In this document: piece after piece, positions 1-64,000 of the stretch
Layout of the letters: the number at the start of each line of letters is the position of its first letter
How positions within the stretch are numbered: position 1 is the first letter of the stretch
Assembly (NCBI GenBank): GCA_041671725.1
Contig: JBAZAY010000007.1
Location: forward strand, 7,253-71,252
Direction of reading: 5' to 3'
Source of the DNA: Gallionella sp.
Lineage (GTDB): Bacteria; Pseudomonadota; Gammaproteobacteria; Burkholderiales; Gallionellaceae
DNA length: 64,000 nt
Made by a program: the position numbers and the translations under genes
Notes under the pieces: model-generated
What the model saw: only the letters and a program-made list of their open reading frames with translations
Databases searched by the model: none
What the model was told of the DNA's origin: nothing

Positions 1-528
1 TACGCCGCGATAAACCTCGAGTAACTCTACCGGAATGAAATCGTGCGCCAGCAGGTACTCGACCGGCTCGACGCCAAAGCTCTGAATGTCCAGCGCAGGG
101 CGATGTTGATAAGATTCCAGGCTACCTACCGCATGGATGCGCCCGATGAACCGGCCCATCCATTCCAGCGTATCGCGATTATCCAGCTCCGGCGCACGAC
201 CGCCCTGTTTACAGAAAACGGAAAACCGGAAACCGTTATATTCGTGCAGCGTGCGGCCGTTGATAGCCAGCGCGGGCACCACCGGAATCTCACGTTCGGC
301 CAGCATTGCAACAAACGCGTGTTCTTCCAGAATTGCCGCATTCGTCCAGCGTTCCGGGCGATAGAACTTGGCAACCAAGGGCTGCCCATCCTCCATACCC
401 GCCTGATAAACGCGATTCTCGTAACTGTTCAGCGCCAGCAGACGACCGTCACTGCTGCGGCCGATGCTGTCCAGCGCATCCAGCACGGAGTCGGGAGTGA
501 GTAAACTAAAAGGATGTTGAGTGTGCAT
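1..528 (-). CDS. srkA: Stress-response Ser/Thr kinase, SrkA/YihE (RdoA) family. Only the N-terminal 176 codons are present; the 3' end lies beyond the window edge.
   Basis: Absent from the ORF track because there is no stop in the window. Manual minus-strand translation from ATG 528-526 gives MHTQHPFSLLTPDSVLDALDSIGRSSDGRLLALNSYENRVYQAGMEDGQPLVAKFYRPERW..., and the frame stays open to position 1. LNSYENRVY and AKFYRPxRW are typical of the YihE/SrkA N-terminus. Confidence 0.75.
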   Translation of the reverse strand, partial: MHTQHPFSLLTPDSVLDALDSIGRSSDGRLLALNSYENRVYQAGMEDGQPLVAKFYRPERWTNAAILEEHAFVAMLAEREIPVVPALAINGRTLHEYNGFRFSVFCKQGGRAPELDNRDTLEWMGRFIGRIHAVGSLESYQHRPALDIQSFGVEPVEYLLAHDFIPVELLEVYRGV

Positions 529-780
529 GGGCGGCATTGTACGGCAAGCCATGAATCAGCAGGCAGTACAAAACGTCATAAAAGAATTGGACAAGGTCAA
601 CAAGGAACTGGAAAACGGCGCTAGGCCGGTTTACTATCCCGCCCGACGAACAGATGTCGCAGCATTATGAAATTCTGTTCAGCAGCTTCCCGGCAAAAGC
701 ATCACGCCAATTGATTGTTTCCTTCGACCGGAATGAGTAAGCGTTTCAACAGGCAATTACGATATAGCCCAGGGATCACC

Positions 781-2886
781 ATGCCACATCACATATTCGA
801 AGACGTAAAAGCAATGCAGGAACTGGTTGATGTTTTGCCGATTGCAATTTTTATCAAAAACGCCAAAAGCCAGTTTCAGCTGATGAATAAGGCTTGCGAA
901 GAACAATGGGGAATGTGTTTCTCAGACCTACACGGAACGGACGCCAGTCAATTTTTCCCGCCAGACCAGATGGAGTGGTTCCTCGCCAAGGATAGAGAAA
1001 TTTTCATCGGTGGAAGTCAGGTTGATTTTGAAGAATCGTTCTGGAATGCGACACTTGGGCAAAACCGCATCGGCCACACTTTCAAGAAGCCAATTTATGA
1101 TGCCGCTGGAAATCCCCTTTATTTGATCTGCTTAACGATCGATATCACCGATAGAAAAAAGACTAATCAAGAATTGCGCTTGAATGAAGAAAAACTTCGC
1201 GCAATGTTTGATATGTCTCCGCTGGGTATGGTAAGAAATTCCATGGACGGTGCCTTTATTGAAGCCAATAATTCCCTGTTGAATATTGTCGGTTATTCGC
1301 TGCAGGAGCTGAATCGTCTCAGTTACTGGGATCTGACACCGGATTGCTACGCAGAACAGGAGCAGCAGCAACTGGAGTCGCTCAGAACAAGTGGCAAATA
1401 TGGGCCTTATGAAAAGGAATACATCAACAACCGTGGTCAACGCGTTCCGGTTCGCCTGAACGGAGTCCAAATCACCGGGAGCGATGGCGAAAAATTCATC
1501 TGGTCAATTATTGAAGACATTACCGAACGCAAGGGTGCAGAACAACAAATTCACCAGCTCGCTTTCTTCGATCCGCTCACTGACTTACCTAACCGCCGAC
1601 TGTTGATGGATCGTTTACGCCAGGCACTCTCGGCAAGCGTACGCAATGGACAGCATGGTGCGGTAATCTTCATCGATCTTGATAACTTCAAGACGCTTAA
1701 TGACAGACATGGGCATGATGTCGGCGATTTGCTGCTACTCGAAGTCGCCAGACGCCTGAAAACCTGTGTGCGCGAAGGCGATACCGTAGCCCGACTTGGG
1801 GGCGATGAATTTGTCGTCGTACTGGAAACACTCAGTGTCAATCTGGATGACGCGGCCACACAAGCTGAACTCGTTACAGAGGAAATACAATCAAGCTTAA
1901 ATCAGACCTATCAGCTTAAAGAATACTTGCATTACAGCACGTCCAGCATCGGCATTGTCCTGTTCAGGGGGCATCAGGAAAGCATTGAAAATATAATCAG
2001 GCATGCAGATACGGCCATGTATCAAGCCAAGGCTGCGGGGCGCAATGCAATCCGGTTCTATGACCCGGAGATGCAGGCTGCAATAGAATTGCGTGCCGAA
2101 CTTGAAAATGAGTTGCGTCAGGCACTCGACAAGCAGCAATTCCGCCTGTTTTATCAAATTCAGGTCGACAGCATACGGCGTTCATTAGGTGCGGAGGTGC
2201 TGATACGCTGGGTACATCCTGAACGTGGACTGGTATCCCCCGCTCAATTCATCCCGCTTGCCGAAGAAACCGGACTCATCGTGCCGATAGGGCTATGGGT
2301 ACTGCAAACCGCAGCCGCACAGCTCAAAACCTGGCAGCAGAACCCGCTGACGCGTGATCTGACGTTAGCGGTCAATGTCAGTGCCCGGCAATTTCAGCTG
2401 CCCAACTTCCATAGCCAGGTACAACAAATACTATTGACAAGTGGCGCTGATCCGACCCGACTAAAACTTGAATTAACCGAAGGGACCGTCCTGGAACAGA
2501 TTGAAGAATCAACTGCCAAGATGCACGATCTAAAAAAACTGGGCGTACGTTTTTCCATGGATGATTTTGGCACCGGCTATTCCTCTCTGGCTTATCTGAC
2601 GCAACTGCCGCTCGATCAACTGAAAATCGACCAGTCATTTGTACGAAACATCGGCGTAAAACCTACCGATGCGGTGATCGCGCAAACCATCATCGGCATG
2701 GCTAACAATCTGGGCATGGAAGTCATAGCAGAAGGTGTGGAGACAGAGGCGCAATGTGCTTTTCTGGAACAAAATGGCTGTTCGTTGTATCAGGGATATC
2801 TATTCGGCAAGCCGGTACCGCTGGCAGAGTTTGAGGAAAAATTGTCGGTTTACGTCCCGGTTTATACGGCGGATAGTCAGGCCTGA
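781..2886 (+). CDS. PAS-PAS-GGDEF-EAL signalling protein (diguanylate cyclase/phosphodiesterase)
   Basis: Two PAS-like segments are followed by RxxD (REGD) and an intact GGDEF (ARLGGDEFVVVL). The EAL domain motifs are EVLIRW, ELTEG, DDFGTGYSSL, KIDQSF and QGYLFGKP. The ORF opens at TTG 715. I prefer ATG 781 (AGGGA upstream); ATG 733 is also possible. Confidence 0.9.
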   Translation: MPHHIFEDVKAMQELVDVLPIAIFIKNAKSQFQLMNKACEEQWGMCFSDLHGTDASQFFPPDQMEWFLAKDREIFIGGSQVDFEESFWNATLGQNRIGHTFKKPIYDAAGNPLYLICLTIDITDRKKTNQELRLNEEKLRAMFDMSPLGMVRNSMDGAFIEANNSLLNIVGYSLQELNRLSYWDLTPDCYAEQEQQQLESLRTSGKYGPYEKEYINNRGQRVPVRLNGVQITGSDGEKFIWSIIEDITERKGAEQQIHQLAFFDPLTDLPNRRLLMDRLRQALSASVRNGQHGAVIFIDLDNFKTLNDRHGHDVGDLLLLEVARRLKTCVREGDTVARLGGDEFVVVLETLSVNLDDAATQAELVTEEIQSSLNQTYQLKEYLHYSTSSIGIVLFRGHQESIENIIRHADTAMYQAKAAGRNAIRFYDPEMQAAIELRAELENELRQALDKQQFRLFYQIQVDSIRRSLGAEVLIRWVHPERGLVSPAQFIPLAEETGLIVPIGLWVLQTAAAQLKTWQQNPLTRDLTLAVNVSARQFQLPNFHSQVQQILLTSGADPTRLKLELTEGTVLEQIEESTAKMHDLKKLGVRFSMDDFGTGYSSLAYLTQLPLDQLKIDQSFVRNIGVKPTDAVIAQTIIGMANNLGMEVIAEGVETEAQCAFLEQNGCSLYQGYLFGKPVPLAEFEEKLSVYVPVYTADSQA

Positions 2887-2986
2887 ACGCACTCCCGACT
2901 TGCGGTCCATCCACCTGCCGCCGGTTCATTCTTTGCCGGGTCAGTGTATAATTCGCGGTACTGTCCATATTCCAAGGAAATAAATC

Positions 2987-4180
2987 GTGTCCCTGTCCAA
3001 ACGCGTCCAAGCCATCAAACCGTCCCCTACTCTTGCCGTTTCGGCACGTGCCGCAAAACTCAAGGCGGAAGGCAAAGACATCATCGGGCTGGGAACGGGC
3101 GAGCCGGATTTCGACACGCCGCAGCACATCAAGGATGCCGCCATAGTGGCCATCACTGCGGGATTCACCAAATACACCGCCGTCGGCGGCACCCCCTCAC
3201 TGAAGGCCGCAATCATCGCCAAGTTTAAACGCGATAACGGCCTGGATTACACGCCCAAGCAAATTCTGGTTTCCTGCGGCGGCAAACAAAGTTTCTTCAA
3301 TCTGGCACTGGCCGTGATTGATCCCGGTGATGAGGTCATCATTCCTGCGCCCTACTGGGTTTCGTATCCGGACATTGTGATCATCGCCGAAGGTAAGCCG
3401 GTCATCGTCCAGGCTGACATCGCACAAGGCTTCAAGCTGACACCTGAACAACTGACGGCTGCCATCACCCCGAAAACCAAGCTGGTTGTGATCAACAGCC
3501 CGAGCAATCCTTCCGGCGCGGTGTACACGCTGGAGGATCTTAAGGCGCTGGGCGAGGTACTGCGCTTACATCCGAATATCCTGATCGCCACCGACGACAT
3601 GTACGAGCATGTCGCGCTGACCGATGACAAGTTCGTCAATATTCTGGATGCCTGCCCGGATCTTTATCCGCGCACCATGGTGCTGAACGGCGTATCCAAG
3701 GCGTATGCGATGACCGGCTGGCGCATCGGCTATGCAGCAGGACCTGAATACATTATCACTGCGATGGAAAACGTGCAGTCGCAAAGCACCTCCAACCCGA
3801 CTTCCATTTCACAGGCGGCGGCAGAAGCGGCGCTGAACGGCGATCAGGGCTGCATCGCGCCTATGGTTAAAGCCTTCCGTGAGCGCCACGTGTTTGTGGT
3901 GAACGAGCTGAACAAGATTCCTGGCCTCTCCTGCATCATGGCGGGCGGCGCATTCTATGCATTTCCGGATGCACGCAAAGCGATCGCTACGCTGCATCAA
4001 AAAGGCATCATTGCGGATGCCACCGACATCGCCCTGTCCGAATACTTGCTGGTGGAAGCAGGCGTGGCCGTCGTACCCGGCTCGGCATTCGGCAGCGAAG
4101 GTTACATCCGCCTGTCATTCGCCACTTCGATGGACAACCTCACCAAAGCACTGCAACGCATCGCGAAGGCGCTGGCGTAA
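2987..4180 (+). CDS. Class I PLP-dependent aminotransferase (aspartate aminotransferase type)
   Basis: 397 aa. GTG start with AAGGA 9 nt upstream. GLGTGEPDFDTP and the PLP-lysine motif SKAYAMTGWRIGY are present. Length and layout are typical of bacterial AAT. Confidence 0.9.
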   Translation: MSLSKRVQAIKPSPTLAVSARAAKLKAEGKDIIGLGTGEPDFDTPQHIKDAAIVAITAGFTKYTAVGGTPSLKAAIIAKFKRDNGLDYTPKQILVSCGGKQSFFNLALAVIDPGDEVIIPAPYWVSYPDIVIIAEGKPVIVQADIAQGFKLTPEQLTAAITPKTKLVVINSPSNPSGAVYTLEDLKALGEVLRLHPNILIATDDMYEHVALTDDKFVNILDACPDLYPRTMVLNGVSKAYAMTGWRIGYAAGPEYIITAMENVQSQSTSNPTSISQAAAEAALNGDQGCIAPMVKAFRERHVFVVNELNKIPGLSCIMAGGAFYAFPDARKAIATLHQKGIIADATDIALSEYLLVEAGVAVVPGSAFGSEGYIRLSFATSMDNLTKALQRIAKALA

Positions 4181-4201
4181 TTCACTCGCAACTATTCGCA
4201 T

Positions 4202-4249
4202 AAGTAGCGGCCTATACGCAACTGCATATAAGCCGCTACTTGCTTTTTC
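4202..4249 (+). terminator. Rho-independent terminator of the aminotransferase gene
   Basis: 10-bp stem AAGTAGCGGC (4202-4211) / GCCGCTACTT (4232-4241), followed by TGCTTTTT. Confidence 0.75.
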
Positions 4250-4281
4250 CCCTCCTCAGGTAGTTCACGCATAATCCTGAA

Positions 4282-4509
4282 AACCGCAGTTCAAGCCACA
4301 GAGTTCACAGAGAACACAGAGAGTTACATTGGTTTTCACTTTTTGTTGACTCACCCAAACGTTGATTGGAAAACTTGTTATAACAAGTTGTTTTACGAGT
4401 TTTTGCCCACAGGGCAAAATCCCTGCGAGAGGCGATTGTGAGTTGATGAGCGCAGGGCATCATCCCTGCTTACCCCGCTTTACTCGGTGATCTCGGTGTT
4501 CTCTGTGGC
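4282..4509. repeat. Family-A miniature inverted-repeat element, full-length copy A1 (about 228 bp)
   Basis: Termini are AACCGCAGTTCAAGCCACAGAGTTCACAGAGAACACAGAGAG and, inverted, CTCGGTGATCTCGGTGTTCTCTGTGGC. The interior has two GCAGGGAT..CCCTGC / TTGCCCACAGGGCAA hairpin modules. It is the near-identical reverse complement of 57753-58011. Confidence 0.9.
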
Positions 4510-4726
4510 CAAATGTTTTTTAGGGTAAACAATTCCACTGACTGTTTTCGGGTGCCCGATGCTCAGCCCCGTACCAACCTCAGAACACCAGCAAGCCATT
4601 CAAATTGACTGCAGCACTGCACCCGGGATCAGCGATGCCATCACGCTGTGTGGTATACAGCAAAAAGAAAATCTGATACATATGCACACAGGTCGTTCCT
4701 GCCTCAATTTCAAGCTCGGAGGAAAT

Positions 4727-5137
4727 ATGAAGACAACGGATAGTAACGAGTTCCGCCATTTCTCGCGCATCCCTTTCCATGCGGATGTGCGACTGAATTT
4801 TTATCTGACGGATGAAGTTCAAACGCCCCACTTACTGGACATCTCGCTGAAAGGCGCACTGGTTCAAACTGAGCATCCCATCGTCAACTCTTTCAAGGGA
4901 GAGCGTTGCCGCATGACGCTTTTACTGGGTGAGGATGGTGAAAATATCACCATGGAAGGCAAGGTGATTCATCAGGAAGGGCAACTCTTGGGCATCGAAT
5001 GCCAGCATATCGATCTGGACAGCATGACCAACCTCAGGCGACTGGTTGAGTTAAATACCGGTGATGAAAAACTGCTGCAAAGGGAACTGGGCGAAATGTT
5101 GAAAATGGCTGCGGCTGATGCCAAGCCTGAATTGTAA
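4727..5137 (+). CDS. Stand-alone PilZ-domain protein (predicted c-di-GMP receptor)
   Basis: RxxxR (RHFSR) and DxSxxG (DISLKGA) motifs are present. ATG 4727 is preceded by GGAGGA. The upstream extension to 4559 given in the ORF track lacks an RBS. Confidence 0.8.
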   Translation: MKTTDSNEFRHFSRIPFHADVRLNFYLTDEVQTPHLLDISLKGALVQTEHPIVNSFKGERCRMTLLLGEDGENITMEGKVIHQEGQLLGIECQHIDLDSMTNLRRLVELNTGDEKLLQRELGEMLKMAAADAKPEL

Positions 5138-5337
5138 CAATCGCAATTTGAACCGTGCCTGTCACCCCAATCGCGGCCGTCATCCCGGCCGGTGCTGTTC
5201 CTGGTAACGCGGTACATACTCGCAGCTGTACGATGAATGACCGGTGAATTATTTATCACAGCGAGGAAGTGGTATTGAACCACCCTGAATTTGCTAACAT
5301 ACGCCGGTAGAAATCTTCCCTATAACAGGAGAGCGGC

Positions 5338-5631
5338 ATGACTCGAAAATTGATAATTGCGATATTGTTCAATTGGTTAGTAAATCCCGCTGCTGCCAGT
5401 GCACAACCGGATATTAACGTTACCCACGGTGAACTGCTGTATTCAACGCATTGCATCGCCTGTCACAGCGCTGAAATTCATTGGCGCGACAAACGGCTCG
5501 CCACAGACTGGATCAGCCTGAAAGCACAGGTGCGCCGCTGGCAAAAGACTGCAGGACTCGGGTGGCGTGAGAATGAAATTACATTGGTTGCGCATTACCT
5601 GAATACTATCCACTACCACTATCCTGAGTAA
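5338..5631 (+). CDS. Small monohaem c-type cytochrome, secreted
   Basis: 97 aa with an N-terminal signal peptide (..NPAAASAQ) and a single CxxCH haem-binding motif (CIACH). AGGAGA RBS. Confidence 0.75.
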   Translation: MTRKLIIAILFNWLVNPAAASAQPDINVTHGELLYSTHCIACHSAEIHWRDKRLATDWISLKAQVRRWQKTAGLGWRENEITLVAHYLNTIHYHYPE

Positions 5632-5721
5632 GCTTACAGATTCGGATGTATCTGTAACGGACATTCACGAGGGTCTGCGTCTAAACCACTGCAGGCCACT
5701 CGGCCAAGGCATCAAGTGAGG

Positions 5722-5760
5722 TCACAGAGTTATCTCCCTGTGGGCGATAACTCGCAAAAT
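5722..5760. repeat. Degenerate fragment of the family-A element
   Basis: TCACAGAGTTATCTCCCTGTGGGCGATAACTCGCAAAA carries one CACAGAG word plus the CCCTNTGGGC..AACTCGCAAAA module seen inside A1 and A2. Confidence 0.6.
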
Positions 5761-5821
5761 ACGATTGCCTGGTGCCTGATTATGCGGATAGATCGCTATT
5801 GGCCTTAGACTCACCAGATAG

Positions 5822-8800
5822 CTAGTGCGCGACATGCACAGAGGGACTTTCGGTAGTTCCACCCACTTGCAGTGCAACCGCCCCCGCACGCATCGTCAGA
5901 TCAGCCGAAATACTCCCTGACAACGCCTGACGGTTGATTATCAGTGTGCCACCCGCTTTCACTACGGCAGCGTTCATCTTAAGCTGACTGAACCGATAGC
6001 TGTCGTTGGCGTAAGACAACTCACCACTCAACTCGTCGAAGTGCGTTCGCCCCCCCGGCAAACTTTCCCTGCTGCGCAAACGGGTAGTTTCAACGATATC
6101 TACGCCATTGATGATGCCCTTTTTGACGCTGAAAACGCCATTGAGCACCGCCGCATCGGCAAGTTTAGCCAGATTAGCCGCCTGCATCTGGAAACGTGCC
6201 GTGCCATCCAGATCACCGGTGAGCAACTTGTTGATGTTCTGCAACGGGATCACTTTGGCGACCAGCGCCCCCTGCACGCGCCAACCGCTGCGCCAGTTTA
6301 TGCGCGCGTCCCCGGTCAGCACCCCACCCCGGACCCGACTATCCAGTTCGGTAATGCGCAACTCGTCGCGGCTCAACTCACCCACCGCCTTCAGCTCCTC
6401 AAATATCCAATTCGGCAATAACGGCAACGCACTGTCACGCAACGTCATGGTCAGCGCAAGCTTCTGCTCCGGCGTAGCACGAATTTCCAGCGCCAACTTA
6501 TGCCCGTTGGCATTCAAACTGGCTTGAGTAAACTTACCCGCAGCATCGAAATCAAGTTCGCCGTCCACATCCGAAAACTGTATACCGTCCGCATCCAATT
6601 GCACCTGAGTCAAGGCGATATGCCGGATCGGATACCGAGGATCGGCGGCCGTCTGTTGCAGCCAGCCTGACACCTGCATCAAGGCAGCGCCATTAACCTG
6701 CACACCATCCAACTCGATACTGGCTATGGACTTTACTGAACCGAACAGGGCAGGAAAGGCGAAATTCACTTGCGCCTGCCGTGCCTGGATCTGCTTCTCC
6801 TCACCGATATAGACATCGCTCAGCAGCAGATGCGGCGTTGGCAATATCCGCCCGGACAGATGCCCGACATGCACCGGTTGCTGCAATTTCGCACCCAGCA
6901 CCTGTTCGATACTTGCCACATAGCCCTGCGTAGGCAGCACGAGGGGAACAACAAATAATGCGACCACGAGCAAAGCCGCCAATCCCGCAGCCAGCTTGCC
7001 CCACGACACAGGCTTGCGGCGCGGTCGTGCCACTGACTTTTCGACCGGCACTGCATCAAGAGGCTGCTGAAAGGCCTGTTTAGGGACGCTTTCCGCCTTT
7101 TGACGAGCGAGTTCCGCCGCCCGCAACTCCGCTTCCTGCCACTTTTTAGCCTGCGCATCGGCCAACTGTCTGGCTTCTGCATCCGAATACTGAGGAGCTG
7201 CTTCCTCGGCTTCGCGGACTGCCTCTACCCGATTGACAGGCTCGACACTGGTATCTTCCTGCCGAATGCTCGCCACATCCTTGAAAAGTTGATTGGCTTC
7301 CCCCGATAGCAGAGGCTCTGCCGGGATTGGCATTTCTGGCTCATCCGGCTGCGATAAAGCCGCATCAAAATGCTCAAAACTGAAGGCCCCCAAATTATTG
7401 GATGGCTCAGGTGCCTGCACGGACTCATCCGTATCAGCGCACAACAACTCGTAAACCTGATGTTCACGTCCGTGCTTGTCCTGTTGCCCACCGCGATAGC
7501 GGAACAAGTCTTGGTACTCGTCGCTAAGATTCGCGACAAATTCAAAAAAAGCACGGGAAACATAAATTTGATCTTTGCCTGCAAAACTCATCACACGTTG
7601 CGCGCTGTTGATGCCATCGCCCAGCATGTTGATCTGGCCATTCATATCCTTGACCAGGCTGACGGGGCCGAGATGTATGCCGATACGTACGCGTAAATCC
7701 GGGTAGTCAAAATGCTTGTTTGCCAACAGGCTCGCGCGAAAATGTATCGCTGATTCCAGCGCATCCGTCGGATGTTGCAAAAATCCAATCGCAGCACCGT
7801 CGCCCGTATCCAGAATAATCCGCTCTCCTGCATCAAGCGAGGCCAGACTGTTAGTTACCAATTGGTTGAACTGTTGCTTCAGCTCGAGCTGTCTGCTGTC
7901 AGGCTGCTTGGTGTAACCCACGATATCGAAGAACAACACTGCCGCCGTGGTTGTCCTTCTCTCCACCACGGGAACGCCATTGTTTCCTCCCCGGCTGTCG
8001 CAACCTTTCACCGCTGGAGTGACTTGCCGTCTTTCCGTCACGGTGGTACCCGGCGAATCACTACGCGGCACCCACTCACGTGTTGCCGCAGCTGCCGCTG
8101 CCTGCTGTTTCGTCAATTCGTCCAGCGCCGAAAAAACACTTTCCTCCTCTGCGGCATGTTTTGCATTCAGCCTGACCACAGCAGCCAACATTTGGGCGTT
8201 TGTTTGCACCTCCTCGTGTTGCTGCGTATCCGCCGCCATCAACATCACATCATCAATCAGACGCGTAGCAGCTTCAACGTGTGCGCTCTCACTGGCTTTA
8301 AGTCGCTCTGTTTCCTGTTCCGCCTTGACACGCTCAGCGAGTTCGCGGGCGCCGCGTTCGGCTTGCAGTTTATCCGCCGCCACTTGCTCTGCCGCCCTTA
8401 TTCTCGCGGCCTCCTGCTCGGCAAGCTCACGTGCCGCTTCGGCTCGCCTGCGATCGTCCTCTTCCCGTACACGAGCTTCTGCGACGCGCTGCTCAACTTC
8501 TTGCCGTACGCGGGCGACCTCCTGTTCGGCTTTGACACGCGCAGCTTCAGCTTCTCGTTTTGCCTGCACCTCTGCGTCGCGATGCGCACGTGCTTCAGCC
8601 TCTGCGTGAGCCTTTAAGGCAGCAACTTCAGCTTCCAGCTTATTCTTCTCTTCCGCCACCGCTCTTGCTTGAGCGTCCGCCTCAGCCTTGACTTGAGCCG
8701 CATGCTGTTCTGCCCTGCGGGCGGTCGCCGCGACTTCGCTGGCATGACGCGCCGCCTCTGCTCGTTCACGAGCTTGTGCCTCGGCCGCTTCCTGCTCGGC

Positions 8801-9790
8801 CAACTGACGCGCGGCATCAGCCTGCTTTGCAATGCGCAAGGCCTCTTCTCGCGCTTCTGCCGCAGCACGCTGCCGGGCTAGCTCAACCTCCTCGCGGACA
8901 CGAATGACCTCTTGCTCGGCTTTGACACGCGCAGCTTCAGCCTCCCGTTTTGCCAGCAGATCGGCCTCGACACGTGCACGTGCTTCAGCCTCGGCTTGTG
9001 CCTTTAACTTTGTCACTTCGGCTTCCAGCCTGGCTTTTTCTGCCGCAGCGGCACGCGCTTGCTCCTCGGCAGCCTGTTGCTCTGCTTTACGTGCCGCCTC
9101 CACGGCCGCCTTGGCATGACGCTCCGCCTCTGCTCTGGCACGTGCTTGCGCCTCGACCGCTTGCTGCTCAGCCTTCACCCGCGCTGCGGCTTCTCGAGCC
9201 AGACGCTCCGCCTGTACACGGGCCGCCTCTGCCTGCAGCCTGGCTTGTTCTTTGGCACGCGCTTCGGCTTGCACCCTGGCCTCTTCCGCCTCGACTCTGG
9301 CGCGCTCGGCCGCTATAGCTCGCGTTTTCGCCTCGGCAGCCTCCTGTTCCGCCTTGACACGGGCAGCCTCCTCACGCGCCAGGCGTTGCGCTGCGTCGCG
9401 CTCTTCAGCCGCAACACGCGCCTGCTCTGCGGCCTTAACCTTGGCAGCTTCTTCCGCCAGCATGGTTTGCGTGGGCACACGATAAGCTGCGGTAAAATCC
9501 AGCTCGTCCACCTCATCAGACGATTTTTTAGGTGCTGCGGACAGCACCGGTCTGGGTGAGCTGGCGGGCTTGGCCTTGTCCTGAATAAAACCGCCCCTCA
9601 CCAGCTCGGCGAACATATCTGCCAACATGCCGCGCAGACTGGGTGAGGAACGCTTCATGATTTCAGCAACGGAGGCGGTTCCATCCACCATCAACAGGGC
9701 ACGTTTGATGTCTTTGGATAGAAGTGCCGTACGGTTGCGCGCCTCATCTTCGCCGCTGTCCGTTCTGACAAAAATAATTTTCTCATTCAT
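5822..9790 (-). CDS. 1322-aa multidomain protein: small N-terminal domain, Ala/Glu/Arg-rich coiled coil, class III adenylate/guanylate cyclase domain, one TM helix, and a periplasmic AsmA-like module
   Basis: Cyclase motifs at aa 613-785: VLFFDIVGYT, LDTGDGAAIGF, RIGIHLGPV, GDGINSAQRV. TM helix at aa 931-953 (LAAGLAALLVVALFVVPLVL). Aa 931-1322 align by eye end-to-end with the 451-aa AsmA-family protein at 58044-59399, for example FDELSGELSYANDSYRFSQ against FEQLSGQLVLAQRSYHFTQ. Confidence 0.85.
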   Translation of the reverse strand: MNEKIIFVRTDSGEDEARNRTALLSKDIKRALLMVDGTASVAEIMKRSSPSLRGMLADMFAELVRGGFIQDKAKPASSPRPVLSAAPKKSSDEVDELDFTAAYRVPTQTMLAEEAAKVKAAEQARVAAEERDAAQRLAREEAARVKAEQEAAEAKTRAIAAERARVEAEEARVQAEARAKEQARLQAEAARVQAERLAREAAARVKAEQQAVEAQARARAEAERHAKAAVEAARKAEQQAAEEQARAAAAEKARLEAEVTKLKAQAEAEARARVEADLLAKREAEAARVKAEQEVIRVREEVELARQRAAAEAREEALRIAKQADAARQLAEQEAAEAQARERAEAARHASEVAATARRAEQHAAQVKAEADAQARAVAEEKNKLEAEVAALKAHAEAEARAHRDAEVQAKREAEAARVKAEQEVARVRQEVEQRVAEARVREEDDRRRAEAARELAEQEAARIRAAEQVAADKLQAERGARELAERVKAEQETERLKASESAHVEAATRLIDDVMLMAADTQQHEEVQTNAQMLAAVVRLNAKHAAEEESVFSALDELTKQQAAAAAATREWVPRSDSPGTTVTERRQVTPAVKGCDSRGGNNGVPVVERRTTTAAVLFFDIVGYTKQPDSRQLELKQQFNQLVTNSLASLDAGERIILDTGDGAAIGFLQHPTDALESAIHFRASLLANKHFDYPDLRVRIGIHLGPVSLVKDMNGQINMLGDGINSAQRVMSFAGKDQIYVSRAFFEFVANLSDEYQDLFRYRGGQQDKHGREHQVYELLCADTDESVQAPEPSNNLGAFSFEHFDAALSQPDEPEMPIPAEPLLSGEANQLFKDVASIRQEDTSVEPVNRVEAVREAEEAAPQYSDAEARQLADAQAKKWQEAELRAAELARQKAESVPKQAFQQPLDAVPVEKSVARPRRKPVSWGKLAAGLAALLVVALFVVPLVLPTQGYVASIEQVLGAKLQQPVHVGHLSGRILPTPHLLLSDVYIGEEKQIQARQAQVNFAFPALFGSVKSIASIELDGVQVNGAALMQVSGWLQQTAADPRYPIRHIALTQVQLDADGIQFSDVDGELDFDAAGKFTQASLNANGHKLALEIRATPEQKLALTMTLRDSALPLLPNWIFEELKAVGELSRDELRITELDSRVRGGVLTGDARINWRSGWRVQGALVAKVIPLQNINKLLTGDLDGTARFQMQAANLAKLADAAVLNGVFSVKKGIINGVDIVETTRLRSRESLPGGRTHFDELSGELSYANDSYRFSQLKMNAAVVKAGGTLIINRQALSGSISADLTMRAGAVALQVGGTTESPSVHVAH
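8426..9202 (-). repeat. Internal tandem duplication (2 x about 390 nt / 130 aa) in the coiled-coil region of the cyclase fusion gene
   Basis: Nucleotides 8510-8660 match 8900-9050 at an offset of about 390. At protein level, EAEVTKLKAQAEAEARARVEADLLAKREAEAARVKAEQEVIRVREEVE matches EAEVAALKAHAEAEARAHRDAEVQAKREAEAARVKAEQEVARVRQEVE. Confidence 0.85.
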
Positions 9791-9929
9791 GCTTTATTCT
9801 AACTGATAGCAGCCTCAAGTTTGAATTGAAAAAACATTTTAAATGGCAACAACCCTTGCCACCATCTCACCAAAATAACCGCACACGTCAAACTGCCTGC
9901 AAACCCGCCAAAGAGTTGTTGTATTCGCA

Positions 9930-9958
9930 TTGACAACAGAACGATCGTTCTTTATATT
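9930..9958 (+). promoter_or_regulatory. Sigma-70-type promoter with an embedded 14-bp perfect palindrome (putative operator of the LexA-like repressor)
   Basis: TTGACA (9930-9935), 17-bp spacer, TATATT (9953-9958). AGAACGATCGTTCT (9938-9951) is a perfect palindrome inside the spacer. The ATG lies 27 nt downstream of the -10. Confidence 0.7.
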
Positions 9959-9984
9959 GCACAGCACTTCTGAAAGGAATTGCC

Positions 9985-10572
9985 ATGAACCGCGACAAAG
10001 ATACCGAATACTTAAGCAAACTACAGGACTACTACGCCGACTGGAAAAATATCCCCTCCTACGCCCGCCTGTGCGAGATTTTCGGCATCGCTTCCAAGTC
10101 CTGGGTTAAAGCGATCCTGACCCGATTAGGTGATGCCGACTTCATCGAGCGCACCCCGGATGGCGCCTGGATACCGACACGTCAATTTTTCGCGCGCCCC
10201 TTGGCAGAGTCCTCCGTTCAGGCCGGCATGCCGGTTTCGGTAACCGCCACCCAGGGTGATTTCTTCATCATCGACGAGATGCTGATCGACACGCCATCCA
10301 AGACCACACTCATCACGGTCAAGGGGGACTCGATGATAGACGCCGGCATCCACGACGGTGACGTGGCCGTGGTGGAAAAACGCATGACCGCGAACATCGG
10401 CGATATTGTGGTCGCGATTGTGGACGACGACTTTACCCTGAAGACGCTGGACCGTGAAAATGGCGAGTTCATTTTGCGCCCGGCCAATCCGGCTTATCCT
10501 GTCATCCGCCCGCAGGGCACACTGGAAATATTCGGTGTGCTGACCGGGCTGGTTCGAAAATACCGGAGGTGA
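9985..10572 (+). CDS. lexA: LexA-family (S24 peptidase) transcriptional repressor with a divergent N-terminal DNA-binding domain
   Basis: 195 aa. C-terminal autopeptidase motifs: VQAGMP (cleavage-site region), GDSM (Ser) and TLKTL (Lys). The N-terminal 70 aa are wHTH-like (IPSYARLCEIFGIASKSWVKAILTRL). AAGGAA RBS. Confidence 0.8.
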   Translation: MNRDKDTEYLSKLQDYYADWKNIPSYARLCEIFGIASKSWVKAILTRLGDADFIERTPDGAWIPTRQFFARPLAESSVQAGMPVSVTATQGDFFIIDEMLIDTPSKTTLITVKGDSMIDAGIHDGDVAVVEKRMTANIGDIVVAIVDDDFTLKTLDRENGEFILRPANPAYPVIRPQGTLEIFGVLTGLVRKYRR

Positions 10573-10575
10573 AAC

Positions 10576-11031
10576 ATGCAACTGCCTTCAACACGCCGCA
10601 CCGCCCCCCTGCTATCTATGACTCACCCGAGCCGGGAGTTTTTCTGTCAACAGCGAGCCTTGTTGCGACGCGCCGTGCCGGCAGGCTTCCCCTCCCCCGC
10701 CGATGATTATGTAGAACTGCGCATCAGCCTGGACGAACACCTGATCGAACATCGTGAATCCACCTTCTTCATGCGCGTTGCAGGTGACTCCATGAAAGGC
10801 AAAGGCATCTTTGACGGCGACTTGCTGGTGGTGGATCGCGCCTTGTCGGCTGTGCATGGCTGCGTGGTCATTGCGGTGGTGGACGGCGAATTCACCGTCA
10901 AACAATTGCTGCACACGCCCAAGGGTCCCGTGTTGCGTGCCGCTCATCCGGACTATGCCGACATGCGCATCAAACCCGAGCAGGATTTCACCATCTGGGG
11001 CGTGGTGAGCTGGAACATACACAAACACTGA
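10576..11031 (+). CDS. umuD: Translesion DNA polymerase V autoproteolytic subunit UmuD
   Basis: AGFPSPADDYVE, GDSM and VDGEFTVKQL are nearly collinear with E. coli UmuD. ATG lies 4 nt after the lexA-like stop with GGAGG upstream, indicating translational coupling. Confidence 0.88.
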   Translation: MQLPSTRRTAPLLSMTHPSREFFCQQRALLRRAVPAGFPSPADDYVELRISLDEHLIEHRESTFFMRVAGDSMKGKGIFDGDLLVVDRALSAVHGCVVIAVVDGEFTVKQLLHTPKGPVLRAAHPDYADMRIKPEQDFTIWGVVSWNIHKH

Positions 11032-11050
11032 TTCACCTGCACCAACCTAT

Positions 11051-11327
11051 AAAAATCCGTCTCACGCGGAGGCGCGGAGAACGCGGAGAAAATAAATAAA
11101 CAAAAACAATTATTTACAATCCATCCACCCCTATTCATTAACCTGAAAACAGCAATTATCCACAAAACTCACGAAATGGGTTGGACAGGCAATCTACGCA
11201 GCGGATAATCGCAAAAAAACTAATAAATTCAAAAGCATGCCAATGATTTTAGCGTCACCAATTTGGTGAATAACAGTTTATAGGTAATGTATTGGTTTTA
11301 CTCCGCGTTCTCCGCGTCTCCGCGTGA
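11051..11327. repeat. Family-B miniature inverted-repeat element (about 277 bp)
   Basis: Termini are CTCACGCGGAGGCGCGGAGAACGCGGAG (11051-11078) and, inverted, CTCCGCGTTCTCCGCGTCTCCGCGTGA (11301-11327). They flank an AT-rich core. Confidence 0.8.
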
Positions 11328-11380
11328 AACTGCTTTTTAAGGATTAAAGCCGATCCAGGTTTTTACATTGTTTCGGTTTT

Positions 11381-11410
11381 CTCTGCGTTCTCCGCGCCTC
11401 CGCGTGAGAC
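11381..11410. repeat. Solo family-B terminus
   Basis: CTCTGCGTTCTCCGCGCCTCCGCGTGAGAC has the same three-word (CTCCGCG) structure and lies 11 nt upstream of the umuC ATG. Confidence 0.75.
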
Positions 11411-11420
11411 TGTATTTTAT

Positions 11421-12713
11421 ATGTCCGTTAAAAAAATGATTCGACGCGCTATTGCCCTGATAGATTGCAACAACTTCTACGTCTCCTGTGAACGGCTGTT
11501 CCAACCTGCCCTTGAAGGCCGTCCTGTCGTGATATTGAGCAACAACGATGGCTGCGTGGTGTCGCGCTCGCAGGAAGTCAAAGACCTGGGCGTTCTGATG
11601 GCCGCCCCTTGGTTCCAGTTAAAGGACCTCGCCCAAAAACACGGCATCACCGCCCTGTCCTCCAACTACACCCTGTACGCCGACCTGTCCAACCGGGTGA
11701 TGCGGCTGTTATCGCAATTTGCACCCAATCAGGAAGTCTATTCGATAGATGAATGTTTTCTGGAACTGACCGGCATGCCCGAACTGACCCGATATGGACA
11801 GCAGATGCGCAGCACGATCAAACAGTGCGTCGGTATTCCGGTGTGTGTCGGCATCGCACCCAGCAAGACGCTGGCAAAGCTTGCCAATCATGTCGCCAAA
11901 AAGCAGCCGAGCTTTAATGGGGTGTGCAACTTTAACGAACTGTCTGAAGACGAACTGGACAACCTGCTTGAAAAAATCGGCGTGGGCGAAATCTGGGGCG
12001 TGGGAAGACGTACCTTCACTCGCCTTCAGGAAATGGGCATAGGTTCCGTGCTGGCACTGAAACGCGCATCGGCAAAACGCATCCGCGCCGAGTTTGGCGT
12101 GGTGGTGGAGCGCACCGTGGCAGAACTCAATGGCACGGCCTGCCTGGAACTGGAGGAACTCGCCTCATCCCGGTTACAAATCATCTGCTCGCGTTCGTTC
12201 GGCGCGTCCGTATATCACCTATCCGAACTGGAACAGGCCGTGATCGCCTACACCAGCCGCGCCGCCGAGAAGTTGCGCCACCAGCGATCGCTGGCAACGT
12301 GCGTACAAGTGTCCATCCGCACCAACCCGCATCAGACAAAAGTGCCGCAATATCAACCCAGCCTGACCCTCCCGCTGGCCGAGCCTAGCGATGACACGCG
12401 GGTACTGTGTCACGCTGCATTGAACGGATTACGCCAGATTTATCGGGACGGCTACCCTTACCAAAAAGCCGGCGTCATGCTGTCCGGCATCATCGCCGCA
12501 ATCGACCGTCCCCGCACCCTGTTCGACGATGTCGCCGCAATGCAAAAATCCAGTGCATTGATGGCAACACTGGATCAGATCAACCGTCGCATGGGTAGCG
12601 GTACGGTACAGCTGCTGGGCGAAGGGATCAGAAAAAGCTGGTCGATGAAACGGGGATGCGTGTCCCAGCGCTATACGACGGAACTTAATGAGCTGGCGGT
12701 AGCGTATGCCTGA
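11421..12713 (+). CDS. umuC: Y-family DNA polymerase V catalytic subunit UmuC
   Basis: IALIDCNNFYVSCERLFQP, SNNDGCVV and SIDECFL are Y-family palm motifs. 430 aa. ATG 11436 is an alternative start. Confidence 0.9.
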   Translation: MSVKKMIRRAIALIDCNNFYVSCERLFQPALEGRPVVILSNNDGCVVSRSQEVKDLGVLMAAPWFQLKDLAQKHGITALSSNYTLYADLSNRVMRLLSQFAPNQEVYSIDECFLELTGMPELTRYGQQMRSTIKQCVGIPVCVGIAPSKTLAKLANHVAKKQPSFNGVCNFNELSEDELDNLLEKIGVGEIWGVGRRTFTRLQEMGIGSVLALKRASAKRIRAEFGVVVERTVAELNGTACLELEELASSRLQIICSRSFGASVYHLSELEQAVIAYTSRAAEKLRHQRSLATCVQVSIRTNPHQTKVPQYQPSLTLPLAEPSDDTRVLCHAALNGLRQIYRDGYPYQKAGVMLSGIIAAIDRPRTLFDDVAAMQKSSALMATLDQINRRMGSGTVQLLGEGIRKSWSMKRGCVSQRYTTELNELAVAYA

Positions 12714-12734
12714 TCCTGAAAGTGCCTACACCCT

Positions 12735-13607
12735 TCATTTGCGGGGATCGACGATCACCGCACAGGTCATGCCTGCAACCAGAGTAATACCTTTCGGAAT
12801 GGCATCCAACCCGATGCGCACCGGCACACGTTGCGCGAGCCGCACCCAGTTGAAACTTGGATTGACATTGGCGAGCAGTGTCACATCGGTCGGATTGTCG
12901 CGATCGGTAATGCCGTGCGCGATACTTTCCACATGTCCCATTAACAACTGATCGGTCCCCAGCAGACGAATTTCTGCCGGGTCACCGGTATGAATCAGTT
13001 TCAGCTTATGCTCTTCAAAATAGCCGTAAACCCAGAATGAATGCTGATCGATCAGCGCCAGTTTGGCCGCCCCGACCTGGGTAAAATCCCCGGGGCGAAT
13101 CAACAGATTGGACACCCAGCCATCGACCGGTGAGCGCACCACCGTGCGTTCAAGGTTGAGTTTAGCCTGATCGAGTTGTGCGACTGCCGCGCTATATTCC
13201 GCCCTGGCGCTGGCCGAATACAGATCCGTATCCTCGCGGTTTTCGCGCGAGATAACCTGATCGTCCAGCGCTGCCCGGCGGGCGGCCTGACCGCGTTTAA
13301 TTTCCAGCATGATCCGGCGCTGATCGACCACAGCCTGTGCCAACGCCAGCGCATGGTGATAATGCGCATCGTCAACACGAAACAAAAGATCGCCTCGATG
13401 CACGTACTGGTTGTCTCGCACCGCCACCTCGGTCACAAGACCTGCCACATCGGGTGCGATATTGACCACATCAGCCCGTACCCTGCCATCGCGTGTCCAC
13501 GGCGAATCCATGTAACGCACCCATAACATATGACCGAGAAACAGTGCCAGCATGACCAGTGAGAGTGTGATGACAATGTGTAACAGGCGTTTTGCTAACT
13601 CGTTCAT
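12735..13607 (-). CDS. HlyD-family membrane fusion protein of an AaeAB-like efflux pump
   Basis: 290 aa with an N-terminal TM helix and barrel-sandwich/coiled-coil layout. It follows the DUF1656 and FUSC genes in the same operon. AAGGA RBS. Confidence 0.8.
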   Translation of the reverse strand: MNELAKRLLHIVITLSLVMLALFLGHMLWVRYMDSPWTRDGRVRADVVNIAPDVAGLVTEVAVRDNQYVHRGDLLFRVDDAHYHHALALAQAVVDQRRIMLEIKRGQAARRAALDDQVISRENREDTDLYSASARAEYSAAVAQLDQAKLNLERTVVRSPVDGWVSNLLIRPGDFTQVGAAKLALIDQHSFWVYGYFEEHKLKLIHTGDPAEIRLLGTDQLLMGHVESIAHGITDRDNPTDVTLLANVNPSFNWVRLAQRVPVRIGLDAIPKGITLVAGMTCAVIVDPRK

Positions 13608-13620
13608 TTCGAAATCCTTG

Positions 13621-13818
13621 TTAATAAATCAACAGCCCGCCTGCCGCAAACAGGCAAGCTAATACGGCCAGGCGAAATAGCGCCGGATACCACAGGTGGC
13701 GATAAACGCCGTAACGGACGAACAGCCAGTCCAGCGCCAGCGACATGCACGCCGCAGCCAAAAAGACTAACAACAGCGTTGGAACCAGAGCGTCGAGCAG
13801 TGCGATTTCGCGTGGCAT
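13621..13818 (-). CDS. DUF1656 (AaeX-like) small membrane protein
   Basis: 65 aa with two TM helices. GVYRHLWYPALFRLAVLACLF resembles E. coli AaeX [21 protein letters not shown]. Confidence 0.7.
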   Translation of the reverse strand: MPREIALLDALVPTLLLVFLAAACMSLALDWLFVRYGVYRHLWYPALFRLAVLACLFAAGGLLIY

Positions 13819-13821
13819 GGA

Positions 13822-15972
13822 TCAGGCTTTCCTGGCAAGTAGTAAGGGTGCCGCGTTCGCCAGTACGGATGCATCATCCAATAGTGCGCTGTGAATAAAG
13901 TGCAACGTGACTCGCACCTGGTGCAGGGCTGAGTGTGGCAGCGCTGTGCTGGTGACAGTATCGGTGAGTACGGCCATAGCGGCATCGATGGCTGATATCG
14001 CGGCCATGCGGTGCCGGGTGGATGGAGCTGCATACAGATCGGCGATATGGCTGAGACAATTCACCAGGGAACGGGTAGCGACCTGATGGTCAATCTCGTT
14101 CATTTGCTCGCGCAACTCGATCACGGCATGACCGATTTCCAGCGCAGACAGCAGCCAGTCTATGACTTCCCGGTCTTGTGCATTGGCTATGCGCTGCGCA
14201 CTGCCGGAACGCTGCACCAGATCGCGGGCGGCGTTTTCCAGCCTGGCACGACGCAACGGCAAAGGCTCGCGGCAGGCGGTTACCACCAGATTGCGCAATG
14301 CCTGGGCAATACGCCTGCGCGACCAGTCGCTATTGCTCAGATCGATCAATCCATACAGGGTGCCTGATATGAATATCGCGATAAAGTCGGCGATGGCGTC
14401 GTTCATAAAGGTCACCGGACTGGCGCTGTAACTGCTGTTAAAGCCAATATGCATTAGAAAAATGAGGAAGATGCCGGAGCCTACAAACGCAATTGCAGGC
14501 CGGGTTGTCATCCAGGCAGCGAGCACGATGACGGGTGTCACTGCCAGCGCCAACATGACGAAGTCATCTGCCTGCGGTAACAGATGAAAGTTGCAGACAT
14601 AGGTCAGGACAGTGCCGATCGCAGCGCCGATAATGAACTGCCTGATGGTGCGGGTTGGGGCGGGCGTAGCGGCAAACAGGGTGCCGGTAATGACGCCGAG
14701 GGTAATGGCTTCGAGACCGGATCGCCAGTCGGTAAAAATCCACAGTGCCGCCATCAAGGCCAAGGTTAACGTGCCGCGTACGCCGGCCAGAGCGACCGCC
14801 AGCGGGTCGAAATGCAATCCAAGACGTAGCGGTGCTTCTGTCAGCAAAGGACCGGGGTCGCCCGCCAGTGAAGCATAGGTGCTGGTGTAGGCCTGTAATT
14901 CATCGGCAAAACGTCGTATCAATTCGACACCGGTGTCGAAATCCAGCCGCGCGACTGGATCGATATTGGCCGGGAGTCTTGCATTTATCATGAGCTGGCG
15001 TTGCATGAAGCTGTCGCGATATATTTTGAGTGCGACGGTGATCTGTTTCGCCTCATGTTCCGTGCGCGCACTGCGCCCGTCGATCGTGAACGCCCGTGCA
15101 AGCGGGTAATACACCTCAAGCAAGGCCGCGCCAACTTCAGCGTGTCCGTTAATGCGTTGACGACTCAGCAATTGCTCCAGCGCGTGAAAGCTGGTCGAGA
15201 CCTGCATGAATTCCGCATTGAGCAGACTTAATCTCAGGCGATGGGTGCGTGAATCGTCGTTTTCCAGCACGGTCGAGGCACGGAAGGATTCAAGGCTGTA
15301 AATATCACCGACGAAGCGCAACAAGGCGGGCTGTGCGGCGCTGGCCTCAGCCGGATTGAGCGCCGCCGAGCGCAATAAATCCGAGAAGTCGCCAAAGCGC
15401 CGGCGCACCGATGCCAGCATCACGACCCACATGCGTTGCGGGAAAATCAGGTCGCTGACGATGGTCGCGCAGAACAGGCCGATCAGGATTTCGGAAATAC
15501 GCGTGACGCCGATGCTGAAAGTCAGCGCCGGATTGATGGTCGCTGGCAGTCCGACAATGCACAGCGTGTATCCTGCCAACACAAAGCCATACGATTGATG
15601 GTTGCGAAAGACCATGGAACCCGCCGTGCAAAACCCGATCCACAGCGCCATATAAAGCAGAAACAGCACGCGCTCCTGCGCAAACAGGGCGACCAGCAGA
15701 AACGACACGGCAATGCCCACCAGTGTGCCCAGCAAGCGATAGAAACTCTTGGTAAATACCATTCCGGCGCGCGATTGCATGACGATGGCCACCGTCAGCA
15801 TCGCAGTGCGGGGCTGATCCAGTTCGAATCGCAGCGATAGCCACATGGCCAGCAGGCAGGCGATCAGCACCTTGATGATGTAGCCGAGCGTGACGGCATT
15901 TGCATTCCACCAGTCGTGCAAAACCGATTGCATCGGGAACAGGCGATAGCGTGAGCTAAGTTGTGCCGGCAT
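13822..15972 (-). CDS. FUSC-family (AaeB-like, fusaric acid / aromatic acid resistance) inner-membrane efflux protein
   Basis: 716 aa. Two hydrophobic blocks are separated by a long cytoplasmic helical region. Operon context with AaeX- and AaeA-like genes. Confidence 0.8.
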   Translation of the reverse strand: MPAQLSSRYRLFPMQSVLHDWWNANAVTLGYIIKVLIACLLAMWLSLRFELDQPRTAMLTVAIVMQSRAGMVFTKSFYRLLGTLVGIAVSFLLVALFAQERVLFLLYMALWIGFCTAGSMVFRNHQSYGFVLAGYTLCIVGLPATINPALTFSIGVTRISEILIGLFCATIVSDLIFPQRMWVVMLASVRRRFGDFSDLLRSAALNPAEASAAQPALLRFVGDIYSLESFRASTVLENDDSRTHRLRLSLLNAEFMQVSTSFHALEQLLSRQRINGHAEVGAALLEVYYPLARAFTIDGRSARTEHEAKQITVALKIYRDSFMQRQLMINARLPANIDPVARLDFDTGVELIRRFADELQAYTSTYASLAGDPGPLLTEAPLRLGLHFDPLAVALAGVRGTLTLALMAALWIFTDWRSGLEAITLGVITGTLFAATPAPTRTIRQFIIGAAIGTVLTYVCNFHLLPQADDFVMLALAVTPVIVLAAWMTTRPAIAFVGSGIFLIFLMHIGFNSSYSASPVTFMNDAIADFIAIFISGTLYGLIDLSNSDWSRRRIAQALRNLVVTACREPLPLRRARLENAARDLVQRSGSAQRIANAQDREVIDWLLSALEIGHAVIELREQMNEIDHQVATRSLVNCLSHIADLYAAPSTRHRMAAISAIDAAMAVLTDTVTSTALPHSALHQVRVTLHFIHSALLDDASVLANAAPLLLARKA

Positions 15973-15974
15973 GA

Positions 15975-17453
15975 TTAGTAAACGGACGCTTGCCGCATTT
16001 GATTATTGGTCAGCGTACCGCCGCCCAAAGCACGCATCAGATTGGCATAAGCGGCCAGCCGCACCGCCTGCAGGCGTGCCATATTTTCTTGCTGCTGTAA
16101 CACCAGCATCATGGCTTTGAGCACATGCTGGTAGTCATCCAGCCCGGCATGAAAACTTTTCACTGCCAATGCATGGGTTTTTCGGGCCAGTCCCAATGCG
16201 TTCTCGGCCTCCGTTTGCTGCCGGGCATTCGCTTGCAACACCACCAGTTGATCGGATACCTCCTGCAAAGCACGCACCAGCAAACCGTTATAACTCTCCA
16301 CGGCATTATCGTAGGCAGCAGTTTTGGCCGACAAATTTCCGCGCCTTCGCCCGCCATCAAAAATTGGCAGCGAGATGGCCGGCCCCACCCCGGCGATGGT
16401 TGCTGCACTGGTGGCCAGCTGTCCGAAGCCGATCGCCTGAAAACCGGCAAAGGCAAGCAGGTTAATGTTGGGATAAAACGCGGCCCGGGCTCCTTCGATG
16501 TTCTGCTGTGCGGCTTGCACTCGCCAGATGCTGGCCAGTACATCAGGACGGCGGCCTACCAGATTGGCAGGCAACCGATCCGGCAGGCCAACTACCGCAT
16601 CCAGCGCCAGTGTCGGACGAGCAAGATGTTCGCCGGCACCCGGGCCTTGCCCGGAAAGTGCGGCAAGCTGGTTACGCAACAGGCGCATACGCGCATCAAT
16701 GGCTTCAATTTGCGCGCGAGCCTGCGGCAACGGCGTCTCAATTTCGGCCACCGCCAGTTCGGTGCCCAACCCCGCTGCCAGGCTACGCCGCGCGATGGAT
16801 ACGCGCAGTTCGAGCTGTTGCATTTGCGCGACAGCGATATCGCGCAGCTTGAATTCCATGGCCAGCTGGACGTAACTCTGGATCACCGCCGTCACCAGCG
16901 CAAGTTTGACCAGCTGCACTTCCGCTGCAATGGCACGGCTTTCATCGACGGATGCACGCCACAGGCTTTTCTGGCGGTCCCACAGATCGAGGTCGTAAGC
17001 GAGTGTGAGTTGTGTCTTGTTGTTCCAGTCAGTATTTCCGCCCCACGGCGGCGGGATAAATTGCAGCGAGGTAAATTTCTCACGCGCGATTGATGTATCG
17101 GCGCTGATATTGGGCAGCGTTTCGGCGTACAGACTGTCGCTCGCGGCCTGCGACTGCGCGATACGAGTCTGTGCCGCGCGGAACGTAGGACTATCGTCAA
17201 TAGTTTTTGTAATCAGGGCGTCCAGTTGCGGGTCGCGATAAACCGCCCACCAGGCTTCACTTGGCCAGCTGATTAACGGCGCACAGCTTATGGCTTTGCC
17301 GGCATCAAATTCGTCGGCATCGCTACTTTGTGCATGTGGCGCTATCCCAGACATGTCGGCACATCCCGCCAGCATGAACAACATGCCGGACGCCAGCGTC
17401 ATCCGTGCGATTAAATCGGGCATCTTCATATTGCGCTGAGTTGAATCCGGCAT
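15975..17453 (-). CDS. Efflux outer-membrane factor lipoprotein, NodT family
   Basis: Lipobox FMLAGC after the signal peptide; ATG 17429 (MKMPDLI..) is the probable start. Duplicated OEP helical repeats; about 490 aa. Confidence 0.85.
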   Translation of the reverse strand: MPDSTQRNMKMPDLIARMTLASGMLFMLAGCADMSGIAPHAQSSDADEFDAGKAISCAPLISWPSEAWWAVYRDPQLDALITKTIDDSPTFRAAQTRIAQSQAASDSLYAETLPNISADTSIAREKFTSLQFIPPPWGGNTDWNNKTQLTLAYDLDLWDRQKSLWRASVDESRAIAAEVQLVKLALVTAVIQSYVQLAMEFKLRDIAVAQMQQLELRVSIARRSLAAGLGTELAVAEIETPLPQARAQIEAIDARMRLLRNQLAALSGQGPGAGEHLARPTLALDAVVGLPDRLPANLVGRRPDVLASIWRVQAAQQNIEGARAAFYPNINLLAFAGFQAIGFGQLATSAATIAGVGPAISLPIFDGGRRRGNLSAKTAAYDNAVESYNGLLVRALQEVSDQLVVLQANARQQTEAENALGLARKTHALAVKSFHAGLDDYQHVLKAMMLVLQQQENMARLQAVRLAAYANLMRALGGGTLTNNQMRQASVY

Positions 17454-17499
17454 ACAGATTGTTTGGAACCTAACTAAATAGTTAAAAAATTTTCGCAGG

Positions 17500-18003
17500 T
17501 CAGCTCATGACAGCAATATTGCCAGCCAGATTTTTGACGCTGTCGACCATGACATCGCGCTGTCCGTCCGTGAGGCAGGACATTAGCGCTTTCACCTTTC
17601 GGTAGTAATCCGGCATGACTTCATCCAGTTTCTGCTCACCAGCGGCAGTCAATTTGATCAGAAATTTTCGGCGATCGGACGTGTCCGTCAGCCTCGACAC
17701 CAGCCCTTCACGTTCCAGTCCGTCGATGAAGCCGGTCATGGTAGCCTTGGTAACGCCTGCTTTATCCGCCAGATCCGTAGGCGAAGAAGTTAAATTATCC
17801 TGTCGCATCAACAGCACCAGTACCCACCACCGACCCTGCAACAGGTTATGCTGAGCCAGCAATTTATCGAATGCAACGGAAATATCGGAACAGGCACGCA
17901 ACAGATTAACGAAATCCGAAATAGCCTGTATATCTGCATCCGGATAGCGCGCAATCAGCTTCGCCAGACTTTTTGAGGTGGGTAATTCTTTGAGTAGCAA
18001 CAT
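17500..18003 (-). CDS. MarR-family transcriptional regulator
   Basis: wHTH core: SSPTDLADKAGVTKATMTGFIDGLEREGLVSRLTDTSDRRKFLIKLT. ATG 18003 is preferred; the longer ORF reaching 18090 would cover the hairpin downstream of efp. Confidence 0.85.
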   Translation of the reverse strand: MLLLKELPTSKSLAKLIARYPDADIQAISDFVNLLRACSDISVAFDKLLAQHNLLQGRWWVLVLLMRQDNLTSSPTDLADKAGVTKATMTGFIDGLEREGLVSRLTDTSDRRKFLIKLTAAGEQKLDEVMPDYYRKVKALMSCLTDGQRDVMVDSVKNLAGNIAVMS

Positions 18004-18087
18004 AGTACGGACAATGATAATAAGGAACCATACCTTATAGCAAGTGAAATTTATATATTCATAGGTTAAATTCAATCTCTGGAATGC

Positions 18088-18122
18088 CAACTGCCCGGAA
18101 GATTTCTCATCCGGGCAGTTGG
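18088..18122 (-). terminator. Strong hairpin downstream of efp (probable terminator, no clear U-tract)
   Basis: 13-bp stem CCAACTGCCCGGA / TCCGGGCAGTTGG. Confidence 0.4.
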
Positions 18123-18153
18123 TTACAGCTGAATTTCGCTTTTAAGCTATTGA

Positions 18154-18708
18154 TTAAGCGCGCTTTTTGAACTCATTGGTGCGAGTGTCGATTTCGATCT
18201 TGTCGCCGATTTCAACGAAAGCCGCAACCGGCAACTCAAATCCACCGTTGATCTTGGCAGGCTTCATCACCTTGCCGGAGGTATCGCCGCGCACAGCAGG
18301 TTCCGTGTAGATCACTTCGCGTACGATGGTGTTAGGCAGTTCGACGGAAATCGCCTTGTCGTTGTAGAACACCACTTCACACGGCATGCCGTCCTGAACG
18401 TAGTTGAGCGCATCGCCCATGCATTCCGCTTCGATTTCGTACTGGTTGTATTCTTCGTCCATGAATACATACATAGGCTCAGCGAAGTAAGAGTAAGTCA
18501 CTTCTTTGCGATCCAGAATGACCTGATCGAACTTGTCGTCGGCGCTGAATACGGTCTCTCTGGCCGATTCGGTCAACAGATTCTTCATCTTCATCTTGAC
18601 CACCGAACCGTTACGACCGGAACGGCTGTATTCCGCCTTCAGGATTACCATCGGATCAGTACCGACCATAATGACGTTGCCGGCGCGTAGTTCTTGTGCT
18701 GTTTTCAT
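18154..18708 (-). CDS. efp: Elongation factor P (Arg32-type)
   Basis: [16 protein letters not shown]...[18 protein letters not shown]. The conserved loop carries Arg32 rather than Lys34, which is the EarP-modified type. ATG 18708 lies 2 nt after the earP stop. Confidence 0.95.
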
Positions 18709-18710
18709 GT

Positions 18711-20069
18711 TCACTGCCCTTCATTTTCGAAGGCGCGCATTCTACCGATTTCCTGAAAAAAATCCAGTAAATTCAATGCCAGATTGTTTTCCGATAATTC
18801 CCGCGCCCAAGCCTGGGCCCGAACATTCAGCTCCCCGCGTGCAGCGTCAAATAACGCCCAAGCCTGTCCTGAGCCTGCCGAAGCGGCCTGCCCTTCATCA
18901 TCGCCGCCATTCCATGCCCGCCACAAATCCTGCATCGCCCGGGCAGCCTGCGGACTGAGCTGTGCGTTAACGTAAAACTCGCGTAGCGATTCGTTTGCCC
19001 CTTCCCTCTCTGACGGGGGAAGGTTGGGATGGGGAAAACGGGCATGCCGAATTTTATTATTAGAGGTGGTAACTTTTTCATGCCCGTTGTACAGATTCAA
19101 AAAGGCCTGCAACTTCTCCCAGTGCACCGCATCGTGCTGCGGATAGATCTGCCAGATAAATGGCTTGCCTGCCCATTGCGCCCTCACACAGGAATCCTCG
19201 CCGCGCACGAAGTTGATGTCGCATGCCCACAGCAGTTCGTCGTAACGTTCCTGTTCCACAAACGGCAGCACACGCACCTGCAGGTTGCCGCGTTCATAGG
19301 AGCGACTTTCCTGACCCGCGAAATAGTGCACCACTTGAGGCAATATCCGACCTTCCGGCACCAGACACAACACGCGCTGTTCGCCATCCGCCCAAGCATC
19401 GAACAGACTTCCCAGCGCCGCATTCTCATAGGCGAACAACGAAATTTTACGGGTATCGCTTGCGGGCATCTGCATGCCGATGGATTGCCAGAAGGCTTGC
19501 TGCTTTGTAACGTCGCTCAGAAATTCATCGCGCCGCGCCAACAGGTCGCGTTCCAGCAACAGACCGCCGGTTTTTTGGGTAAAGCCGGGGAAGAAAAAAT
19601 AGCGGGTCAGCGGCGGGCGGGGGGATGGCAGTTTGTGACACCCTTCCACCCAATCCTCGGCAGACAGATATTCCAGATTGATCCAGACGGATTGCGCAGT
19701 CATCGCCGCCAGATAGGATTCCGGCATCGCACAGCCGAACGCCTCGATCACCAGTTCGGCAGGCTGCACAGCGGAAGGGTCACCGCATTGCGGCGGGGAA
19801 CCCACCGGCGTACTCCTTGCGGGTGCATCAGGAAATTCTTTGCGCCACAGCCGCACCTCAACCCCTCGCCTATGCTGGCTTTCAAGCGCAGTATCGGCTT
19901 CCGGGCACAGCTTGGCAAAGCTTTCCAGATCATCCACCCACAACCGCACAACAATACCGAACTCATTCGCCAGCTGCCGCGCCAGCCGCCAGCTCACGCC
20001 GATATCGCCGTAATTATCGATCACGTTGCAGAAGATATCGCAAGTAGCAGGTTGACTGCCGGGTTTCAT
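18711..20069 (-). CDS. earP: EF-P arginine-32 rhamnosyltransferase EarP (DUF2331)
   Basis: The N-terminus [24 protein letters not shown] is the EarP signature, and the gene sits directly upstream of an R32-type efp. At 452 aa it appears longer than characterised EarP proteins, which I recall (not verified here) as roughly 380 aa. Confidence 0.88.
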
Positions 20070-20097
20070 TTCATCCCTGCCGCGTCTGCTTCAAATC

Positions 20098-23000
20098 TCA
20101 TTTTTTTGCGCTCCACTCAAACCCTGCCTCATCAAGAAGGCATTCACGATCTAATTGTAATTTTCCGTTTTTCTTAAGTTGCCGCTGCCGAACCACCCAT
20201 CCCCCAAGCTGCGGATTTTCTGCCCAGTGTGTTGGAACCCTACAATTTCCATGCGCCAATTTATATTGAAGCATTTCATCAAAATATTCTTTCCATACTT
20301 CATTTATGCCATCTTCGCCAACTTTCGTACCTTTACCCTCCCATTTAAACCCTGCATCGTCAAGCAGACGAACTCGCTCGGCATGCAATGTTCCATTTCT
20401 CTTGAGTGTGCGCTGTTGATTCACCCAATTTTGCAGCTGAGCTTTTTCATACCGACCCGTTGGAACATTGCAATCCCCATGCACCTGTTTGTATTGAAGC
20501 AATTCGTCAAAACGCTTTTTCCAAGCCTCATTCATACCATCTTCGCCAATTTTCGTGCCTTTACCTTCCCACATAAATCCCACTGCGTTCAGTTTAGCCA
20601 CTCGTTCTGCTGAAAGCGTTCCTTTATTTTTCTGAACGCGAGTTGCATTTACGAATGCAGCAAGTTTAGGCGGTTCGGCCAGACTCATAGGAATATCGCA
20701 ATGACCATGCTTAGCTTTAAACTCAACCACTTCTGCAAGACGATCTTCCCAGGAGCCCCTTTCGCGGAGCTTCCAGGCAAAACCTATCTTGTCCAGCAAA
20801 CCGACTTGTTCATCCGTCAGTGCATTTTTCTTTCGTAGTTCTCGTTGCGACCCAACCCACGAAGCAAGTTGTGGATATTCCGTACTTCTATTTGGCACAT
20901 CAGAATTACCAATTTCTAAATGATATTTCTTAAGTTGCTCATACTGCGCTTGCCACTTGGTGTCGCGAATCCCACTTTCCCACTCCACTCCGAGCTCATT
21001 CAACATAGCTTCGCGTTCAGATTGAAGTTGCCCTTCCCTTTTGTATGCGCGCTGTATCGTTAGCCAGCTAAAAAGGGGAGCATAACTATCCCTCTCAAAC
21101 TCGACATTGCAATGACCAAACTTAATCTTAAACGCCTTCAATTTTTCAAACTGCGCCAACCACTTTCCATCTTGGGCATCCCAATGAAAACCAAGCTTAT
21201 CAAGCAATTCAACCTGCTCAGCCATCAACTGTTTCCCCGAATAATCCCGTTCGCGCCGAACACGCTGAATCCATACCCAACTTGCCAGCTTGGTATTTGA
21301 ATGAGTTCTAGGCACATGGGGATTACCATTCTCATGAGCATATTTTTCCAGTTCCCTGTACCACTTCATCCATGTTTCGTCAGTTTTCTGCTGCTGATAA
21401 TCCCATATAAAACCTACTTCATTCAGCCGCTCGATCCGATCTTCTGGCAGCCCTCCGCTATTCTTTCGAACACGCAGAGTAGAAACCCAAGCGGCAAGGT
21501 CATCCCATTCATCTTCGCCCTTTACAACATTGCAATGACCATATCGTTGCTTAAACTCAAGCAATTTTTCAAACCACTCGCTCCATGCACTATCCTGCAT
21601 ATTCCAGACAAACCCAAGGTTGTCTAGACGCAAAATCTTATCCTCAGTCAATGCACCTTTACCTCTCCGGGTACGTTGCGCAGACACCCAAGAGCTAAGA
21701 GAACGATCCTCTTTCCATCCCACATCAACATTGCAATGTCCAAATCGCTCTTTAAAATCTTGTAGCTTGCCAAACCAACTATCCCAAGAAGAAACAAGTT
21801 TTTCTACACAGCGTGTCGCGACCGCTGTTCTCAGGTTCGCCAACGATATGCACGCACCAACAAAATCAATACGGTCAGCATATCCTCTGTCGTCAAAGCC
21901 TTTGCCATGCCCCTTTTGCTCGCCCGCATAACGGATGAATTCTGCCAACACTTCATCCTGTTCTTGAAGCGATTGCAGCACATCCCACACCTCATCAAAC
22001 TCTGCACGACTGACTGCAGTTTCGACACTTTCTCCTGCAGCCACTTCAACATATAGCGGCACAAGTACATAGCCCATGCTTTTCCCATCTGCGCGACGCA
22101 TTGCTCGCCCCGTCGCCTGAACAATGTCCACGCGACTTCGTCTTGGAGAAAGGAATGCGACCATATCTACCGCCGGAACATCTACGCCTTCAGTCAGGCA
22201 GCGGGCATTAGACATAACTGCCTGATTCGCCTTTCTGAATTCATCCATCACACGGTCTCGTCGTGCTGTCGGCATTTCTCCGTTGACGTGATAGCTTTTG
22301 AATTCAACCAAATGTGTGCGAATTCCTTCGTTTCCATCGGACACAAAAGAAGCAGCCGATTTAACGGTCTTATGGAAAGTGAAGATTTTCTTGACGCCAT
22401 ATTTTTCAACTGCATCGCAAAGTGCTATTTGGTTAGCAACTTGCCTTGCACGGACGGCATCACCATTGATAAGCACATCTCCTCGACTGAGAAGTTCATC
22501 TGTTACCATTTCTGAAGTAATTACTGAAATGATTACCTTATAGTTACAAATAATTCCACGACGTGCCGCCTCTCCAAATGTGATGACATAAGCTTGCTTG
22601 CCATAAACCTCAGGATTATCCATAGAGTAGGCAATTTGCGCCTCACCCTCCTTATCTCGCTGATGAGGATTGTAGTGTCTAGGGGTGGCAGTCAAAAACA
22701 TACGTTTTCGAATCGGAAGTCTTATATCGTCCAGCGCAAAGCCATAATTCCTTCCCTCTCGGCCAGCAGTCTTGTGCGCCTCGTCGAAAACACCAAAATC
22801 AAAAGGTATTTTGATCCCGTCTACATCTACGGGCATGCCCTCAGCCACAACATGCGCAGACTGATAGGTGGAGAAAATCACTTTCACACCATCAAATGGC
22901 TTGGTAAGAAAATTGCGAATTGCAGAACTGGCTGTCGTCACCGGAAAATCGAGGTCGGCCTGATGAACGATGAGGTCATCGGCATCTTTCGCCACCGTAG

Positions 23001-23793
23001 GGTCGGAGCAAACACACTGGAAGGTAAGCGCATCCCAAGATGTTTCGCGCAGCCATTCGTGCAGTAGTTGGCGCACCAAGGCCAGCGAGGGCAACAGCAC
23101 CAGAATATTGCGGCAGCCGCGTTGCTCTGCGGCCCACAGCGCGACCAGCGACTTGCCCGTGCCACAAGCCATCACAACGGTGGCGCGATCGTTATCATTC
23201 AGCTCGCTGGCAATTGCGGCCAGCGCTTCCGCCTGATGCGGCAATGGTTGCTTGCGCGAGAGTTTGATTTGTCCGCTTTGCAGCCACAGCCGCATGACTT
23301 CGAAGTCTTCCGGAGTGAGGCGATCGAGGTCGCTGCCGCGTATCGCGATGAAGCCGCTACGGTCACGCATCAGTCCAGGCAATGTTTCACAGTTGGTAAA
23401 CAGCACGCGCTGACTGACCTGATCGGTCAGCCCCATGAAGGTGGAGAGTTCATCCCAGGTCAGCGCGGGACGATTGCTGCGGAACTTGACCTGATAGGCA
23501 CGCAGTTCGCCATCGTGCGTCTGATAGGTTCCATCAACGCCCATGTCCCGGCCGGTATCCAGTGAAAGCAGTTTGCGCTGTTCCAGCGGGACAGCTTCAA
23601 ACGGCCAAACTTCGCGCGCCTCGTTGATTTTCTGTGTAGCGAGGTAGGCTTCGGCAAACACCTCGAAGGCATCGCCGCGTTCCTTGTTGCCAGGTTGCGC
23701 AGAAATTCGCGCTTCGATTTCAGCGAAGGAGTTCAGGCCATCGAACAGGCCGGATGCAATAAAACGGTGAGCGGCGCTATGTCTTGATTTCAT
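20098..23793 (-). CDS. 1231-aa fusion: Mrr-like PD-(D/E)xK nuclease domain + SF2 DEAD/DEAH-type helicase + eight helicase-associated (HA) repeats
   Basis: Nuclease-like motif DMGVDG..x12..YQVKFR (aa 83-105). Helicase motif I is ACGTGKS, motif II is FDEAH, and motif VI region is QATGRAMR. Eight C-terminal repeats follow the pattern W..W/F..KL..FK..GHCNV. Confidence 0.85.
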   Translation of the reverse strand: MKSRHSAAHRFIASGLFDGLNSFAEIEARISAQPGNKERGDAFEVFAEAYLATQKINEAREVWPFEAVPLEQRKLLSLDTGRDMGVDGTYQTHDGELRAYQVKFRSNRPALTWDELSTFMGLTDQVSQRVLFTNCETLPGLMRDRSGFIAIRGSDLDRLTPEDFEVMRLWLQSGQIKLSRKQPLPHQAEALAAIASELNDNDRATVVMACGTGKSLVALWAAEQRGCRNILVLLPSLALVRQLLHEWLRETSWDALTFQCVCSDPTVAKDADDLIVHQADLDFPVTTASSAIRNFLTKPFDGVKVIFSTYQSAHVVAEGMPVDVDGIKIPFDFGVFDEAHKTAGREGRNYGFALDDIRLPIRKRMFLTATPRHYNPHQRDKEGEAQIAYSMDNPEVYGKQAYVITFGEAARRGIICNYKVIISVITSEMVTDELLSRGDVLINGDAVRARQVANQIALCDAVEKYGVKKIFTFHKTVKSAASFVSDGNEGIRTHLVEFKSYHVNGEMPTARRDRVMDEFRKANQAVMSNARCLTEGVDVPAVDMVAFLSPRRSRVDIVQATGRAMRRADGKSMGYVLVPLYVEVAAGESVETAVSRAEFDEVWDVLQSLQEQDEVLAEFIRYAGEQKGHGKGFDDRGYADRIDFVGACISLANLRTAVATRCVEKLVSSWDSWFGKLQDFKERFGHCNVDVGWKEDRSLSSWVSAQRTRRGKGALTEDKILRLDNLGFVWNMQDSAWSEWFEKLLEFKQRYGHCNVVKGEDEWDDLAAWVSTLRVRKNSGGLPEDRIERLNEVGFIWDYQQQKTDETWMKWYRELEKYAHENGNPHVPRTHSNTKLASWVWIQRVRRERDYSGKQLMAEQVELLDKLGFHWDAQDGKWLAQFEKLKAFKIKFGHCNVEFERDSYAPLFSWLTIQRAYKREGQLQSEREAMLNELGVEWESGIRDTKWQAQYEQLKKYHLEIGNSDVPNRSTEYPQLASWVGSQRELRKKNALTDEQVGLLDKIGFAWKLRERGSWEDRLAEVVEFKAKHGHCDIPMSLAEPPKLAAFVNATRVQKNKGTLSAERVAKLNAVGFMWEGKGTKIGEDGMNEAWKKRFDELLQYKQVHGDCNVPTGRYEKAQLQNWVNQQRTLKRNGTLHAERVRLLDDAGFKWEGKGTKVGEDGINEVWKEYFDEMLQYKLAHGNCRVPTHWAENPQLGGWVVRQRQLKKNGKLQLDRECLLDEAGFEWSAKK
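20101..21792 (-). repeat. Array of eight approximately 70-75-codon HA-domain repeats inside the helicase gene
   Basis: WFGKLQDFKERFGHCNV, WFEKLLEFKQRYGHCNV, WYRELEKYAHENGNPHV, QFEKLKAFKIKFGHCNV, QYEQLKKYHLEIGNSDV, RLAEVVEFKAKHGHCDI, RFDELLQYKQVHGDCNV, YFDEMLQYKLAHGNCRV. The last two units are the most alike. Confidence 0.85.
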
Positions 23794-23923
23794 TTTTCAT
23801 TCGAATTGGATAGTTCCTGCGGCTTGATGACACAATGAACAACGGGCATTGTGTTGCAAATTGCAAAATACAAAGGAATTGGAATCGAATTAAATTCACG
23901 CTCCGCAGTCGGCGCAGCATGAT

Positions 23924-24220
23924 TCATTTATTGGATAGTTTTGCCCTTATCCAGTTTGGATTGCGGCGACAGTCAAGAATAGCAAAGACCAAGACTTCAT
24001 CGCCAGCAACACGGTAATACACGGCAAATGGAAATCGTTTGGAAAGCAGCCGATGGTAGCCCAGCACCACGCGGTGTACGCCGGCGAAATAGGCGAGCGA
24101 GTCAATATCAGAGTAGAGCGTGTCCAGAAAATAGCTGCCGAGATCGTCAGCTTGTGACTCATAGAATCGGTAACCTTCTTCGAGATCGTCCTCTGCGACA
24201 CTGAGGATTTTTATTCTCAT
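23924..24220 (-). CDS. Type II toxin, RelE/ParE family
   Basis: 98 aa. MRIKILSVAEDDLEEGYRFY...FPFAVYYRVAGDEVLVFAILDCRRNP is typical of ParE-like toxins. The ATG overlaps the antitoxin stop (ATGA). Confidence 0.8.
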   Translation of the reverse strand: MRIKILSVAEDDLEEGYRFYESQADDLGSYFLDTLYSDIDSLAYFAGVHRVVLGYHRLLSKRFPFAVYYRVAGDEVLVFAILDCRRNPNWIRAKLSNK

Positions 24221-24438
24221 GAAACGTTTTTCTTGATTCTTTCCTTGGCATCTGCCCAGTTTGACACCGTTATTTTGCCGGCCTCCAGCGCCGCCTCGCG
24301 ATCCTTAAGAATGGCTTCGTGCCAAACCGGTGACTCCAGTTTTTTTTCGTTGCCTGTCATGTCCGCCCAAAGTGTTTCCATCAAAGCCAGTTTTTGGGTG
24401 AATGACATCTGTGTAACGGGAAAATCTAAAGTCTTCAT
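24217..24438 (-). CDS. Putative addiction-module antitoxin (TIGR02574-like)
   Basis: 73 aa: MKTLDFPVTQMSFTQKLALMETLWADM...WHEAILKDREAALEAG. AAGGA RBS. 4-nt overlap with the toxin. ATG 24438 is preferred over the ORF-track start at 24516. Confidence 0.7.
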   Translation of the reverse strand: MKTLDFPVTQMSFTQKLALMETLWADMTGNEKKLESPVWHEAILKDREAALEAGKITVSNWADAKERIKKNVS

Positions 24439-24618
24439 CCTGCATCCTTTCCTATGACTAACGGGCATGGCAGTTTTCATGGCGGCAACATTAAATCTTA
24501 TCGGACTAAATGGCAATAGCTTCTATGTCATTCGATTCCGGCACAATACGCTTCGCTATCGCGGCCCTGCCACAGACTCACACAAACAATAATTACCATA
24601 TTATTCAAATACTTAAAG

Positions 24619-26394
24619 TCAGATCAACCAGCCAGGCGAATGCATTTTTCGGGCTGGCGGAGTGGCATAGTCCGGCTCTCCCGCTATACCCAGTTGCGCT
24701 GACAACGATGGGGTAGAAAACAAATAAAAATCGGTCGTCGCATTGCACCTGTTTTCCAGACTGATCGCAAATTCCTGTTTATTACGGCGCATCGCAAGCT
24801 TGTCGAAACCGGGCAAAATATCCATAGGTGGGAACATCAGCCCCCAGCCACCCAGTCGCTTCTTGTTGTACACCAGCAGCGCCGGCTTTGCCTGAGTCAT
24901 ACCGGACTGTGTCTGCTCGGTCGCATTCACGGTCATCGTGACCGCTTCGGCATAATTGGCAATACTGTTCATATCGATCACCACCACCTTGTGAGAGGGG
25001 CGGTAAATACGTGAAACCACAGCCAGACTGGGACGAGCGATGTCCTCCCCTACACCATAAGCCACCAGCGATCCTATGCTCATCGGCGTCGTAAAACTGG
25101 TTTCCTGTGTGCTCAGGCGGATCATTTTTTCGTTCTGGAACAACAAAGTCCACACACTCTTTTCGGTAGCGATATGATCTTCCGCGAGTAACGCGGAGCG
25201 CTTGGCCAGCATATCCGCCAGACGATCTTCTGAACCATATAGCCCCTGCTTATGGCGGAGCAGGGAAAAAACTTCCGCGAAACCCACGAAAATTCGCAAA
25301 TCTTCTACCCGGGTTTCTTTTTCCGTACACGCATCACCGGCGAGACTCTCCACCCCCCTCAACAACTGATCGGAAATAACAAAGTGCTCGGCTCCCGGCA
25401 AACGCGCAAAACGAGGGGGTATTGCAGAACCATCACGATTAGCCTGCATCAGGCCCATGCAGTCCTTGCGAATCGCATTATTCAAACCGCTGCAATTAAA
25501 AATCATTGCCGGTCCCGGCGGACTATCCAGCATCTGCCCGCACGCCTGCTGTCCGCCATAACAATACGCGATCAGTTCGTCACGCCCGAGCTTGCTTCCC
25601 CCTTCATCCGTCCTGATTTGTACGGCTTGCTCGACACCTTGCAAATAACCGATGATTATCCACTGCAAATGCGTGGGCCAACGCAGCATGTCAAATCTGG
25701 CAACCATCTGCAGACAACTGTAATGCTCGCTCAGACAAACGTCCGTGCGACTTCCCCCCAGTTCCAGCTCCTGCTTCAGGGTTGGCAACGGTTGTTCAAC
25801 ATCTTCATAACGACTCAGCACATAGAAAAGCGTATTGGCAACCTGCCAGTCCTGCTCAGCCAACAACTGATAGCGCAACGCGCGGGCCTGCTGCTTTAGC
25901 TGCATCAATTCAAAAATGCGTGAAGCGCATTCAAGAACCGTATCGCGTGCTCTGGCGTATTTGTAATTGCTGCTGCCGTAATAGAAGGCAAACAATATCT
26001 GATAGGACGTGATCAATATTTGCGCGATGTCCACCAGCTGATTCAGCGTCTGCTTGCGATCCTCATCCTCGGGAATACCGCCGGTTTTGGCGTGCCGGGC
26101 TATCTGGGCCAGCGCCATCGGGTAATATAGTTTTACAATATCGCGCGTCAAGGTCAGGCGCTGCTGCGTCTTCAATGAACAGCGATTGACGTGCTTTATC
26201 TCAGCCAGCAACACCCTGAAATACTCCTGGGGTCTATCTTTGGCCTCATCCAGCTGACGATTCAAATCACCGTCACTCGAATTACTTGCTTCAACCCTGC
26301 CAGACAGCTTCGGCAATACAAATTGCAAAGGCAGCACGCGTGCCGGCAGATCGGTACCGAAAAAACGTTGGATTACAGTCAACAATCGCCGCAT
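24619..26394 (-). CDS. Hypothetical 591-aa protein with no motif I can recognise
   Basis: Long uninterrupted ORF on the same strand as its neighbours. No signal peptide or TM helix is visible. The N-terminal half looks helical and the C-terminal half looks beta-rich. Confidence 0.7.
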   Translation of the reverse strand: MRRLLTVIQRFFGTDLPARVLPLQFVLPKLSGRVEASNSSDGDLNRQLDEAKDRPQEYFRVLLAEIKHVNRCSLKTQQRLTLTRDIVKLYYPMALAQIARHAKTGGIPEDEDRKQTLNQLVDIAQILITSYQILFAFYYGSSNYKYARARDTVLECASRIFELMQLKQQARALRYQLLAEQDWQVANTLFYVLSRYEDVEQPLPTLKQELELGGSRTDVCLSEHYSCLQMVARFDMLRWPTHLQWIIIGYLQGVEQAVQIRTDEGGSKLGRDELIAYCYGGQQACGQMLDSPPGPAMIFNCSGLNNAIRKDCMGLMQANRDGSAIPPRFARLPGAEHFVISDQLLRGVESLAGDACTEKETRVEDLRIFVGFAEVFSLLRHKQGLYGSEDRLADMLAKRSALLAEDHIATEKSVWTLLFQNEKMIRLSTQETSFTTPMSIGSLVAYGVGEDIARPSLAVVSRIYRPSHKVVVIDMNSIANYAEAVTMTVNATEQTQSGMTQAKPALLVYNKKRLGGWGLMFPPMDILPGFDKLAMRRNKQEFAISLENRCNATTDFYLFSTPSLSAQLGIAGEPDYATPPARKMHSPGWLI

Positions 26395-26470
26395 ACACGC
26401 ACCTTTCCAAATCCGCCAATATAAACCCCATAAATCGCAACAACTTACTGATTACATTATATATTTAAAA

Positions 26471-27130
26471 TTAAACTACCGGCTTGCCATAGCTGACAAA
26501 GCGCTGCTGTGCGTCCATGAATTCATTATGGGTCAGCAAAACCGGCTCGCCGACAGCCAGGGTGCGCAGGTAAAGCTCGCTCAGATTTTCCACTTCCATG
26601 GTATTCCGGTAAGCCTCGGCAAGGTTTTTTCCTGCCGCGATCATGCCGTGGTTCGCCAGCAGGCAAGCGCGGCGTTCACGCATGGCGATCAGTGCGTTAT
26701 CGGATAGGGCTTGCGTGCCGAAGGTTGCATAGTTGGCACAACGCAGGCTGTTGCCGCCCAACAAGGCCAGCATGTAATGAAACGGCGGAATATCGCGCCT
26801 CATGCAGGCCAGCGCCGTCGCCGCATTGGAATGCGTATGGATCACCGCACCAAATTCGGGGCGCTGCACATAAATGTCGCGATGGAACAGCCATTCGCTG
26901 GACGGTTGCCAGCGCCCGCGCGACCGACCGGAAAGCTCCACAAACACGATATCGTCTTCAGTCAGTCCTTCCGCACCGAAACCGGAAGGCGTAATCAAAA
27001 ATCCCTCGCCAAAATGCGCACTGATATTGCCCGACGTACCGTGACTCAGGCCAAGGGCTTCCAGCTTGTTGGTGACGCGCACCAGCTCGGTGCGTAGTTC
27101 CTGTTCGTTCATTAAAAGTTCCCATTTCAA
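26471..27130 (-). CDS. Class II aldolase/adducin-family protein, either MtnB-type dehydratase or Ald2-type methylthioribulose-1-P aldolase
   Basis: HGTSGNIS substrate loop and the Zn-ligand region VIHTHS..LANHG. The gene lies immediately downstream of mtnA. ATG 27112 (MNEQEL..) is an alternative start. Confidence 0.8.
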   Translation of the reverse strand: MKWELLMNEQELRTELVRVTNKLEALGLSHGTSGNISAHFGEGFLITPSGFGAEGLTEDDIVFVELSGRSRGRWQPSSEWLFHRDIYVQRPEFGAVIHTHSNAATALACMRRDIPPFHYMLALLGGNSLRCANYATFGTQALSDNALIAMRERRACLLANHGMIAAGKNLAEAYRNTMEVENLSELYLRTLAVGEPVLLTHNEFMDAQQRFVSYGKPVV

Positions 27131-27150
27131 ACAAATAGTCCATTAACACA

Positions 27151-27273
27151 GTCATTCCCGCGAAAGCGGGAATCCAGATAATTGATAATATCCCTGCATA
27201 GCAGGACAACATCAAGTTTTGTACGCTGCGCGTAGACATTTTCTGCTGGATCCCCGCTTTCGCGGGGATGACG
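27151..27273. repeat. Family-C miniature inverted-repeat element (123 bp)
   Basis: GTCATTCCCGCGAAAGCGGGAATCCAG (27151-27177) is inverted against CTGGATCCCCGCTTTCGCGGGGATGAC (27247-27273). Each terminus is itself a CCCGC-GAAA-GCGGG hairpin. Reading through it gives the artefactual peptide IPAFAGMT. Confidence 0.85.
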
Positions 27274-27282
27274 ATAAAACAA

Positions 27283-28362
27283 TCAGCCTAATCCGACACG
27301 AATGGCATCGGCATTGGCCGCCACCAACCCGCGCTCGGTAATCAGTCCGGTGACCAGCCGTGCGGGCGTCACATCAAAACCATAATTGGCGGCAGGCGAA
27401 CCCGTCGGGGTCAATTGGACACGGCGGATCTGTCCGTCGCCACAAAGACCCGCGATATGCGTCACCTCGTCAGGGTTGCGCTCCTCAATGGGAATTTCCT
27501 GCACGCCATCCTGCAGCGTCCAGTCCAGCGTCGGTGTCGGCATCGCCACATAGAACGGCACGCCGTTGTCGAATGCCGCCAGTGCCTTCAGATACGTGCC
27601 GATCTTATTGCACACATCCCCCGTTGAAGTGACCCGGTCGCAACCGACGATCGCCATGTCAACCTTGCCATGCTGCATCAAATGACCGCCTGCGTTATCC
27701 ACGATCACGGTGTGCGGCACGCCATGTTGCGCCAGCTCCCATGCGGTCAGGCTGGCACCCTGATTGCGCGGACGGGTTTCGTCCACCCAGACATGCAGCG
27801 GAATGTTTGCTTCAAATGCGGCATAGATCGGTGCCAATGCGGTTCCCCAGTCCACCGTCGCCAGCCAGCCCGCGTTGCAGTGAGTCAGAATGTTAACCGT
27901 AGTATTTTTGCGCTGATGAACGGCGCGGATGATTTCCAGGCCGTGCTGCCCGATGGCTGCATTGATTTGCACGTCCTGCTCGGCGATCCGGCCAGCTTCC
28001 TGCCATGCGGCATCGGCACGTTCACTGGCGGGTAACGGTGATAGCACCGCGCGCATACGTTCAACTGCCCAGCGCAGATTCACCGCCGTCGGTCTTGCCT
28101 TCGCCAGCATATCGCAACTCGCCTGTAACGCGGCATCGGACGCATGGTGGCGCATCGACAGTGCCACGCCGTAAGCGGCCGTAACACCGATCAAGGGCGC
28201 GCCGCGCACCTGCATCTCACGGATTGCAAATTCCACTTCGCGCATGGAATTCAAACGCACGGTAACAAACTCGTGCGGCAGGCGGGTCTGATCGATGATT
28301 TCCACCGCCATGCCATCATCAGTCGGCCAGATGGTGCGGAAAGGTGTGCCATTAATCTTCAT
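27283..28362 (-). CDS. mtnA: S-methyl-5-thioribose-1-phosphate isomerase
   Basis: 359 aa. [26 protein letters not shown] and VGCDRV...[10 protein letters not shown] are characteristic of the eIF-2B/MtnA family. Confidence 0.92.
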
Positions 28363-28395
28363 ATCATCAGTTCAATCTTGGAAATACTGAATATT

Positions 28396-28614
28396 TTATT
28401 TTGAGTCTTTTGCATGTTTCTTGTTATATTGTTCCAAGGTCAGCCCCATATCATCAATCGTACAACTATTTGTTATCACACAAGGAAGACGTTCCTTTCC
28501 GCCACCCGCTGTAATTTGAGCATCCTTTTCCAGCTGCGCCTGTTCGGTAGATTTTCCACATGCTGCCAAAAAACCACACATTAAAATCAGAAAGCCAATC
28601 TTAGTATTTTTCAT
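28396..28614 (-). CDS. Small lipoprotein of unknown function
   Basis: MKNTKIGFLILMCGFLAACGK has the lipobox LAAC. GGAG lies 6 nt upstream of ATG 28614. Confidence 0.6.
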   Translation of the reverse strand: MKNTKIGFLILMCGFLAACGKSTEQAQLEKDAQITAGGGKERLPCVITNSCTIDDMGLTLEQYNKKHAKDSK

Positions 28615-28721
28615 CTTAATCTCCATTTAAATTAGTTCCGGTGATACTGGCATTCTTGCTTCTAATCGGTAGTGAATGCTTCGCACCCGCCCCACAAGCT
28701 ACCAGCTACTAGCGTCTGCCT

Positions 28722-29249
28722 TTAATCGCCTTCGAACTCGCACAGCGCGAACACCTTCTGCCCCATCGCCTCCAGCCTTGCGCGGCCGCCGACATCCGGC
28801 AGGTCAATCACGAAGCAACATTCGACCACAATACCGCCCATCTCTTCGATCAGTTTGACAGCCGCTTCAGCGGTGCCGCCGGTGGCGATCAGATCATCCA
28901 CCAGCAGCACGCGGTCACCGGGCTTGATCGCATCGACATGAATCTCGATGCGGTCGCTGCCGTATTCGAGCTGGTAATCGCGCCCCACCGTTTCGGAAGG
29001 CAATTTGCCGCGCTTCCTGATCGGCACAAAACCAAGATTCAGCTCGTATGCCACCGGCGTACCGACGATAAAGCCGCGCGATTCGATGCCGACCACCTTG
29101 TCGATCTGGACGTCCTTGTAGCGCGACGAGATTTTTTCAATCGTGCCGCGCAACCCGGCCGGGTCTTTGAGCAAGGTGGTGATGTCGCGGAACATGATGC
29201 CCTGATGAGGGTAATGCGGCACGGTGCGGATTAGGGATTTAATAGGCAT
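28722..29249 (-). CDS. apt: Adenine phosphoribosyltransferase
   Basis: 175 aa with the PRPP-binding motif VLLVDDLIATGGTA. The N-terminus IRTVPHYPHQGIMFRDITTLL is typical of Apt. Confidence 0.95.
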   Translation of the reverse strand: MPIKSLIRTVPHYPHQGIMFRDITTLLKDPAGLRGTIEKISSRYKDVQIDKVVGIESRGFIVGTPVAYELNLGFVPIRKRGKLPSETVGRDYQLEYGSDRIEIHVDAIKPGDRVLLVDDLIATGGTAEAAVKLIEEMGGIVVECCFVIDLPDVGGRARLEAMGQKVFALCEFEGD

Positions 29250-29257
29250 GATAGATT

Positions 29258-29398
29258 CAGTCGTTAGTTATTAGTCGTTAGCTATTAGTCGCAGGTAATT
29301 AGTCGAAAGTCGGTAATAGTGAGTGGTCAGGCCATAGAATTTTGAACAATTCGAACCACGCCAACGCAAACTAATGACTTACGTCTAGCGACTAACGG
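29258..29398. repeat. Family-F inverted-repeat element built from TTAGTCG-type words
   Basis: Left end: CAGTCGTTAGTTATTAGTCGTTAGCTATTAGTCGCAGGTAATTAGTCG. Right end, inverted: CTAATGACTTACGTCTAGCGACTAACGG. It fills the apt-mtnP gap and abuts the mtnP stop codon. Confidence 0.7.
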
Positions 29399-30262
29399 CT
29401 AGATTTTCAGGATACGTCCGGCTACTGCGGACAGCTTTTCCAGCATAGCGGTATCGCGCGCTTCCGGCGCGGTGAGGATGGCGTATTGCAGTGCACTGCG
29501 GCAGGTGCAAACGTCGGCCTCAGCATCCGTATGCACCGGCTTCGCAACTTCCTTCACCAGCGCACGCGCCTTATCGGCATTAGCCAGCAGCACATTGACA
29601 ATTGCATCCACCGTGACGTTGTCGTGATCGGGATGCCAGCAGTCGAAATCGGTCACCATCGCCACGGTGGCATAACAAATCTCGGCCTCACGGGCGAGCT
29701 TGGCTTCCGGCATATTGGTCATACCGATCACGTCGCATTTCCAGGAACGATACAGCTCCGATTCAGCAAAGCTTGAGAACTGCATCCCTTCCATCACCAG
29801 GTAGGTGCCGCCGCGCGCCACCGGTATGCCCAGTTGCTGTGCCGCCGCAAACAGATGATCGCCCAGACGGTTGCACACCGGATGCGCCATCGAAACATGC
29901 GCTACCAGACCCGTACCGAAGAAACTCTTCTCGCGGGCGAAAGTGCGGTCGATGAATTGATCGACGATGACAAAGGTGCCGGGCGGCAGATCTTCACGCA
30001 GTGAGCCCACCGCACTGACCGAGATAATGTCGGTCACCCCCAGACGCTTCATCGCGTCGATATTGGCACGAAAGTTGATGTCCGAAGGTGAAATGCGATG
30101 TCCCCTGCCGTGACGCGGCAGAAACGCAATGGTCTGTCCGGCCAGCTCACACAGCATGATTTCATCGGATGGCTCGCCAAACGCCGATTCCGCCACTACC
30201 CAGCGGGAGTTTTCCAGCCCCTCGATATGGTAAACACCGCTACCGCCGATAATTCCCAACAT
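29399..30262 (-). CDS. mtnP: S-methyl-5'-thioadenosine phosphorylase
   Basis: MLGIIGGSGVY..., FLPRHGRGHRISPSDINFRANI and GMTNMPEAKLAREAE are PNP/MTAP family motifs. Confidence 0.92.
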   Translation of the reverse strand: MLGIIGGSGVYHIEGLENSRWVVAESAFGEPSDEIMLCELAGQTIAFLPRHGRGHRISPSDINFRANIDAMKRLGVTDIISVSAVGSLREDLPPGTFVIVDQFIDRTFAREKSFFGTGLVAHVSMAHPVCNRLGDHLFAAAQQLGIPVARGGTYLVMEGMQFSSFAESELYRSWKCDVIGMTNMPEAKLAREAEICYATVAMVTDFDCWHPDHDNVTVDAIVNVLLANADKARALVKEVAKPVHTDAEADVCTCRSALQYAILTAPEARDTAMLEKLSAVAGRILKI

Positions 30263-30264
30263 AA

Positions 30265-31149
30265 CTAACTCTCCAACATGGATTTATAGATAAAATTCTG
30301 CAGCATAGTCAGATCCATGCCCAAAGTCGGAACAAATTCGATGCCATGCATCACCACCTTGTCACCCGTCTGGCTATCGGTCTCCACATGTACATTGCGG
30401 ATTACCGACGACACCAGGAATACCTGAATCTCGCCCCCTACTTGCATACGCAGCCCCACTGATACCGCGTCACCCACCTGACCGAAGGCTTTGCCGGCGT
30501 GAATACGCGCACCGGAAATACTCATGTCTTCGATGATCGCCGACATTTTAGTGCCGGTAGCCGCTGAGTCCACCGTGCATACCAGCCTGAGTTTGACGCG
30601 CACAGTCGCGCGCATATTGGTCGTCTTGACCTGAGAGGGAAAGGCCAGATGCAGATAAGGGAAAGGGGTCAGACCAACGCTGATCACATTGCTGCTGAAC
30701 TCGTAGGTTTTGGTGCCCGAAAATCCGCGCACCAGAAATGCATGGCCTTCCTTGATAAAACTCAGCTTTTCTTCTTGCCTGGGATGGGATACCAGCACAC
30801 TTTTTTTATTCATGAAACCGATCAATTTCACAAAATAACGCTGTTTGTCCGGGGAAAAATCCTGCAATTGCAGCGTATCGCCGATGACAAGTTTGATCGA
30901 CAGGAAATCCTCTATTTTCTCTACCGGCACGCGCTTTACACCTGCCGAATCCGTGACGGCACTTTTCTCCGCGACACGCCCGGCCTCGCGAAACAAGCCA
31001 TTTTCCGCAAGTCCATCGAGCTGCCGCGCTGATTCGACCACAAACCCCTCACGCAGCAGCAAGCGCCCGAATTTATCGTATACCGACCATGCCAGCGGTA
31101 TGCCGAGTTGAATGTCCTTGTGTCTGACCGGCCGCAAATTATCGTCCAC
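30265..31149 (-). CDS. PilZ-domain protein with YcgR-like two-domain architecture
   Basis: The C-terminal PilZ has RxxxR (RATVR) and DxSxxG (DMSISGA). The N-terminal approximately 170 aa form a beta-rich PilZN-like region. Confidence 0.75.
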   Translation of the reverse strand: MDDNLRPVRHKDIQLGIPLAWSVYDKFGRLLLREGFVVESARQLDGLAENGLFREAGRVAEKSAVTDSAGVKRVPVEKIEDFLSIKLVIGDTLQLQDFSPDKQRYFVKLIGFMNKKSVLVSHPRQEEKLSFIKEGHAFLVRGFSGTKTYEFSSNVISVGLTPFPYLHLAFPSQVKTTNMRATVRVKLRLVCTVDSAATGTKMSAIIEDMSISGARIHAGKAFGQVGDAVSVGLRMQVGGEIQVFLVSSVIRNVHVETDSQTGDKVVMHGIEFVPTLGMDLTMLQNFIYKSMLES

Positions 31150-31162
31150 AGCAATCCATTCG

Positions 31163-32224
31163 TTACGTACGGACGGGCACGCGCGCCGTCAATGCGCACA
31201 TCAGTTCATAACTGATGGTGCCCGCAGCATGAGCCACTTCTTCGATCGGCAATCCCGCTCCCCACAGCGTAACCGTACTCCCCACGCAGGCTTCCGGTAT
31301 CGCGGTCAAATCAACGCACAGCATATCCATCGAAACGCGCCCCAGCAGACCTGTCTTTTGTCCCGCCACCAACACCGGCGTGCCATTAGCTGCATGACGC
31401 GGATAACCGTCTGCGTAGCCACAGGCCACGATGCCGATACGCATAGAGCGATCCGCGCGGAACTTCCCTGCATAGCCCACTTCGTCGCCAGCTCGCAAAT
31501 CCTGCGTGGCGATAATACGGCTGCTCAGTGTCATCGCAGGTTTCAGCCCCATAGACTGCGCCGTGGTATCCGTAAACGGGGACGCGCCATACAGCATGAT
31601 GCCGGGCCGCACCCAATCGCCGTGCGTAGCGGGATAGCGCAGCAGCGCGGCCGAATTGGCTGAACTTCGCGCGACGCGATATTCAGCGGCGATATCTTTG
31701 ATCTGCGCCAATTGCCCGGACACCCCGCGCGCTTCGTCGGCAAAGGCGAAATGACTCATCAGCGTGATTTCGCGTACCGCAGCATGACGACGCAGTTGTT
31801 CCATCGCGGCAGACACCTGATCTGGCGCGAAGCCCAGTCGATTCATGCCGCTGTTGACCTTGAGCCAGACATCCAGCTCGGATCGCTTAGGATAGGCATC
31901 CAGCAGCGCGATCTGCCATTCACTGTGAATGACGCAGGTGAGTTCATATTCCGCGACCAGCTCCAGATCGGATGCCTCAAAAAACCCTTCCAGCAACAAT
32001 ATTGTCTGGCGGTAGCCCGCTTCACGCAGACGTATTGCATCCGCTATATCCAGCAGGGCAAAACCGTCTGCAGCGGCGAGCGCTTCGGCCACGCGCAGCA
32101 GACCATGTCCATAACCATTTGCCTTGATGACGGCCATGATGCGCGCCGAGGTAGCGCGACGGGCGACAGACAGATTGTTTTCCAGGGCATTCTGATCGAT
32201 GCAGGCTTGTATGGGACGCGGCAT
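31163..32224 (-). CDS. alr: Alanine racemase
   Basis: 353 aa with the PLP-lysine motif AVIKANGYGHG and the C-terminal VSMDMLCVD..YELMC. Confidence 0.92.
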   Translation of the reverse strand: MPRPIQACIDQNALENNLSVARRATSARIMAVIKANGYGHGLLRVAEALAAADGFALLDIADAIRLREAGYRQTILLLEGFFEASDLELVAEYELTCVIHSEWQIALLDAYPKRSELDVWLKVNSGMNRLGFAPDQVSAAMEQLRRHAAVREITLMSHFAFADEARGVSGQLAQIKDIAAEYRVARSSANSAALLRYPATHGDWVRPGIMLYGASPFTDTTAQSMGLKPAMTLSSRIIATQDLRAGDEVGYAGKFRADRSMRIGIVACGYADGYPRHAANGTPVLVAGQKTGLLGRVSMDMLCVDLTAIPEACVGSTVTLWGAGLPIEEVAHAAGTISYELMCALTARVPVRT

Positions 32225-32319
32225 GAATGTTCGGTTTGGGCGGAGTTCAGGTTACGTAATGATAGCAGGGGCCATACTTTCATGATATAAAACGAACTGA
32301 TAAAAAAAACATCCGTTTA

Positions 32320-33558
32320 ATGAATATCGGCTTCTACATCATACTTGCAGCGCAATTCCTGTCCGCGCTCGCCGACAATGCGTTGTTGTTCGCCGCCATT
32401 GCATTATTGAAAGATTTACAGGCACCCTCCTGGCACACGCCGGTGCTGCAGGAAGCCTTTATATTTTCCTACATCGTGTTAGCCCCGTTCGTCGGCGCAT
32501 TCGCCGATTCACTGCCCAAGGGGCGCGTGATGTTCGTCAGCAACAACATCAAAATTTTAGGCTGCATCGCCATGCTGCTCGGTGTCAATCCGCTGCTGGC
32601 CTACGGACTGGTAGGCCTGGGCGCTGCGGCTTACTCGCCGGCCAAATACGGCATCCTCACCGAATATCTGCCGCCTGAAAAACTGGTGCTGGCAAACAGC
32701 TGGATGGAAGGGCTGACCGTACTGGCCATCGTATTGGGCGCCGTGGTCGGCGGGTTATTGATCAGCCCGTCCATCGCCATGCCGATGCTGCAATTATGGG
32801 ATGTTCCGGTTATCACCACCGGCATAGACACCGCACCGGAACTGGCGATTGCCATTATTGTGATGATCTACTTTGCCGCTGCACTGTTCAATCTCTACAT
32901 CCCGCGCGTGGCGCTGGACCACAGACCGCTCAGCCGCAACCCGGTTTTTCTGCTTGGCGAATTCTGGCACAACTTCAAATTATTGTGGAAAGACCCGTTA
33001 GGCCGCGTCTCACTCGCCGTCACCACCTTGTTCTGGGGTACCGGTGCGACGCTGCGTCTGATCGTGTTGGGTTGGGCTGCCGTAGCCCTGCACTATGACA
33101 TTGCCAGCGCCGCCAAACTGACCGCCTGGGTTGCAATCGGCATCGCCATCGGCTCCGTGCTGGCAGCAAAATTCGTCAAACTGGAAAACTCTGTGAAAGT
33201 GCTGCCCATCGGCATCGCGATGGGACTGGTGGTATTGATCATGATCCCGATCACCAACAGTACGCTGGCCATCCTGTTGCTCATCGCAATCGGTGCGATG
33301 GGCGGCTATTTCGTGGTGCCGATGAATGCCCTGCTGCAGCATCGCGGTCACCTGCTGATGGGTGCGGGCAGCTCAATCGCGGTGCAGAACTTCAATGAAA
33401 ACCTGAGCATCTTCGCGATGCTGGCGCTGTATGCCACGATGGAAAAACTGCAACTGAGCATCTACATCATCATTCTGGTATTCGGCCTGCTGCTGTCCGG
33501 CATCATGACCGCGCTGTACAAACGGCACGGCCACGACCAGGACTCTGGCAAAATCTAG
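32320..33558 (+). CDS. lplT: Lysophospholipid transporter LplT (MFS)
   Basis: 412 aa with 12 predicted TM helices. The N-terminus FYIILAAQFLSALADNALLFAAIALL is typical of LplT. Confidence 0.8.
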   Translation: MNIGFYIILAAQFLSALADNALLFAAIALLKDLQAPSWHTPVLQEAFIFSYIVLAPFVGAFADSLPKGRVMFVSNNIKILGCIAMLLGVNPLLAYGLVGLGAAAYSPAKYGILTEYLPPEKLVLANSWMEGLTVLAIVLGAVVGGLLISPSIAMPMLQLWDVPVITTGIDTAPELAIAIIVMIYFAAALFNLYIPRVALDHRPLSRNPVFLLGEFWHNFKLLWKDPLGRVSLAVTTLFWGTGATLRLIVLGWAAVALHYDIASAAKLTAWVAIGIAIGSVLAAKFVKLENSVKVLPIGIAMGLVVLIMIPITNSTLAILLLIAIGAMGGYFVVPMNALLQHRGHLLMGAGSSIAVQNFNENLSIFAMLALYATMEKLQLSIYIIILVFGLLLSGIMTALYKRHGHDQDSGKI

Positions 33559-34502
33559 CCTCTCTCCAAACTGGCGTTCATCGTTTCGACCGCCAGGCAC
33601 AGATCCTGCCAGGCTTTTGCTTTTTCCAGCGGGCTGCGCAGCAGGTAAGCCGGATGGAAGGTGACGATCAGCGGAATCCCTTTATAGTCATGCACCGTAC
33701 CGCGCAATGACGCGATTGTCGCATCCGTTTCCAGCAGCGCGGAGGCAGCGGTCTTACCCAATGCTACGATCACGCGCGGCTTCACAAGGTCGATCTGGCG
33801 CCTCAGGTAAGGCAGACAGGTATCGATCTCGCCCACATGAGGGTGACGGTCGTCAGGCGGGCGACACTTGATGACGTTAGCGATATAGGTCTCGCTGCGT
33901 TTCAACTTGATCGCCAATAGCATGTTGTCGAGCAGACGGCCGGAATGCCCCACGAACGGCTCGCCCGTCGCATCTTCTTCCGCGCCGGGTGCTTCGCCGA
34001 TGAACATCCAGTCGGCCTGCTCATCGCCCACACCAAATACCGTTCGCGCACAGCCAGCCCGCAGCTTGCAAAGTTCGCAGTCGTGCACTTTCTGCTTGAG
34101 TTCTGGCCAATCCAGGCGTCCTAGCGCCCCCCCCGCGTTTTGAAGCTGAAACTCACGCAGTGATACATCAACAGACTCGCCCATGCCAAAATCAACCGGT
34201 TGAACATCCTGTTCTCCGGCAAAAAGATCTTCTGCGGCTGGCGCGGCCGAATCACTGCCGGATTCATCGCCGGCCAGATGCACCACTTCATCAGCAGCAA
34301 CACCCTTATCCTGCCCGACGGGAGAATGCGAATCACTGACAGACGCGTGATCCTCGACCGCTGTGGCATTCACGGCCGCCGCTTCGACGCTCTGCTCACA
34401 GGTTTGTGCATGCGTTTCCTGCGCCACCGGTTCTCGCCGCACCCACATGGGGTACAGGTTCAACTCGCGCAGCATCGCTTCGCGTCTATCCATTTGATTC
34501 AC
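33555..34502 (-). CDS. Uracil-DNA glycosylase, family 4, with an approximately 130-aa acidic N-terminal extension
   Basis: CELCKL...[36 protein letters not shown] is the family-4 UDG motif set. HPAYLLR lies near the C-terminus. Confidence 0.85.
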
Positions 34503-34935
34503 CTGATAATTTACACGCCATCACCAATGCATCCTCGCTGCCATCCGCATTCCGGTAGTAACCGCGCCGCATGCCGATCTCAGTAAAACCGGCACGACGA
34601 TACAAGGCAATGGCCGGCAGATTGGAGGCGCGCACTTCAAGAAACACCCGGGTCAACTGCCGGCCTCTTGCCTCAGCAAGCAATGCACAGAGCATCGCAC
34701 CGCCCAACCCCTTTCGCTGATGTGCCGCCGCAACCCCTATCGTGAGCAATTCCGCCTCATCCACGCACGGCATCAGCACCCCATATGCACACGGACCTTG
34801 CGCACATTCCTCGACGTAACACAGATAGCCACTGTTCAGCGCATCGCAAAAATTGCCACGCGTCCACGGATAAGCTTGCACTGATTGTTCTACGGCCAGC
34901 ACTGCATCCACATCCGCCTCTGTCATCAGTCTCAT
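34486..34935 (-). CDS. rimI: Ribosomal-protein-alanine N-acetyltransferase
   Basis: GNAT motif A, HQRKGLGGAML. 149 aa. Sits in the tsaB-rimI context. Confidence 0.85.
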   Translation of the reverse strand: MRLMTEADVDAVLAVEQSVQAYPWTRGNFCDALNSGYLCYVEECAQGPCAYGVLMPCVDEAELLTIGVAAAHQRKGLGGAMLCALLAEARGRQLTRVFLEVRASNLPAIALYRRAGFTEIGMRRGYYRNADGSEDALVMACKLSGESNG

Positions 34936-34941
34936 TCCAGC

Positions 34942-35691
34942 TTACCGTTTACCGTTTGCGGTTTGCGGTTTGCTGTTTAGTAACGATTTTTCTATGGCAA
35001 GCTGTTCGCGCTCGGCAGTCTTCAACGCCACCTTGTCGCGCAGGTATAAGGGCTGCGCTGCTGCCGCATCTACCCCGCCGCCAAGGGCAAACTGCGCAGC
35101 GCCCAATGCCGCAATCGCGGCGGCTTGCGGCACAGCATCTTTATCCACACCGACAAGCTGACCGGCATAGCGCGCCTGCAACTCATCAGCAAAGGCGGCA
35201 AAACCGCTACCCGCGCCAAACCAGCCCGCGCCCGGAACCGGTGGTGCGTCTTCAGGCCTGCACAGGCAGGACTCGCAGACGGTAATCCAGCCGCCATCCT
35301 GTTGTTCGCCAGATCGTTCATAGGCAGCGCAGTAAATCTCGCCCATGCGCGCATCGAGTGCGGCAATGACACGAGGCTGGCCTGCGGCTTCTGCCAATGC
35401 CAGCAAGGTGCAGATACCCGCCACCTTCAAATCACCTCCCAGCGCCAGGCCCTGCGTCGCCCCGCAGGCGATGCGCACACCGGTGAAGGAACCGGGCCCG
35501 GAACCGAAGGCAATGCCATCGCATTGCGCGAGCTTTACCCCGGTTTCAAGCAACAGCGCGTCCAGCATCGCGATCAGCAACTCGGAATGTTTCTGCCCCA
35601 CCAGCTCGCAATGCTGAGCCACTTCGCCGTCCTGCCAGAGCGCGACCGAGCAATATTCGGTGGAAGTTTCCAGTGCCAGTATTTTCATCAA
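34942..35691 (-). CDS. tsaB: tRNA N6-threonylcarbamoyladenosine biosynthesis protein TsaB
   Basis: MKILALETSTEYCSVAL... and FGSGPGSFTGVRI are present. The last 9 codons (KPQTANGKR) and the stop lie inside a heptamer repeat. Confidence 0.88.
   Translation of the reverse strand: MMKILALETSTEYCSVALWQDGEVAQHCELVGQKHSELLIAMLDALLLETGVKLAQCDGIAFGSGPGSFTGVRIACGATQGLALGGDLKVAGICTLLALAEAAGQPRVIAALDARMGEIYCAAYERSGEQQDGGWITVCESCLCRPEDAPPVPGAGWFGAGSGFAAFADELQARYAGQLVGVDKDAVPQAAAIAALGAAQFALGGGVDAAAAQPLYLRDKVALKTAEREQLAIEKSLLNSKPQTANGKR
34943..34978. repeat. Family-E tandem heptamer array (CNGTTTR x5)
   Basis: CCGTTTA CCGTTTG CGGTTTG CGGTTTG CTGTTTA. It overlaps the tsaB 3' end and stop codon. Confidence 0.8.
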
Positions 35692-35706
35692 AAACCTAAA
35701 GAATAG

Positions 35707-35858
35707 TTATCCGCAGATTACGCAGATTAAATGTGATTAAACAACATAAAGACGATCATGATCAGACAAGATATTCAGTGAAATTAGTATCACATGAAAA
35801 CACCTTGAAGCCTGAGAGTATCCGGGTGTATCGGCGTAAATCCATATAATCTGCGGAC
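35707..35858. repeat. Family-D miniature inverted-repeat element (about 152 bp)
   Basis: Left end TTATCCGCAGATTACGCAGATTAAATGTGATTAAAC. Right end, inverted, GTAAATCCATATAATCTGCGGAC. A second copy lies at 60788-60917. Confidence 0.8.
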
Positions 35859-35868
35859 TCTTCGCCGT

Positions 35869-36354
35869 TTATTTTGAAGAGCTATCTGCAATCAGCAATA
35901 CCACGGCCTGAGCCGCGATACCCTCGCCGCGCCCGGTATAACCCAGATGCTCGGTGGTGGTCGCCTTCACGTTTACCGCACTTTTCTCCACGCGCAGATC
36001 GGAAGCGATATGCGCCACCATGTGCGCGATATGCGGCGCCATCTTAGGCGCCTGGGCGATAATGGTCGCGTCCAGATTGCCGACGCGATAACCCTGTTCA
36101 CGAACCATGTGTACCACTTCGCGCAACAGGATGCGGCTGTCGATACTCTTATACTTTGCATCGCTATCGGAGAAATGTCGGCCGATATCGCCCAGCGCCG
36201 CAGCGCCCAATAGCGCATCGCAAATCGCATGCAACAACACGTCGGCGTCCGAATGTCCCAAAAGACCTTTTTCATACGGGATATCCACTCCGCCGATAAT
36301 CAGCCGACGCCCTTCTACCAGCTGATGCACATCAAATCCCTGCCCTATACGCAT
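35869..36354 (-). CDS. ispF: 2-C-methyl-D-erythritol 2,4-cyclodiphosphate synthase
   Basis: [12 protein letters not shown]...[19 protein letters not shown] is the IspF signature. 161 aa. Confidence 0.95.
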
Positions 36355-36381
36355 ATTCTTTTCCTTAAAACCTTAATGCAA

Positions 36382-36457
36382 GCCACAGAGTTCACAGAGT
36401 ACACAGAGAGGGCAACTGCATCCGAATTTCTCTGTGATCTCGGTGTTCTCTGTGGCT
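36382..36457. repeat. Family-A short hairpin derivative (termini only)
   Basis: GCCACAGAGTTCACAGAGTACACAGAGAG, an approximately 20-nt loop, then CTCTGTGATCTCGGTGTTCTCTGTGGC. The right end overlaps the ispD stop codon by 2 nt. Confidence 0.85.
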
Positions 36458-37139
36458 AATCGTTTTTTCTCGTCAACAACAATTCGGCAAGTCGCAGATC
36501 CTGCGGATAGGTTACCTTGAAATTGCTCGAATCCCCTGCCACCAGCCTGGGGCTCAGTCCCAACGCCTCAATTGCAGAGGCTTCGTCTGTGACGGCCTTG
36601 CATTGCTGCAAGGCCTGAGCCAGCAGACCTGCACGAAACATCTGCGGCGTCTGCGCCTGCCACAACTGTTCTCTGTTTTCGGTTTGCTGTATGCGTTGTG
36701 CGGCATCAGCGCGCTTGAGCGTATCCGCCACCGGCACGGCCAGAATCCCGCCCACCGCATCGTCACGCAATTCGGTAATCAGTTTCGCCAGATGAGCCCC
36801 GGTCAGACAGGGACGCGCCGCATCGTGCACCAACACCCAGTCATCCGGCTCAAGTTCAGATGCCAACAGCCCGTTCAACACCGTATCCGCACGCGTTTCC
36901 CCGCCGCAGTATAAAGGTTGCAACTTGTCGCCAAAACCAGTCCAGTCGTAACTGTGAAACAGCGTGTCGTCGGGGGACAACACCACGAACACCGTGGAGA
37001 TCTCAGGGCAGGCGCACAGCGTATTCAGCGCGTGAAAAATCATCGGATAACCTGCCAGTGGCAGATATTGTTTGGGCAACTCATGCCCCATGCGCGCACC
37101 AAAACCGGCTGCGGGAACCAATGCGTGTAATTCAGTCAT
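36456..37139 (-). CDS. ispD: 2-C-methyl-D-erythritol 4-phosphate cytidylyltransferase
   Basis: LVPAAGFGARMG..PKQYL and VLVHDAARP are IspD motifs. 227 aa. Upstream of ispF. Confidence 0.93.
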   Translation of the reverse strand: MTELHALVPAAGFGARMGHELPKQYLPLAGYPMIFHALNTLCACPEISTVFVVLSPDDTLFHSYDWTGFGDKLQPLYCGGETRADTVLNGLLASELEPDDWVLVHDAARPCLTGAHLAKLITELRDDAVGGILAVPVADTLKRADAAQRIQQTENREQLWQAQTPQMFRAGLLAQALQQCKAVTDEASAIEALGLSPRLVAGDSSNFKVTYPQDLRLAELLLTRKND

Positions 37140-37248
37140 GGGCGAATTGTAATTGAAAACGCGGGAACCGCGTTTCGATAAAACAGCGGCTCGGCGTTTA
37201 ACTTATAATGCGTCGATATCTCATTCGTATCAGGCCTTGCAATCCGCC

Positions 37249-40200
37249 ATGCTGTTCACATCCACACATACCCGCCCCCGCTACACCCGACTGACCGGCT
37301 CGTCCGATGCGCTGGCACTTGCGCAGTTCGCCGGAAAACACACGCCGCTGGTGGTGATATCAAGCAACGCGCTGGAGGCGCAGCGACTGGTGGAGGAAAT
37401 CCCGTTTTTCGCACCCAAACTGCGCGTACATCTGCTGCCGGACTGGGAGACGCTGCCCTATGACCATTTCTCACCGCATCAGGATCTGATCTCCGAACGG
37501 CTGGCGACACTGCACCATGTGCGCAGCGAATCGTGCGACGTATTGGTGGTGCCGGTCACAACTGCGCTGTATCCCTTGCCTCCGGCTGAATACCTGGCCG
37601 CCTTCACCTTCTTCATCAAACGCGGCGAAAAACTTGATTTACCGAAACTGCGCGAACAGATGACTTTCGCCGGATACAGCCATGTGCAACAGGTGCTGTC
37701 GCCCGGCGAATTCTGCGTGCGTGGCGGCATCATCGACCTGTTTGCGATGGGCAGCGTGTTGCCGTATCGCATCGATTTGTTCGATGATGAAATCGAGACT
37801 ATTTCAACCTTTGACGTGGACACACAGCGCACCCTGTATCCGGTGCCGGAGATCCGCCTGCTGCCTGCACGCGAATTCCCGCTGGATGAAAAAGGTCAGG
37901 CGCACTTTCGCCAGCGTTTCCGTGACCGCTTCGAGGGTGACCCGTCCAAGTCGCGCATTTATAAGGAAGTCAGTAAAGGCAACGCCCCGGCGGGTATCGA
38001 ATATTACCTGCCGCTGTTCTTCGACAAGACTGCCACGCTGTTCGACTATCTGCCAAAGAACGCCACGCTGTGTCTGCACGGCAACGTGGACGGTGCGATT
38101 GCGCAGTTCGGCGTGGATGCGCTGTCGCGCTACAACCTGCTGCGGGGCGATCCGCAACATCCGCTGTTGCCGCTCGCCGATCTGTTCATGGATGCGGAGG
38201 CCTTCTTCATCGCGCTCAAGGCATTTTCGCGCCTCGACATCGTGCGCGATGCAGAATCAGCCAATCTGACGCCTTGCGCGACGTTGAGCATTCCCAACAT
38301 TGCTGTGAACCGTCACGCGGACACGCCTACCCAGGCATTTGCACAGTTTCTGGAAGACTTCGACGGGCGTACATTGCTGCTGGCTGACAGTCTCGGCCGG
38401 CGCGAGATCATGGCAGGCTACCTGCTCGAATATGGCCTGAAGGCGGAAGCCTGCGAAGATTTTCCCAGCTTCTTGAATAATAAGAAGAAATTCATGCTCG
38501 GCATCGGCCCGGTGCAAAACGGTTTTTTATTGCCGGATGAACATCTGTGCGTTGTCACCGAGACTGAGCTGTACGCCTCGCAACCGCGCAACCGTGCCGC
38601 CCGCATCGCTAAAAAAAGCAACGTCGAAGGCATGTTGCGCGATCTGTCCGAGCTTAAAGTCGGCGATCCGGTGGTGCATGAACAGCACGGTATCGCGCGC
38701 TATCAGGGGCTGGTGAATCTCGATCTGGGCGAGGGAGAAGGCGAATTTCTGCTGCTGGAATATCAGGGCGGCGACAAACTCTACGTGCCGGTGTCGCAAC
38801 TGCACGTGATCGGCCGCTACAGCGGTGGCGCTGCGGAAACCGCCCCCTTGCACAAACTGGGCAGCGGTGCGTGGGACAAGGCCAAACGCCGCGCGATGCA
38901 ACAGGTGCGCGACACAGCCGCCGAGCTGCTCAATATTTACGCGCAGCGCGCCACCCGTAAGGGCCACGCCTTCAAGCTGACCCTGCGTGATTATGAAGAA
39001 TTTTCCGCCGGCTTCGGCTTCGAGGAAACACCCGACCAGGCCGCTGCCATCAACGCCGTGATTGAGGATCTGCAATCGGGAAAACCGATGGACAGACTGA
39101 TCTGCGGCGACGTGGGTTTTGGCAAGACCGAAGTCGCGCTGCGCGCCGCCTTCGTCGCCGTGATGGACGGCAAACAGGTCGCCGTACTGGTCCCCACCAC
39201 CTTGCTTGCCGAACAGCACTTCCAGAATTTCTCCAACCGCTTCGCCGACTGGCCGATCCGCATCGGCGAGTTGTCGCGCTTCCGTTCCGCCAAGGAGCAG
39301 ACGCAGGCCCTCAAGGAAATGGCGGATGGCAAACTCGACATCATCATCGGCACCCACAAGCTGATCCAGAAAGGCATCGAATTCGACAACCTGGGACTGC
39401 TGATCATCGACGAGGAGCACCGCTTCGGCGTGCAGCAGAAGGAAAGGCTCAAGGCGCTGCGCGCGGAAGTGGATATTCTGACGCTGACCGCTACGCCGAT
39501 CCCGCGCACGCTGGCGATGTCGCTGGAAGGACTGCGCGATTTTTCCATCATCGCCACCGCGCCGCAACGCCGTTTGTCGATCAAGACCTTCGTCAGCTCA
39601 TATAGTCAGGGCGTGATCCGCGAGGCCGTGCTGCGCGAACTCAAGCGCGGCGGTCAGGTGTATTTCCTGCACAACGAGGTGGACACCATCGCCAACATGG
39701 CGGAGAAGCTCGCAGAGCTCTTGCCTGAGGCGCGTATCCGCGTGGCGCACGGACAAATGGGTGAACGCGAACTGGAAGCCGTGATGCGCGACTTCTACCA
39801 GCAACGCTTCAATATCCTGCTGTGCACCACCATCATCGAGACCGGTATCGACATCCCCACCGCCAACACCATCATCATGAACCGCGCCGACCGTTTTGGT
39901 CTGGCGCAACTGCATCAGCTGCGCGGCCGCGTCGGGCGCTCGCACCATCAGGCTTATGCCTACTTGCTGGTGGACAGCATGGATGGATTAACCGTACAGG
40001 CGAAGAAACGTCTGGAAGCGATTCAGGCGATGGAACAGCTGGGCAGCGGCTTCTATCTGGCGATGCACGATCTGGAAATACGCGGCGCTGGCGAAGTGCT
40101 GGGTGAGTCGCAAAGCGGCGAGATGCAGGAAATCGGCTTTTCGCTCTACACCGACATGTTGAATGCCGCCGTGGCTTCCCTCAGACAGGGGCACGAGCCC

Positions 40201-40653
40201 GACATGGCGCACCCGCTGGGCGTCACCACCGAGATCAACCTGCACAGTCCGGCGCTGTTGCCCGGCGACTATTGCGGCGACATCCACCAGCGACTGGTGA
40301 TCTACAAGCGACTGGCAAACTGCACCAGCCAGACCGATCTGGACGGCATGCATCAAGAACTGATCGACCGTTTCGGCCTGCTGCCTGAACCTGCGCAAAC
40401 CCTGCTCGACTGCCATCGCCTGCGCATCGCCGCAAAACCGCTCGGCATCTGCAAGGTGGATGGCTCAGACGATGCGATCCAGATTCAGTTCATTCAGAAT
40501 CCGCCGATCGACCCGATGAAAATCATCACGCTGATTCAAAGTAAGCGTCATATCAAGATGGTAGGCCAGGACAAACTGCGCATCGAGCTGAAGCATGAGG
40601 ATCTGAATCAGCGCGTGCTGGCGATCAGGAATTTCTTTAACGAGCTGAAATAG
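37249..40653 (+). CDS. mfd: Transcription-repair coupling factor
   Basis: CarD/RID region VGDPVVHEQHGIARY. Helicase motifs GDVGFGKTEVA, DEEHRFG and QLRGRVGRS. About 1134 aa from ATG 37249; the ORF track opens at TTG 37153. Confidence 0.95.
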   Translation: MLFTSTHTRPRYTRLTGSSDALALAQFAGKHTPLVVISSNALEAQRLVEEIPFFAPKLRVHLLPDWETLPYDHFSPHQDLISERLATLHHVRSESCDVLVVPVTTALYPLPPAEYLAAFTFFIKRGEKLDLPKLREQMTFAGYSHVQQVLSPGEFCVRGGIIDLFAMGSVLPYRIDLFDDEIETISTFDVDTQRTLYPVPEIRLLPAREFPLDEKGQAHFRQRFRDRFEGDPSKSRIYKEVSKGNAPAGIEYYLPLFFDKTATLFDYLPKNATLCLHGNVDGAIAQFGVDALSRYNLLRGDPQHPLLPLADLFMDAEAFFIALKAFSRLDIVRDAESANLTPCATLSIPNIAVNRHADTPTQAFAQFLEDFDGRTLLLADSLGRREIMAGYLLEYGLKAEACEDFPSFLNNKKKFMLGIGPVQNGFLLPDEHLCVVTETELYASQPRNRAARIAKKSNVEGMLRDLSELKVGDPVVHEQHGIARYQGLVNLDLGEGEGEFLLLEYQGGDKLYVPVSQLHVIGRYSGGAAETAPLHKLGSGAWDKAKRRAMQQVRDTAAELLNIYAQRATRKGHAFKLTLRDYEEFSAGFGFEETPDQAAAINAVIEDLQSGKPMDRLICGDVGFGKTEVALRAAFVAVMDGKQVAVLVPTTLLAEQHFQNFSNRFADWPIRIGELSRFRSAKEQTQALKEMADGKLDIIIGTHKLIQKGIEFDNLGLLIIDEEHRFGVQQKERLKALRAEVDILTLTATPIPRTLAMSLEGLRDFSIIATAPQRRLSIKTFVSSYSQGVIREAVLRELKRGGQVYFLHNEVDTIANMAEKLAELLPEARIRVAHGQMGERELEAVMRDFYQQRFNILLCTTIIETGIDIPTANTIIMNRADRFGLAQLHQLRGRVGRSHHQAYAYLLVDSMDGLTVQAKKRLEAIQAMEQLGSGFYLAMHDLEIRGAGEVLGESQSGEMQEIGFSLYTDMLNAAVASLRQGHEPDMAHPLGVTTEINLHSPALLPGDYCGDIHQRLVIYKRLANCTSQTDLDGMHQELIDRFGLLPEPAQTLLDCHRLRIAAKPLGICKVDGSDDAIQIQFIQNPPIDPMKIITLIQSKRHIKMVGQDKLRIELKHEDLNQRVLAIRNFFNELK

Positions 40654-40763
40654 GTGACCATGGCGGCACGCATCACAGATGCTTGACTTGTCAAATCTAG
40701 CATTGCAGACCTTTGGGGTATGCTACATAATCTTCCCGAACTGCATTTCAGAGGATTGAGACC

Positions 40764-41033
40764 ATGCCTATTCTGTCTGTGTTTTTCGGCATCATTGTCC
40801 GCATGTGGCACGACGATCATCCGCCGCCCCATATACACGTTGAGTATCAGGGATTTGAGGCGCTGGTAAACATTCGAACAGGCGAAGTTAGTGAGGGGCA
40901 TTTTCCTAACAAGGCGACAGCCATCGTCAAGGAATGGTGTTTACATCATCAAAAGGAACTACTGGCAAATTGGCAACGAGGTCAGAACTTTGAACCCATG
41001 GAACGTATTCCGGGAGCAGATCAGGATGATTAA
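40764..41033 (+). CDS. DUF4160-domain protein
   Basis: MPILSVFFGIIVRMWHDDHPPPHIHVEYQG is the characteristic DUF4160 N-terminus. 89 aa. Confidence 0.75.
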   Translation: MPILSVFFGIIVRMWHDDHPPPHIHVEYQGFEALVNIRTGEVSEGHFPNKATAIVKEWCLHHQKELLANWQRGQNFEPMERIPGADQDD

Positions 41034-41274
41034 AGTTATTAAAGCTCATTACCTGGGTGATTTTCAGATAGCGCTAAATTTTTCCGATGGCAGGGAAGGC
41101 ACGTTCGATGGACGCACCCTGCTGGAGCGGACTGGCTCATTGCTTGAACCGCTTCGCAATGAAATCTATTTCCAGCGGTTATTCATTGATTCCGGCGCGC
41201 TGTGCTGGCCGAATGGCCTGGAGCTCTCTCCGGCCAGACTTTATGAAACGTGCCACATGCTGGAAACAGTTTGA
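41026..41274 (+). CDS. DUF2442-domain protein
   Basis: MIKVIKAHYLGDFQIALNFSDGREGTFD...ALCWPNGLELSP. The ATG overlaps the DUF4160 stop (ATGATTAA). The ORF-track start at 40891 is rejected. Confidence 0.7.
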   Translation: MIKVIKAHYLGDFQIALNFSDGREGTFDGRTLLERTGSLLEPLRNEIYFQRLFIDSGALCWPNGLELSPARLYETCHMLETV

Positions 41275-41292
41275 ATAGACCGCAGAGATACG

Positions 41293-41955
41293 TTAACGCA
41301 GGTTGATGATCCGCCAGCCATGCTGCTCGGCGTGAGCGCGCAACGTCGCATCGGGATTTGCGGCGACCGGGTGTTTCACCTTGCACATCAGCGGCAAATC
41401 GTTCAGCGAGTCGCTATAAAAAGTGCTCTCGGTGAAGCTGTCCAGCGTCCAGCCGCGCTCACCCAGCCAGTTGGTCAATTTGGTAATTTTCCCTTCGCGG
41501 AAACACGGCACATCGGCGACACGCCCGGTAAATTCACCGTCTTTGTGCTCGGGCTCGGTGGCGATCAGATGCTCGATACCAAATTCGCGGGCGATGGGCG
41601 CGGTAACGAAGCTGTTCGTAGCGGTGATGATCACACACACATCGCCCGCATCGAGATGCTGCTGCACCAGTTCGCGTGACTGTTGCGTGACCATAGGCAT
41701 GACGTTTTCGCGCATGAACTGGCTGTGCCATTCGTCCAGCGTTTTGCGGGAATGGCGCGACAGTGGTTTTAACTGGAAATCAAGAAACTCGTGAATATCC
41801 AGCGTGCCGGCCTTGTACTGATCATAAAAGGCCTGGTTTTTCACCTCGAACAGTTCACGGTCGAGTATGCCGATGCGGATCAAAAATTGCGACCACTCGA
41901 AATCGCTGTCGCCGTTAAGCAGGGTGTTATCCAAATCAAATAAGGCTAAATTCAT
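41293..41955 (-). CDS. HAD-IB family hydrolase (phosphoserine-phosphatase-like)
   Basis: HAD motif I is FDLDNTLL, motif II is ITATN, and motif IV region is YSDSLNDLPL. 220 aa. Confidence 0.8.
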   Translation of the reverse strand: MNLALFDLDNTLLNGDSDFEWSQFLIRIGILDRELFEVKNQAFYDQYKAGTLDIHEFLDFQLKPLSRHSRKTLDEWHSQFMRENVMPMVTQQSRELVQQHLDAGDVCVIITATNSFVTAPIAREFGIEHLIATEPEHKDGEFTGRVADVPCFREGKITKLTNWLGERGWTLDSFTESTFYSDSLNDLPLMCKVKHPVAANPDATLRAHAEQHGWRIINLR

Positions 41956-42617
41956 TTCAACTCCTGTTCTTGTTGCATTACTTCCTTAAGCAAGGGAATG
42001 GACGGCGCACGATGCAGACGCAACGAGTGCTCATCCAGCGCATCCAGCACCTCCAGCAAGCTGGGCAGGTCGCGCCGTCCGTGGCGCAGCAGATAGTGCG
42101 TGACTTCAGGAGAAAGAATAAAGCCTCTTCCCTTGGCGTGTTGCGTGAGCGCCTGCGCCTTCTCTTCGTCGGAAAGCCCATGCACCTGATACACCAGCCC
42201 CCATCCCAGCCGGGTACGCAAATCAGGGCGCAAATCGAGGTGCAGCGGAGATTGACGGCCGCTTACCAGCAGCATGCCGCCGCTATCACGCATCCTGTTG
42301 TATAGATTGAATAATTCTATCTGCGCAACATCATCCAGCGTATCGGCATCATCCACTGCCACCATGTCAGCGGGCTCCGGCACGCCCCCTTGCACATAAA
42401 TCGCGCTTTGATGGGAATTTTGCGCGGCACTCACGCAGGCCTGCAGCAAATGACTTTTGCCGCTGCCGGCAGGCCCCCACACATAAATGCATCGCTCGCC
42501 GCTGCCAGACAAAGCCTGATGCAACGCCGCGAGCAATTCCTGATTGCCGCCCGCCACGAAATTGTCGAAGGTCGGCCACCAGTCCGGCGTGATATCGAGC
42601 AGCAGCTGATTCATCAT
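41952..42617 (-). CDS. hda: DnaA regulatory inactivator Hda
   Basis: Walker A-like GPAGSGKSHLLQA, then VDDADTL and the box VII/sensor region. 221 aa. The F-D-N-F motif (TFDNFVAG) is near the N-terminus. Confidence 0.85.
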   Translation of the reverse strand: MMNQLLLDITPDWWPTFDNFVAGGNQELLAALHQALSGSGERCIYVWGPAGSGKSHLLQACVSAAQNSHQSAIYVQGGVPEPADMVAVDDADTLDDVAQIELFNLYNRMRDSGGMLLVSGRQSPLHLDLRPDLRTRLGWGLVYQVHGLSDEEKAQALTQHAKGRGFILSPEVTHYLLRHGRRDLPSLLEVLDALDEHSLRLHRAPSIPLLKEVMQQEQELK

Positions 42618-43669
42618 TTACGGTACATGCGGCTGGATAAATACCAGCGCTGGCCGTGACGCAGGGCAACCAGCAGGATGGCGGATAGTGGCAAGGCCAG
42701 CAGGATGCCGAAAAAACCGAACAACTGCCCGAAGGCCAGCAGGGAAAAAATAACCGCCAGCGGATGCAAGCCGATGCGCTCGCCAACCAGCCAGGGCGTG
42801 ATGAGCATGCCTTCGAGCATCTGCCCTGCAGCAAACACCGCCCACACCCACAGCACGCTGCTGAACTCGGTGAATTGCATCACCGCCGCCAATGTCGCCA
42901 GCAGCAAACCGATAATCATGCCAAGGTAAGGAATGAACACCAGCATGCCGGCGACAATGCCGATCGGCAGCGCAAACTCCAGCCCCACCAGCCATAACAC
43001 CATACTGTAAAACGCACTCATCAGCAGCATCACGGAAATCTGCCCGCGCAAGAATTCCGCCAGCACGCCATCCACCTCAGAGCCTACTTCGTGCACCTTG
43101 ATGTGCCAATGCCTTGGAATCAGCGCGTCAAATTTAGCGCTCATGCCATCCCAATCGCGCAACAGGTAGAACATCGCCAGGGGGATCAGCAGCAAATTCA
43201 CAAAAACCGCCATGATCGCGCTGCCACTGCTGGATAACCAGGGCAGCAATTTTCCGGCAATCCCGCCCGCACTCTGCCAATGGCTCATCAGCAGGTTTTT
43301 CAGTGCCGCACTGTCCCATTGCAAATCAGCACCAAACCACTGTTGCAGTTTCGGCAACAGATTGACACGTCCGGCCTCGATCAAATCCGGCAGGCGCGCA
43401 ATGAATAAACTGATCTCCTTTTCCAGCAGCGGCAACATGATCAATATGAGACCCGCGAGCAGCAACAGCAACGCCGCCATCACCAGCACCACCGCCAGCG
43501 TACGCGGCAGTTTCAGGGCACAGAGCCGCTGCACCAGCGGATTGCAGATGTAGGCGAGTATTCCCGCCGCCACAAACGGCGTGAGTATGGGGCTGAGCAA
43601 ATAGAGCAGCAGGGATGCCATCGCGATAAACAGCAACCACTGCACAGCAGCAAAGCGGGATGTAGTCAT
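42614..43669 (-). CDS. AI-2E family transporter (PerM/YhhT-like permease)
   Basis: 351 aa, polytopic. IPYLGMIIG and LGERIGLHPLAVIFSLL are typical of this family. Confidence 0.8.
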   Translation of the reverse strand: MTTSRFAAVQWLLFIAMASLLLYLLSPILTPFVAAGILAYICNPLVQRLCALKLPRTLAVVLVMAALLLLLAGLILIMLPLLEKEISLFIARLPDLIEAGRVNLLPKLQQWFGADLQWDSAALKNLLMSHWQSAGGIAGKLLPWLSSSGSAIMAVFVNLLLIPLAMFYLLRDWDGMSAKFDALIPRHWHIKVHEVGSEVDGVLAEFLRGQISVMLLMSAFYSMVLWLVGLEFALPIGIVAGMLVFIPYLGMIIGLLLATLAAVMQFTEFSSVLWVWAVFAAGQMLEGMLITPWLVGERIGLHPLAVIFSLLAFGQLFGFFGILLALPLSAILLVALRHGQRWYLSSRMYRK

Positions 43670-43971
43670 TTAAGTGAATTTGAAAAATACATTATTCCGG
43701 CGGCCATTTTACCCCAAGAACCACCTTGAACCTAAAAACGGCTATTCATCCGCAAAACGATACTCGCAAACACGCAAAAACAGGCAAGCTGGCAGTCACG
43801 CTGCAAATACTTACAAATTAACCATATAAATCAGATAATTACAGAACATCCATCCATCACAACAATTTACTGCCACGACTTTGAGTGTTATTTTAAAAAG
43901 AGAGAGGCTAACGCTATCCCGAACAGATGCACCGTAACAAATTCATACAAGACCAAAGAAGGAGACATTTC

Positions 43972-45624
43972 ATGTCCAGTAATTCCGGAGTCGCAACCAG
44001 CGGCTTACTTGCAAGAGAACGTACCATTGCCAAAGCAGGCTTCAATCGATGGCTGGTGCCGCCCGCAGCCTTGGCAATACACTTGTGTATCGGCATGGCC
44101 TATGGCTTTTCAGTGTTCTGGCTACCGTTATCCAAGGCCATCGGTATCACCGCATCGGTTGCCTGCCCGGCAGATTCCGGGCAGCTCGACGCCCTGTTTA
44201 CCACCAGTTGCGACTGGAAAATCAGCGATCTTGGCTGGATGTACACCCTGTTCTTCCTGTTGCTGGGATCGTCCGCTGCACTGTGGGGCGGCTGGCTGGA
44301 GCGCGTCGGCCCGCGTCGCGCAGGCTTTACCGCTGCGGTATGCTGGGGCGGCGGTTTGCTGATCTCCGCTTACGGCGTTTACTCGCATCAACTATGGCTG
44401 ATGTGGTTAGGTTCCGGCTTCATCGGCGGCATCGGTCTGGGTCTGGGCTATATTTCTCCGGTCTCGACACTGATCAAATGGTTCCCGGACAAGCGCGGCA
44501 TGGCGACCGGCATGGCCATCATGGGTTTCGGTGGAGGTGCGATGATAGGTGCTCCGCTGGCCAACATGCTGATGGAACATTTTCATACCCCGACCAGCAT
44601 AGGCGTGTGGGAGACCTTTGCCACCATGGGCGTGGTGTATTTCATCGCCATGACCTGCGGCGCATTCGGTTATCGGATTCCGCCGACAGGCTGGAAACTG
44701 GAAGGCTGGACGCAGCCGGAAGCTCAACATGCGTTGATCTCCGAAAACAACGTGCATCTGAAGAACGCACACAAGACGCCGCAATTCTGGTTGATCTGGG
44801 CGGTGCTGTGTTTGAACGTGAGTGCCGGCATCGGCGTACTCGGTATGGCGTCGCCAATGCTGCAGGAAATTTTTGGCGGCGGCTTACTGGGCCATCCCGA
44901 GATTGGTTTCACCAGCCTTGATCACGACCAGAAAACTGCTATCGCAGCACTGGCCGCCGCATTTGCCGGTTTACTCTCGCTGTTTAACATTGCCGGGCGT
45001 TTCTTCTGGGCGTCGCTATCAGACAAGCTCGGCCGCAAAAACACCTACTTCGTGTTCTTCGCATTGGGCATCGCGATGTACTCCTTGGCCCCATGGGCGG
45101 CTCACTCAGGTCATCAGGCATTATTCGTCGCGTTCTTCTGCGTGATTCTGTCGATGTATGGCGGCGGATTTGCAACGGTACCGGCCTATCTGGCTGACAT
45201 GTTCGGCACCCAGTTCGTCGGCGCGATCCACGGCAGATTACTGACCGCATGGGCGACCGCCGGAATCATTGGTCCGGTGGTGGTGAACTACATCCGCGAA
45301 GCGCAGATCAACGCGGGCGTGCCGCGCGAACAGGTCTACGACTTCACGATGTATATCCTCGCCGGTTTCCTGGTGCTGGGTTTTATCGCCAACTGGCTGA
45401 TCAAACCGGTGGACAAAAAGTGGCATTTGTCTGAACAGGAAATGCAGGAAATTGAAGCCGCTCACCATCAAAAAGAAGTGGGCGAGGAACTGGTGACAGG
45501 CTCATTCGGCATCACGCGCGGCGGACTGGATGCATCGGCTCTGCTTGCCTGGACCGCCGTGGGTATCCCTATTGCGATTGGCCTGTGGATCACCTTTAAC
45601 AAAGCGATCGTATTGTTCCACTAA
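43972..45624 (+). CDS. MFS transporter, oxalate/formate antiporter (OFA) family
   Basis: NRWLVPPAALAIHLCIGMAYGFSVF is an OFA-type N-terminus, followed by 12 TM helices. AAGGAG RBS before ATG 43972. Confidence 0.8.
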   Translation: MSSNSGVATSGLLARERTIAKAGFNRWLVPPAALAIHLCIGMAYGFSVFWLPLSKAIGITASVACPADSGQLDALFTTSCDWKISDLGWMYTLFFLLLGSSAALWGGWLERVGPRRAGFTAAVCWGGGLLISAYGVYSHQLWLMWLGSGFIGGIGLGLGYISPVSTLIKWFPDKRGMATGMAIMGFGGGAMIGAPLANMLMEHFHTPTSIGVWETFATMGVVYFIAMTCGAFGYRIPPTGWKLEGWTQPEAQHALISENNVHLKNAHKTPQFWLIWAVLCLNVSAGIGVLGMASPMLQEIFGGGLLGHPEIGFTSLDHDQKTAIAALAAAFAGLLSLFNIAGRFFWASLSDKLGRKNTYFVFFALGIAMYSLAPWAAHSGHQALFVAFFCVILSMYGGGFATVPAYLADMFGTQFVGAIHGRLLTAWATAGIIGPVVVNYIREAQINAGVPREQVYDFTMYILAGFLVLGFIANWLIKPVDKKWHLSEQEMQEIEAAHHQKEVGEELVTGSFGITRGGLDASALLAWTAVGIPIAIGLWITFNKAIVLFH

Positions 45625-45654
45625 CGGTTTAACCATTCCGGAAACGGTACTCAG

Positions 45655-45714
45655 GTCCGCATACCCTCTTGCAGCGGTTGTTCAGGTTGCAAGAAGGTTT
45701 ATGCGGACTTTTTT
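45655..45714 (+). terminator. Rho-independent terminator of the OFA transporter gene
   Basis: Stem GTCCGCATA (45655-45663) / TATGCGGAC (45700-45708) with an inner CTTGCA/TGCAAG stem, followed by TTTTTT. Confidence 0.75.
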
Positions 45715-46016
45715 CATGCCGATCCGACGCAAAATTTTTTGGCTTTGCGGATATCGACTTGAGCGCAACAAACAGACAATCACAATCCCGGGTGAGTTTG
45801 CGTTTGCTCAGGTCAAAAGCATGATATTGACCACCTGAACGAAAGTCGCTGAAATGCTTGTGTCAATTGAGTATAATTTGCCACTGAAGCGACACCTATT
45901 GGCGGCACATGATTTTCATTGGTCATGATCGCACCTATACTCTCCGCAATTGCGGAAATTCATTATAAAAAACAGGATATTATGTTTTTACATCCTGAAG
46001 AAAGCGAGAATTCAAC

Positions 46017-47069
46017 TTGAACCATTCAAACAACCCTGCTGCAGGACTTTCCTACCGTGATGCCGGTGTAGATATCGATGCCGGCGACCAGCTGGTCGAA
46101 AATATCAAACCTTATGCCAAACGCACCATGCGCCCTGAAGTGCTCTCCGGCATCGGCGGTTTCGGTGGTCTGGTAGAAATCTCCAAAAAGTACAAGGAAC
46201 CCGTGCTGGTCTCCGGTACCGATGGCGTCGGCACCAAGCTCAAACTGGCTTTTGAACTCAACATTCACAACACGGTCGGTATCGACCTGGTCGGCATGAG
46301 CGTCAACGACATTCTGGTGCAAGGCGCTGAGCCTTTGTTTTTCCTGGATTATTTCGCCTGCGGCAAGCTCGACGTACCCGCTGCCACCGAAGTCATCAAG
46401 GGCATCGCGAATGGCTGCGAACAGGCAGGTTGTGCGCTGATCGGCGGCGAAACGGCAGAAATGCCCGGCATGTACCCGGTCGGCGAATACGACCTGGCAG
46501 GCTTTGCCGTCGGCGTTGTGGAAAAAGCCAATATCATCACCGGCGCTGACATCAAGCCCGGCGATGTGGTGCTGGGCATGGCGTCCAACGGCGCACACTC
46601 CAACGGTTATTCGCTGGTGCGCAAGATCATCGAGCGCAGCAACCCGGATCTTTCCGCCAAATTCGACGGCGAGCGCACGCTGACTGAAGTCATCATGGCG
46701 CCTACCCGCATCTACGTGAAACCGCTGCTGGCGCTGATGCAGAGTCTTACCATCAAGGGCATGGCGCACATCACCGGCGGCGGCATTACCGAAAACGTGC
46801 CACGCGTGCTGCCTGAGAATGTCGTTGCCGACATCGACAGCAAGTCATGGGAATTACCTAAATTATTCAAATGGTTACGTAAACAAGGCAATGTAGCCGA
46901 ACAGGAAATGTATCGCACCTTCAACTGCGGCATCGGCATGGTGGTCATCGTGGCTGCTGCTGACGCCGATAAAGCGATCAGCCAGTTGCAGGATGCGGGT
47001 GAGACCGTAACGCGCATCGGCGTAATCCGCGCCAGGAACGGCGAAGAACACCAGACTCAGGTTCGGTAG
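46017..47069 (+). CDS. purM: Phosphoribosylformylglycinamidine cyclo-ligase (AIR synthetase)
   Basis: [32 protein letters not shown] and [12 protein letters not shown] start. 350 aa. The stop codon lies inside the first REP. Confidence 0.93.
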
Positions 47070-47110
47070 GGTACATCCATGCGCCATGGTGCGCAGAGCG
47101 CACCCTACCG
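47064..47110. repeat. REP pair (inverted doublet) overlapping the purM stop codon
   Basis: CGGTAGGGTACATCCATGCGCCATGGTGCGCAGAGCGCACCCTACCG. Both halves match the GGTAGGGTGC..GCACC REP consensus of this locus. Confidence 0.8.
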
Positions 47111-47165
47111 TGGCACCGGAATTATGTATGTATGTGTGTGAGGTATATTTATTGAACCATGGTAC

Positions 47166-47189
47166 GGTAGGGTGCATTCCATGCACCAC
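47166..47189 (+). repeat. REP immediately upstream of the RAYT gene
   Basis: GGTAGGGTGCATTCCATGCACCAC. Its exact inverse occurs at 47878-47900. Confidence 0.85.
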
Positions 47190-47194
47190 AAACC

Positions 47195-47743
47195 ATGTCT
47201 GAATATCGTCGCGCATATCTGCCAGGGGGCACGTATTTCTTTACGGCAAATACCTTCCGGCGGGGTAAATTTCTGACTCGAGAACCGTTTCGTCGCGCGT
47301 TGCGCGATGGAATTGCCAAAGCGCGTAAAACCTTGCCGTTCGTCATTGTGGCTTGGGTGTTGCTGCCGGAACATCTGCATTGCATCTGGCGCTTGCCTGA
47401 AGGAGATGCAGATTTTTCAAGACGCTGGGCAATTATCAAGCGAGAAGTAAGCAAACAATGCGGGCATCTGGTAAAGACTGATGCGGCGTTGAACGATTCA
47501 AAAATAACACGCAGGGAATCTGTGGTTTGGCAACGGCGTTTTTGGGAACATCTAATTCGCGACGAGCTGGATTTTCAGCGTCACGTGGATTACATCCATT
47601 TCAACCCCGTCAAGCATGGTCATGTTATATGCGTGGCAGATTGGCCATATTCCACCTTTTCCCGGTATGTAAAGCAGGGAATTTATCCACCCGATTGGGC
47701 GGGTAATGCAAACGATATGCTGATAGCAGGTGAACAGGCGTAG
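47195..47743 (+). mobile_element. REP-associated tyrosine transposase (RAYT; IS200/IS605-like Y1 HUH transposase)
   Basis: 182 aa. HUH motif PEHLHCIW. Catalytic-Tyr helix VDYIHFNPVKHG. WQRRFWEH is also present. The gene is flanked by inverted REPs. Confidence 0.85.
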
Positions 47744-47840
47744 GTGCATTTTCATTCAGGAGTAGGCGATTTCACTCAGAAACAGGAGCTTCAGTTCCGT
47801 AATTTCATGGGAAGCCCCTTGCGGGCTTATCGCCTTATAT

Positions 47841-47900
47841 TCCGTGGAAATGCCCTTGCGGCACCCTACACAAAACTGTGGTGCATGGAATGCACCCTAC
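47841..47900 (-). repeat. Two REPs downstream of the RAYT gene
   Basis: TCCGTGGAAATGCCCTTGCGGCACCCTAC and GTGGTGCATGGAATGCACCCTAC. The second is the exact reverse complement of 47167-47189. Confidence 0.8.
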
Positions 47901-47923
47901 ACAACTTGACATTGAAGAACACC

Positions 47924-48562
47924 ATGAAAAACATCGTCATTCTCATCTCCGGGCGCGGCAGCAATATGCAGGTCATGCTGAACGAAAAACTGGGCTGCAA
48001 CATCGCTGCGGTCATCAGTAATCGGGCCGACGCGAGCGGTTTGACGGTTGCCCAGGCGCACGGCATTCCGACGGCGGTCGTGGCTCATCGCGACCATCCG
48101 GATCGCGAAAGTTTCGATGCCGCGCTGGCGGATGTCATTGACAGCTTCCAGCCAGACCTGGTGATACTCGCCGGCTTCATGCGCATACTCACAGCGAAGT
48201 TCGTGACGCATTACCACGGCCGCCTGATCAACATCCATCCCTCGCTGCTGCCCGCTTACACAGGACTGCATACCCATGCGCGCGCGCTGGAAGATGGCGT
48301 GAAAATTCACGGCTGTACCGTGCATTTCGTCACACCCGACCTCGATCACGGCCCTGTCATCATTCAGGCCGCCATAGCCGTGCTGCCAAACGACACCGAA
48401 CACACCCTGGCCGCCCGTATCCTGCATGAAGAGCATCGCATTTATCCGCAAGCCATACGCTGGCTATGTTCCGGAAAAATTGAACTAGGTGAGAACGGCC
48501 GTGTCGTAGACCACGGCGACCATCCGGCCGGCATCGCATTGATCTCACCCTCACTGGAATAA
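47924..48562 (+). CDS. purN: Phosphoribosylglycinamide formyltransferase
   Basis: MKNIVILISGRGSNMQ, NIHPSLLP and HGCTVHFV..LDHGP. 212 aa from ATG 47924; the ORF-track extension to 47744 reads through the REPs. Confidence 0.93.
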   Translation: MKNIVILISGRGSNMQVMLNEKLGCNIAAVISNRADASGLTVAQAHGIPTAVVAHRDHPDRESFDAALADVIDSFQPDLVILAGFMRILTAKFVTHYHGRLINIHPSLLPAYTGLHTHARALEDGVKIHGCTVHFVTPDLDHGPVIIQAAIAVLPNDTEHTLAARILHEEHRIYPQAIRWLCSGKIELGENGRVVDHGDHPAGIALISPSLE

Positions 48563-48564
48563 AC

Positions 48565-49263
48565 ATGAAGTGGTTTTCGGTAGTTTTCTTATGGCTCATG
48601 CTCTGCGCCCCGGCATACGCCGCAATGCCCGGCAGCGTGCACGCCAGCTACGAAGTTTTTATGAGTGGCATGAAGATCGGGCAGATTGACGAAGTCTATA
48701 CCCGCGACAAGGATCACTACACGCTGACCAGCATCACCACGCCACTCGGCTTGCTGGCCGTATTCAAGCCTGAAAAAATCTATATCAGCAGTAGCGGCCT
48801 GATCACAAAACAGGGACTGCGTCCGCAGCATTTTGAGGATAAACGCGCAGGTAACCCGGGGAAAAGCAGCCAGGCCGAGTTTGACTGGACCGCACAGCAG
48901 CTTACCCTGATGCATCAGACACAGCGCACGCAACTGTCGCTGGTTGAAGGCACGCAGGACCGCCTGAGCGCGATGTATCAATTCATGTTCATCCATTTTA
49001 CGGGCATCGACACGCTGAACTTTGCCATGACCAACGGCAACAAGCTGGACAATTATCACTACACCATCGGTCCTGTGCAAAAGCTGGATACGCCGGCAGG
49101 GCAATTCGACAGCATTTATCTCGATAGCCAGGCCAAACCGGGCGAAAGCCGCACCGAAATCTGGCTTGAAACACAACACAATTTGCCTTGCAAAATGATC
49201 ATCACCGATGCAAAAGGCGAACAATACACACAAATCCTGAGCGGGCTGAAAATCCTACCGTGA
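48565..49263 (+). CDS. DUF3108-domain protein (secreted)
   Basis: 232 aa with a signal peptide (CAPAYA). A beta-rich protein found in a purN-downstream position. Family assignment is from memory and is tentative. Confidence 0.6.
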   Translation: MKWFSVVFLWLMLCAPAYAAMPGSVHASYEVFMSGMKIGQIDEVYTRDKDHYTLTSITTPLGLLAVFKPEKIYISSSGLITKQGLRPQHFEDKRAGNPGKSSQAEFDWTAQQLTLMHQTQRTQLSLVEGTQDRLSAMYQFMFIHFTGIDTLNFAMTNGNKLDNYHYTIGPVQKLDTPAGQFDSIYLDSQAKPGESRTEIWLETQHNLPCKMIITDAKGEQYTQILSGLKILP

Positions 49264-50315
49264 GTGCTGTGCGGCAAATGCTGATCCTGCCTCTGTTGAG
49301 CTGGTCGAAGCAGCCCGCCGGACGCATTGTACTGGCCATTGTCCTGTCGTTAATGGTTCACGTCGTGCTGTTGTTCGGGCCGAATCTAATCGAACTCAGC
49401 CCTGTCGAAACGCCCCTGCCGCCACTCACTGCCAGACTTGAGCCGCTGCCCAAAATCACCGTCAAGCCAGCGCACAAGCCCAAGCCGCATGTGCCGAAAA
49501 AATCCAAAACAGCTCTGCCGCCCGCCCCGCCGACGGCCGTTGCAACCGGCCTGCCCGAGACACCGCCCGCAACTGAAACAGCGCTGGCGAGTGAAGCGGT
49601 CGCACCCGTTGAACGGGTGCCGGCGGCAGGTGAAGTTGCCGCAACCGAAGAGGCGCCGCCGGCACATCCGCTCCCCAAACATGCACAACTCACCTTCATG
49701 GTATACAAGGGCACGGATTTCCCCGTCGGCCAGGCGCGTCACCAGCTGAATATAAACGATGACAAAAGCTATACCTTGCGAGCCGACACTAACACCATCG
49801 GGCTGGCCAGCCTGATCAAGACTTTCGAGATGAACCAGCAAAGCAGCGGCACGGTCGGTGCGTCGGGTCTGCGACCAGACGAATTCAGCGAAGGCAGAAT
49901 GAGTGACGAAGGAAAACAGGCTCTGACTGCCAAATTCGACTGGCAGAACAAACATCTGGCGTTTTCCAGCGGCAACAATTCAGCGCTGCCTGAACATGCA
50001 CAGGACATACTCAGTTTCATGTATCAACTCTCACAGTTGCCGCTGGATCAGGCGATCATTCCGATGTATATCAGCAACGGCAAGAAACTGGAAAAATATG
50101 AACTGACCGTCGGCAAAGAAGAAGACATCATGACCCGCAACGGAAAAATGCGCGCCTTGCCGCTGCGCAAGGTGCACCAACCCGGTGAGGAAGGCCTGGA
50201 GATTTGGCTGGGAATGGAATATCGCCTGCTGCCCGTCCAGATACGTTCAATAGACCGAAACGGCGAGATTGCCGGCCAAATGACTATTTCCGACATCAGA
50301 GTGTCTCAAGAATAG
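49260..50315 (+). CDS. DUF3108-like protein with an N-terminal TM anchor and a Pro-rich linker
   Basis: TM helix IVLAIVLSLMVHVVLLF, Pro/Lys-rich segment KPAHKPKPHVPKK..PPAPP, then a beta-rich domain resembling the upstream paralogue. GTG 49260 overlaps the previous stop (GTGA); ATG 49278 is an alternative start. Confidence 0.6.
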   Translation: MSAVRQMLILPLLSWSKQPAGRIVLAIVLSLMVHVVLLFGPNLIELSPVETPLPPLTARLEPLPKITVKPAHKPKPHVPKKSKTALPPAPPTAVATGLPETPPATETALASEAVAPVERVPAAGEVAATEEAPPAHPLPKHAQLTFMVYKGTDFPVGQARHQLNINDDKSYTLRADTNTIGLASLIKTFEMNQQSSGTVGASGLRPDEFSEGRMSDEGKQALTAKFDWQNKHLAFSSGNNSALPEHAQDILSFMYQLSQLPLDQAIIPMYISNGKKLEKYELTVGKEEDIMTRNGKMRALPLRKVHQPGEEGLEIWLGMEYRLLPVQIRSIDRNGEIAGQMTISDIRVSQE

Positions 50316-50317
50316 CA

Positions 50318-50347
50318 ACCGGTTGGCGGTTGGCGGTTTGCGGTTTT
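50318..50347. repeat. Family-E tandem heptamer array
   Basis: CGGTTGG CGGTTGG CGGTTTG CGGTTTT, starting 3 nt after the stop codon. Confidence 0.7.
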
Positions 50348-50462
50348 CTGCCCTCAGTTCTGCATTTTTCTTCCACGAACTGCATACTGATGACTGCAAA
50401 CTTAAAACTGTGGGCGGTTCCCTGTTAAACTCCACCCTTGAATTCTTAACATCGAAACTGCC

Positions 50463-51716
50463 ATGCTTATTACCGAATACCGTTTAGACCTCGTCATCCT
50501 CGCGCTGCGCACCATTTTGCCGCTGGAGCATCCCGCCGACACCACGTTGCGCTATTTTTTCAAGAATGAGCGCATCGGCTCAAACGAGCGCGCCATCGTC
50601 GCCGAAACCACTTTTGGCGTATTGCGTCACCGCCTGTTGCTGGAAGCTGCCTGTGATGGGAAAGCCACGCCACGCCGCATGGCGCTGGCCTATCTGGTCA
50701 AATTCGGCGGATATAACCTGCGCGAAATCCAGCCGGTGCTCAAACGCGATGAAGCGGAATGGCTTGCGACGGCAAAAGGTATGCAATATGAGGGCCAGCC
50801 CCTGTCTATCCAGGCCGAACTGCCTGAATGGCTGATTGAAAAAATGCGCGCATCGTATTCGGACGAAGAGATCCTCACGCTGGGCCAGGCCATGCAGCAA
50901 GGCGCGCCGCTGGATATACGCGTCAACACCCTGCTCGCAAAACGCGAAGAAGTATTGCTGCAACTGCAGCAACAAAATATCGATGCGACCGTCACGCCTT
51001 ATTCACCGATCGGCATCCGCCTCAAGGAAAAAATCCCGCTGAACAAGGACGAGCTGTTCACGACAGGAAAAGTCGAAGTGCAGGATGAAGGCAGCCAGTT
51101 GTTAGGCTTCCTGTTAGCCCCGAAACGCAATGACATGGTGGTCGATTTCTGTGCCGGTGCAGGTGGCAAAACACTGATGCTCTCGGCGCTAATGAATTCG
51201 CAAGGCCGTTTGTATGCGATGGATGTCTCCGAGAAACGCTTGGCTAATCTCAAGCCGCGCCTGAAACGCTCGGGGGCTTCCAACATCCAGCCTATGATGA
51301 TCGCGCACGAAAACGACCTCAAGGTAAAGCGCCTGTCCGGCAAAATAGACCGCGTGCTGGTGGACGCACCATGCAGCGGCCTGGGCACACTGCGCCGCAA
51401 CCCGGATCTGAAATTCCGCCAGTCGCCTCAGAGCATCGCCGAATTGAATCAAAAACAGACCGCCATCCTGAATTCGGCCAGTCGCCTGCTGAAAAAGGGC
51501 GGCCGTCTGGTCTATGCGACTTGCAGCATTCTGCCGGAAGAAAACCAGCACATCGTGCAAGCCTTCCTGGCATCGCATCCCGACTTCGTGCTGGTCCCGG
51601 CAGGGGTCGTATTGCAGCAACAGAAGATCCCTATGGAAATGGGCGATTATATGGAACTGCGCCCCAACCTGCATGCCACGGACGGCTTCTTCGCGGCGGT
51701 ATTGGAACGCATCTGA
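50463..51716 (+). CDS. RsmB/NOP2/Sun-family SAM-dependent rRNA cytosine-C5 methyltransferase
   Basis: N-terminal NusB-like region, SAM motif VVDFCAGAGGKT, and catalytic Cys motifs DAPCSGLGTLRRNPD and VYATCS. Confidence 0.85.
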   Translation: MLITEYRLDLVILALRTILPLEHPADTTLRYFFKNERIGSNERAIVAETTFGVLRHRLLLEAACDGKATPRRMALAYLVKFGGYNLREIQPVLKRDEAEWLATAKGMQYEGQPLSIQAELPEWLIEKMRASYSDEEILTLGQAMQQGAPLDIRVNTLLAKREEVLLQLQQQNIDATVTPYSPIGIRLKEKIPLNKDELFTTGKVEVQDEGSQLLGFLLAPKRNDMVVDFCAGAGGKTLMLSALMNSQGRLYAMDVSEKRLANLKPRLKRSGASNIQPMMIAHENDLKVKRLSGKIDRVLVDAPCSGLGTLRRNPDLKFRQSPQSIAELNQKQTAILNSASRLLKKGGRLVYATCSILPEENQHIVQAFLASHPDFVLVPAGVVLQQQKIPMEMGDYMELRPNLHATDGFFAAVLERI

Positions 51717-51815
51717 CAGGCTGCTAATCCTTGAGCGGGTTTATGCCCGCGCTTTCCCACGGCCTGTCCAATCGCAATCCCCTCTGGGTTGAACAGGCTG
51801 CGTAGTTCTGTTTGC

Positions 51816-52295
51816 CTATTTATCCGCCTGGATAGGATGTGCTGTAGTAATGAAAGTCAGCGCGTAATTTCCACCCCTGATGTCAGCATGCACAGCTTCG
51901 ACCATGGGCGGATTGGTCGGAACAACAGAATCCCATTGAATAACAAAATTCGCGCCCGAACCGCCTTCCGATTCTTTGCGCTCCACAAACAGTTCAATCG
52001 TTCCCATCGCTTTGATTACCGTGGGTTGTGAAATGTATTCGTTCAGCAATTTGCCTTCAGTGCTGTAATAGCGTGCCGAAATAATTCTGATGGATGTCTT
52101 AAGGCTGGTGTTTCGTATGCTGACCAGTGCAGATAATGGCATTCTCAATGGAGGCTTGTTATTGCCGACACGATCACCGTGCCAGATGTATGAATAGACC
52201 GGCAGATACAAAGTCTGCCCATCGGAAATCTCCTCCGCAGCCATCGCAGCGCCGCTGACAAACAACATCAACAATGCACAAAACCAGTTTTTCAT
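51816..52295 (-). CDS. DUF3124-domain protein (secreted)
   Basis: 159 aa with a signal peptide (GAAMA). GQTLYLPVYSYIWHGD is the motif I associate with DUF3124. Confidence 0.6.
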   Translation of the reverse strand: MKNWFCALLMLFVSGAAMAAEEISDGQTLYLPVYSYIWHGDRVGNNKPPLRMPLSALVSIRNTSLKTSIRIISARYYSTEGKLLNEYISQPTVIKAMGTIELFVERKESEGGSGANFVIQWDSVVPTNPPMVEAVHADIRGGNYALTFITTAHPIQADK

Positions 52296-52417
52296 GTCTA
52301 TTACTCCAATTGTTCAACTCTGCCTGACACAGAGTATACCGTTCAGATTTGAGTGAGGGTAACCTCGTAAAGGCTGACCGGCAGATTTTTCGATTTTGCA
52401 GTCGATAAATCAGCGCT

Positions 52418-55084
52418 TCAGGCTCTCCAACGGCGAATCAGTGCTTTTTCCATCTCGACCACAATATACAGAAGCACACCGAAACCCATAATGCGGCCCC
52501 ATGCCAGCGCATCAATGGTTGCGACACCGAACAGACCCTGCAGCAAAGGCAGGCAGGTAAAAATCACCTGAATGACAGCCAGAATAGCAACGAAAAATAA
52601 CACATAGAAATTGCCGGTGAAATCCTGCCAGGTGCGCACAGGCAACAGCAGATAGCGGCAGTTAAACAGATACGCCATTTGTCCTGCCACCAGCGCATTG
52701 ACGACAACGGTTCTGCCTTCCTCGATACTCACGCCGCGTCCGATCTCCCACCAGAACAATGCGACCGGCCCGCCGGTGAGCAACAGTGACACAAAGCCGA
52801 TACGCCAGATCATAAAGCCGGACAGGATGGGCTCATCGGGTGCGCGAGGTGCACGGCGCATCACCCCGGGTTCTGACTTTTCGAACGACAAGGCCAGCGC
52901 CAGTGTTACCGCCGTGACCATATTCACCCACAGGATTTGCACCGGCGTGATCGGCAGCGTCATGCCCAGCAGGATCGCGATCAGCACGATACCGGCCTCG
53001 CCGCCATTGGTAGGGATGATAAATACGATGGCTTTCCTGATATTGTCGTAGACAGTCCGCCCCTCTTTCACCGCGTGCGCTATGGTGGCAAAATTATCAT
53101 CGGCCAGCACCACTGCAGCAGCTTCCCGGGCGACCTCCGTTCCCTTCATGCCCATCGCCACACCCACATCGGCACGCTTGAGTGCAGGCGCATCATTCAC
53201 ACCGTCCCCGGTCATGGCGACGACTTCGCCATTATTCTGCAAGGCGGTGACCAGGCGCAACTTATGTTCCGGACTGGCGCGAGCAAATACATCCACATCC
53301 TGTACCGTCTGGCGTAATGCTTCGTCGTCCAGCGCATCCAGCTCACTGCCTGTCAGCGCACGACCGTTGCCTATATCCAGTTGAGCTGCGATGGCCAGCG
53401 CCGTTGCAGCATGATCGCCGGTTATCATCACAACGCGGATTCCCGCAGCCTGACATTCGTGCACGGCAGCGATCGCTTCTTCGCGCGGCGGGTCGGTGAT
53501 ACCCACCATGCCGAGCAGTGTAAATCCGGTTTGCACATCAGCGAAGGTCAATTCGCTTTTTCCGCTCGCAACTTCTTTCATTGCCATGGCCAGCACGCGT
53601 TGCCCGCGAGCACCGGTCTCGTTCATCTGGCCCTGCCATTGCGGCAGATCAAGCGGCATATCCCCGCCCATATCACGCTGCCGGTTACACATCCCAAGCA
53701 CCTGTTCTGCCGCGCCTTTTACGAAAGCAAAGGCGTGTCCGGCATGATCGTGATGAAGGGTGGCCATAAAGCGGTGCGCCGACTCGAAAGGGATGAGGTC
53801 GGTACGCGGTAGAGATTCACGCTCAAACACGTTATCCAGTCCCGCTTTCAAAGCCAGCGTGATCAGCGCCCCCTCGGTCGGATCGCCCGCGATGCTCCAT
53901 GTCCCGTCCCGCTCATGCAGCTCGGCGTCGTTGCACAGCAACCCGGCGCGAAACAGGTCCAATATCCCGGCAGGAATACCGACATCCTTGCCTGCAATGG
54001 CAAAACCGCCATGCGGCGCATAGCCGGTACCGCTCACCTCGAACATGTGATCTGCGGTAATGACACGCTGCACGGTCATTTCGTTGCGGGTCAACGTGCC
54101 GGTCTTGTCGGTGCAGATCACTGTCACCGAGCCCAGCGCCTCGACTGCGGGCAAGCGACGGATGATGGCGCAGCGTTTCGCCATGCGCTGCACACCGAGT
54201 GCGAGCGTGATGGTCAGCACGGCAGGCAGCCCTTCCGGAATCGCCGCCACCGCCATACTCACGGCCGCGAGGAACATGTCGGCCATATCGAATTGATGCA
54301 CCAGCCAGCCGAATAAAAAGCTGCTCGCGGCCAGCGTCATGATGGCAATAGTCAGCCAACGCCCGAACACGTCTATTTGCCGCAACAGCGGCGTGGTGAG
54401 CACCTGCACTTCTTCCAGCAAGGTGCTGATACGCCCGATTTCGGTGTTGCCGGCAGTAGCGATGACCACCCCGGTTGCCTGTCCATAGATGACCAGTGTG
54501 CTCGAATAAGCCATGCAGTAACGATCGCCGAGCACTGCCTGTTCCTCCACCGGTGCAATCGCTTTTTCCACCGCCTCGGATTCACCCGTAAGACTGGCTT
54601 CCTCGATGCGAAGATTTTTTACCGAGATTAAGCGCAGATCTGCCGGCACCTTGTCGCCGGATTGCAGCAGCACGATATCACCGGGCACCAGCGCTTCTGC
54701 CGCAATGACCGCTCGCCTGCCCTCACGCAGCACGGTTGCCTCGGGGGACAGCATGCGCCGGATGGCATCCATCGCCTTTTCGGCTTTGCCTTCCTGAATA
54801 AATCCGATGATCGCGTTGATCAGCACCACACCGACGATTACGCCGGTATCCAGCCAATGCGCGAGTATTGCTGTCACCGTTGCCGATGCCAGCAGCACAT
54901 AGATCAGCAAGTTGTGGAATTGCAGCAAGAAGCGGATCAGCGGGCTGCGTTTCATATACGGAGCAAGGCGGTTCGGGCCATATTGAACAAGCCGCAGCGC
55001 GGCCTCTGCATGGCTCAGCCCCTGCACATTGGAAGCTTGCGCATCCAGCACTTCCTGCTCTGTGAGATGATGCCAATCACTCAT
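52418..55084 (-). CDS. Cation-transporting P-type ATPase (P2-type, Ca2+/Mg2+-like)
   Basis: TGES, PEGLPAV, the phosphorylation site CTDKTGTLT, MITGD and the hinge TGDGVNDAPALK. 888 aa with 10 predicted TM helices. Confidence 0.92.
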   Translation of the reverse strand: MSDWHHLTEQEVLDAQASNVQGLSHAEAALRLVQYGPNRLAPYMKRSPLIRFLLQFHNLLIYVLLASATVTAILAHWLDTGVIVGVVLINAIIGFIQEGKAEKAMDAIRRMLSPEATVLREGRRAVIAAEALVPGDIVLLQSGDKVPADLRLISVKNLRIEEASLTGESEAVEKAIAPVEEQAVLGDRYCMAYSSTLVIYGQATGVVIATAGNTEIGRISTLLEEVQVLTTPLLRQIDVFGRWLTIAIMTLAASSFLFGWLVHQFDMADMFLAAVSMAVAAIPEGLPAVLTITLALGVQRMAKRCAIIRRLPAVEALGSVTVICTDKTGTLTRNEMTVQRVITADHMFEVSGTGYAPHGGFAIAGKDVGIPAGILDLFRAGLLCNDAELHERDGTWSIAGDPTEGALITLALKAGLDNVFERESLPRTDLIPFESAHRFMATLHHDHAGHAFAFVKGAAEQVLGMCNRQRDMGGDMPLDLPQWQGQMNETGARGQRVLAMAMKEVASGKSELTFADVQTGFTLLGMVGITDPPREEAIAAVHECQAAGIRVVMITGDHAATALAIAAQLDIGNGRALTGSELDALDDEALRQTVQDVDVFARASPEHKLRLVTALQNNGEVVAMTGDGVNDAPALKRADVGVAMGMKGTEVAREAAAVVLADDNFATIAHAVKEGRTVYDNIRKAIVFIIPTNGGEAGIVLIAILLGMTLPITPVQILWVNMVTAVTLALALSFEKSEPGVMRRAPRAPDEPILSGFMIWRIGFVSLLLTGGPVALFWWEIGRGVSIEEGRTVVVNALVAGQMAYLFNCRYLLLPVRTWQDFTGNFYVLFFVAILAVIQVIFTCLPLLQGLFGVATIDALAWGRIMGFGVLLYIVVEMEKALIRRWRA

Positions 55085-55201
55085 TTACCCCCCTTGCCAA
55101 CGGATCGCTTTCATGTCGGCGGTTTTTCATGCTGCTGTAGGCAAGTCCGTCGCTTTTTCCACAGCATACTTGCATTCAGATGCGCTCAGCACGCCAATAC
55201 A

Positions 55202-55543
55202 TCAATGGTCGGTTGACCAGTTGTATCCCTGCACGATGCCGCGTACGTCATATTTGATTTGCAACGTTTTTAGCCGGGTACCGGAAACATTGGATAAGTT
55301 TCCGGCGGCGAAATAGTACGTCCACTCATCGAAGCGCTGGCCGTCGGTCTCTACCCTGACGCCGGTGCTTGTCGGCGAGCCTAGCCAGGAACGCACCTGA
55401 TTTTGTGAAGTCGTGCCACGTTCGACTTTCTCGGTAAACATTTTTACGTCGAAATCACTGCCAACGTGAAATGTCGTGGCGCTACAAGAGGCAAGCAAAA
55501 CGGCGACAATGACAATCTGAATGCTGCGAACAAGGTATGACAT
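55202..55543 (-). CDS. SmpA/OmlA (BamE-like) lipoprotein
   Basis: MSYLVRSIQIVIVAVLLASCS has the lipobox LASC. GTTSQNQVRSWLGSP resembles the BamE motif. AGGAGA RBS before ATG 55543; the longer ORF-track start is rejected. Confidence 0.65.
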   Translation of the reverse strand: MSYLVRSIQIVIVAVLLASCSATTFHVGSDFDVKMFTEKVERGTTSQNQVRSWLGSPTSTGVRVETDGQRFDEWTYYFAAGNLSNVSGTRLKTLQIKYDVRGIVQGYNWSTDH

Positions 55544-55857
55544 GGTTTCTCCTATCATTCCGGGTGGCTCAGGCGATACTAGCGTATGCCATGACGAGAA
55601 TACACCGGTTTTAACTGCCTGTGATAGAACGTAAACAGAAGCACACTGCGTAGTGCCCGGCCAAGCAGCCGTGCTGCGCAATCCGTGCCATCGAAAACAT
55701 CCATACCCCTGTGGTTTGAATTAAAAATCCGCCATGTATAATCCATCGTCTATCGAACAGTCCACAACGATCCCGGTTGTCGGCCTGATCGACAGGCATT
55801 GGCCGGATTTGTAATGAACGGCCAGACAGATTTCAGTAACCACGGTAGATAGCGAAT

Positions 55858-57627
55858 ATGAGAAGAGTAGCTGCGGCAGTGTTTCTGGTAATGGGGATTG
55901 CCAGCCCCGGTTTTGCATCGACTTTTTTCTTCCCCGGAACGCATCCCAGCTATATTTCAGGTGACGCACCCAACTGGTTGCATGACGGTCACGGCCGCGA
56001 TGGGTATGTCACGATCGTATCCGAGGTGATCCCTGCAAGCAGTTGCGTTCCCTTGTCCAATCACAACTTTTGGGGAGGTGAAAAGACGCAATTGGTGCTG
56101 TCGATCACGACAAATGGCTTCAAAAACAATCTCGATAATGCCGAAATTCCGATTGCGGCATTCGATGGTCGCGATAACGGTTCCGAATGCGCATCCCTCA
56201 GCACCCTGCCTATCAGCGTGGTTCCGCTGGCGCTGCTGGGATCTTTTTCCTCTGCCAATCCCGGCAAGCTCTCTTTGGTTCTGAATGTAAAGAGCTCAAG
56301 CGACTCCAATCAGGATTTCATCGGCTCGGCAAAACTATTGCTGGGCGCGGCCGCGATGGTTGTATCAGGAGGAACGGCCACCGCGATCAGCGGCATTGCA
56401 GCAACCGTCGGCAATCCTGTTTTATCCGAGGCGCAAACCAGAACCAACACGCTGATGCAGGGCATGGTAAATGGGAAAACCCAGATTACCTTGACCTGGC
56501 CAAAACTGCGCAACGGGATACGCACGATTGAAATTCCCGTGTACAGAGCCGAGAGCAGTTTGGGCAGCAGCGCAGACAAGCGGATTCAAGAGCTGCAGGC
56601 TGAAAACAAGACCGAGAAAACCGTCCTGTTTACGGTCAGGCTCTCGTTCAGCTATGCCAGTTCATTGTTTGATCCTGCGACATCGGGTACTGCCGACCTG
56701 CCCAATCCAGACAGCGTCTCTACTGCAAATGTGCTGAATTATCAGATGATGAGCAGTCAGCATAATTTTTTACAAATCCTCAATGATACTTCTCCAAGCC
56801 TGCTGCAAATGACGGCGGCCGCCCAAGGGCGTGATCTGACCAATGCCTGCAGTATCGGGCTAAACAAGCTGACCCGGCTTGGTCTGAGCAATATGGATCT
56901 GGCGATCATTATGAAATCTTTTATTGACGAAGCCAAAGGGGGAGCTGGTTGGTATAACAATCCTGCCATGGTGAAAAATTGTTTTGCCCAGGTGCCTGGT
57001 GTACAAATTTTTCTGGAAAAGCTATACGGTGCTTCAAGTCCAAAATTTGTCATCGGTGATGTGCAGGATGGCATAGGCAAGCCCTATGCTGATTGGCGCG
57101 ATTTAATCGGACCCGCATTATCAAATTTCAGGAAGGCACTGATTGCAAAAGAAAATCGCGCCAGAATCCTGGCCGAATTTAATGGCAGGCATGATATTAA
57201 AGTTTCATTTGCACCGGAGATTCAGGCATGGCCGTCGCCTGCCGCTACCGATCCATCCACAAGCAATCAATATCCCGGCCTGGCAAAACTGGCAAATAAC
57301 GAAATAAAAACAATAGGTTGCTTCATATACAAAGATCCGGAAAATTTAAGCATCCACAACCCGGGAGCCTATTTTATTCTGGAAGGTTCAAATGAAAATT
57401 TCTGGCTTGGCGCGGTGAAATTGTCACCGGTGAATACGGGAGGGAGTGCGGGCGAGATTTCGAGCTTGCATGTATCTGAACTCACGTCAGATTGGGGAAA
57501 ACATTTTGCTTCATACAGTTATCCGGGTGGCGACTGCGCTGAAATCCTGACCCGATTCAACAGGAAAATCCTTGCGAACCTGGACAGCGCAGCGAACGGC
57601 AGTCTTGCTGTGCAAGCAAAACAGTGA
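55858..57627 (+). CDS. Hypothetical secreted 589-aa protein
   Basis: Signal peptide MRRVAAAVFLVMGIASPGFAS. No recognisable catalytic or repeat motif. Uninterrupted ORF. Confidence 0.65.
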   Translation: MRRVAAAVFLVMGIASPGFASTFFFPGTHPSYISGDAPNWLHDGHGRDGYVTIVSEVIPASSCVPLSNHNFWGGEKTQLVLSITTNGFKNNLDNAEIPIAAFDGRDNGSECASLSTLPISVVPLALLGSFSSANPGKLSLVLNVKSSSDSNQDFIGSAKLLLGAAAMVVSGGTATAISGIAATVGNPVLSEAQTRTNTLMQGMVNGKTQITLTWPKLRNGIRTIEIPVYRAESSLGSSADKRIQELQAENKTEKTVLFTVRLSFSYASSLFDPATSGTADLPNPDSVSTANVLNYQMMSSQHNFLQILNDTSPSLLQMTAAAQGRDLTNACSIGLNKLTRLGLSNMDLAIIMKSFIDEAKGGAGWYNNPAMVKNCFAQVPGVQIFLEKLYGASSPKFVIGDVQDGIGKPYADWRDLIGPALSNFRKALIAKENRARILAEFNGRHDIKVSFAPEIQAWPSPAATDPSTSNQYPGLAKLANNEIKTIGCFIYKDPENLSIHNPGAYFILEGSNENFWLGAVKLSPVNTGGSAGEISSLHVSELTSDWGKHFASYSYPGGDCAEILTRFNRKILANLDSAANGSLAVQAKQ

Positions 57628-57752
57628 ACCAACAGCCCTGCACGCAGCAGCACTATTGATATGTTCGTGCCCGGACACGTCCGCACATATGAAATTTATA
57701 GCAGCATTTTCAGCAACTTATAACATTACTATGATTACTATAAAATGCACAC

Positions 57753-58011
57753 GCCACAGAGAACACCGAGATCACAGAGTAAAGCGGGGTAAGCAGGGAT
57801 GATGCCCTGCAGGCATCAACTCGCAAATGGTTTGCAGGGATTTTGCCCTGTGGGCAAGTGGTGTTAGCAGGGATGCCGCCCTCTGGGCGGCAACTCGCAA
57901 AACAAATAGTTATAACAAGTTTTCCAATCACCGTTTGGTGAGTCAACAAAAAGTGAAAAAACCATGTACCTCTCTGTGTTCTCTGTGAGCTCTGTGGCTT
58001 GAACTGCGGTT
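57753..58011. repeat. Family-A element, full-length copy A2 (about 259 bp), inverted relative to A1
   Basis: Begins GCCACAGAGAACACCGAGATCACAGAG and ends CTCTGTGTTCTCTGTGAGCTCTGTGGCTTGAACTGCGGTT. The interior has three GCAGGGAT..CCCT.TGGGC..AACTCGCAAA modules, against two in A1. Confidence 0.9.
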
Positions 58012-58043
58012 TGCAGGGGTTTAAAGAAGCAGCGTGGCGTCAG

Positions 58044-59399
58044 CTATTTTTTAGATTTTTTCGCCTCCGGTGTGCCGAACAAGCCTTCCGCCCACCCGCC
58101 GATTTTTGCCCCGACTGAAGTACCAAACCCCGGTCCCATCAGGACAGTGCCTACCGCCGCCCCTGCCATCGTCCCACCCGTGGGATAAAGTACCGGCGTA
58201 TCGATCGTGCCGGTAACGTTAAGCGGCACGCCGGTGCTGACGCCCAGCGCACTGACCTCTGCGTTGATACGTCCCGACAGCGCTTTCTTGGGCGAGATGG
58301 TCACCTGACCGTCGACAGCCAGTGACCCCGAAGCTATCCTGATTTGCGTGAAATGGTAGCTGCGCTGCGCCAGCACCAGCTGCCCGGACAGCTGCTCGAA
58401 ACGCGTTTCCCCGCCGCTCGTGGCCTGCCCGACCAGACTGGTGGCGGCCTTCTGGATATCAATATCGTGCAGCGCGCCATTTTGCACATTAAAAAACATT
58501 TTCAGCCGCAACGCATTGATGAGCTGATCTGCCGAAGCTGCCGTTGCTGCAAAAGCCGGTTGTGCACTGAGCTTGCCGCTGACATGGACGCCAGGTGACA
58601 GCAAAGAGGCTACTTGCTGCACTTCAATGTGACGTATGTCGAAATTGCCGTTGAGCTGCACCCCCCTCTGCCAGCTAATGGACGTTTTGCCGATGGCTGT
58701 GCCGCCATAGAGTTTGGCGCTCACCACGCCAAAATTGGCATCGTGCCGGGTGACCACCCCCTTGAGGATCAACTCGTCGAACACAAGCGCCGGCCCCGCC
58801 GGCAAGGTCCAGGCTTTCGCACTCGCATCGATCAGGTAGTTTGATTTGTCAGACGGATCAGGCTTGATGAGCGCGCGCAGCTTGCCATCCTGCGTGGCAA
58901 TCGATGCATCCGCCAGTTCGCTCAAGTGGTTCAGGCTGATGTGCGCATTAAGCGGACCCACGCTCACCTTGCCGAAATTGACCAGCACGTTATCAAACTG
59001 AATACTCTCCACCCGGATTTGCTGAGGCGAACGTGCGGCATCCGGCTTGGCCCATGTTGAAATTTTGGCTATCGTCTTCTGCGTCACGGTCACAGAATCA
59101 ATCTCGACGCGCTTGATGACCTTGACAGGCTGCAGCAGCGAGAAAAGATCGGGGGTCACCCGCAACTTGCCGAGCATGATGCCATCCGCCCCCCCCAGCG
59201 CAATACCGTCGAGCGTGACATACGGCAATGGCAGCAAGGTAAACCTGATGCTTTTTATCGATACCGGTTCTTTTAATCTGCTTGAGATTTCCTGCTCGAT
59301 CTGCGGAATGTAATCGTTGAGAGAGATGAAAAAAGGCAGCGCCACCGCAGTTGCAAGCAGCAACACGAAGGCGATCAGTATGCGTTTAAACCATTTCAT
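58044..59399 (-). CDS. AsmA-family protein (451 aa)
   Basis: N-terminal TM anchor ILIAFVLLLATAVALPFF followed by a beta-rich periplasmic domain. It is collinear with aa 931-1322 of the cyclase fusion protein. Confidence 0.75.
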   Translation of the reverse strand: MKWFKRILIAFVLLLATAVALPFFISLNDYIPQIEQEISSRLKEPVSIKSIRFTLLPLPYVTLDGIALGGADGIMLGKLRVTPDLFSLLQPVKVIKRVEIDSVTVTQKTIAKISTWAKPDAARSPQQIRVESIQFDNVLVNFGKVSVGPLNAHISLNHLSELADASIATQDGKLRALIKPDPSDKSNYLIDASAKAWTLPAGPALVFDELILKGVVTRHDANFGVVSAKLYGGTAIGKTSISWQRGVQLNGNFDIRHIEVQQVASLLSPGVHVSGKLSAQPAFAATAASADQLINALRLKMFFNVQNGALHDIDIQKAATSLVGQATSGGETRFEQLSGQLVLAQRSYHFTQIRIASGSLAVDGQVTISPKKALSGRINAEVSALGVSTGVPLNVTGTIDTPVLYPTGGTMAGAAVGTVLMGPGFGTSVGAKIGGWAEGLFGTPEAKKSKK

Positions 59400-59457
59400 G
59401 TATTGGCACCGGTTCCGTTCGACTGTGCATCTTCTGTATAAATACCGTTTCGCTTCG

Positions 59458-60108
59458 CTATTTCATTCCGGATGGCAGCAGGATCGTCTCGCCGGCCACC
59501 CTGAACGCACCTTCACCCTGATGATGTATCGTCTGCGGATGTTTCTGCGCCGGATCCATCCAGGCTTTAACTACCTCAAGAATGAACAAATTGTATTTGT
59601 CGACCATCGCCCCGTCTGCGAGTTTGCATTCAAGACTGGCATAGCACTCGTCGATAAGCGGGGCCTTGATGCACGATGCCGCCACGGCTGTAAGGCCAAA
59701 TTTCTCGAACTTGTCCAGTTCTCGTCCGGAACTGTTCCCGCAGCCCACCACTTTTTCCGCCAGTTCCACCGTCGGGATGTTGATTACGCATTCCCCTGTT
59801 TCCTGCAGGATCTCAAACGTGTAATTCCGGTTGCTGATCACACAACCCACGAGTGGCGGCTCAAATTCGATCATGGTGTGCCAGGACATGGTCATGATAT
59901 TCGCACGCCCGTTAATGCAGGTGGTGACCAGCACGACCGGGCCCGGCTCAAGCAGACCATAGACGCTGCCCAGCGGATAGTTTTTTTCTCCATCGCTACG
60001 CTCCCATTTAGACGGTGCTGATCGACCGCGTGCTGTGCTGCCGTCCCGATTGATCGCCCTTAGCCAGGATTTAGCAGCTTCAAACAGCAAGAGTAAAAAA
60101 GCCCGCAA
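59458..60108 (-). CDS. Flavin reductase-domain protein with an unresolved start
   Basis: LEPGPVVLVTT...ANIMTMSWHT...PPLVGCVIS is the flavin reductase-like core. The only in-frame upstream starts are TTG/CTG inside or next to the ssb terminator. A well-placed ATG (59993) with a GGGAG RBS is one nucleotide out of frame across an A7 run. Confidence 0.7.
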   Translation of the reverse strand: MRAFLLLLFEAAKSWLRAINRDGSTARGRSAPSKWERSDGEKNYPLGSVYGLLEPGPVVLVTTCINGRANIMTMSWHTMIEFEPPLVGCVISNRNYTFEILQETGECVINIPTVELAEKVVGCGNSSGRELDKFEKFGLTAVAASCIKAPLIDECYASLECKLADGAMVDKYNLFILEVVKAWMDPAQKHPQTIHHQGEGAFRVAGETILLPSGMK

Positions 60109-60126
60109 TCTGTTGAGAAGCGGGCT
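60095..60126 (-). terminator. Rho-independent terminator of ssb
   Basis: On the minus strand: AGCCCGC, a 13-nt loop, GCGGGCT, then TTTTTT. Confidence 0.8.
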
Positions 60127-60163
60127 TTGGCTATATTCTTAACAATAGAATATATGGTGGTTT

Positions 60164-60640
60164 TTAAAAAGGAATGTCGTCGTCGAAGTTATCGAAGCTG
60201 CGGCCCTGGCTTGAGGATGGCGCAGGGGCCGGCGGTGCCGATCTTGCAGGCGCCGCAGGACGCTGAGGTGCTGACTGCTGCTCTTCAACCACTTCGAAAT
60301 TGCCGCCGGTCGACTTGCCGCCCAGCATGGTCATTTCGTTGACGATGATGTCGGTGGTGTAACGGTCTTTGCCTTCCTTGTCCTGCCACTTGCGGGTTTG
60401 CAGCTTGCCTTCGACGTAGATCATCGAGCCCTTCTTCAGGTACTCGCCAGCCACCTCGGCCAGACGGCGGTAGAAAACCAGGTTGTGCCACTCGGTCTTT
60501 TCCTGCTTGACGCCGCTCTTATCCTTCCAGTTTTCGGAAGTCGCCAATGTCGCGTTGGTGACCGCCTCGCCATTGGGCATGTAACGGGTTTCCGGATCTT
60601 TACCCAAACGGCCTATCAAAATTACTTTATTTACCGACAT
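60164..60640 (-). CDS. ssb: Single-stranded DNA-binding protein
   Basis: [19 protein letters not shown]-fold, a Gly/Pro/Ala-rich linker, and the acidic tail DDDIPF. Confidence 0.97.
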
Positions 60641-60685
60641 GTCATATTCCTTTTATGTTGTCCGCTTTGCGGAGTATTTCTCTTG

Positions 60686-60712
60686 CTGGCTTCCCGCTTC
60701 TGCGGGAATGAC
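60686..60712. repeat. Solo family-C terminus
   Basis: CTGGCTTCCCGCTTCTGCGGGAATGAC is similar to 27247-27273. Confidence 0.7.
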
Positions 60713-60787
60713 GGGCTAATGGATTGTTCTGAATTATAGCCGACTGTCTGCCATCTGTTGATGATGGATTCAACCTGAAAAACGCAT

Positions 60788-60917
60788 TTATCCGCAGATT
60801 AAACGGATTACACAAGATTAAACAAAAGATTATCGATAGTGTCTGGCTAGCCCTTTCGGTGAGATAGCATCATTTGTAAGTGATTATAAATCTGCGTAAA
60901 TCTGTGTAATCAGTGGG
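60788..60917. repeat. Family-D element, second copy (about 130 bp)
   Basis: Begins TTATCCGCAGATTAAACGGATTACACAAGATTAAAC and ends GTGATTATAAATCTGCGTAAATCTGTGTAATCAGTGGG. Confidence 0.8.
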
Positions 60918-60937
60918 CTGAACTAAGGTTTTAAAAT

Positions 60938-62338
60938 TCAATCGCCACCCAGAGGACTATTGGCAGCCGGGGTCACCAGTCGCTCCACGGTTTCCTCATC
61001 AAAGCCTTTCATGTCCACCTTGAGGCAGGCCATGCATTCAGCTGCGACTACCAGTGCTTCCTTCACGCCTTGCAGCTTCGCCAGTTGCAATTGTAATTTC
61101 ACACCTTCGGCGTCTGTCATTTCACCCAAGTGGTACATCTTGGTGCGCACCACGGCCAGCGGTTGCATACCGGACACCACGATCAGCCACAGCAACAACA
61201 GCACGACGGCAAAGATGAACACGGCGTTGTGCCCCACATACTGCATCAGCGCGCCGCCGACTGCCGCACCGAAAAACGCACCCAGGAACTGCACACTGCT
61301 GTACACGCCCATCGCGGTTCCCTTGGCGGCTAACGGGGCGATCTTGGAAATCATCGACGGCAAGGTCGCTTCCAGCACATTGAACGCCGTGAAGAAAATC
61401 AGCAACGCAGCCGCAACACCCCATAAACTGTCTTGCATGAACATTAACATCAGCTGTGCGCACATCGCCAGCGCCACGGCCGCCATGAACACAGGCTTCA
61501 ACTTGGCTTTGGTCTCGGCGATGATAATAGGCGGCACCATCAGCACGAACGCGATCAGCATCACCGGCAAATATATCTTCCAGTGTTCCGATGCCTCAAG
61601 CCCGTCGCGCTGAAGCACGAACGGCACCTGCATGAATACCGACATCAGAATCGCGTGCAGCGAGAAAATACCGAAATCCAGACGCCGCAATTCGGGGTTT
61701 TTCAACACCTCGGCGAACTTGCTGCCATTCGCTTCCGTGTCGCTGTGAAAACGCGTGATCGCAGGATTTGGAATGACGAAACGCACGATCGCCATCGCCA
61801 GCAACGCCAGCACGCCGGTCATCGCGAAGATGCCCGGCACGCCCAGCACGCCGTTGAGCATCGGCGACAGAATCAACGATATCGAAAAGGTAATGCCGAT
61901 GGTCATGCCTATCATCGCCATCGCCTTGGTGCGGTGTTCCTCACGGGTCAGATCGGCGGTAAGCGCCATCACGGCCGCGTTAATCGCACCCGCACCCTGA
62001 ATCGCACGGCCTGCGATCACCCAGTAGATATTATCGGCAGAAGCGGCGATGAAGCTGCCCAGCGCAAAAATCACCAGACCTGCGTAAATGATAGGCTTGC
62101 GCCCGTAACGGTCCGACATCCAGCCGGCGGGAATTTGCAATACCGCCTGGGTCAGGCCATAAGCGCCAAGCGCGATGCCCATCAAGAGATGACTCTCCCC
62201 GCCGGGCAACTTTTCGGCATACAGCGCAAAAATCGGCAAAATGATGAACAAGCCCAGCATGCGCAGGCCATAAATGCCCGCCAGACCGAAGCTGGCACGC
62301 TTTTCGGTCGCATTCATTGATTCGGAAATAGGTTGCAT
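60938..62338 (-). CDS. MFS transporter with an approximately 70-aa C-terminal cytoplasmic extension
   Basis: 466 aa, 12 TM helices. The MFS loop motif GWMSDRYGRKP lies between TM2 and TM3. Confidence 0.85.
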   Translation of the reverse strand: MQPISESMNATEKRASFGLAGIYGLRMLGLFIILPIFALYAEKLPGGESHLLMGIALGAYGLTQAVLQIPAGWMSDRYGRKPIIYAGLVIFALGSFIAASADNIYWVIAGRAIQGAGAINAAVMALTADLTREEHRTKAMAMIGMTIGITFSISLILSPMLNGVLGVPGIFAMTGVLALLAMAIVRFVIPNPAITRFHSDTEANGSKFAEVLKNPELRRLDFGIFSLHAILMSVFMQVPFVLQRDGLEASEHWKIYLPVMLIAFVLMVPPIIIAETKAKLKPVFMAAVALAMCAQLMLMFMQDSLWGVAAALLIFFTAFNVLEATLPSMISKIAPLAAKGTAMGVYSSVQFLGAFFGAAVGGALMQYVGHNAVFIFAVVLLLLWLIVVSGMQPLAVVRTKMYHLGEMTDAEGVKLQLQLAKLQGVKEALVVAAECMACLKVDMKGFDEETVERLVTPAANSPLGGD

Positions 62339-62479
62339 GGGTATCTTGAAAGACTGGAAAGGCGCGCATTTTAGCAGGTCGCTACGCCTGCCAACAAATA
62401 TAAGCCGCAGATGTACAGGGGCTTATTGCATAAGTCCGCCATCCACATCATGCACAATTGAATCTACAAAAAACAGTTA

Positions 62480-62507
62480 GCCACAGAGAACACAGAGATC
62501 ACCGAGA
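62480..62507. repeat. Solo family-A terminus
   Basis: GCCACAGAGAACACAGAGATCACCGAG has no inverted partner nearby. Confidence 0.75.
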
Positions 62508-62590
62508 ATTGGACTCAGACGCTAAAAACTGCGTCAAGCCACTACTAATATGGCTTGAACTGAGATTTTCAGGTTGAGTGGAATCGCGGT

Positions 62591-63508
62591 TTACGACTTC
62601 GACATCAGGTCGTTTGCCATTGTGCTGCCTTTTTTCTCGTCCAGCATTTCCATACAGATCTTCTGGAATGTGGCGCGATCGATATCCACATAGCGCAGAA
62701 ATGCGTCGATCTGAGCGTTCTCCCACAGCTCGGAGTGAGGAATACCGTAATACTCGCGCATGACATGTTCAGCCAGATAGCCCATGGCGATTTGCAGCGA
62801 CACCCATTTCGGCACGTCCTTTTTCTGCGGCCCACCCAGGAACATCTCTATGTTGAGGTGCAGCCGCACAGACTGTTGCGTGTTTTCAGGCAGCAGCCAT
62901 TTTTTGGTAAAGTGGCCGCTGATAATCGCATGATCGATGCTGCTCTGCTCAACCTCGACCTGAGCCATATACAATTTTTTATCCGACAACGTGTTCTTAC
63001 TCAGCTGACCTGACTTGACCCGATGCGCGATCATCAACGGAATAGCCGCATCGCGGAACAGCACGTGAATATAAACCTCGTCACGCGCCAGACCGATAAT
63101 CCGGTTGGCCAGTTCGGCCGCAAATGCAGCCGTAACCGAGGTACGCTCCCAGAAACAGCGCACGCCATCGCCATCCACATCGGCGCCGGCATTTTTCAAT
63201 GCAATTGCCGTAACGATATTGATCACATTGCGCATCCCCAGAAACATCACCGCCTGCTGGACGGAAAGCATCTTGGCGCGCAGCCCGAAATAGGGAGAAT
63301 TGACGGTTTTGAGCAAGGCTGCAGTCATGGCCGGATCTTTTTCGGCAAGATTGGCGATGACACGAATATCCGGAGAGGACTGATTTTGCGCACGGGTCAT
63401 TTCAACAATCACGTGCGGACAGGCCGGTATTTCGATGGTAGACGCGAAATTCACCAGCTTGTCATCGGAAACTCCGTAGTGATCGGCGGAATGCTTGTGG
63501 GAAGGCAA
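62591..63508 (-). CDS. HDOD-domain signalling protein
   Basis: LLKTVNSPYFGLRAKMLSVQQAVMFLGMRNV is typical of the HDOD core. 305 aa. Confidence 0.75.
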   Translation of the reverse strand: MPSHKHSADHYGVSDDKLVNFASTIEIPACPHVIVEMTRAQNQSSPDIRVIANLAEKDPAMTAALLKTVNSPYFGLRAKMLSVQQAVMFLGMRNVINIVTAIALKNAGADVDGDGVRCFWERTSVTAAFAAELANRIIGLARDEVYIHVLFRDAAIPLMIAHRVKSGQLSKNTLSDKKLYMAQVEVEQSSIDHAIISGHFTKKWLLPENTQQSVRLHLNIEMFLGGPQKKDVPKWVSLQIAMGYLAEHVMREYYGIPHSELWENAQIDAFLRYVDIDRATFQKICMEMLDEKKGSTMANDLMSKS

Positions 63509-63773
63509 TACGTGTTCTCCTAATCTAGTGTTATGACCACTCGCTGCTTTTTTGGATCATTTGACCGGATTGGGCAAAGCTGCATGAGGTATAGTTTGTT
63601 TTCAACGGGGCGCTGTTGGCGTACCAATCCGGCATTTTATCAGGGATAATATGCATCGGGGCACGCCTGAACGAACAGCGCGTTGCAAGACCCGCCGCAC
63701 CCTCTGCCGGTTAACGCAAGATGCGTGCGAGATAATTCCCCCCAAGTGGATCAAAAATATATAGAAAGCAGAT

Positions 63774-64000
63774 ATGGGCGCACAGTGGAAAGCCAGACAT
63801 AAAGAAGTAGCAGCCAATGCCAAGGGACGCATTTTCGGCAAGCTGTCCAAGGAAATCATGGTAGCAGCCCGTGCGGGAGCCGACCCCGACTTGAACCCGC
63901 GCCTGCGACTGGTGGTTGAGCAGGCCAAGAAGGTATCCATGCCCAAGGAAACGCTGGAGCGCGCCATCAAGAAGGGTGCCGGACTGCTTGATGAAGGAAT
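63774..64000 (+). CDS. YebC/PmpR-family transcriptional regulator, N-terminal 75 codons (runs off the window)
   Basis: Manual translation from ATG 63774 gives [68 protein letters not shown]. The frame is still open at position 64000. Confidence 0.8.

Follow-up and report, generated by a model that had tools for sequence, protein, structure and literature searches.

A 1322-residue protein encoded in the window, the whole 64,000-nucleotide stretch of Gallionella sp. DNA analysed here, joins a class III cyclase homology domain (CHD) through one transmembrane (TM) helix to a short AsmA-like module, and this fusion was confirmed as a real, conserved and uncharacterised combination of known domain families. 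From the N to the C terminus, the parts are an N-terminal domain (N-domain), a charged helical stalk, the CHD, a linker, the TM helix and the AsmA-like module (Table 1). A first-pass annotation made from the sequence alone had proposed the fusion, and it proved to be genuine, since an uninterrupted single ORF was found in nearly all orthologues (62 of 65 testable species-level loci). More than 100 homologues have the full architecture, at 50-78% identity. As the annotation had supposed, no characterised example of a cyclase-AsmA-like fusion was found in the literature searched.

Table 1. Features of the fusion gene and its stand-alone paralogue (positions in the window; aa, residues of the encoded protein).
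Feature	Position	Strand	Residues	Basis
Whole gene (1322-aa bitopic inner-membrane protein, predicted)	5822..9790	(-)		ORF listing
N-terminal conserved domain, winged-helix-like	9566..9790	(-)	aa 1-75	conservation, AlphaFold2, Foldseek
ELDFT motif, between N-domain and stalk	9491..9505	(-)	aa 96-100	alignment
Ala/Glu/Arg/Gln/Lys-rich alpha-helical stalk	8201..9475	(-)	aa 106-530	composition, charge-pair statistics
Class III CHD	7436..7960	(-)	aa 611-785	Pfam PF00211, subfamily profile, conservation
Conserved pre-TM helix QAKKWQEAELRA	7091..7189	(-)	aa 868-900	conservation
Single TM helix, N-in (predicted)	6932..7000	(-)	aa 931-953	hydropathy, AlphaFold2
Short periplasmic AsmA-like module (predicted topology)	5825..6931	(-)	aa 954-1322	BLASTP, Pfam, AlphaFold2, Foldseek
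sigma70-like promoter TTCAAA-18 nt-TAGAAT	9796..9825	(-)		promoter scan
Stand-alone AsmA-family paralogue, 451 aa, comparator	58044..59399	(-)		Pfam AsmA, collinearity

The fusion gene is syntenic across Gallionellaceae, near aspartate aminotransferase and lexA-umuDC. Since the -10 hexamer of its promoter ends 5 nt upstream of the ATG and no Shine-Dalgarno sequence was found upstream of the ORF start, the gene is a candidate for transcription as a leaderless mRNA. The promoter sits inside a conserved motif, GCTATCAGTTAGAAT, which was kept in 13/13 aligned loci, even in those whose protein identity is only 48-55%. Inspection of the neighbourhood revealed neither a linked cNMP receptor or phosphodiesterase gene nor a linked partner gene for the periplasmic module.

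The CHD is the best-conserved region of the protein (mean conservation 0.84), with 64 of its 175 columns at least 98% conserved among 110 sequences. Guanylate_cyc (PF00211; gathering cutoff, 21.9 bits) matched the whole protein at 25.8 bits and aa 591-920 alone at 29.5 bits. A profile of the CHD subfamily matched solved cyclases with E values down to 1.9e-10. The solved relatives matched in the analysis include rhodopsin-guanylyl cyclase (6ao9/6aoa), Ma1120 (4wp9), Rv1900c (1ybt), 3mr7 and P. aeruginosa CyaB (3r5g). The cyclase motifs quoted in the first-pass annotation are present at aa 620-627 (FFDIVGYT), 660-670 (LDTGDGAAIGF) and 724-733 (GDGINSAQRV); when the CHD is aligned with solved class III cyclases, D622 and D664 fall on the metal-binding Asp pair, and N728 and R732 on the Asn/Arg pair. 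These four residues are invariant in the CHD, as is, across phyla, its C-terminal Lys (DKHGREH), and the domain is thus not degenerate. Given that the constraint is strongest here and that the invariant residues, including DTGDGAA, GDGIN.AQR and DKH.REH, are common to unfused relatives in other phyla, the intact catalytic core argues, at the level of sequence, against a decaying domain and in favour of an active or ligand site that works. At its base-specifying positions the CHD has Leu660/Asp661 and Asn721, a set that matches neither the Lys/Asp nor the Glu/Cys pair; the nucleotide product is therefore not predictable from the CHD sequence, and the earlier proposal of cAMP or cGMP synthesis was not sustained. 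All catalytic residues lie in a single chain, which for a class III cyclase fits a homodimer.

The same CHD subfamily is widespread with other periplasmic domains, an aspect that the earlier reading had missed. Unfused CHD-TM-PEGA relatives, with no fewer than 489 loci among species-representative genomes, share the CHD subfamily at 45-55% identity and occur in Burkholderiales, Rhodocyclaceae, Deltaproteobacteria, Ignavibacteria, Terriglobia and other taxa. The layout in 32 unfused loci was CHD, one TM helix and periplasmic domain, with PEGA detected in 12 of 28. A Ser/Thr kinase gene lies directly downstream of unfused relatives in ~19/45 loci versus 0/47. Like the fusion, these proteins keep the order CHD, one TM helix and periplasmic domain; unlike it, they are only 270-560 aa long, have no N-domain or stalk, and carry PEGA, which is not AsmA-like. 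Delineated in the present analysis, they form a widespread, uncharacterised subfamily.

The fusion-family protein is single-copy in at least 75 species-level genomes, whose taxonomic labels are, wherever specific, of the type of the iron-oxidising Gallionellaceae. The survey of its spread, which the annotation had suggested, comprised 59 CHD-plus and 16 CHD-less orthologues (n=75), one copy per genome. The CHD is modular: the 16 orthologues are cleanly without it and keep all remaining parts, the N-domain and stalk included. P0120 is without exactly aa 530-794 and is 75-77% identical elsewhere. CHD-plus and CHD-less forms were interleaved, with CHD-plus forms on the deepest branches, in a neighbour-joining tree that is crude and does not fix the number or direction of CHD gain and loss events.

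The N-domain, which had also been overlooked, is strongly conserved in 67 homologues (mean conservation 0.75). AlphaFold2 models aa 1-70 as a small helical domain (pLDDT ~87). No Pfam family matched aa 1-75; the top Foldseek matches were winged-helix domains (probability 0.96, E 0.23) and the top PDB profile match was the HTH region of an HxlR-type wHTH (E 0.23), a statistically weak resemblance in both searches. In the ELDFT motif, alignment A2 shows no variation at L97, D98 and F99 and at least 90% conservation at E96 and T100, and the mean conservation of aa 96-104 is 0.88. The stalk contains 32% A, 19% E and 14% R, with 0.5% P+G and 13.6% LIVMFYW. A ~420-aa Ala/Glu/Arg coiled coil had been described here; the composition was borne out for aa 106-530, but not the coiled coil. 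Because no heptad (3.5-residue) periodicity was found in this region and opposite-charge pairs at i,i+4 were strongly enriched (77 versus 35.2+-4.8 in shuffles), the stalk looks like an ER/K-like charged single alpha-helix. The stalk-coding region has no DNA tandem repeat of note, and Pfam TolA did not match the 1322-aa protein. The distance from N-domain to CHD varies from 214 to 591 aa in 69 homologues. TolA domain II and ER/K single alpha-helices are long, Ala/Glu/Lys/Arg-rich and almost Pro/Gly-free extended spacers. The stalk resembles them in these traits, in its many i,i+4 salt-bridge pairs and in its place next to a membrane anchor; it differs in being predicted cytoplasmic, not periplasmic, and in its variable length among orthologues.

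The only hydropathy peak in the protein (19-aa windows starting at aa 927-943) coincides with the TM helix placed by the first-pass annotation, and AlphaFold2 models this helix at aa 930-951. The segment RPRRKPVSWGK precedes it, in keeping with the positive-inside rule. The predicted topology thus agrees with the proposal that the first 930 residues are cytoplasmic, placing the CHD on the cytoplasmic side of the membrane and the AsmA-like module on the periplasmic side. The CHD is connected to the TM helix by a ~145-aa, mostly poorly conserved and Pro/Glu-rich linker, and the linkers on either side of the CHD have conservation values of 0.37 and 0.51. The pre-TM helix reaches 0.72, against 0.49-0.51 in the adjoining linkers, and is common to both forms, being present in the CHD-less consensus and in P0120. 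Domain searches and conservation detected no HAMP, S-helix/signalling helix or cyclase-transducer element in the 1322-aa protein, and the path from TM helix to CHD appears to be without a rigid transducer. Like membrane-anchored class III cyclases, the fusion has the CHD fold, the metal Asp pair and the Asn/Arg pair, in a membrane-tethered CHD with an extracytoplasmic domain. Unlike them, it carries the CHD N-terminal and the sensor-type domain C-terminal to the TM helix, is without HAMP, CHASE or signalling helix, and has other base-specifying residues.

Fusion aa 940-1319 were collinear with aa 13-405 of the stand-alone paralogue (BLASTP, 26% identity, E 2e-31), and the three peptide pairs quoted earlier were all in register. 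The paralogue, consisting of an N-terminal TM helix and the same short module, scored 43.9 bits for Pfam AsmA, above the cutoff of 29.8 bits, whereas the fusion's own module scored 26.0 bits, just below it. Among tested family members, AsmA was matched by 18/18 at E<=1e-3 (best E 8e-13) and the YhdP model by 16/18. In the AsmA, YhdP and DUF748 models, it is the N-terminal part that the module matches. The module is modelled as almost all-beta, with ~24 beta-strands (AlphaFold2 pLDDT 82.5), and its top Foldseek matches were the Atg2 N-terminal lipid-transfer domain (probability 0.98-0.99, E ~0.01), with low TM-scores. Direct profile comparison of the module with E. coli AsmA was not significant. 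The fusion resembles the short AsmA-like E. coli proteins (AsmA, YicH, YhjG) and the YdbH-YnbE bridge (Pfam clan CL0401; PMC10345924, PMC11126948) in that the TM helix leads directly into a periplasmic, almost all-beta module. Known AsmA-like members begin with a TM helix (PMC10345924), whereas that of the fusion is internal, after 930 cytoplasmic residues. The periplasmic part of the fusion is only ~370 aa, whereas whole E. coli AsmA has 617 aa, YdbH has 869 residues, and YhdP and TamB ~1260 (PMC10345924). The module is thus 'complete', as first described, relative to the short paralogue only, and far shorter than characterised AsmA-like proteins. Since even YdbH does not get as far as the outer membrane without a partner (PMC10345924), the module on its own is too short to bridge the envelope, and the epithet 'envelope-spanning' was not supported.

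The first-pass annotation saw in the fusion a possible envelope-state sensor. In such a sensor, lipid occupancy of the module or its contact with the outer membrane would control the cyclase through the TM helix and the cNMP would report lipid status. The topology is correct for such a role, the cytoplasmic catalytic core is intact and highly conserved, the whole CHD subfamily has this receptor layout, and the juxtamembrane helix is conserved. However, tight coupling is at odds with the poorly conserved linker, the lack of a detected transducer element and the orthologues without CHD, and the module is too short to signal the state of the outer membrane unless it has a partner, for which no linked gene was found. 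The sensor role is hence partly supported, one possibility rather than the best-supported one, and on balance unlikely. The CHD might instead be non-catalytic and make no second messenger, regulating or oligomerising the scaffold by binding nucleotides or by dimerising. This would suit the non-canonical base-specifying residues and the modest Pfam scores, and the kinase gene next to unfused relatives fits protein-protein signalling, but the metal Asp pair, transition-state Asn and Arg and C-terminal Lys, invariant across phyla, are hard to explain without chemistry. Moreover, characterised cyclases retain activity despite unusual specificity pairs, as some mycobacterial enzymes do, and we regard a pseudo-cyclase as quite doubtful.

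The conservation of the N-domain, equal to that of the AsmA-like module (0.75), its top fold and profile matches and its retention with the stalk in all CHD-less orthologues would fit a membrane-tethered regulator, whose head, on a stalk of up to ~60 nm, binds DNA or a cytoplasmic partner and is modulated by the AsmA-like anchor and the CHD. ToxR/CadC-type regulators likewise combine an N-terminal cytoplasmic winged helix with one TM helix and a periplasmic domain at the C terminus, a likeness in logic only, with no sequence relationship; unlike them, the fusion has ~850 residues, including the cyclase domain, between head and membrane. Since the winged-helix evidence is all weak and winged helices also make protein-protein contacts, there is little chance that this is the main function. 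A role in defence, as an anti-phage Pycsar-type cyclase or another mobile defence gene, is effectively refuted: the isolated CHD matches PADLOC PycC (20.2 bits, E 6e-5) more weakly than the generic Pfam cyclase model, no PycC match was obtained with the full protein or with an unfused relative, the gene is single-copy and syntenic, and no effector gene lies nearby.

The best explanation, to which we give about an even chance, is a lineage-specific Gallionellaceae scaffold with an accessory membrane-tethered CHD as regulatory output. The scaffold core would comprise the winged-helix-like head, charged stalk, juxtamembrane helix, TM helix and AsmA-like beta module, and the CHD would be an insert in its cytoplasmic part, from the subfamily that joins CHD, TM helix and periplasmic domain (usually PEGA). 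Since orthologues lose the CHD cleanly, the cyclase would be an accessory output, not the core function. Against this, the non-canonical base-specifying positions mean that the CHD could be a domain that binds nucleotides and does not cyclise them, or could act on an unexpected substrate. The analysis shows the architecture, the signals of topology, the conservation, the modularity and the distribution, whereas catalysis and dimerisation of the CHD, the handling of lipids in the periplasmic module and any coupling of the two are inferred. In the most likely mechanism, two protein copies would pair their CHDs in the usual head-to-tail homodimer, which would produce a cyclic nucleotide, its base not predictable, at the inner membrane face; proximity or oligomerisation of anchor and stalk, rather than a rigid transmembrane relay, would set the cyclase activity.

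The first-pass annotation proposed that one gene of the window (5822-9790, minus strand) fuses a class III nucleotide cyclase to an AsmA-like protein. The open reading frame is real, and in its 1322-aa product the three quoted cyclase motifs were located at aa 620-627, 660-670, and 724-733. A single transmembrane (TM) helix preceded by 930 cytoplasmic residues had also been predicted. Hydropathy analysis revealed a single segment of strong hydrophobicity, its 19-aa windows beginning at aa 927-943, and AlphaFold2 placed a helix at aa 930-951, in agreement with this prediction. The TM helix (aa 931-953) lies directly N-terminal of the periplasmic AsmA-like part (C-module, aa 954-1322) and has positive-inside flanks. 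Given the RPRRKPVSWGK stretch immediately N-terminal of the hydrophobic segment and the positive-inside rule, the first 930 residues are placed in the cytoplasm. The similarity claimed between the C-terminal part and a paralogue, the stand-alone 451-aa AsmA-family protein encoded at 58044-59399 (minus strand), proved statistically solid: BLASTP aligned aa 940-1319 collinearly with aa 13-405 of the paralogue (26% identity, E 2e-31), with all three quoted peptide pairs in register.

When the whole fusion protein was scanned, Guanylate_cyc (PF00211) was the single Pfam domain above threshold. It scored 25.8 bits for the whole protein and 29.5 bits for aa 591-920 alone, against a gathering cutoff of 21.9. 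A profile of the subfamily of the cyclase homology domain (CHD, aa 611-785) matched solved class III cyclases with E-values down to 1.9e-10, including rhodopsin-guanylyl cyclases, Ma1120, Rv1900c, 3mr7, and CyaB. D622 (FFDIVGYT) and D664 (TGDGAA) align with the metal-binding Asp pair of 3et6 and 3mr7, and both are invariant or nearly so among 110 homologues and the unfused relatives, which share the CHD subfamily but have neither N-domain nor stalk. N728 and R732, within GDGINSAQRV, are the transition-state Asn/Arg (N-x-x-x-R) and are both conserved; this stretch aligns with the TVNTASR motif of the rhodopsin-guanylyl and soluble guanylyl cyclases. The CHD extends through to the last strand, DKHGREHQVYEL. 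Conservation among the 110 homologues peaks in the CHD, with a mean commonest-residue frequency of 0.84 and 64 of its 175 columns near-invariant (at least 98% conserved); the corresponding frequencies are 0.75 for the AsmA-like module and 0.37 and 0.51 for the linkers flanking the CHD. Degeneracy of the cyclase domain had been raised as a ground for doubting the annotation; judged by this conservation and the retained catalytic residues, the CHD is not degenerate.

In alignments to solved cyclases, the CHD has neither canonical base-specifying pair, be it Lys/Asp (ATP) or Glu/Cys-type (GTP). Leu660 occupies the position of the Lys in 3mr7 (vKTtGDG), and Asp661 aligns with the Glu of the guanylyl cyclase 3et6 if a one-residue gap is allowed. 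Asn721 occupies the position of C566 in wild-type rhodopsin-guanylyl cyclase (6ao9), which is Asp in the ATP-converted mutant (6aoa). Since these positions are non-canonical, the product is not callable as cAMP or cGMP from sequence, and the earlier naming of these two products was unsupported. Shortly after the CHD lies a short aromatic/acidic motif, FxFxxFD (FSFEHFD, aa 803-809, window 7364-7384), in which F808 is invariant. The motif is kept in CHD-less orthologues, where the stalk joins straight onto it; given this retention, it may be a linear interaction motif.

Three features define the AsmA-like family (PMC10345924): an N-terminal helix in the inner membrane, a chorein-N start, and a beta-groove of hydrophobic character; the TM helix is N-terminal in the known members, whereas it is internal in the fusion protein. 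The C-module alone matched AsmA (PF05170, clan CL0401) with 26.0 bits (E 5e-6), just missing the gathering cutoff of 29.8, and also matched YhdP (22.5 bits) and DUF748 (16.6 bits). The paralogue scored 43.9 bits against the same AsmA threshold, and all 18 orthologous C-modules tested matched AsmA at E<=1e-3 (best 8e-13), 16 of them also matching YhdP. The proposed AsmA assignment held for the orthologous modules and the paralogue, but the C-module of this window itself remained under the AsmA cutoff. In the AlphaFold2 model of aa 906-1322, which is confident (pLDDT 82.5, pTM 0.71), the TM helix and a short helix are accompanied by approximately 24 beta-strands, making the model almost all beta. 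The top Foldseek matches of the C-module were to the lipid-bound N-terminal (chorein-type) domain of Atg2 (probability 0.98-0.99, E ~0.01, TM-scores 0.16-0.22), and LptC ranked lower. Comparison of the C-module profile with the single E. coli K-12 AsmA sequence, a one-sequence template of low power, was not significant (hhalign probability 1.25%). Given the sub-cutoff score, the low TM-scores, and this non-significant comparison, we call the C-module AsmA-like at the family level only, and by these comparisons it is not a close AsmA relative.

YdbH, with 869 residues, requires a partner for reaching the outer membrane (PMC10345924), namely YnbE (PMC10345924; PMC11126948). Since even YdbH needs a partner, the periplasmic part of approximately 370 aa would, by proportion, be unable to span the envelope alone. 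The module had been described as envelope-spanning, for which it is too short by this proportion, with no partner gene linked; the description of a complete AsmA-like protein is apt relative to the short paralogue but not relative to anything longer. The C-terminal ~45 aa of the paralogue (window 58044-58180) form a Gly-rich hydrophobic tail, GGTMAGAAVGTVLMGPGFGTSVGAKIGGWAEGLFG...KKSKK, which resembles a glycine-zipper membrane segment and has no equivalent in the fusion protein. No Pfam match supported a membrane segment in this tail, which could be a second membrane contact.

A strongly conserved domain at aa 1-75 (N-domain; FVRTxxGEDE...KRALLMVDG...KRxxPSLR...GGFIQDK), followed by an invariant ELDF motif, had been overlooked in the first-pass annotation. 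The Pfam scan assigned no family to it, and a word-index homology search with the N-domain alone as the query returned seven fragments only. Its AlphaFold2 model has a pLDDT of ~87 over aa 1-70. The best Foldseek matches were the winged helices of SEA/GATOR1 subunits (probability 0.96 but E 0.23, hence weak), with RPC39 WH and RRE domains ranking lower, and the best PDB profile match was the helix-turn-helix of an HxlR-type regulator (E 0.23, likewise weak). The fold and profile results agree on a winged helix, both weakly.

The stalk, which had been described as a TolA-like Ala/Glu/Arg coiled coil, is a 425-aa Ala/Glu/Arg region in which Pro plus Gly account for 0.5% and strongly hydrophobic residues for 13.6%. 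The composition was borne out but the coiled coil was not: the stalk has no 3.5-residue periodicity, and its opposite-charge i,i+4 pairs number 77, compared with 35.2+-4.8 in shuffles. Such features are characteristic of a charged single alpha-helix, and not of a coiled coil built on heptads. At 0.15 nm per residue, a fully extended stalk would measure approximately 60 nm. Stalk length ranges from 214 to 591 aa among orthologues, and the copy in this window is the longest. A recent tandem-repeat origin was rejected, as the region has just a single two-copy repeat of 24 bp and BLAST detected no repeats within it.

The spread of the fusion, which the first-pass annotation had left to a survey, extends across Gallionellaceae-labelled genomes. 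A protein search yielded 315 relatives; the fusion architecture was common to the best 120 of these, for which it was described, and all carry the names of Gallionella, Gallionellaceae, or Nitrosomonadales metagenome-assembled genomes (MAGs). NCBI labels the homologues as 'AsmA-like C-terminal region-containing' or 'adenylate/guanylate cyclase domain-containing' proteins. Across species-representative genomes, the C-module was present at 101 loci. Where the label was specific, the best 80 of these 101 belonged to Gallionella, Gallionellaceae, Sideroxydans, Ferrigenium, or Nitrosomonadales; the complete Candidatus Ferrigenium straubiae strain KS genome is among them. The CHD was found in 59 of these 80 loci and missing from 16, the remaining 5 being cut by contig ends; the reading frame from N-domain to C-terminus was continuous in 62 of 65 testable loci. 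Among the CHD-less proteins, the nearest is P0120, with 75-77% identity in the N-domain and AsmA module; exactly aa 530-794 are missing from it. The idea that CHD-plus and CHD-less forms coexist as paralogues was rejected, because each assembly is represented once among the best 80 of the 101 loci. In a neighbour-joining tree of the AsmA module, the two forms are interleaved and the deepest branches are CHD-plus; this tree, crude as it is, suggests an ancestral fusion with repeated CHD losses. An exhaustive representative search recovered three groups, namely full fusions down to ~32% identity (the most divergent from Logan assemblies), scaffolds without a CHD, and short CHD-only proteins. When single proteins served as scan queries, the CHD-less P0138 gave two loci and the basal fusion P0190 none.

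Outside the fusion, the CHD subfamily, with invariant DTGDGAA, GDGIN.AQR, and DKH.REH, occurs at no fewer than 489 loci in species-representative genomes, in lineages including Burkholderiales, Rhodocyclaceae, Deltaproteobacteria, Ignavibacteria, Terriglobia, and Acidiferrobacterales. The unfused members (270-560 aa) have an N-terminal CHD, usually one TM helix, and then a C-terminal region, which is PEGA in 12 of 28. Given this common layout, the fusion protein is a Gallionellaceae variant of a general plan, CHD-TM-periplasmic domain. In one Gallionella MAG, a fused copy (L018) coexists with an unfused one (L063). At 19 of 45 unfused loci, the gene for a membrane Ser/Thr kinase comes next on the same strand, versus 0 of 47 fusion loci; the linked loci fall within L048-L094 (for example, L082:4483-5679 and 6122-7354; L066:5683-6072). 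The gene for a small protein of ~129 aa recurs at 12 unfused loci, and the one example inspected has a lipoprotein-type signal and Cys at its start. Together, these genes may form an uncharacterised signalling operon across several phyla.

Neither a conserved operon partner nor a functionally suggestive neighbour was found across the 47 fusion loci, and the fusion gene appears monocistronic. An aspartate aminotransferase gene is downstream in 24 of the 47, with umuC present in 12 and lexA/umuD in 11. The adjoining PilZ and cytochrome c genes are peculiar to this window, the PilZ gene having no counterpart in the related loci examined; here, c-di-GMP signalling genes (PilZ, GGDEF/EAL-like) flank the cyclase fusion. 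The closeness of the promoter to the start codon and the lack of a Shine-Dalgarno sequence suggest a candidate leaderless mRNA. An upstream motif, GC(T)ATCAGTTAGAAT, which can be read as this TTCAAA-18-TAGAAT promoter, is conserved in 13 of 13 aligned upstream regions (L002-L014), ending 5-7 nt before the start codon, and it explains why some database gene calls have spurious 'YQLEY.M' extensions at the N-terminus. The spacer bases GCTATCAGT may form an operator, since their conservation exceeds the promoter requirement. A terminator-like hairpin lies between this promoter and the divergent lexA promoter, where the upstream alignment is otherwise poorly conserved.

The lexA, umuD-like, and umuC-like genes (9985-12713) form a syntenic cluster divergent from the fusion gene. 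A GAAC-N4-GTTC palindrome sits between the -35 and -10 elements of the lexA-like gene and is kept in related loci, and no CTGT-N8-ACAG box occurs anywhere in the window; these sequence features suggest a Cheo-box-like operator for LexA in this lineage. SOS/LexA control of the fusion gene was considered and found unsupported, because the palindrome belongs to the divergent lexA promoter, ~110 bp upstream of the promoter of the fusion gene.

Features mapped around the fusion gene (window coordinates)
Feature	Position	Strand	Remarks
PilZ-domain protein gene	4559-5137	+	PF07238, 51 bits; just downstream of fusion gene
723-aa protein	715-2886	+	GGDEF motif and EAL-like motifs, by eye; beyond PilZ gene
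Promoter TTCAAA-18-TAGAAT	9796-9825	-	ends 5 nt before ATG; no Shine-Dalgarno
Terminator-like hairpin	9841-9867	-	12-bp stem, then T-rich tract
GAAC-N4-GTTC palindrome	9938-9951	+	perfect 14 bp, AGAACGATCGTTCT; in lexA promoter 9930-9958

The data directly show how the protein is built and distributed, its modularity, its topology signals, and a catalytic core that is intact and under constraint; from there, we infer a mechanism in which the CHDs of two molecules would pair as a homodimer of the usual kind and synthesise a cyclic nucleotide at the membrane. The pairing is proposed on the sole basis that all catalytic residues lie within one chain. The reading we favour, with about an even chance of being right, is that the CHD serves as a tethered, accessory output whose control lies in proximity or oligomerisation. 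It is favoured by the linker between CHD and TM helix, which is ~145 residues long, mostly unconserved, and devoid of a transducer recognisable by Pfam scan or conservation, and by the clean loss of the CHD in orthologues. The same two features speak against a rigid transmembrane sensor of envelope state. The sensor cyclase put forward in the first-pass annotation fits the topology signals and the intact core, but the missing transducer, the 16 CHD-less loci among the best 80 of 101, and the short module count against it; we rank it below the tethered output and regard it as unlikely.

A non-catalytic CHD, for which the non-canonical base-specifying positions and the retained catalytic residues both have to be considered, also ranks below the tethered output and seems to us quite improbable. 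That the protein is a membrane-tethered winged-helix regulator, as the weak but concordant N-domain matches might indicate, again ranks below the tethered output and is very unlikely. Some of these readings are compatible with one another. A role in Pycsar-type defence was rejected: only the excised CHD matches PycC, and weakly (20.2 bits), no effector gene was found, and the chromosomal context is conserved and single-copy.

A search of one literature library retrieved no paper describing a cyclase-AsmA fusion or the CHD-PEGA subfamily, and nothing relevant on a Gallionellaceae adenylate cyclase, in line with the earlier statement that no characterised example was known. Neither component family is new, and both domains are already named in the automated annotation of homologues. 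AsmA-like proteins are leading candidates for inner-to-outer-membrane phospholipid movement. To our knowledge, all characterised members start with a membrane anchor and none has a cytoplasmic domain; in contrast, the fusion protein has 930 cytoplasmic residues, including an intact-looking signalling enzyme, which makes it moderately surprising for the AsmA field. Its significance is tempered by the dispensability of the cyclase in about a fifth of the orthologues, by the short periplasmic module, and by hosts that are hard to grow and to manipulate genetically. The survey also delineates a large unstudied class III CHD subfamily (at least 489 loci, several phyla), notable for its CHD-then-TM topology, unusual base-recognition residues, and frequent Ser/Thr kinase linkage, whose product is worth determining.

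In the most far-reaching interpretation, which we hold to be unlikely as a whole, a periplasmic AsmA-type lipid-transfer module, non-canonical cyclic-nucleotide synthesis, and a winged-helix head on a stalk of at most ~60 nm would be physically coupled in iron-oxidising Gallionellaceae as a new type of device for envelope-to-cytoplasm or envelope-to-nucleoid signalling, with the state of intermembrane lipid transport reported through a second messenger or a transcriptional response. The fusion gives a way of testing whether lipid-bridge modules communicate with cytoplasmic signalling. If its two halves do communicate, it would be the first known case of a bridge-like lipid-transfer module linked directly to second-messenger signalling.

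Follow-up and report, generated by a model that had tools for sequence, protein, structure and literature searches.

Type ISP restriction enzymes such as LlaBIII carry on one polypeptide an N-terminal Mrr-family nuclease, an SF2 helicase-like translocase of double-stranded DNA, a coupler, a gamma-class adenine methyltransferase and a target-recognition domain, and they cleave after convergent translocation and collision (PMC3553950, PMC4666363); D74, D78 and K94 are essential catalytic residues of the LlaGI/LlaBIII nuclease (PMC3553963). Proteins annotated as "Helicase associated domain protein", or as DEAD/DEAH box family members with PF03457 repeats, are typically about 1000-1090 amino acids (aa) long. 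ParDE-type type II toxin-antitoxin (TA) modules place the antitoxin first, with a 4-nt overlap between its gene and that of the ParE-fold toxin, and FimW of Pseudomonas aeruginosa (PA4958), a PilZ-type c-di-GMP effector of type IV pili, is about 590 aa long and encoded next to fimX (PA4958/PA4959). Genes comparable to each of these lie side by side in the window analysed here, 64,000 nucleotides of the Gallionella sp. contig JBAZAY010000007.1.

The order on the minus strand is a class II aldolase gene (mtnB-like, 26471..27130; Pfam Aldolase_II, E 8e-51), a gene for a 591-aa FimW-like protein (24619..26394), an antitoxin gene (24217..24438), a gene for a 98-aa ParE-family toxin (23924..24220), a gene for a 1231-aa nuclease-translocase, hereafter the helicase (20098..23793), and the earP-efp pair (18154..20069; earP 18711-20069, Pfam EarP E 3e-144; efp 18154-18714, with EF-P domains). 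An earlier note had reported four co-directional genes between housekeeping genes and had read them as a single tripartite defence or abortive-infection locus, with the 591-aa protein as sensor or effector. The gene coordinates agreed with an ORF check, and Pfam supported the nature of the flanks (Aldolase_II and, for mtnA, IF-2B on one side, EarP and EF-P on the other), but the modules proved to be distributed independently, and we regard the locus as an ordinary hotspot whose accessory modules are independent of one another, not as one defence machine.

The existence of a nuclease-helicase related to restriction enzymes is borne out by Pfam, by PADLOC and by a match to LlaBIII. Pfam identifies ResIII/DEAD and Helicase_C domains and eight helicase-associated (HA) repeats (PF03457, E 4e-129), with a weak, below-cut-off match to Mrr_cat_2 (E 9e-4); the PADLOC model REase_MTase_IIG matches with E 1e-88, but over profile positions 17-643 of 1646 only. 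Residues 36-617 match the LlaBIII structure (4xqk, E 8e-55), and homology to the nuclease and the motor of Type ISP enzymes extends over the N-terminal 617 residues; plasmid genes labelled "type ISP restriction/modification enzyme" are 30-32% identical over 94% of the N-terminal 640 aa. In the Mrr-type nuclease domain (aa 36-165, 23299..23688, minus strand), delimited by alignment to LlaBIII, D79, D87 and K103 align with D74, D78 and K94 of LlaGI/LlaBIII. The SF2 helicase-like motor that follows (aa 182-617, 21943..23250, minus strand; Pfam and LlaBIII alignment) has intact motifs: Walker A GTGKS (aa 211-215), DEAH (aa 337-340) and motif VI QATGRAMR (aa 559). The protein resembles LlaBIII in joining nuclease and motor on one chain and in keeping the D-D-K triad, Walker A and DEAH.

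Homology to Type ISP enzymes ends with the motor, and the eight three-helix HA repeats follow (eight Pfam stretches within 20101..21831, minus strand), the last of which matches the NMR structure 2kta, a Bacteroides vulgatus HA domain for which the structure paper gives indications of DNA binding. At the DNA level the repeats have diverged to five copies of a 52-nt unit with 60-75% identity (repeat family D1), and TRF found no tandem array there. The coupler, methyltransferase and target-recognition domain are missing, so the helicase should be able neither to methylate self DNA nor to read a Type ISP target site, and for the same reason it was rejected as a member of the Type ISP family proper. 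Judged by homology, it belongs to the Type ISP restriction-enzyme lineage, its methyltransferase and recognition domains apparently replaced by the eight HA repeats. Its architecture is that of the "Helicase associated domain protein" family, a very large one of stand-alone proteins, more than 100 database proteins of which (from Gallionella, Sideroxydans, Malikia, Rugosibacter, Pedobacter and Verrucomicrobia MAGs) are 66-89% identical to its N-terminal 640 aa. With 1231 aa and eight repeats it is among the longest of this family, and it differs from the others in being a chimera of two family lineages. The helicase homologues number 1810. A perfect 8-bp inverted repeat, ACACAATG-N9-CATTGTGT (23830..23854, minus strand), lies within the 130 nt that precede the helicase start, has no T-run after it, and is possibly an operator; the sequences preceding helicase homologues elsewhere do not conserve it.

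These features suggest that the protein would behave as a translocase-nuclease, in which the HA array holds DNA, the SF2 motor moves along double-stranded DNA at the expense of ATP and, after the Type ISP model, the Mrr nuclease cuts upon stalling or collision. Its most likely role would be stand-alone defence against foreign DNA. As a cognate methylase is absent, discrimination between self and non-self would have to come from elsewhere, by recognition of modified DNA or by tight regulation. Uncontrolled, a nuclease-translocase that has no methylase would endanger the genome that encodes it; a control element for the helicase was not identified at the locus. Some homologues bear BRCT domains or have WYL regulators as neighbours, which fits a role in DNA damage as well as one in defence.

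The most serious alternative, though we think it unlikely, is that HA-array nuclease-helicases are patchily distributed enzymes of DNA repair, recombination or replication conflict with no immune function. The BRCT domains (homologues P0112, P0169, P0182 and P0186), WYL/WCX regulators and an Ank-HA-BRCT protein as neighbours in L015-L018 and L025, weak secondary matches to RadD and UvrB, the missing methylase partner and the scarcity of canonical defence neighbours would all suit a repair enzyme. Restriction enzymes are nevertheless by far the closest characterised relatives; the gene is patchy among close relatives, foreign in composition and marked by an intragenic allele swap, and an integrase lies near the helicase in L018. 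WYL regulators control defence systems too. Stand-alone defence remains the preferred role of the helicase.

Comparison with related iron-oxidising bacteria of the Gallionellaceae shows that what lies between the aldolase gene and earP is accessory, as the earlier note had supposed, and variable. At empty sites the aldolase gene abuts earP (L021) or is separated from it by 9 bp (L031) or by 247-366 bp (L046 and L048), and filled sites hold differing cargo, comprising PaaA2/ParE, TumE or PemK pairs or an FMN_bind_2 gene (L001, L005, L009, L022 and L100). Variation reaches strain level: L004 and L001 are 98.7% identical in nucleotide sequence as far as the toxin gene, beyond which L004 has PaaA2/ParE and the start of a helicase in place of the cargo of L001. 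The reading that we favour, with reasonable but not strong confidence, is that the slot directly preceding earP-efp is a cargo site prone to recombination in Gallionellaceae, occupied here by three independent co-directional modules, which would be a long-resident FimW-family protein, a swapped TA pair and a Type ISP-derived nuclease-translocase.

Base composition, which the earlier note had judged by eye, separates these modules. Among 1-kb windows GC averages 0.542 (sd 0.037) over the whole window and reaches its minimum of 0.447 at 20251-21250; six of the 11 that fall below the mean minus 2 sd lie inside 20.0-22.75 kb, and one more of them spans the ParE/antitoxin pair. No stretch of the entire window is richer in AT than the 3' three-quarters of the helicase gene: GC3 is 0.30-0.52 from about codon 271 to codon 1231, compared with 0.58-0.73 in the host-like codons 1-270 and 0.58-0.74 in flanking host genes. 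Composition is foreign in the 3' part of the helicase and non-native in the TA pair (GC3 0.505 in the toxin gene), whereas the 591-aa gene is near-native (GC3 0.595).

Within the helicase gene a resident 5' part is joined to a lower-GC 3' replacement, forming a mosaic with a recombination breakpoint zone around the DEAH motif (22766..22984, minus strand) located by sliding GC3, segment identities and blastn. On the 5' side, 1039 bp are 85.9% identical to L100, equal to the 80-88% of the flanking housekeeping genes; from the DEAH motif onward blastn finds zero nucleotide similarity to L100. The closest relatives change with the segment: protein identity goes from 93% to 61-63% for P0078/P0079 and, in the opposite direction, from 54-56% to 77-79% for P0183/P0187. 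An independent 2833-bp contig (L103) spans the junction with the same sequence as the window, which argues against an assembly chimera. In the proposed history, a helicase would already have resided in the slot in an ancestor, and a crossover near the DEAH motif would have exchanged its 3' three-quarters, namely the second half of the motor and the HA array, for a lower-GC allele.

The TA pair has undergone an exchange of its own. The antitoxin and toxin genes overlap by 4 nt (ATGA, 24217-24220), as earlier reported. The antitoxin ORF can be extended to a TTG (24217-24516, 99 aa), but the true start is likely the ATG at 24438, which is preceded by AAAGGA and gives 73 aa. Gene order and overlap are those of ParDE modules; the antitoxin, however, is not ParD but PF09720 (Unstab_antitox/TIGR02574, E 1.2e-11), and the toxin match is marginal (ParE_toxin, E 5.8e-5, 24.0 bits against a cut-off of 23). 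Relatives have PaaA2 antitoxins at the equivalent position. Alignment of the DNA downstream of the 591-aa gene delimits a conserved intergenic region (24466..24618, minus strand) common to the window, L001, L004 and L009, which borders the window-specific cargo as its left junction and ends in a relic of a PaaA2 start (ATG 24480-24478 plus a few codons). The conserved region and the leftover start indicate that the PF09720/ParE pair replaced an ancestral PaaA2/ParE pair.

Most likely the pair stabilises the slot or acts as its addiction module, and is not part of the helicase enzyme. That it forms a two-part unit with the helicase, as stabiliser, abortive-infection back-up or regulator, is somewhat less probable still than a repair function of the helicase, even though the helicase directly follows a ParE-family TA in the window (PF09720/ParE) and likewise in L004 and L100-L102 (PaaA2/ParE), which makes some coupling at this locus conceivable, the position is again held by a ParE-type pair after the swap, and the only promoter-like site that a promoter scan placed on the coding strand (24627-24600) is upstream of the TA pair. 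This adjacency recurs, but at this locus only: a ParE/antitoxin homologue is nearby in none of 59 further metagenome helicase loci and in none of L015-L019, PaaA2/ParE stays in the slot without a helicase in L001, L009 and L022, and TA and helicase were exchanged in separate recombination tracts. Independent modules in a shared slot account better for this pattern.

The 591-aa protein had been called an orphan with no recognisable motif. Its own sequence indeed has zero matches in Pfam-A, NCBIfam and PADLOC, the Pfam set searched being one without the PF27104 model, but it is no orphan: 76 close homologues (40-81% identity) occur in Gallionella and Rhodoferax MAGs, and the family comprises about 261 clusters at 50% identity. 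Precomputed matches to PF27104 (FimW_N) exist for 13 of the 76, confidently for P0076, which aligns with the 591-aa protein in two blocks (E 6e-18 and 4e-12). The aligned block of P0076 holds DISAGG, a PilZ-type DxSxxG; the window's protein has the degenerate FQNEKM there, no RxxxR motif was found in it, and just one of 80 family members has a PilZ match. An AF2 model (pLDDT 84) predicts a helical N-terminal region followed by two C-terminal beta-barrels, for which MrkH and PlzD are the top, non-significant fold matches (E 0.02-0.3). The protein resembles FimW in length, its twin barrel may be comparable, and some of its relatives bear FimW_N; in L007 a GGDEF-EAL gene lies directly upstream of the homologue, comparable to fimX beside fimW. 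Unlike FimW, it matches neither PilZ nor any of the models searched. It is probably an adaptor of a c-di-GMP pathway or of pili whose PilZ-type signature has degenerated, and its relatives and modelled fold hint, weakly, at the FimW family. It is not read as a defence gene; in most of the contexts examined it occurs without a helicase.

That the 591-aa protein, TA pair and helicase constitute one system, as the earlier note proposed, is very improbable and largely refuted by the distributions of the modules. The genes are co-directional and tightly packed, and L004 keeps the order 591-aa gene, ParE-type TA, helicase. The 591-aa family, however, occurs without the helicase in eight contexts (L001, L005, L007, L009, L011, L012, L013 and L014), beside greB, parC, a TonB receptor or earP itself; the helicase occurs without the 591-aa gene in eight loci (L015-L019 and L100-L102) and in the 59 metagenome loci, where the 591-aa gene, the TA pair and earP are all absent. 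L100 combines TA and helicase, L001 and L009 the 591-aa gene and TA, and the near-native composition of the 591-aa gene sets it apart from the other two modules. The 591-aa gene and the helicase co-occur only at this chromosomal site (the window, the identical contig L103 and the strain variant L004), which counts against the proposed link between them. HMM searches (Pfam, PADLOC) matched the restriction-like helicase and the TA pair, and PADLOC found no complete multi-gene defence system at the locus. Elsewhere the helicases have mixed neighbours: 116 ORFs carry 141 Pfam families, known defence genes are sporadic among them, and the Pfam families listed for these ORFs include no recurrent partner or methylase.

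A functional tie of the cargo to EF-P rhamnosylation or translation is barely credible: the helicase is directly upstream of earP in the window, in L100-L102 and in L019, where the left flank differs (macB/ftsX), a helicase deletion scar remains at L025 and the 591-aa homologue of L007 is 16 bp from earP, but both genes are absent within 10 kb at most of 80 earP loci from Gallionellaceae, the 59 metagenome helicases have no earP, and translation-related domains are absent from the cargo. The helicase stop and the earP ATG are 28 nt apart (20070..20097, minus strand), as had been noted, and no terminator-like site was found between them. The read-through suggested earlier is thus plausible on a shared strand with so short a gap, and earP-efp are probably transcribed by read-through from the co-oriented genes upstream.

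The block between the class II aldolase gene (mtn side) and earP-efp consists of four minus-strand open reading frames (ORFs), exactly where the earlier note had read them: a helicase (1231 aa, 20098-23793), a ParE toxin (98 aa, 23924-24220), its antitoxin (99 aa if begun at a TTG, 24217-24516) and a 591-aa protein (24619-26394). For the antitoxin, a 73-aa product is more likely, judging by an ATG at 24438 that is preceded by AAAGGA. The 4-nt overlap of the antitoxin and toxin genes (ATGA) and the 28-nt gap from the helicase stop to the earP ATG were likewise found as described. Pfam agrees with the assignments made by eye, placing Aldolase_II and IF-2B/mtnA on one side of this slot and EarP and EF-P on the other; the toxin passes marginally (ParE_toxin PF05016, E 5.8e-5, 24.0 bits against a cut-off of 23, profile positions 5-88 of 89), and the nuclease of the helicase matches Mrr_cat_2 weakly, below the cut-off (E 9e-4). 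GC of the window, taken over 1-kb windows, averages 0.542 (sd 0.037) and reaches its minimum of 0.447 at 20251-21250, bearing out the impression of an AT-rich helicase 3' part; 11 such windows fall below the mean minus 2 sd, six of them in 20.0-22.75 kb and a seventh over the toxin-antitoxin (TA) pair.

By sequence comparison, the helicase is a clear derivative of the Type ISP restriction enzymes, with its catalytic residues intact and an array of HA repeats in place of the methylase and recognition domains. Its N-terminal 617 residues are homologous to the nuclease-motor half of these enzymes: LlaBIII (4xqk) aligns through residue 617 at E 8e-55, LlaGI (5ffj) matches at E 5e-50, the PADLOC profile REase_MTase_IIG is matched only in its positions 17-643 of 1646 (E 1e-88), and plasmid genes annotated as 'type ISP restriction/modification enzyme' are 30-32% identical over 94% of the query. 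As in a Type ISP enzyme, an N-terminal Mrr-family nuclease (D...D...(E/Q)xK) is followed by an SF2 helicase-like ATPase motor. A HMMER alignment sets D79, D87 and K103 of the helicase against D74, D78 and K94 of LlaBIII, single alanine substitutions at any of which abolish Mrr nuclease activity (PMC3553963), and the motor motifs are intact (Walker A GTGKS at 211-215, DEAH at 337-340, motif VI QATGRAMR). Pfam finds ResIII/DEAD/Helicase_C and then eight HA repeats (PF03457, E 3.8e-129), whereas in Type ISP enzymes the motor is followed by a coupler, a methyltransferase and a target-recognition domain. The coupler and the gamma-class N6-adenine methyltransferase are absent (no methyltransferase Pfam match; HA repeats occupy the C-terminal 575 aa), as is the target-recognition domain (no similarity past the motor by Pfam, PADLOC or structure-sequence comparison), so that the helicase lacks two features that define Type ISP membership. 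The last HA repeat matches 2kta, the only solved HA domain, and the paper on this structure reports indications of DNA binding. Tandem HA repeats C-terminal to an SF2 helicase are a feature of the PF03457 family, and homologues share the combination PF00270/PF00271/PF04851/PF03457; at the DNA level no tandem repeat array was found. At least 1810 database proteins match the helicase at E<=1e-10 under such names as 'Helicase associated domain protein', from sources that include Gallionella, Sideroxydans, Malikia, Rugosibacter, Pedobacter and Verrucomicrobia, and the helicase belongs to this abundant, functionally uncharacterised HA-helicase family. Phage records contain no close relative, the best match being 28% identical, in Listeria phage contigs.

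The helicase gene itself is a chimera, its lower-GC part being derived from a second lineage within the family. The compositional case for a foreign block holds for the codons after 270, where GC3 is 0.30-0.52, and fails for codons 1-270 (0.58-0.73) and for the 591-aa gene, which at 0.595 is near native (0.58-0.74 in neighbouring host genes). Identities change at the same place: residues 1-270 are 93% identical to the homologues P0078/P0079, which drop to 61-63% in 271-640, whereas P0183/P0187 are 77-79% identical in 271-640 and only 54-56% in 1-270. The first 1039 bp of the gene are 85.9% identical in nucleotides to L100, the locus of P0079 in another genome, where the flanking housekeeping genes are 80-88% identical; this similarity ends at 22766, beside the DEAH codons (22774-22785), and the switch in composition and phylogeny as a whole maps to 22766-22984, at the DEAH motif, leaving a host-like 5' 1.0 kb. 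Identity of the 5' part at the level of housekeeping genes implies that the helicase was already at the slot in the common ancestor of both organisms, and its 3' three-quarters was later replaced by a lower-GC allele. The mosaic gene thus documents allele swapping at a conserved motor motif inside such a helicase gene. At another locus the helicase cassette has left a deletion scar (L025:9721-9951): in a 76-aa ORF, next to earP on its upstream side, residues 1-42 of the helicase are fused to the final 33 residues of a small ORF found after the helicase in L019 and L101; a WYL/WCX regulator gene (L025:8565-9662) precedes the scar ORF.

The helicase thus joins an Mrr nuclease and an SF2 motor, both catalytically plausible and of Type ISP ancestry, to a DNA-binding-type repeat array, and has no methylase; its distribution is patchy, part of its composition is foreign and it has undergone intragenic allele exchange. 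Of the roles considered for it, defence against foreign DNA is the likeliest, at or slightly short of an even chance. The HA array would bind DNA, the motor would translocate on dsDNA, and the nuclease may cut upon stalling or collision, by analogy with Type ISP enzymes, which cleave in this way after translocation (PMC3553950, PMC4666363); self would presumably be told from non-self by something other than methylation. The main rival is a role in DNA damage, to which BRCT fusions in helicase homologues and the WYL neighbours of others point. If the helicase is an immune enzyme, it would show how a translocating restriction nuclease can work without a cognate methylase, and the HA domain would gain a function. 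A broader proposal, that the HA-array nuclease-helicases are a large methylase-less Type ISP offshoot conferring single-gene immunity, with specificity diversified by swapping of the motor-HA half, is decidedly less probable: the tandem HA repeats would read DNA, for example modified or otherwise non-self, the Mrr nuclease and SF2 translocase would cut, and crossovers at conserved helicase motifs, the window offering an example, would swap the motor-HA half.

The 591-aa protein, the TA pair and the helicase had been proposed to form a single defence locus, a proposal that fares poorly. PADLOC-DB v2 recognized no described multi-gene anti-phage system with all required components; the helicase alone was matched, partially, by RM, PbeA, DpdF and Cas3 helicase models, and the TA genes and the 591-aa gene by none. 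A metagenome scan with the helicase motor segment gave 60 loci, one of them L103, a contig of 2833 bp that matches the window at 100% identity; the other 59 have no homologue of the 591-aa protein, the antitoxin, ParE, PaaA2, earP or aldolase. Among 116 neighbour ORFs from 19 of these loci, 141 Pfam families were matched, the commonest (AAA_19/UvrD-like) four times and Fic, integrase and FRG twice each, with no methyltransferase among the families listed; PADLOC matches among helicase neighbours were sporadic (GajB-like, SoFic and PDC-S15, two each). In other genomes the helicase homologue follows mnmA, with a WYL/WCX regulator downstream (L015), or a WYL/WCX gene and an Ank-HA-BRCT gene (L016-18, with an integrase nearby in L018). 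The helicase gene behaves as a stand-alone module. Nor did the suggested partnership of the 591-aa protein with the helicase survive, as the contexts of the 591-aa family show no tie to it: its gene lies between the aldolase gene and assorted TA pairs in L001, L005 and L009, directly after a MHYT-PAS-GGDEF-EAL gene and 16 bp upstream of earP in L007, and beside greB in L011, a TonB receptor in L012, and parC and an M48 peptidase in L014. A small ORF of 112-138 aa, missing from the window, is conserved 3' of the helicase in L019 and L100-102 (L019:11004-11420, L101:6750-7166, L100:12291-12629); it has a GRHR motif and only a weak PFIN match (E 0.008), and could be a partner or regulator.

The block had been described as accessory, and the slot is indeed variable among relatives. 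An earP-centred scan with one genome per species, searched by tblastn with the proteins of the window, gave 80 loci, all from Gallionellaceae/Nitrosomonadales metagenome-assembled genomes (MAGs). The slot can be empty, since the aldolase gene abuts earP in L021 and is separated from it by 9 bp in L031 and by 247-366 bp in L046 and L048. Elsewhere the cargo differs: the 591-aa gene, PaaA2 with a 95-aa ORF, FMN_bind_2 and a TumE pair in L001; the 591-aa gene and a TumE pair in L005; the 591-aa gene, PaaA2 and a DUF2281/PemK pair in L009; PaaA2/ParE only in L022; and PaaA2/ParE, the helicase and a 112- or 138-aa ORF, with the 591-aa gene absent, in L100-102. Variation extends to strain level: L004 is 98.7% identical in nucleotides to L001 as far as the toxin gene, beyond which L004 has PaaA2/ParE and a helicase start (95% nucleotide identity to L100) and L001 has other cargo. 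The locus overall is an ordinary small hotspot, in which TA pairs and one nuclease-helicase come and go. In every configuration, every cargo gene has the orientation of earP-efp; transcription of the cargo may plausibly read through into earP-efp, given the 28-nt gap and the failure to find a terminator-like site, and the contiguity of earP with the aldolase gene in empty sites implies co-transcription with upstream genes. With no tRNA in the window, no integrase among the genes adjacent to the slot and no direct repeats found flanking it, turnover looks like homologous or illegitimate recombination and not integrase-mediated, and a classical integrative genomic island was rejected. A functional link of the cargo to EF-P rhamnosylation was considered and rejected.

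Alignment of the DNA upstream of earP did not resolve the right junction of the cargo, Rfam gave no match in the window or in the region upstream of earP, and a 40-member ORF family upstream of earP in 32 loci was rejected as a conserved element, being out-of-frame macB/ftsX cut at the search boundary. Of the Gallionellaceae genomes sampled, about half have earP after a macB/ftsX-type ABC transporter and not after the mtn genes (L024:6558-9916 and 31 other loci); in L019 the helicase is inserted between this transporter and earP, so that in two different genomic backgrounds it goes with the earP side of the junction. In another Gallionella MAG, 8 kb of different cargo are inserted in this slot, between the aldolase gene and earP (L051:1916-10001). 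Its genes, read by eye from translations only, are not of the defence kind: they comprise a REP-associated tyrosine transposase-like ORF, a metallophosphoesterase, a large protein of FAD/cNMP type, and multihaem-like and cytochrome c-like proteins. EarP of the window (18711-20069, 452 aa) is longer than in most relatives (387-445 aa), and Pfam EarP matches it in two separate stretches, suggestive of an internal insertion.

The TA pair resembles a ParDE-type type II system in having a ParE-fold toxin with an adjacent upstream antitoxin in operon arrangement, but the antitoxin belongs to PF09720 (E 1.2e-11) and not to the ParD family. About 150 nt after the stop of the 591-aa gene are conserved with L001, L004 and L009 through the ATG and first codons of PaaA2 (24480-24469 in the window), past which the sequence diverges into the PF09720 antitoxin. 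The TA pair was exchanged separately from the helicase; it recurs beside the helicase at this locus only, and the simplest view of it is as an addiction or stabilising module. An imperfect 22-nt inverted repeat (23881-23902 and 24518-24539, core GGAATCGAAT / ATTCGATTCC) brackets the TA cassette and may mean nothing, since chance alone would produce an inverted match of 10 bp in 6.9 kb. The spacer from ParE to the helicase start contains a perfect 8-bp inverted repeat, ACACAATG-N9-CATTGTGT (23830-23854), which is not conserved upstream of other helicase homologues.

The 591-aa protein had been called an orphan without recognizable motif, which holds for Pfam-A (a set without PF27104), NCBIfam and PADLOC, in which it has no match even at E 10; it is no orphan, having 76 full-length homologues (40-81% identity) in Gallionella and Rhodoferax MAGs, and an exhaustive profile search with the family gave 261 clusters at 50% identity, mostly of 570-600 aa. 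Thirteen of the 76 full-length homologues have a precomputed match to PF27104 (FimW_N), which is confident in P0076 and weak in P0056 and P0065. In P. aeruginosa, FimW (PA4958), listed beside PA4959 (FimX), serves type IV pili as a c-di-GMP effector of the PilZ type. Residues 62-293 (E 6e-18) and 366-465 (E 4e-12) of the window protein align with P0076, whose second block has a weak PilZ match and DISAGG; at this position, that of (D/N)xSxxG, the window protein has FQNEKM, and RxxxR was not found in it. PF07238 (PilZ) was matched in one of 80 family members by Pfam scan. The full-length AF2 model is confident (pLDDT 84; 72 for a model of the C-terminal part) and predicts helices in the N-terminal two-thirds, followed by two beta-barrels at the C-terminus. 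Fold searches of the PDB with the full-length and C-terminal models gave nothing significant, the top matches being MrkH and PlzD/VCA0042, both receptors of c-di-GMP, with PlzA and BcsA-PilZ (E 0.02-1.4, TM ~0.25), which are suggestive only. A profile of 34 homologues had no matches among PDB sequences, a repeat search with the family alignment added no proteins, and cluster look-up returned no names for ten distant members. The protein is tentatively regarded as FimW-like with a degenerate PilZ signature, and a defence role for it is unsupported; it would move from the orphan and defence category to the FimW-like c-di-GMP effectors, as a subfamily without the PilZ signature. A 589-aa ORF at 55858-57627 (+) was rejected as its paralogue by BLASTP and hhalign; this ORF has no Pfam match and lies in the window's second low-GC patch (~56.75-58.0 kb, GC ~0.465).

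A c-di-GMP theme recurs around the locus, in the window and in L001, L005, L007, L009 and L100. A YcgR-like PilZNR+PilZ gene (30265-31149 (-)) is conserved upstream of the mtn genes, and PAS-GGDEF-EAL genes are found in the window (715-2886 (+)) and, in relatives, adjoining the FimW-like gene or efp.
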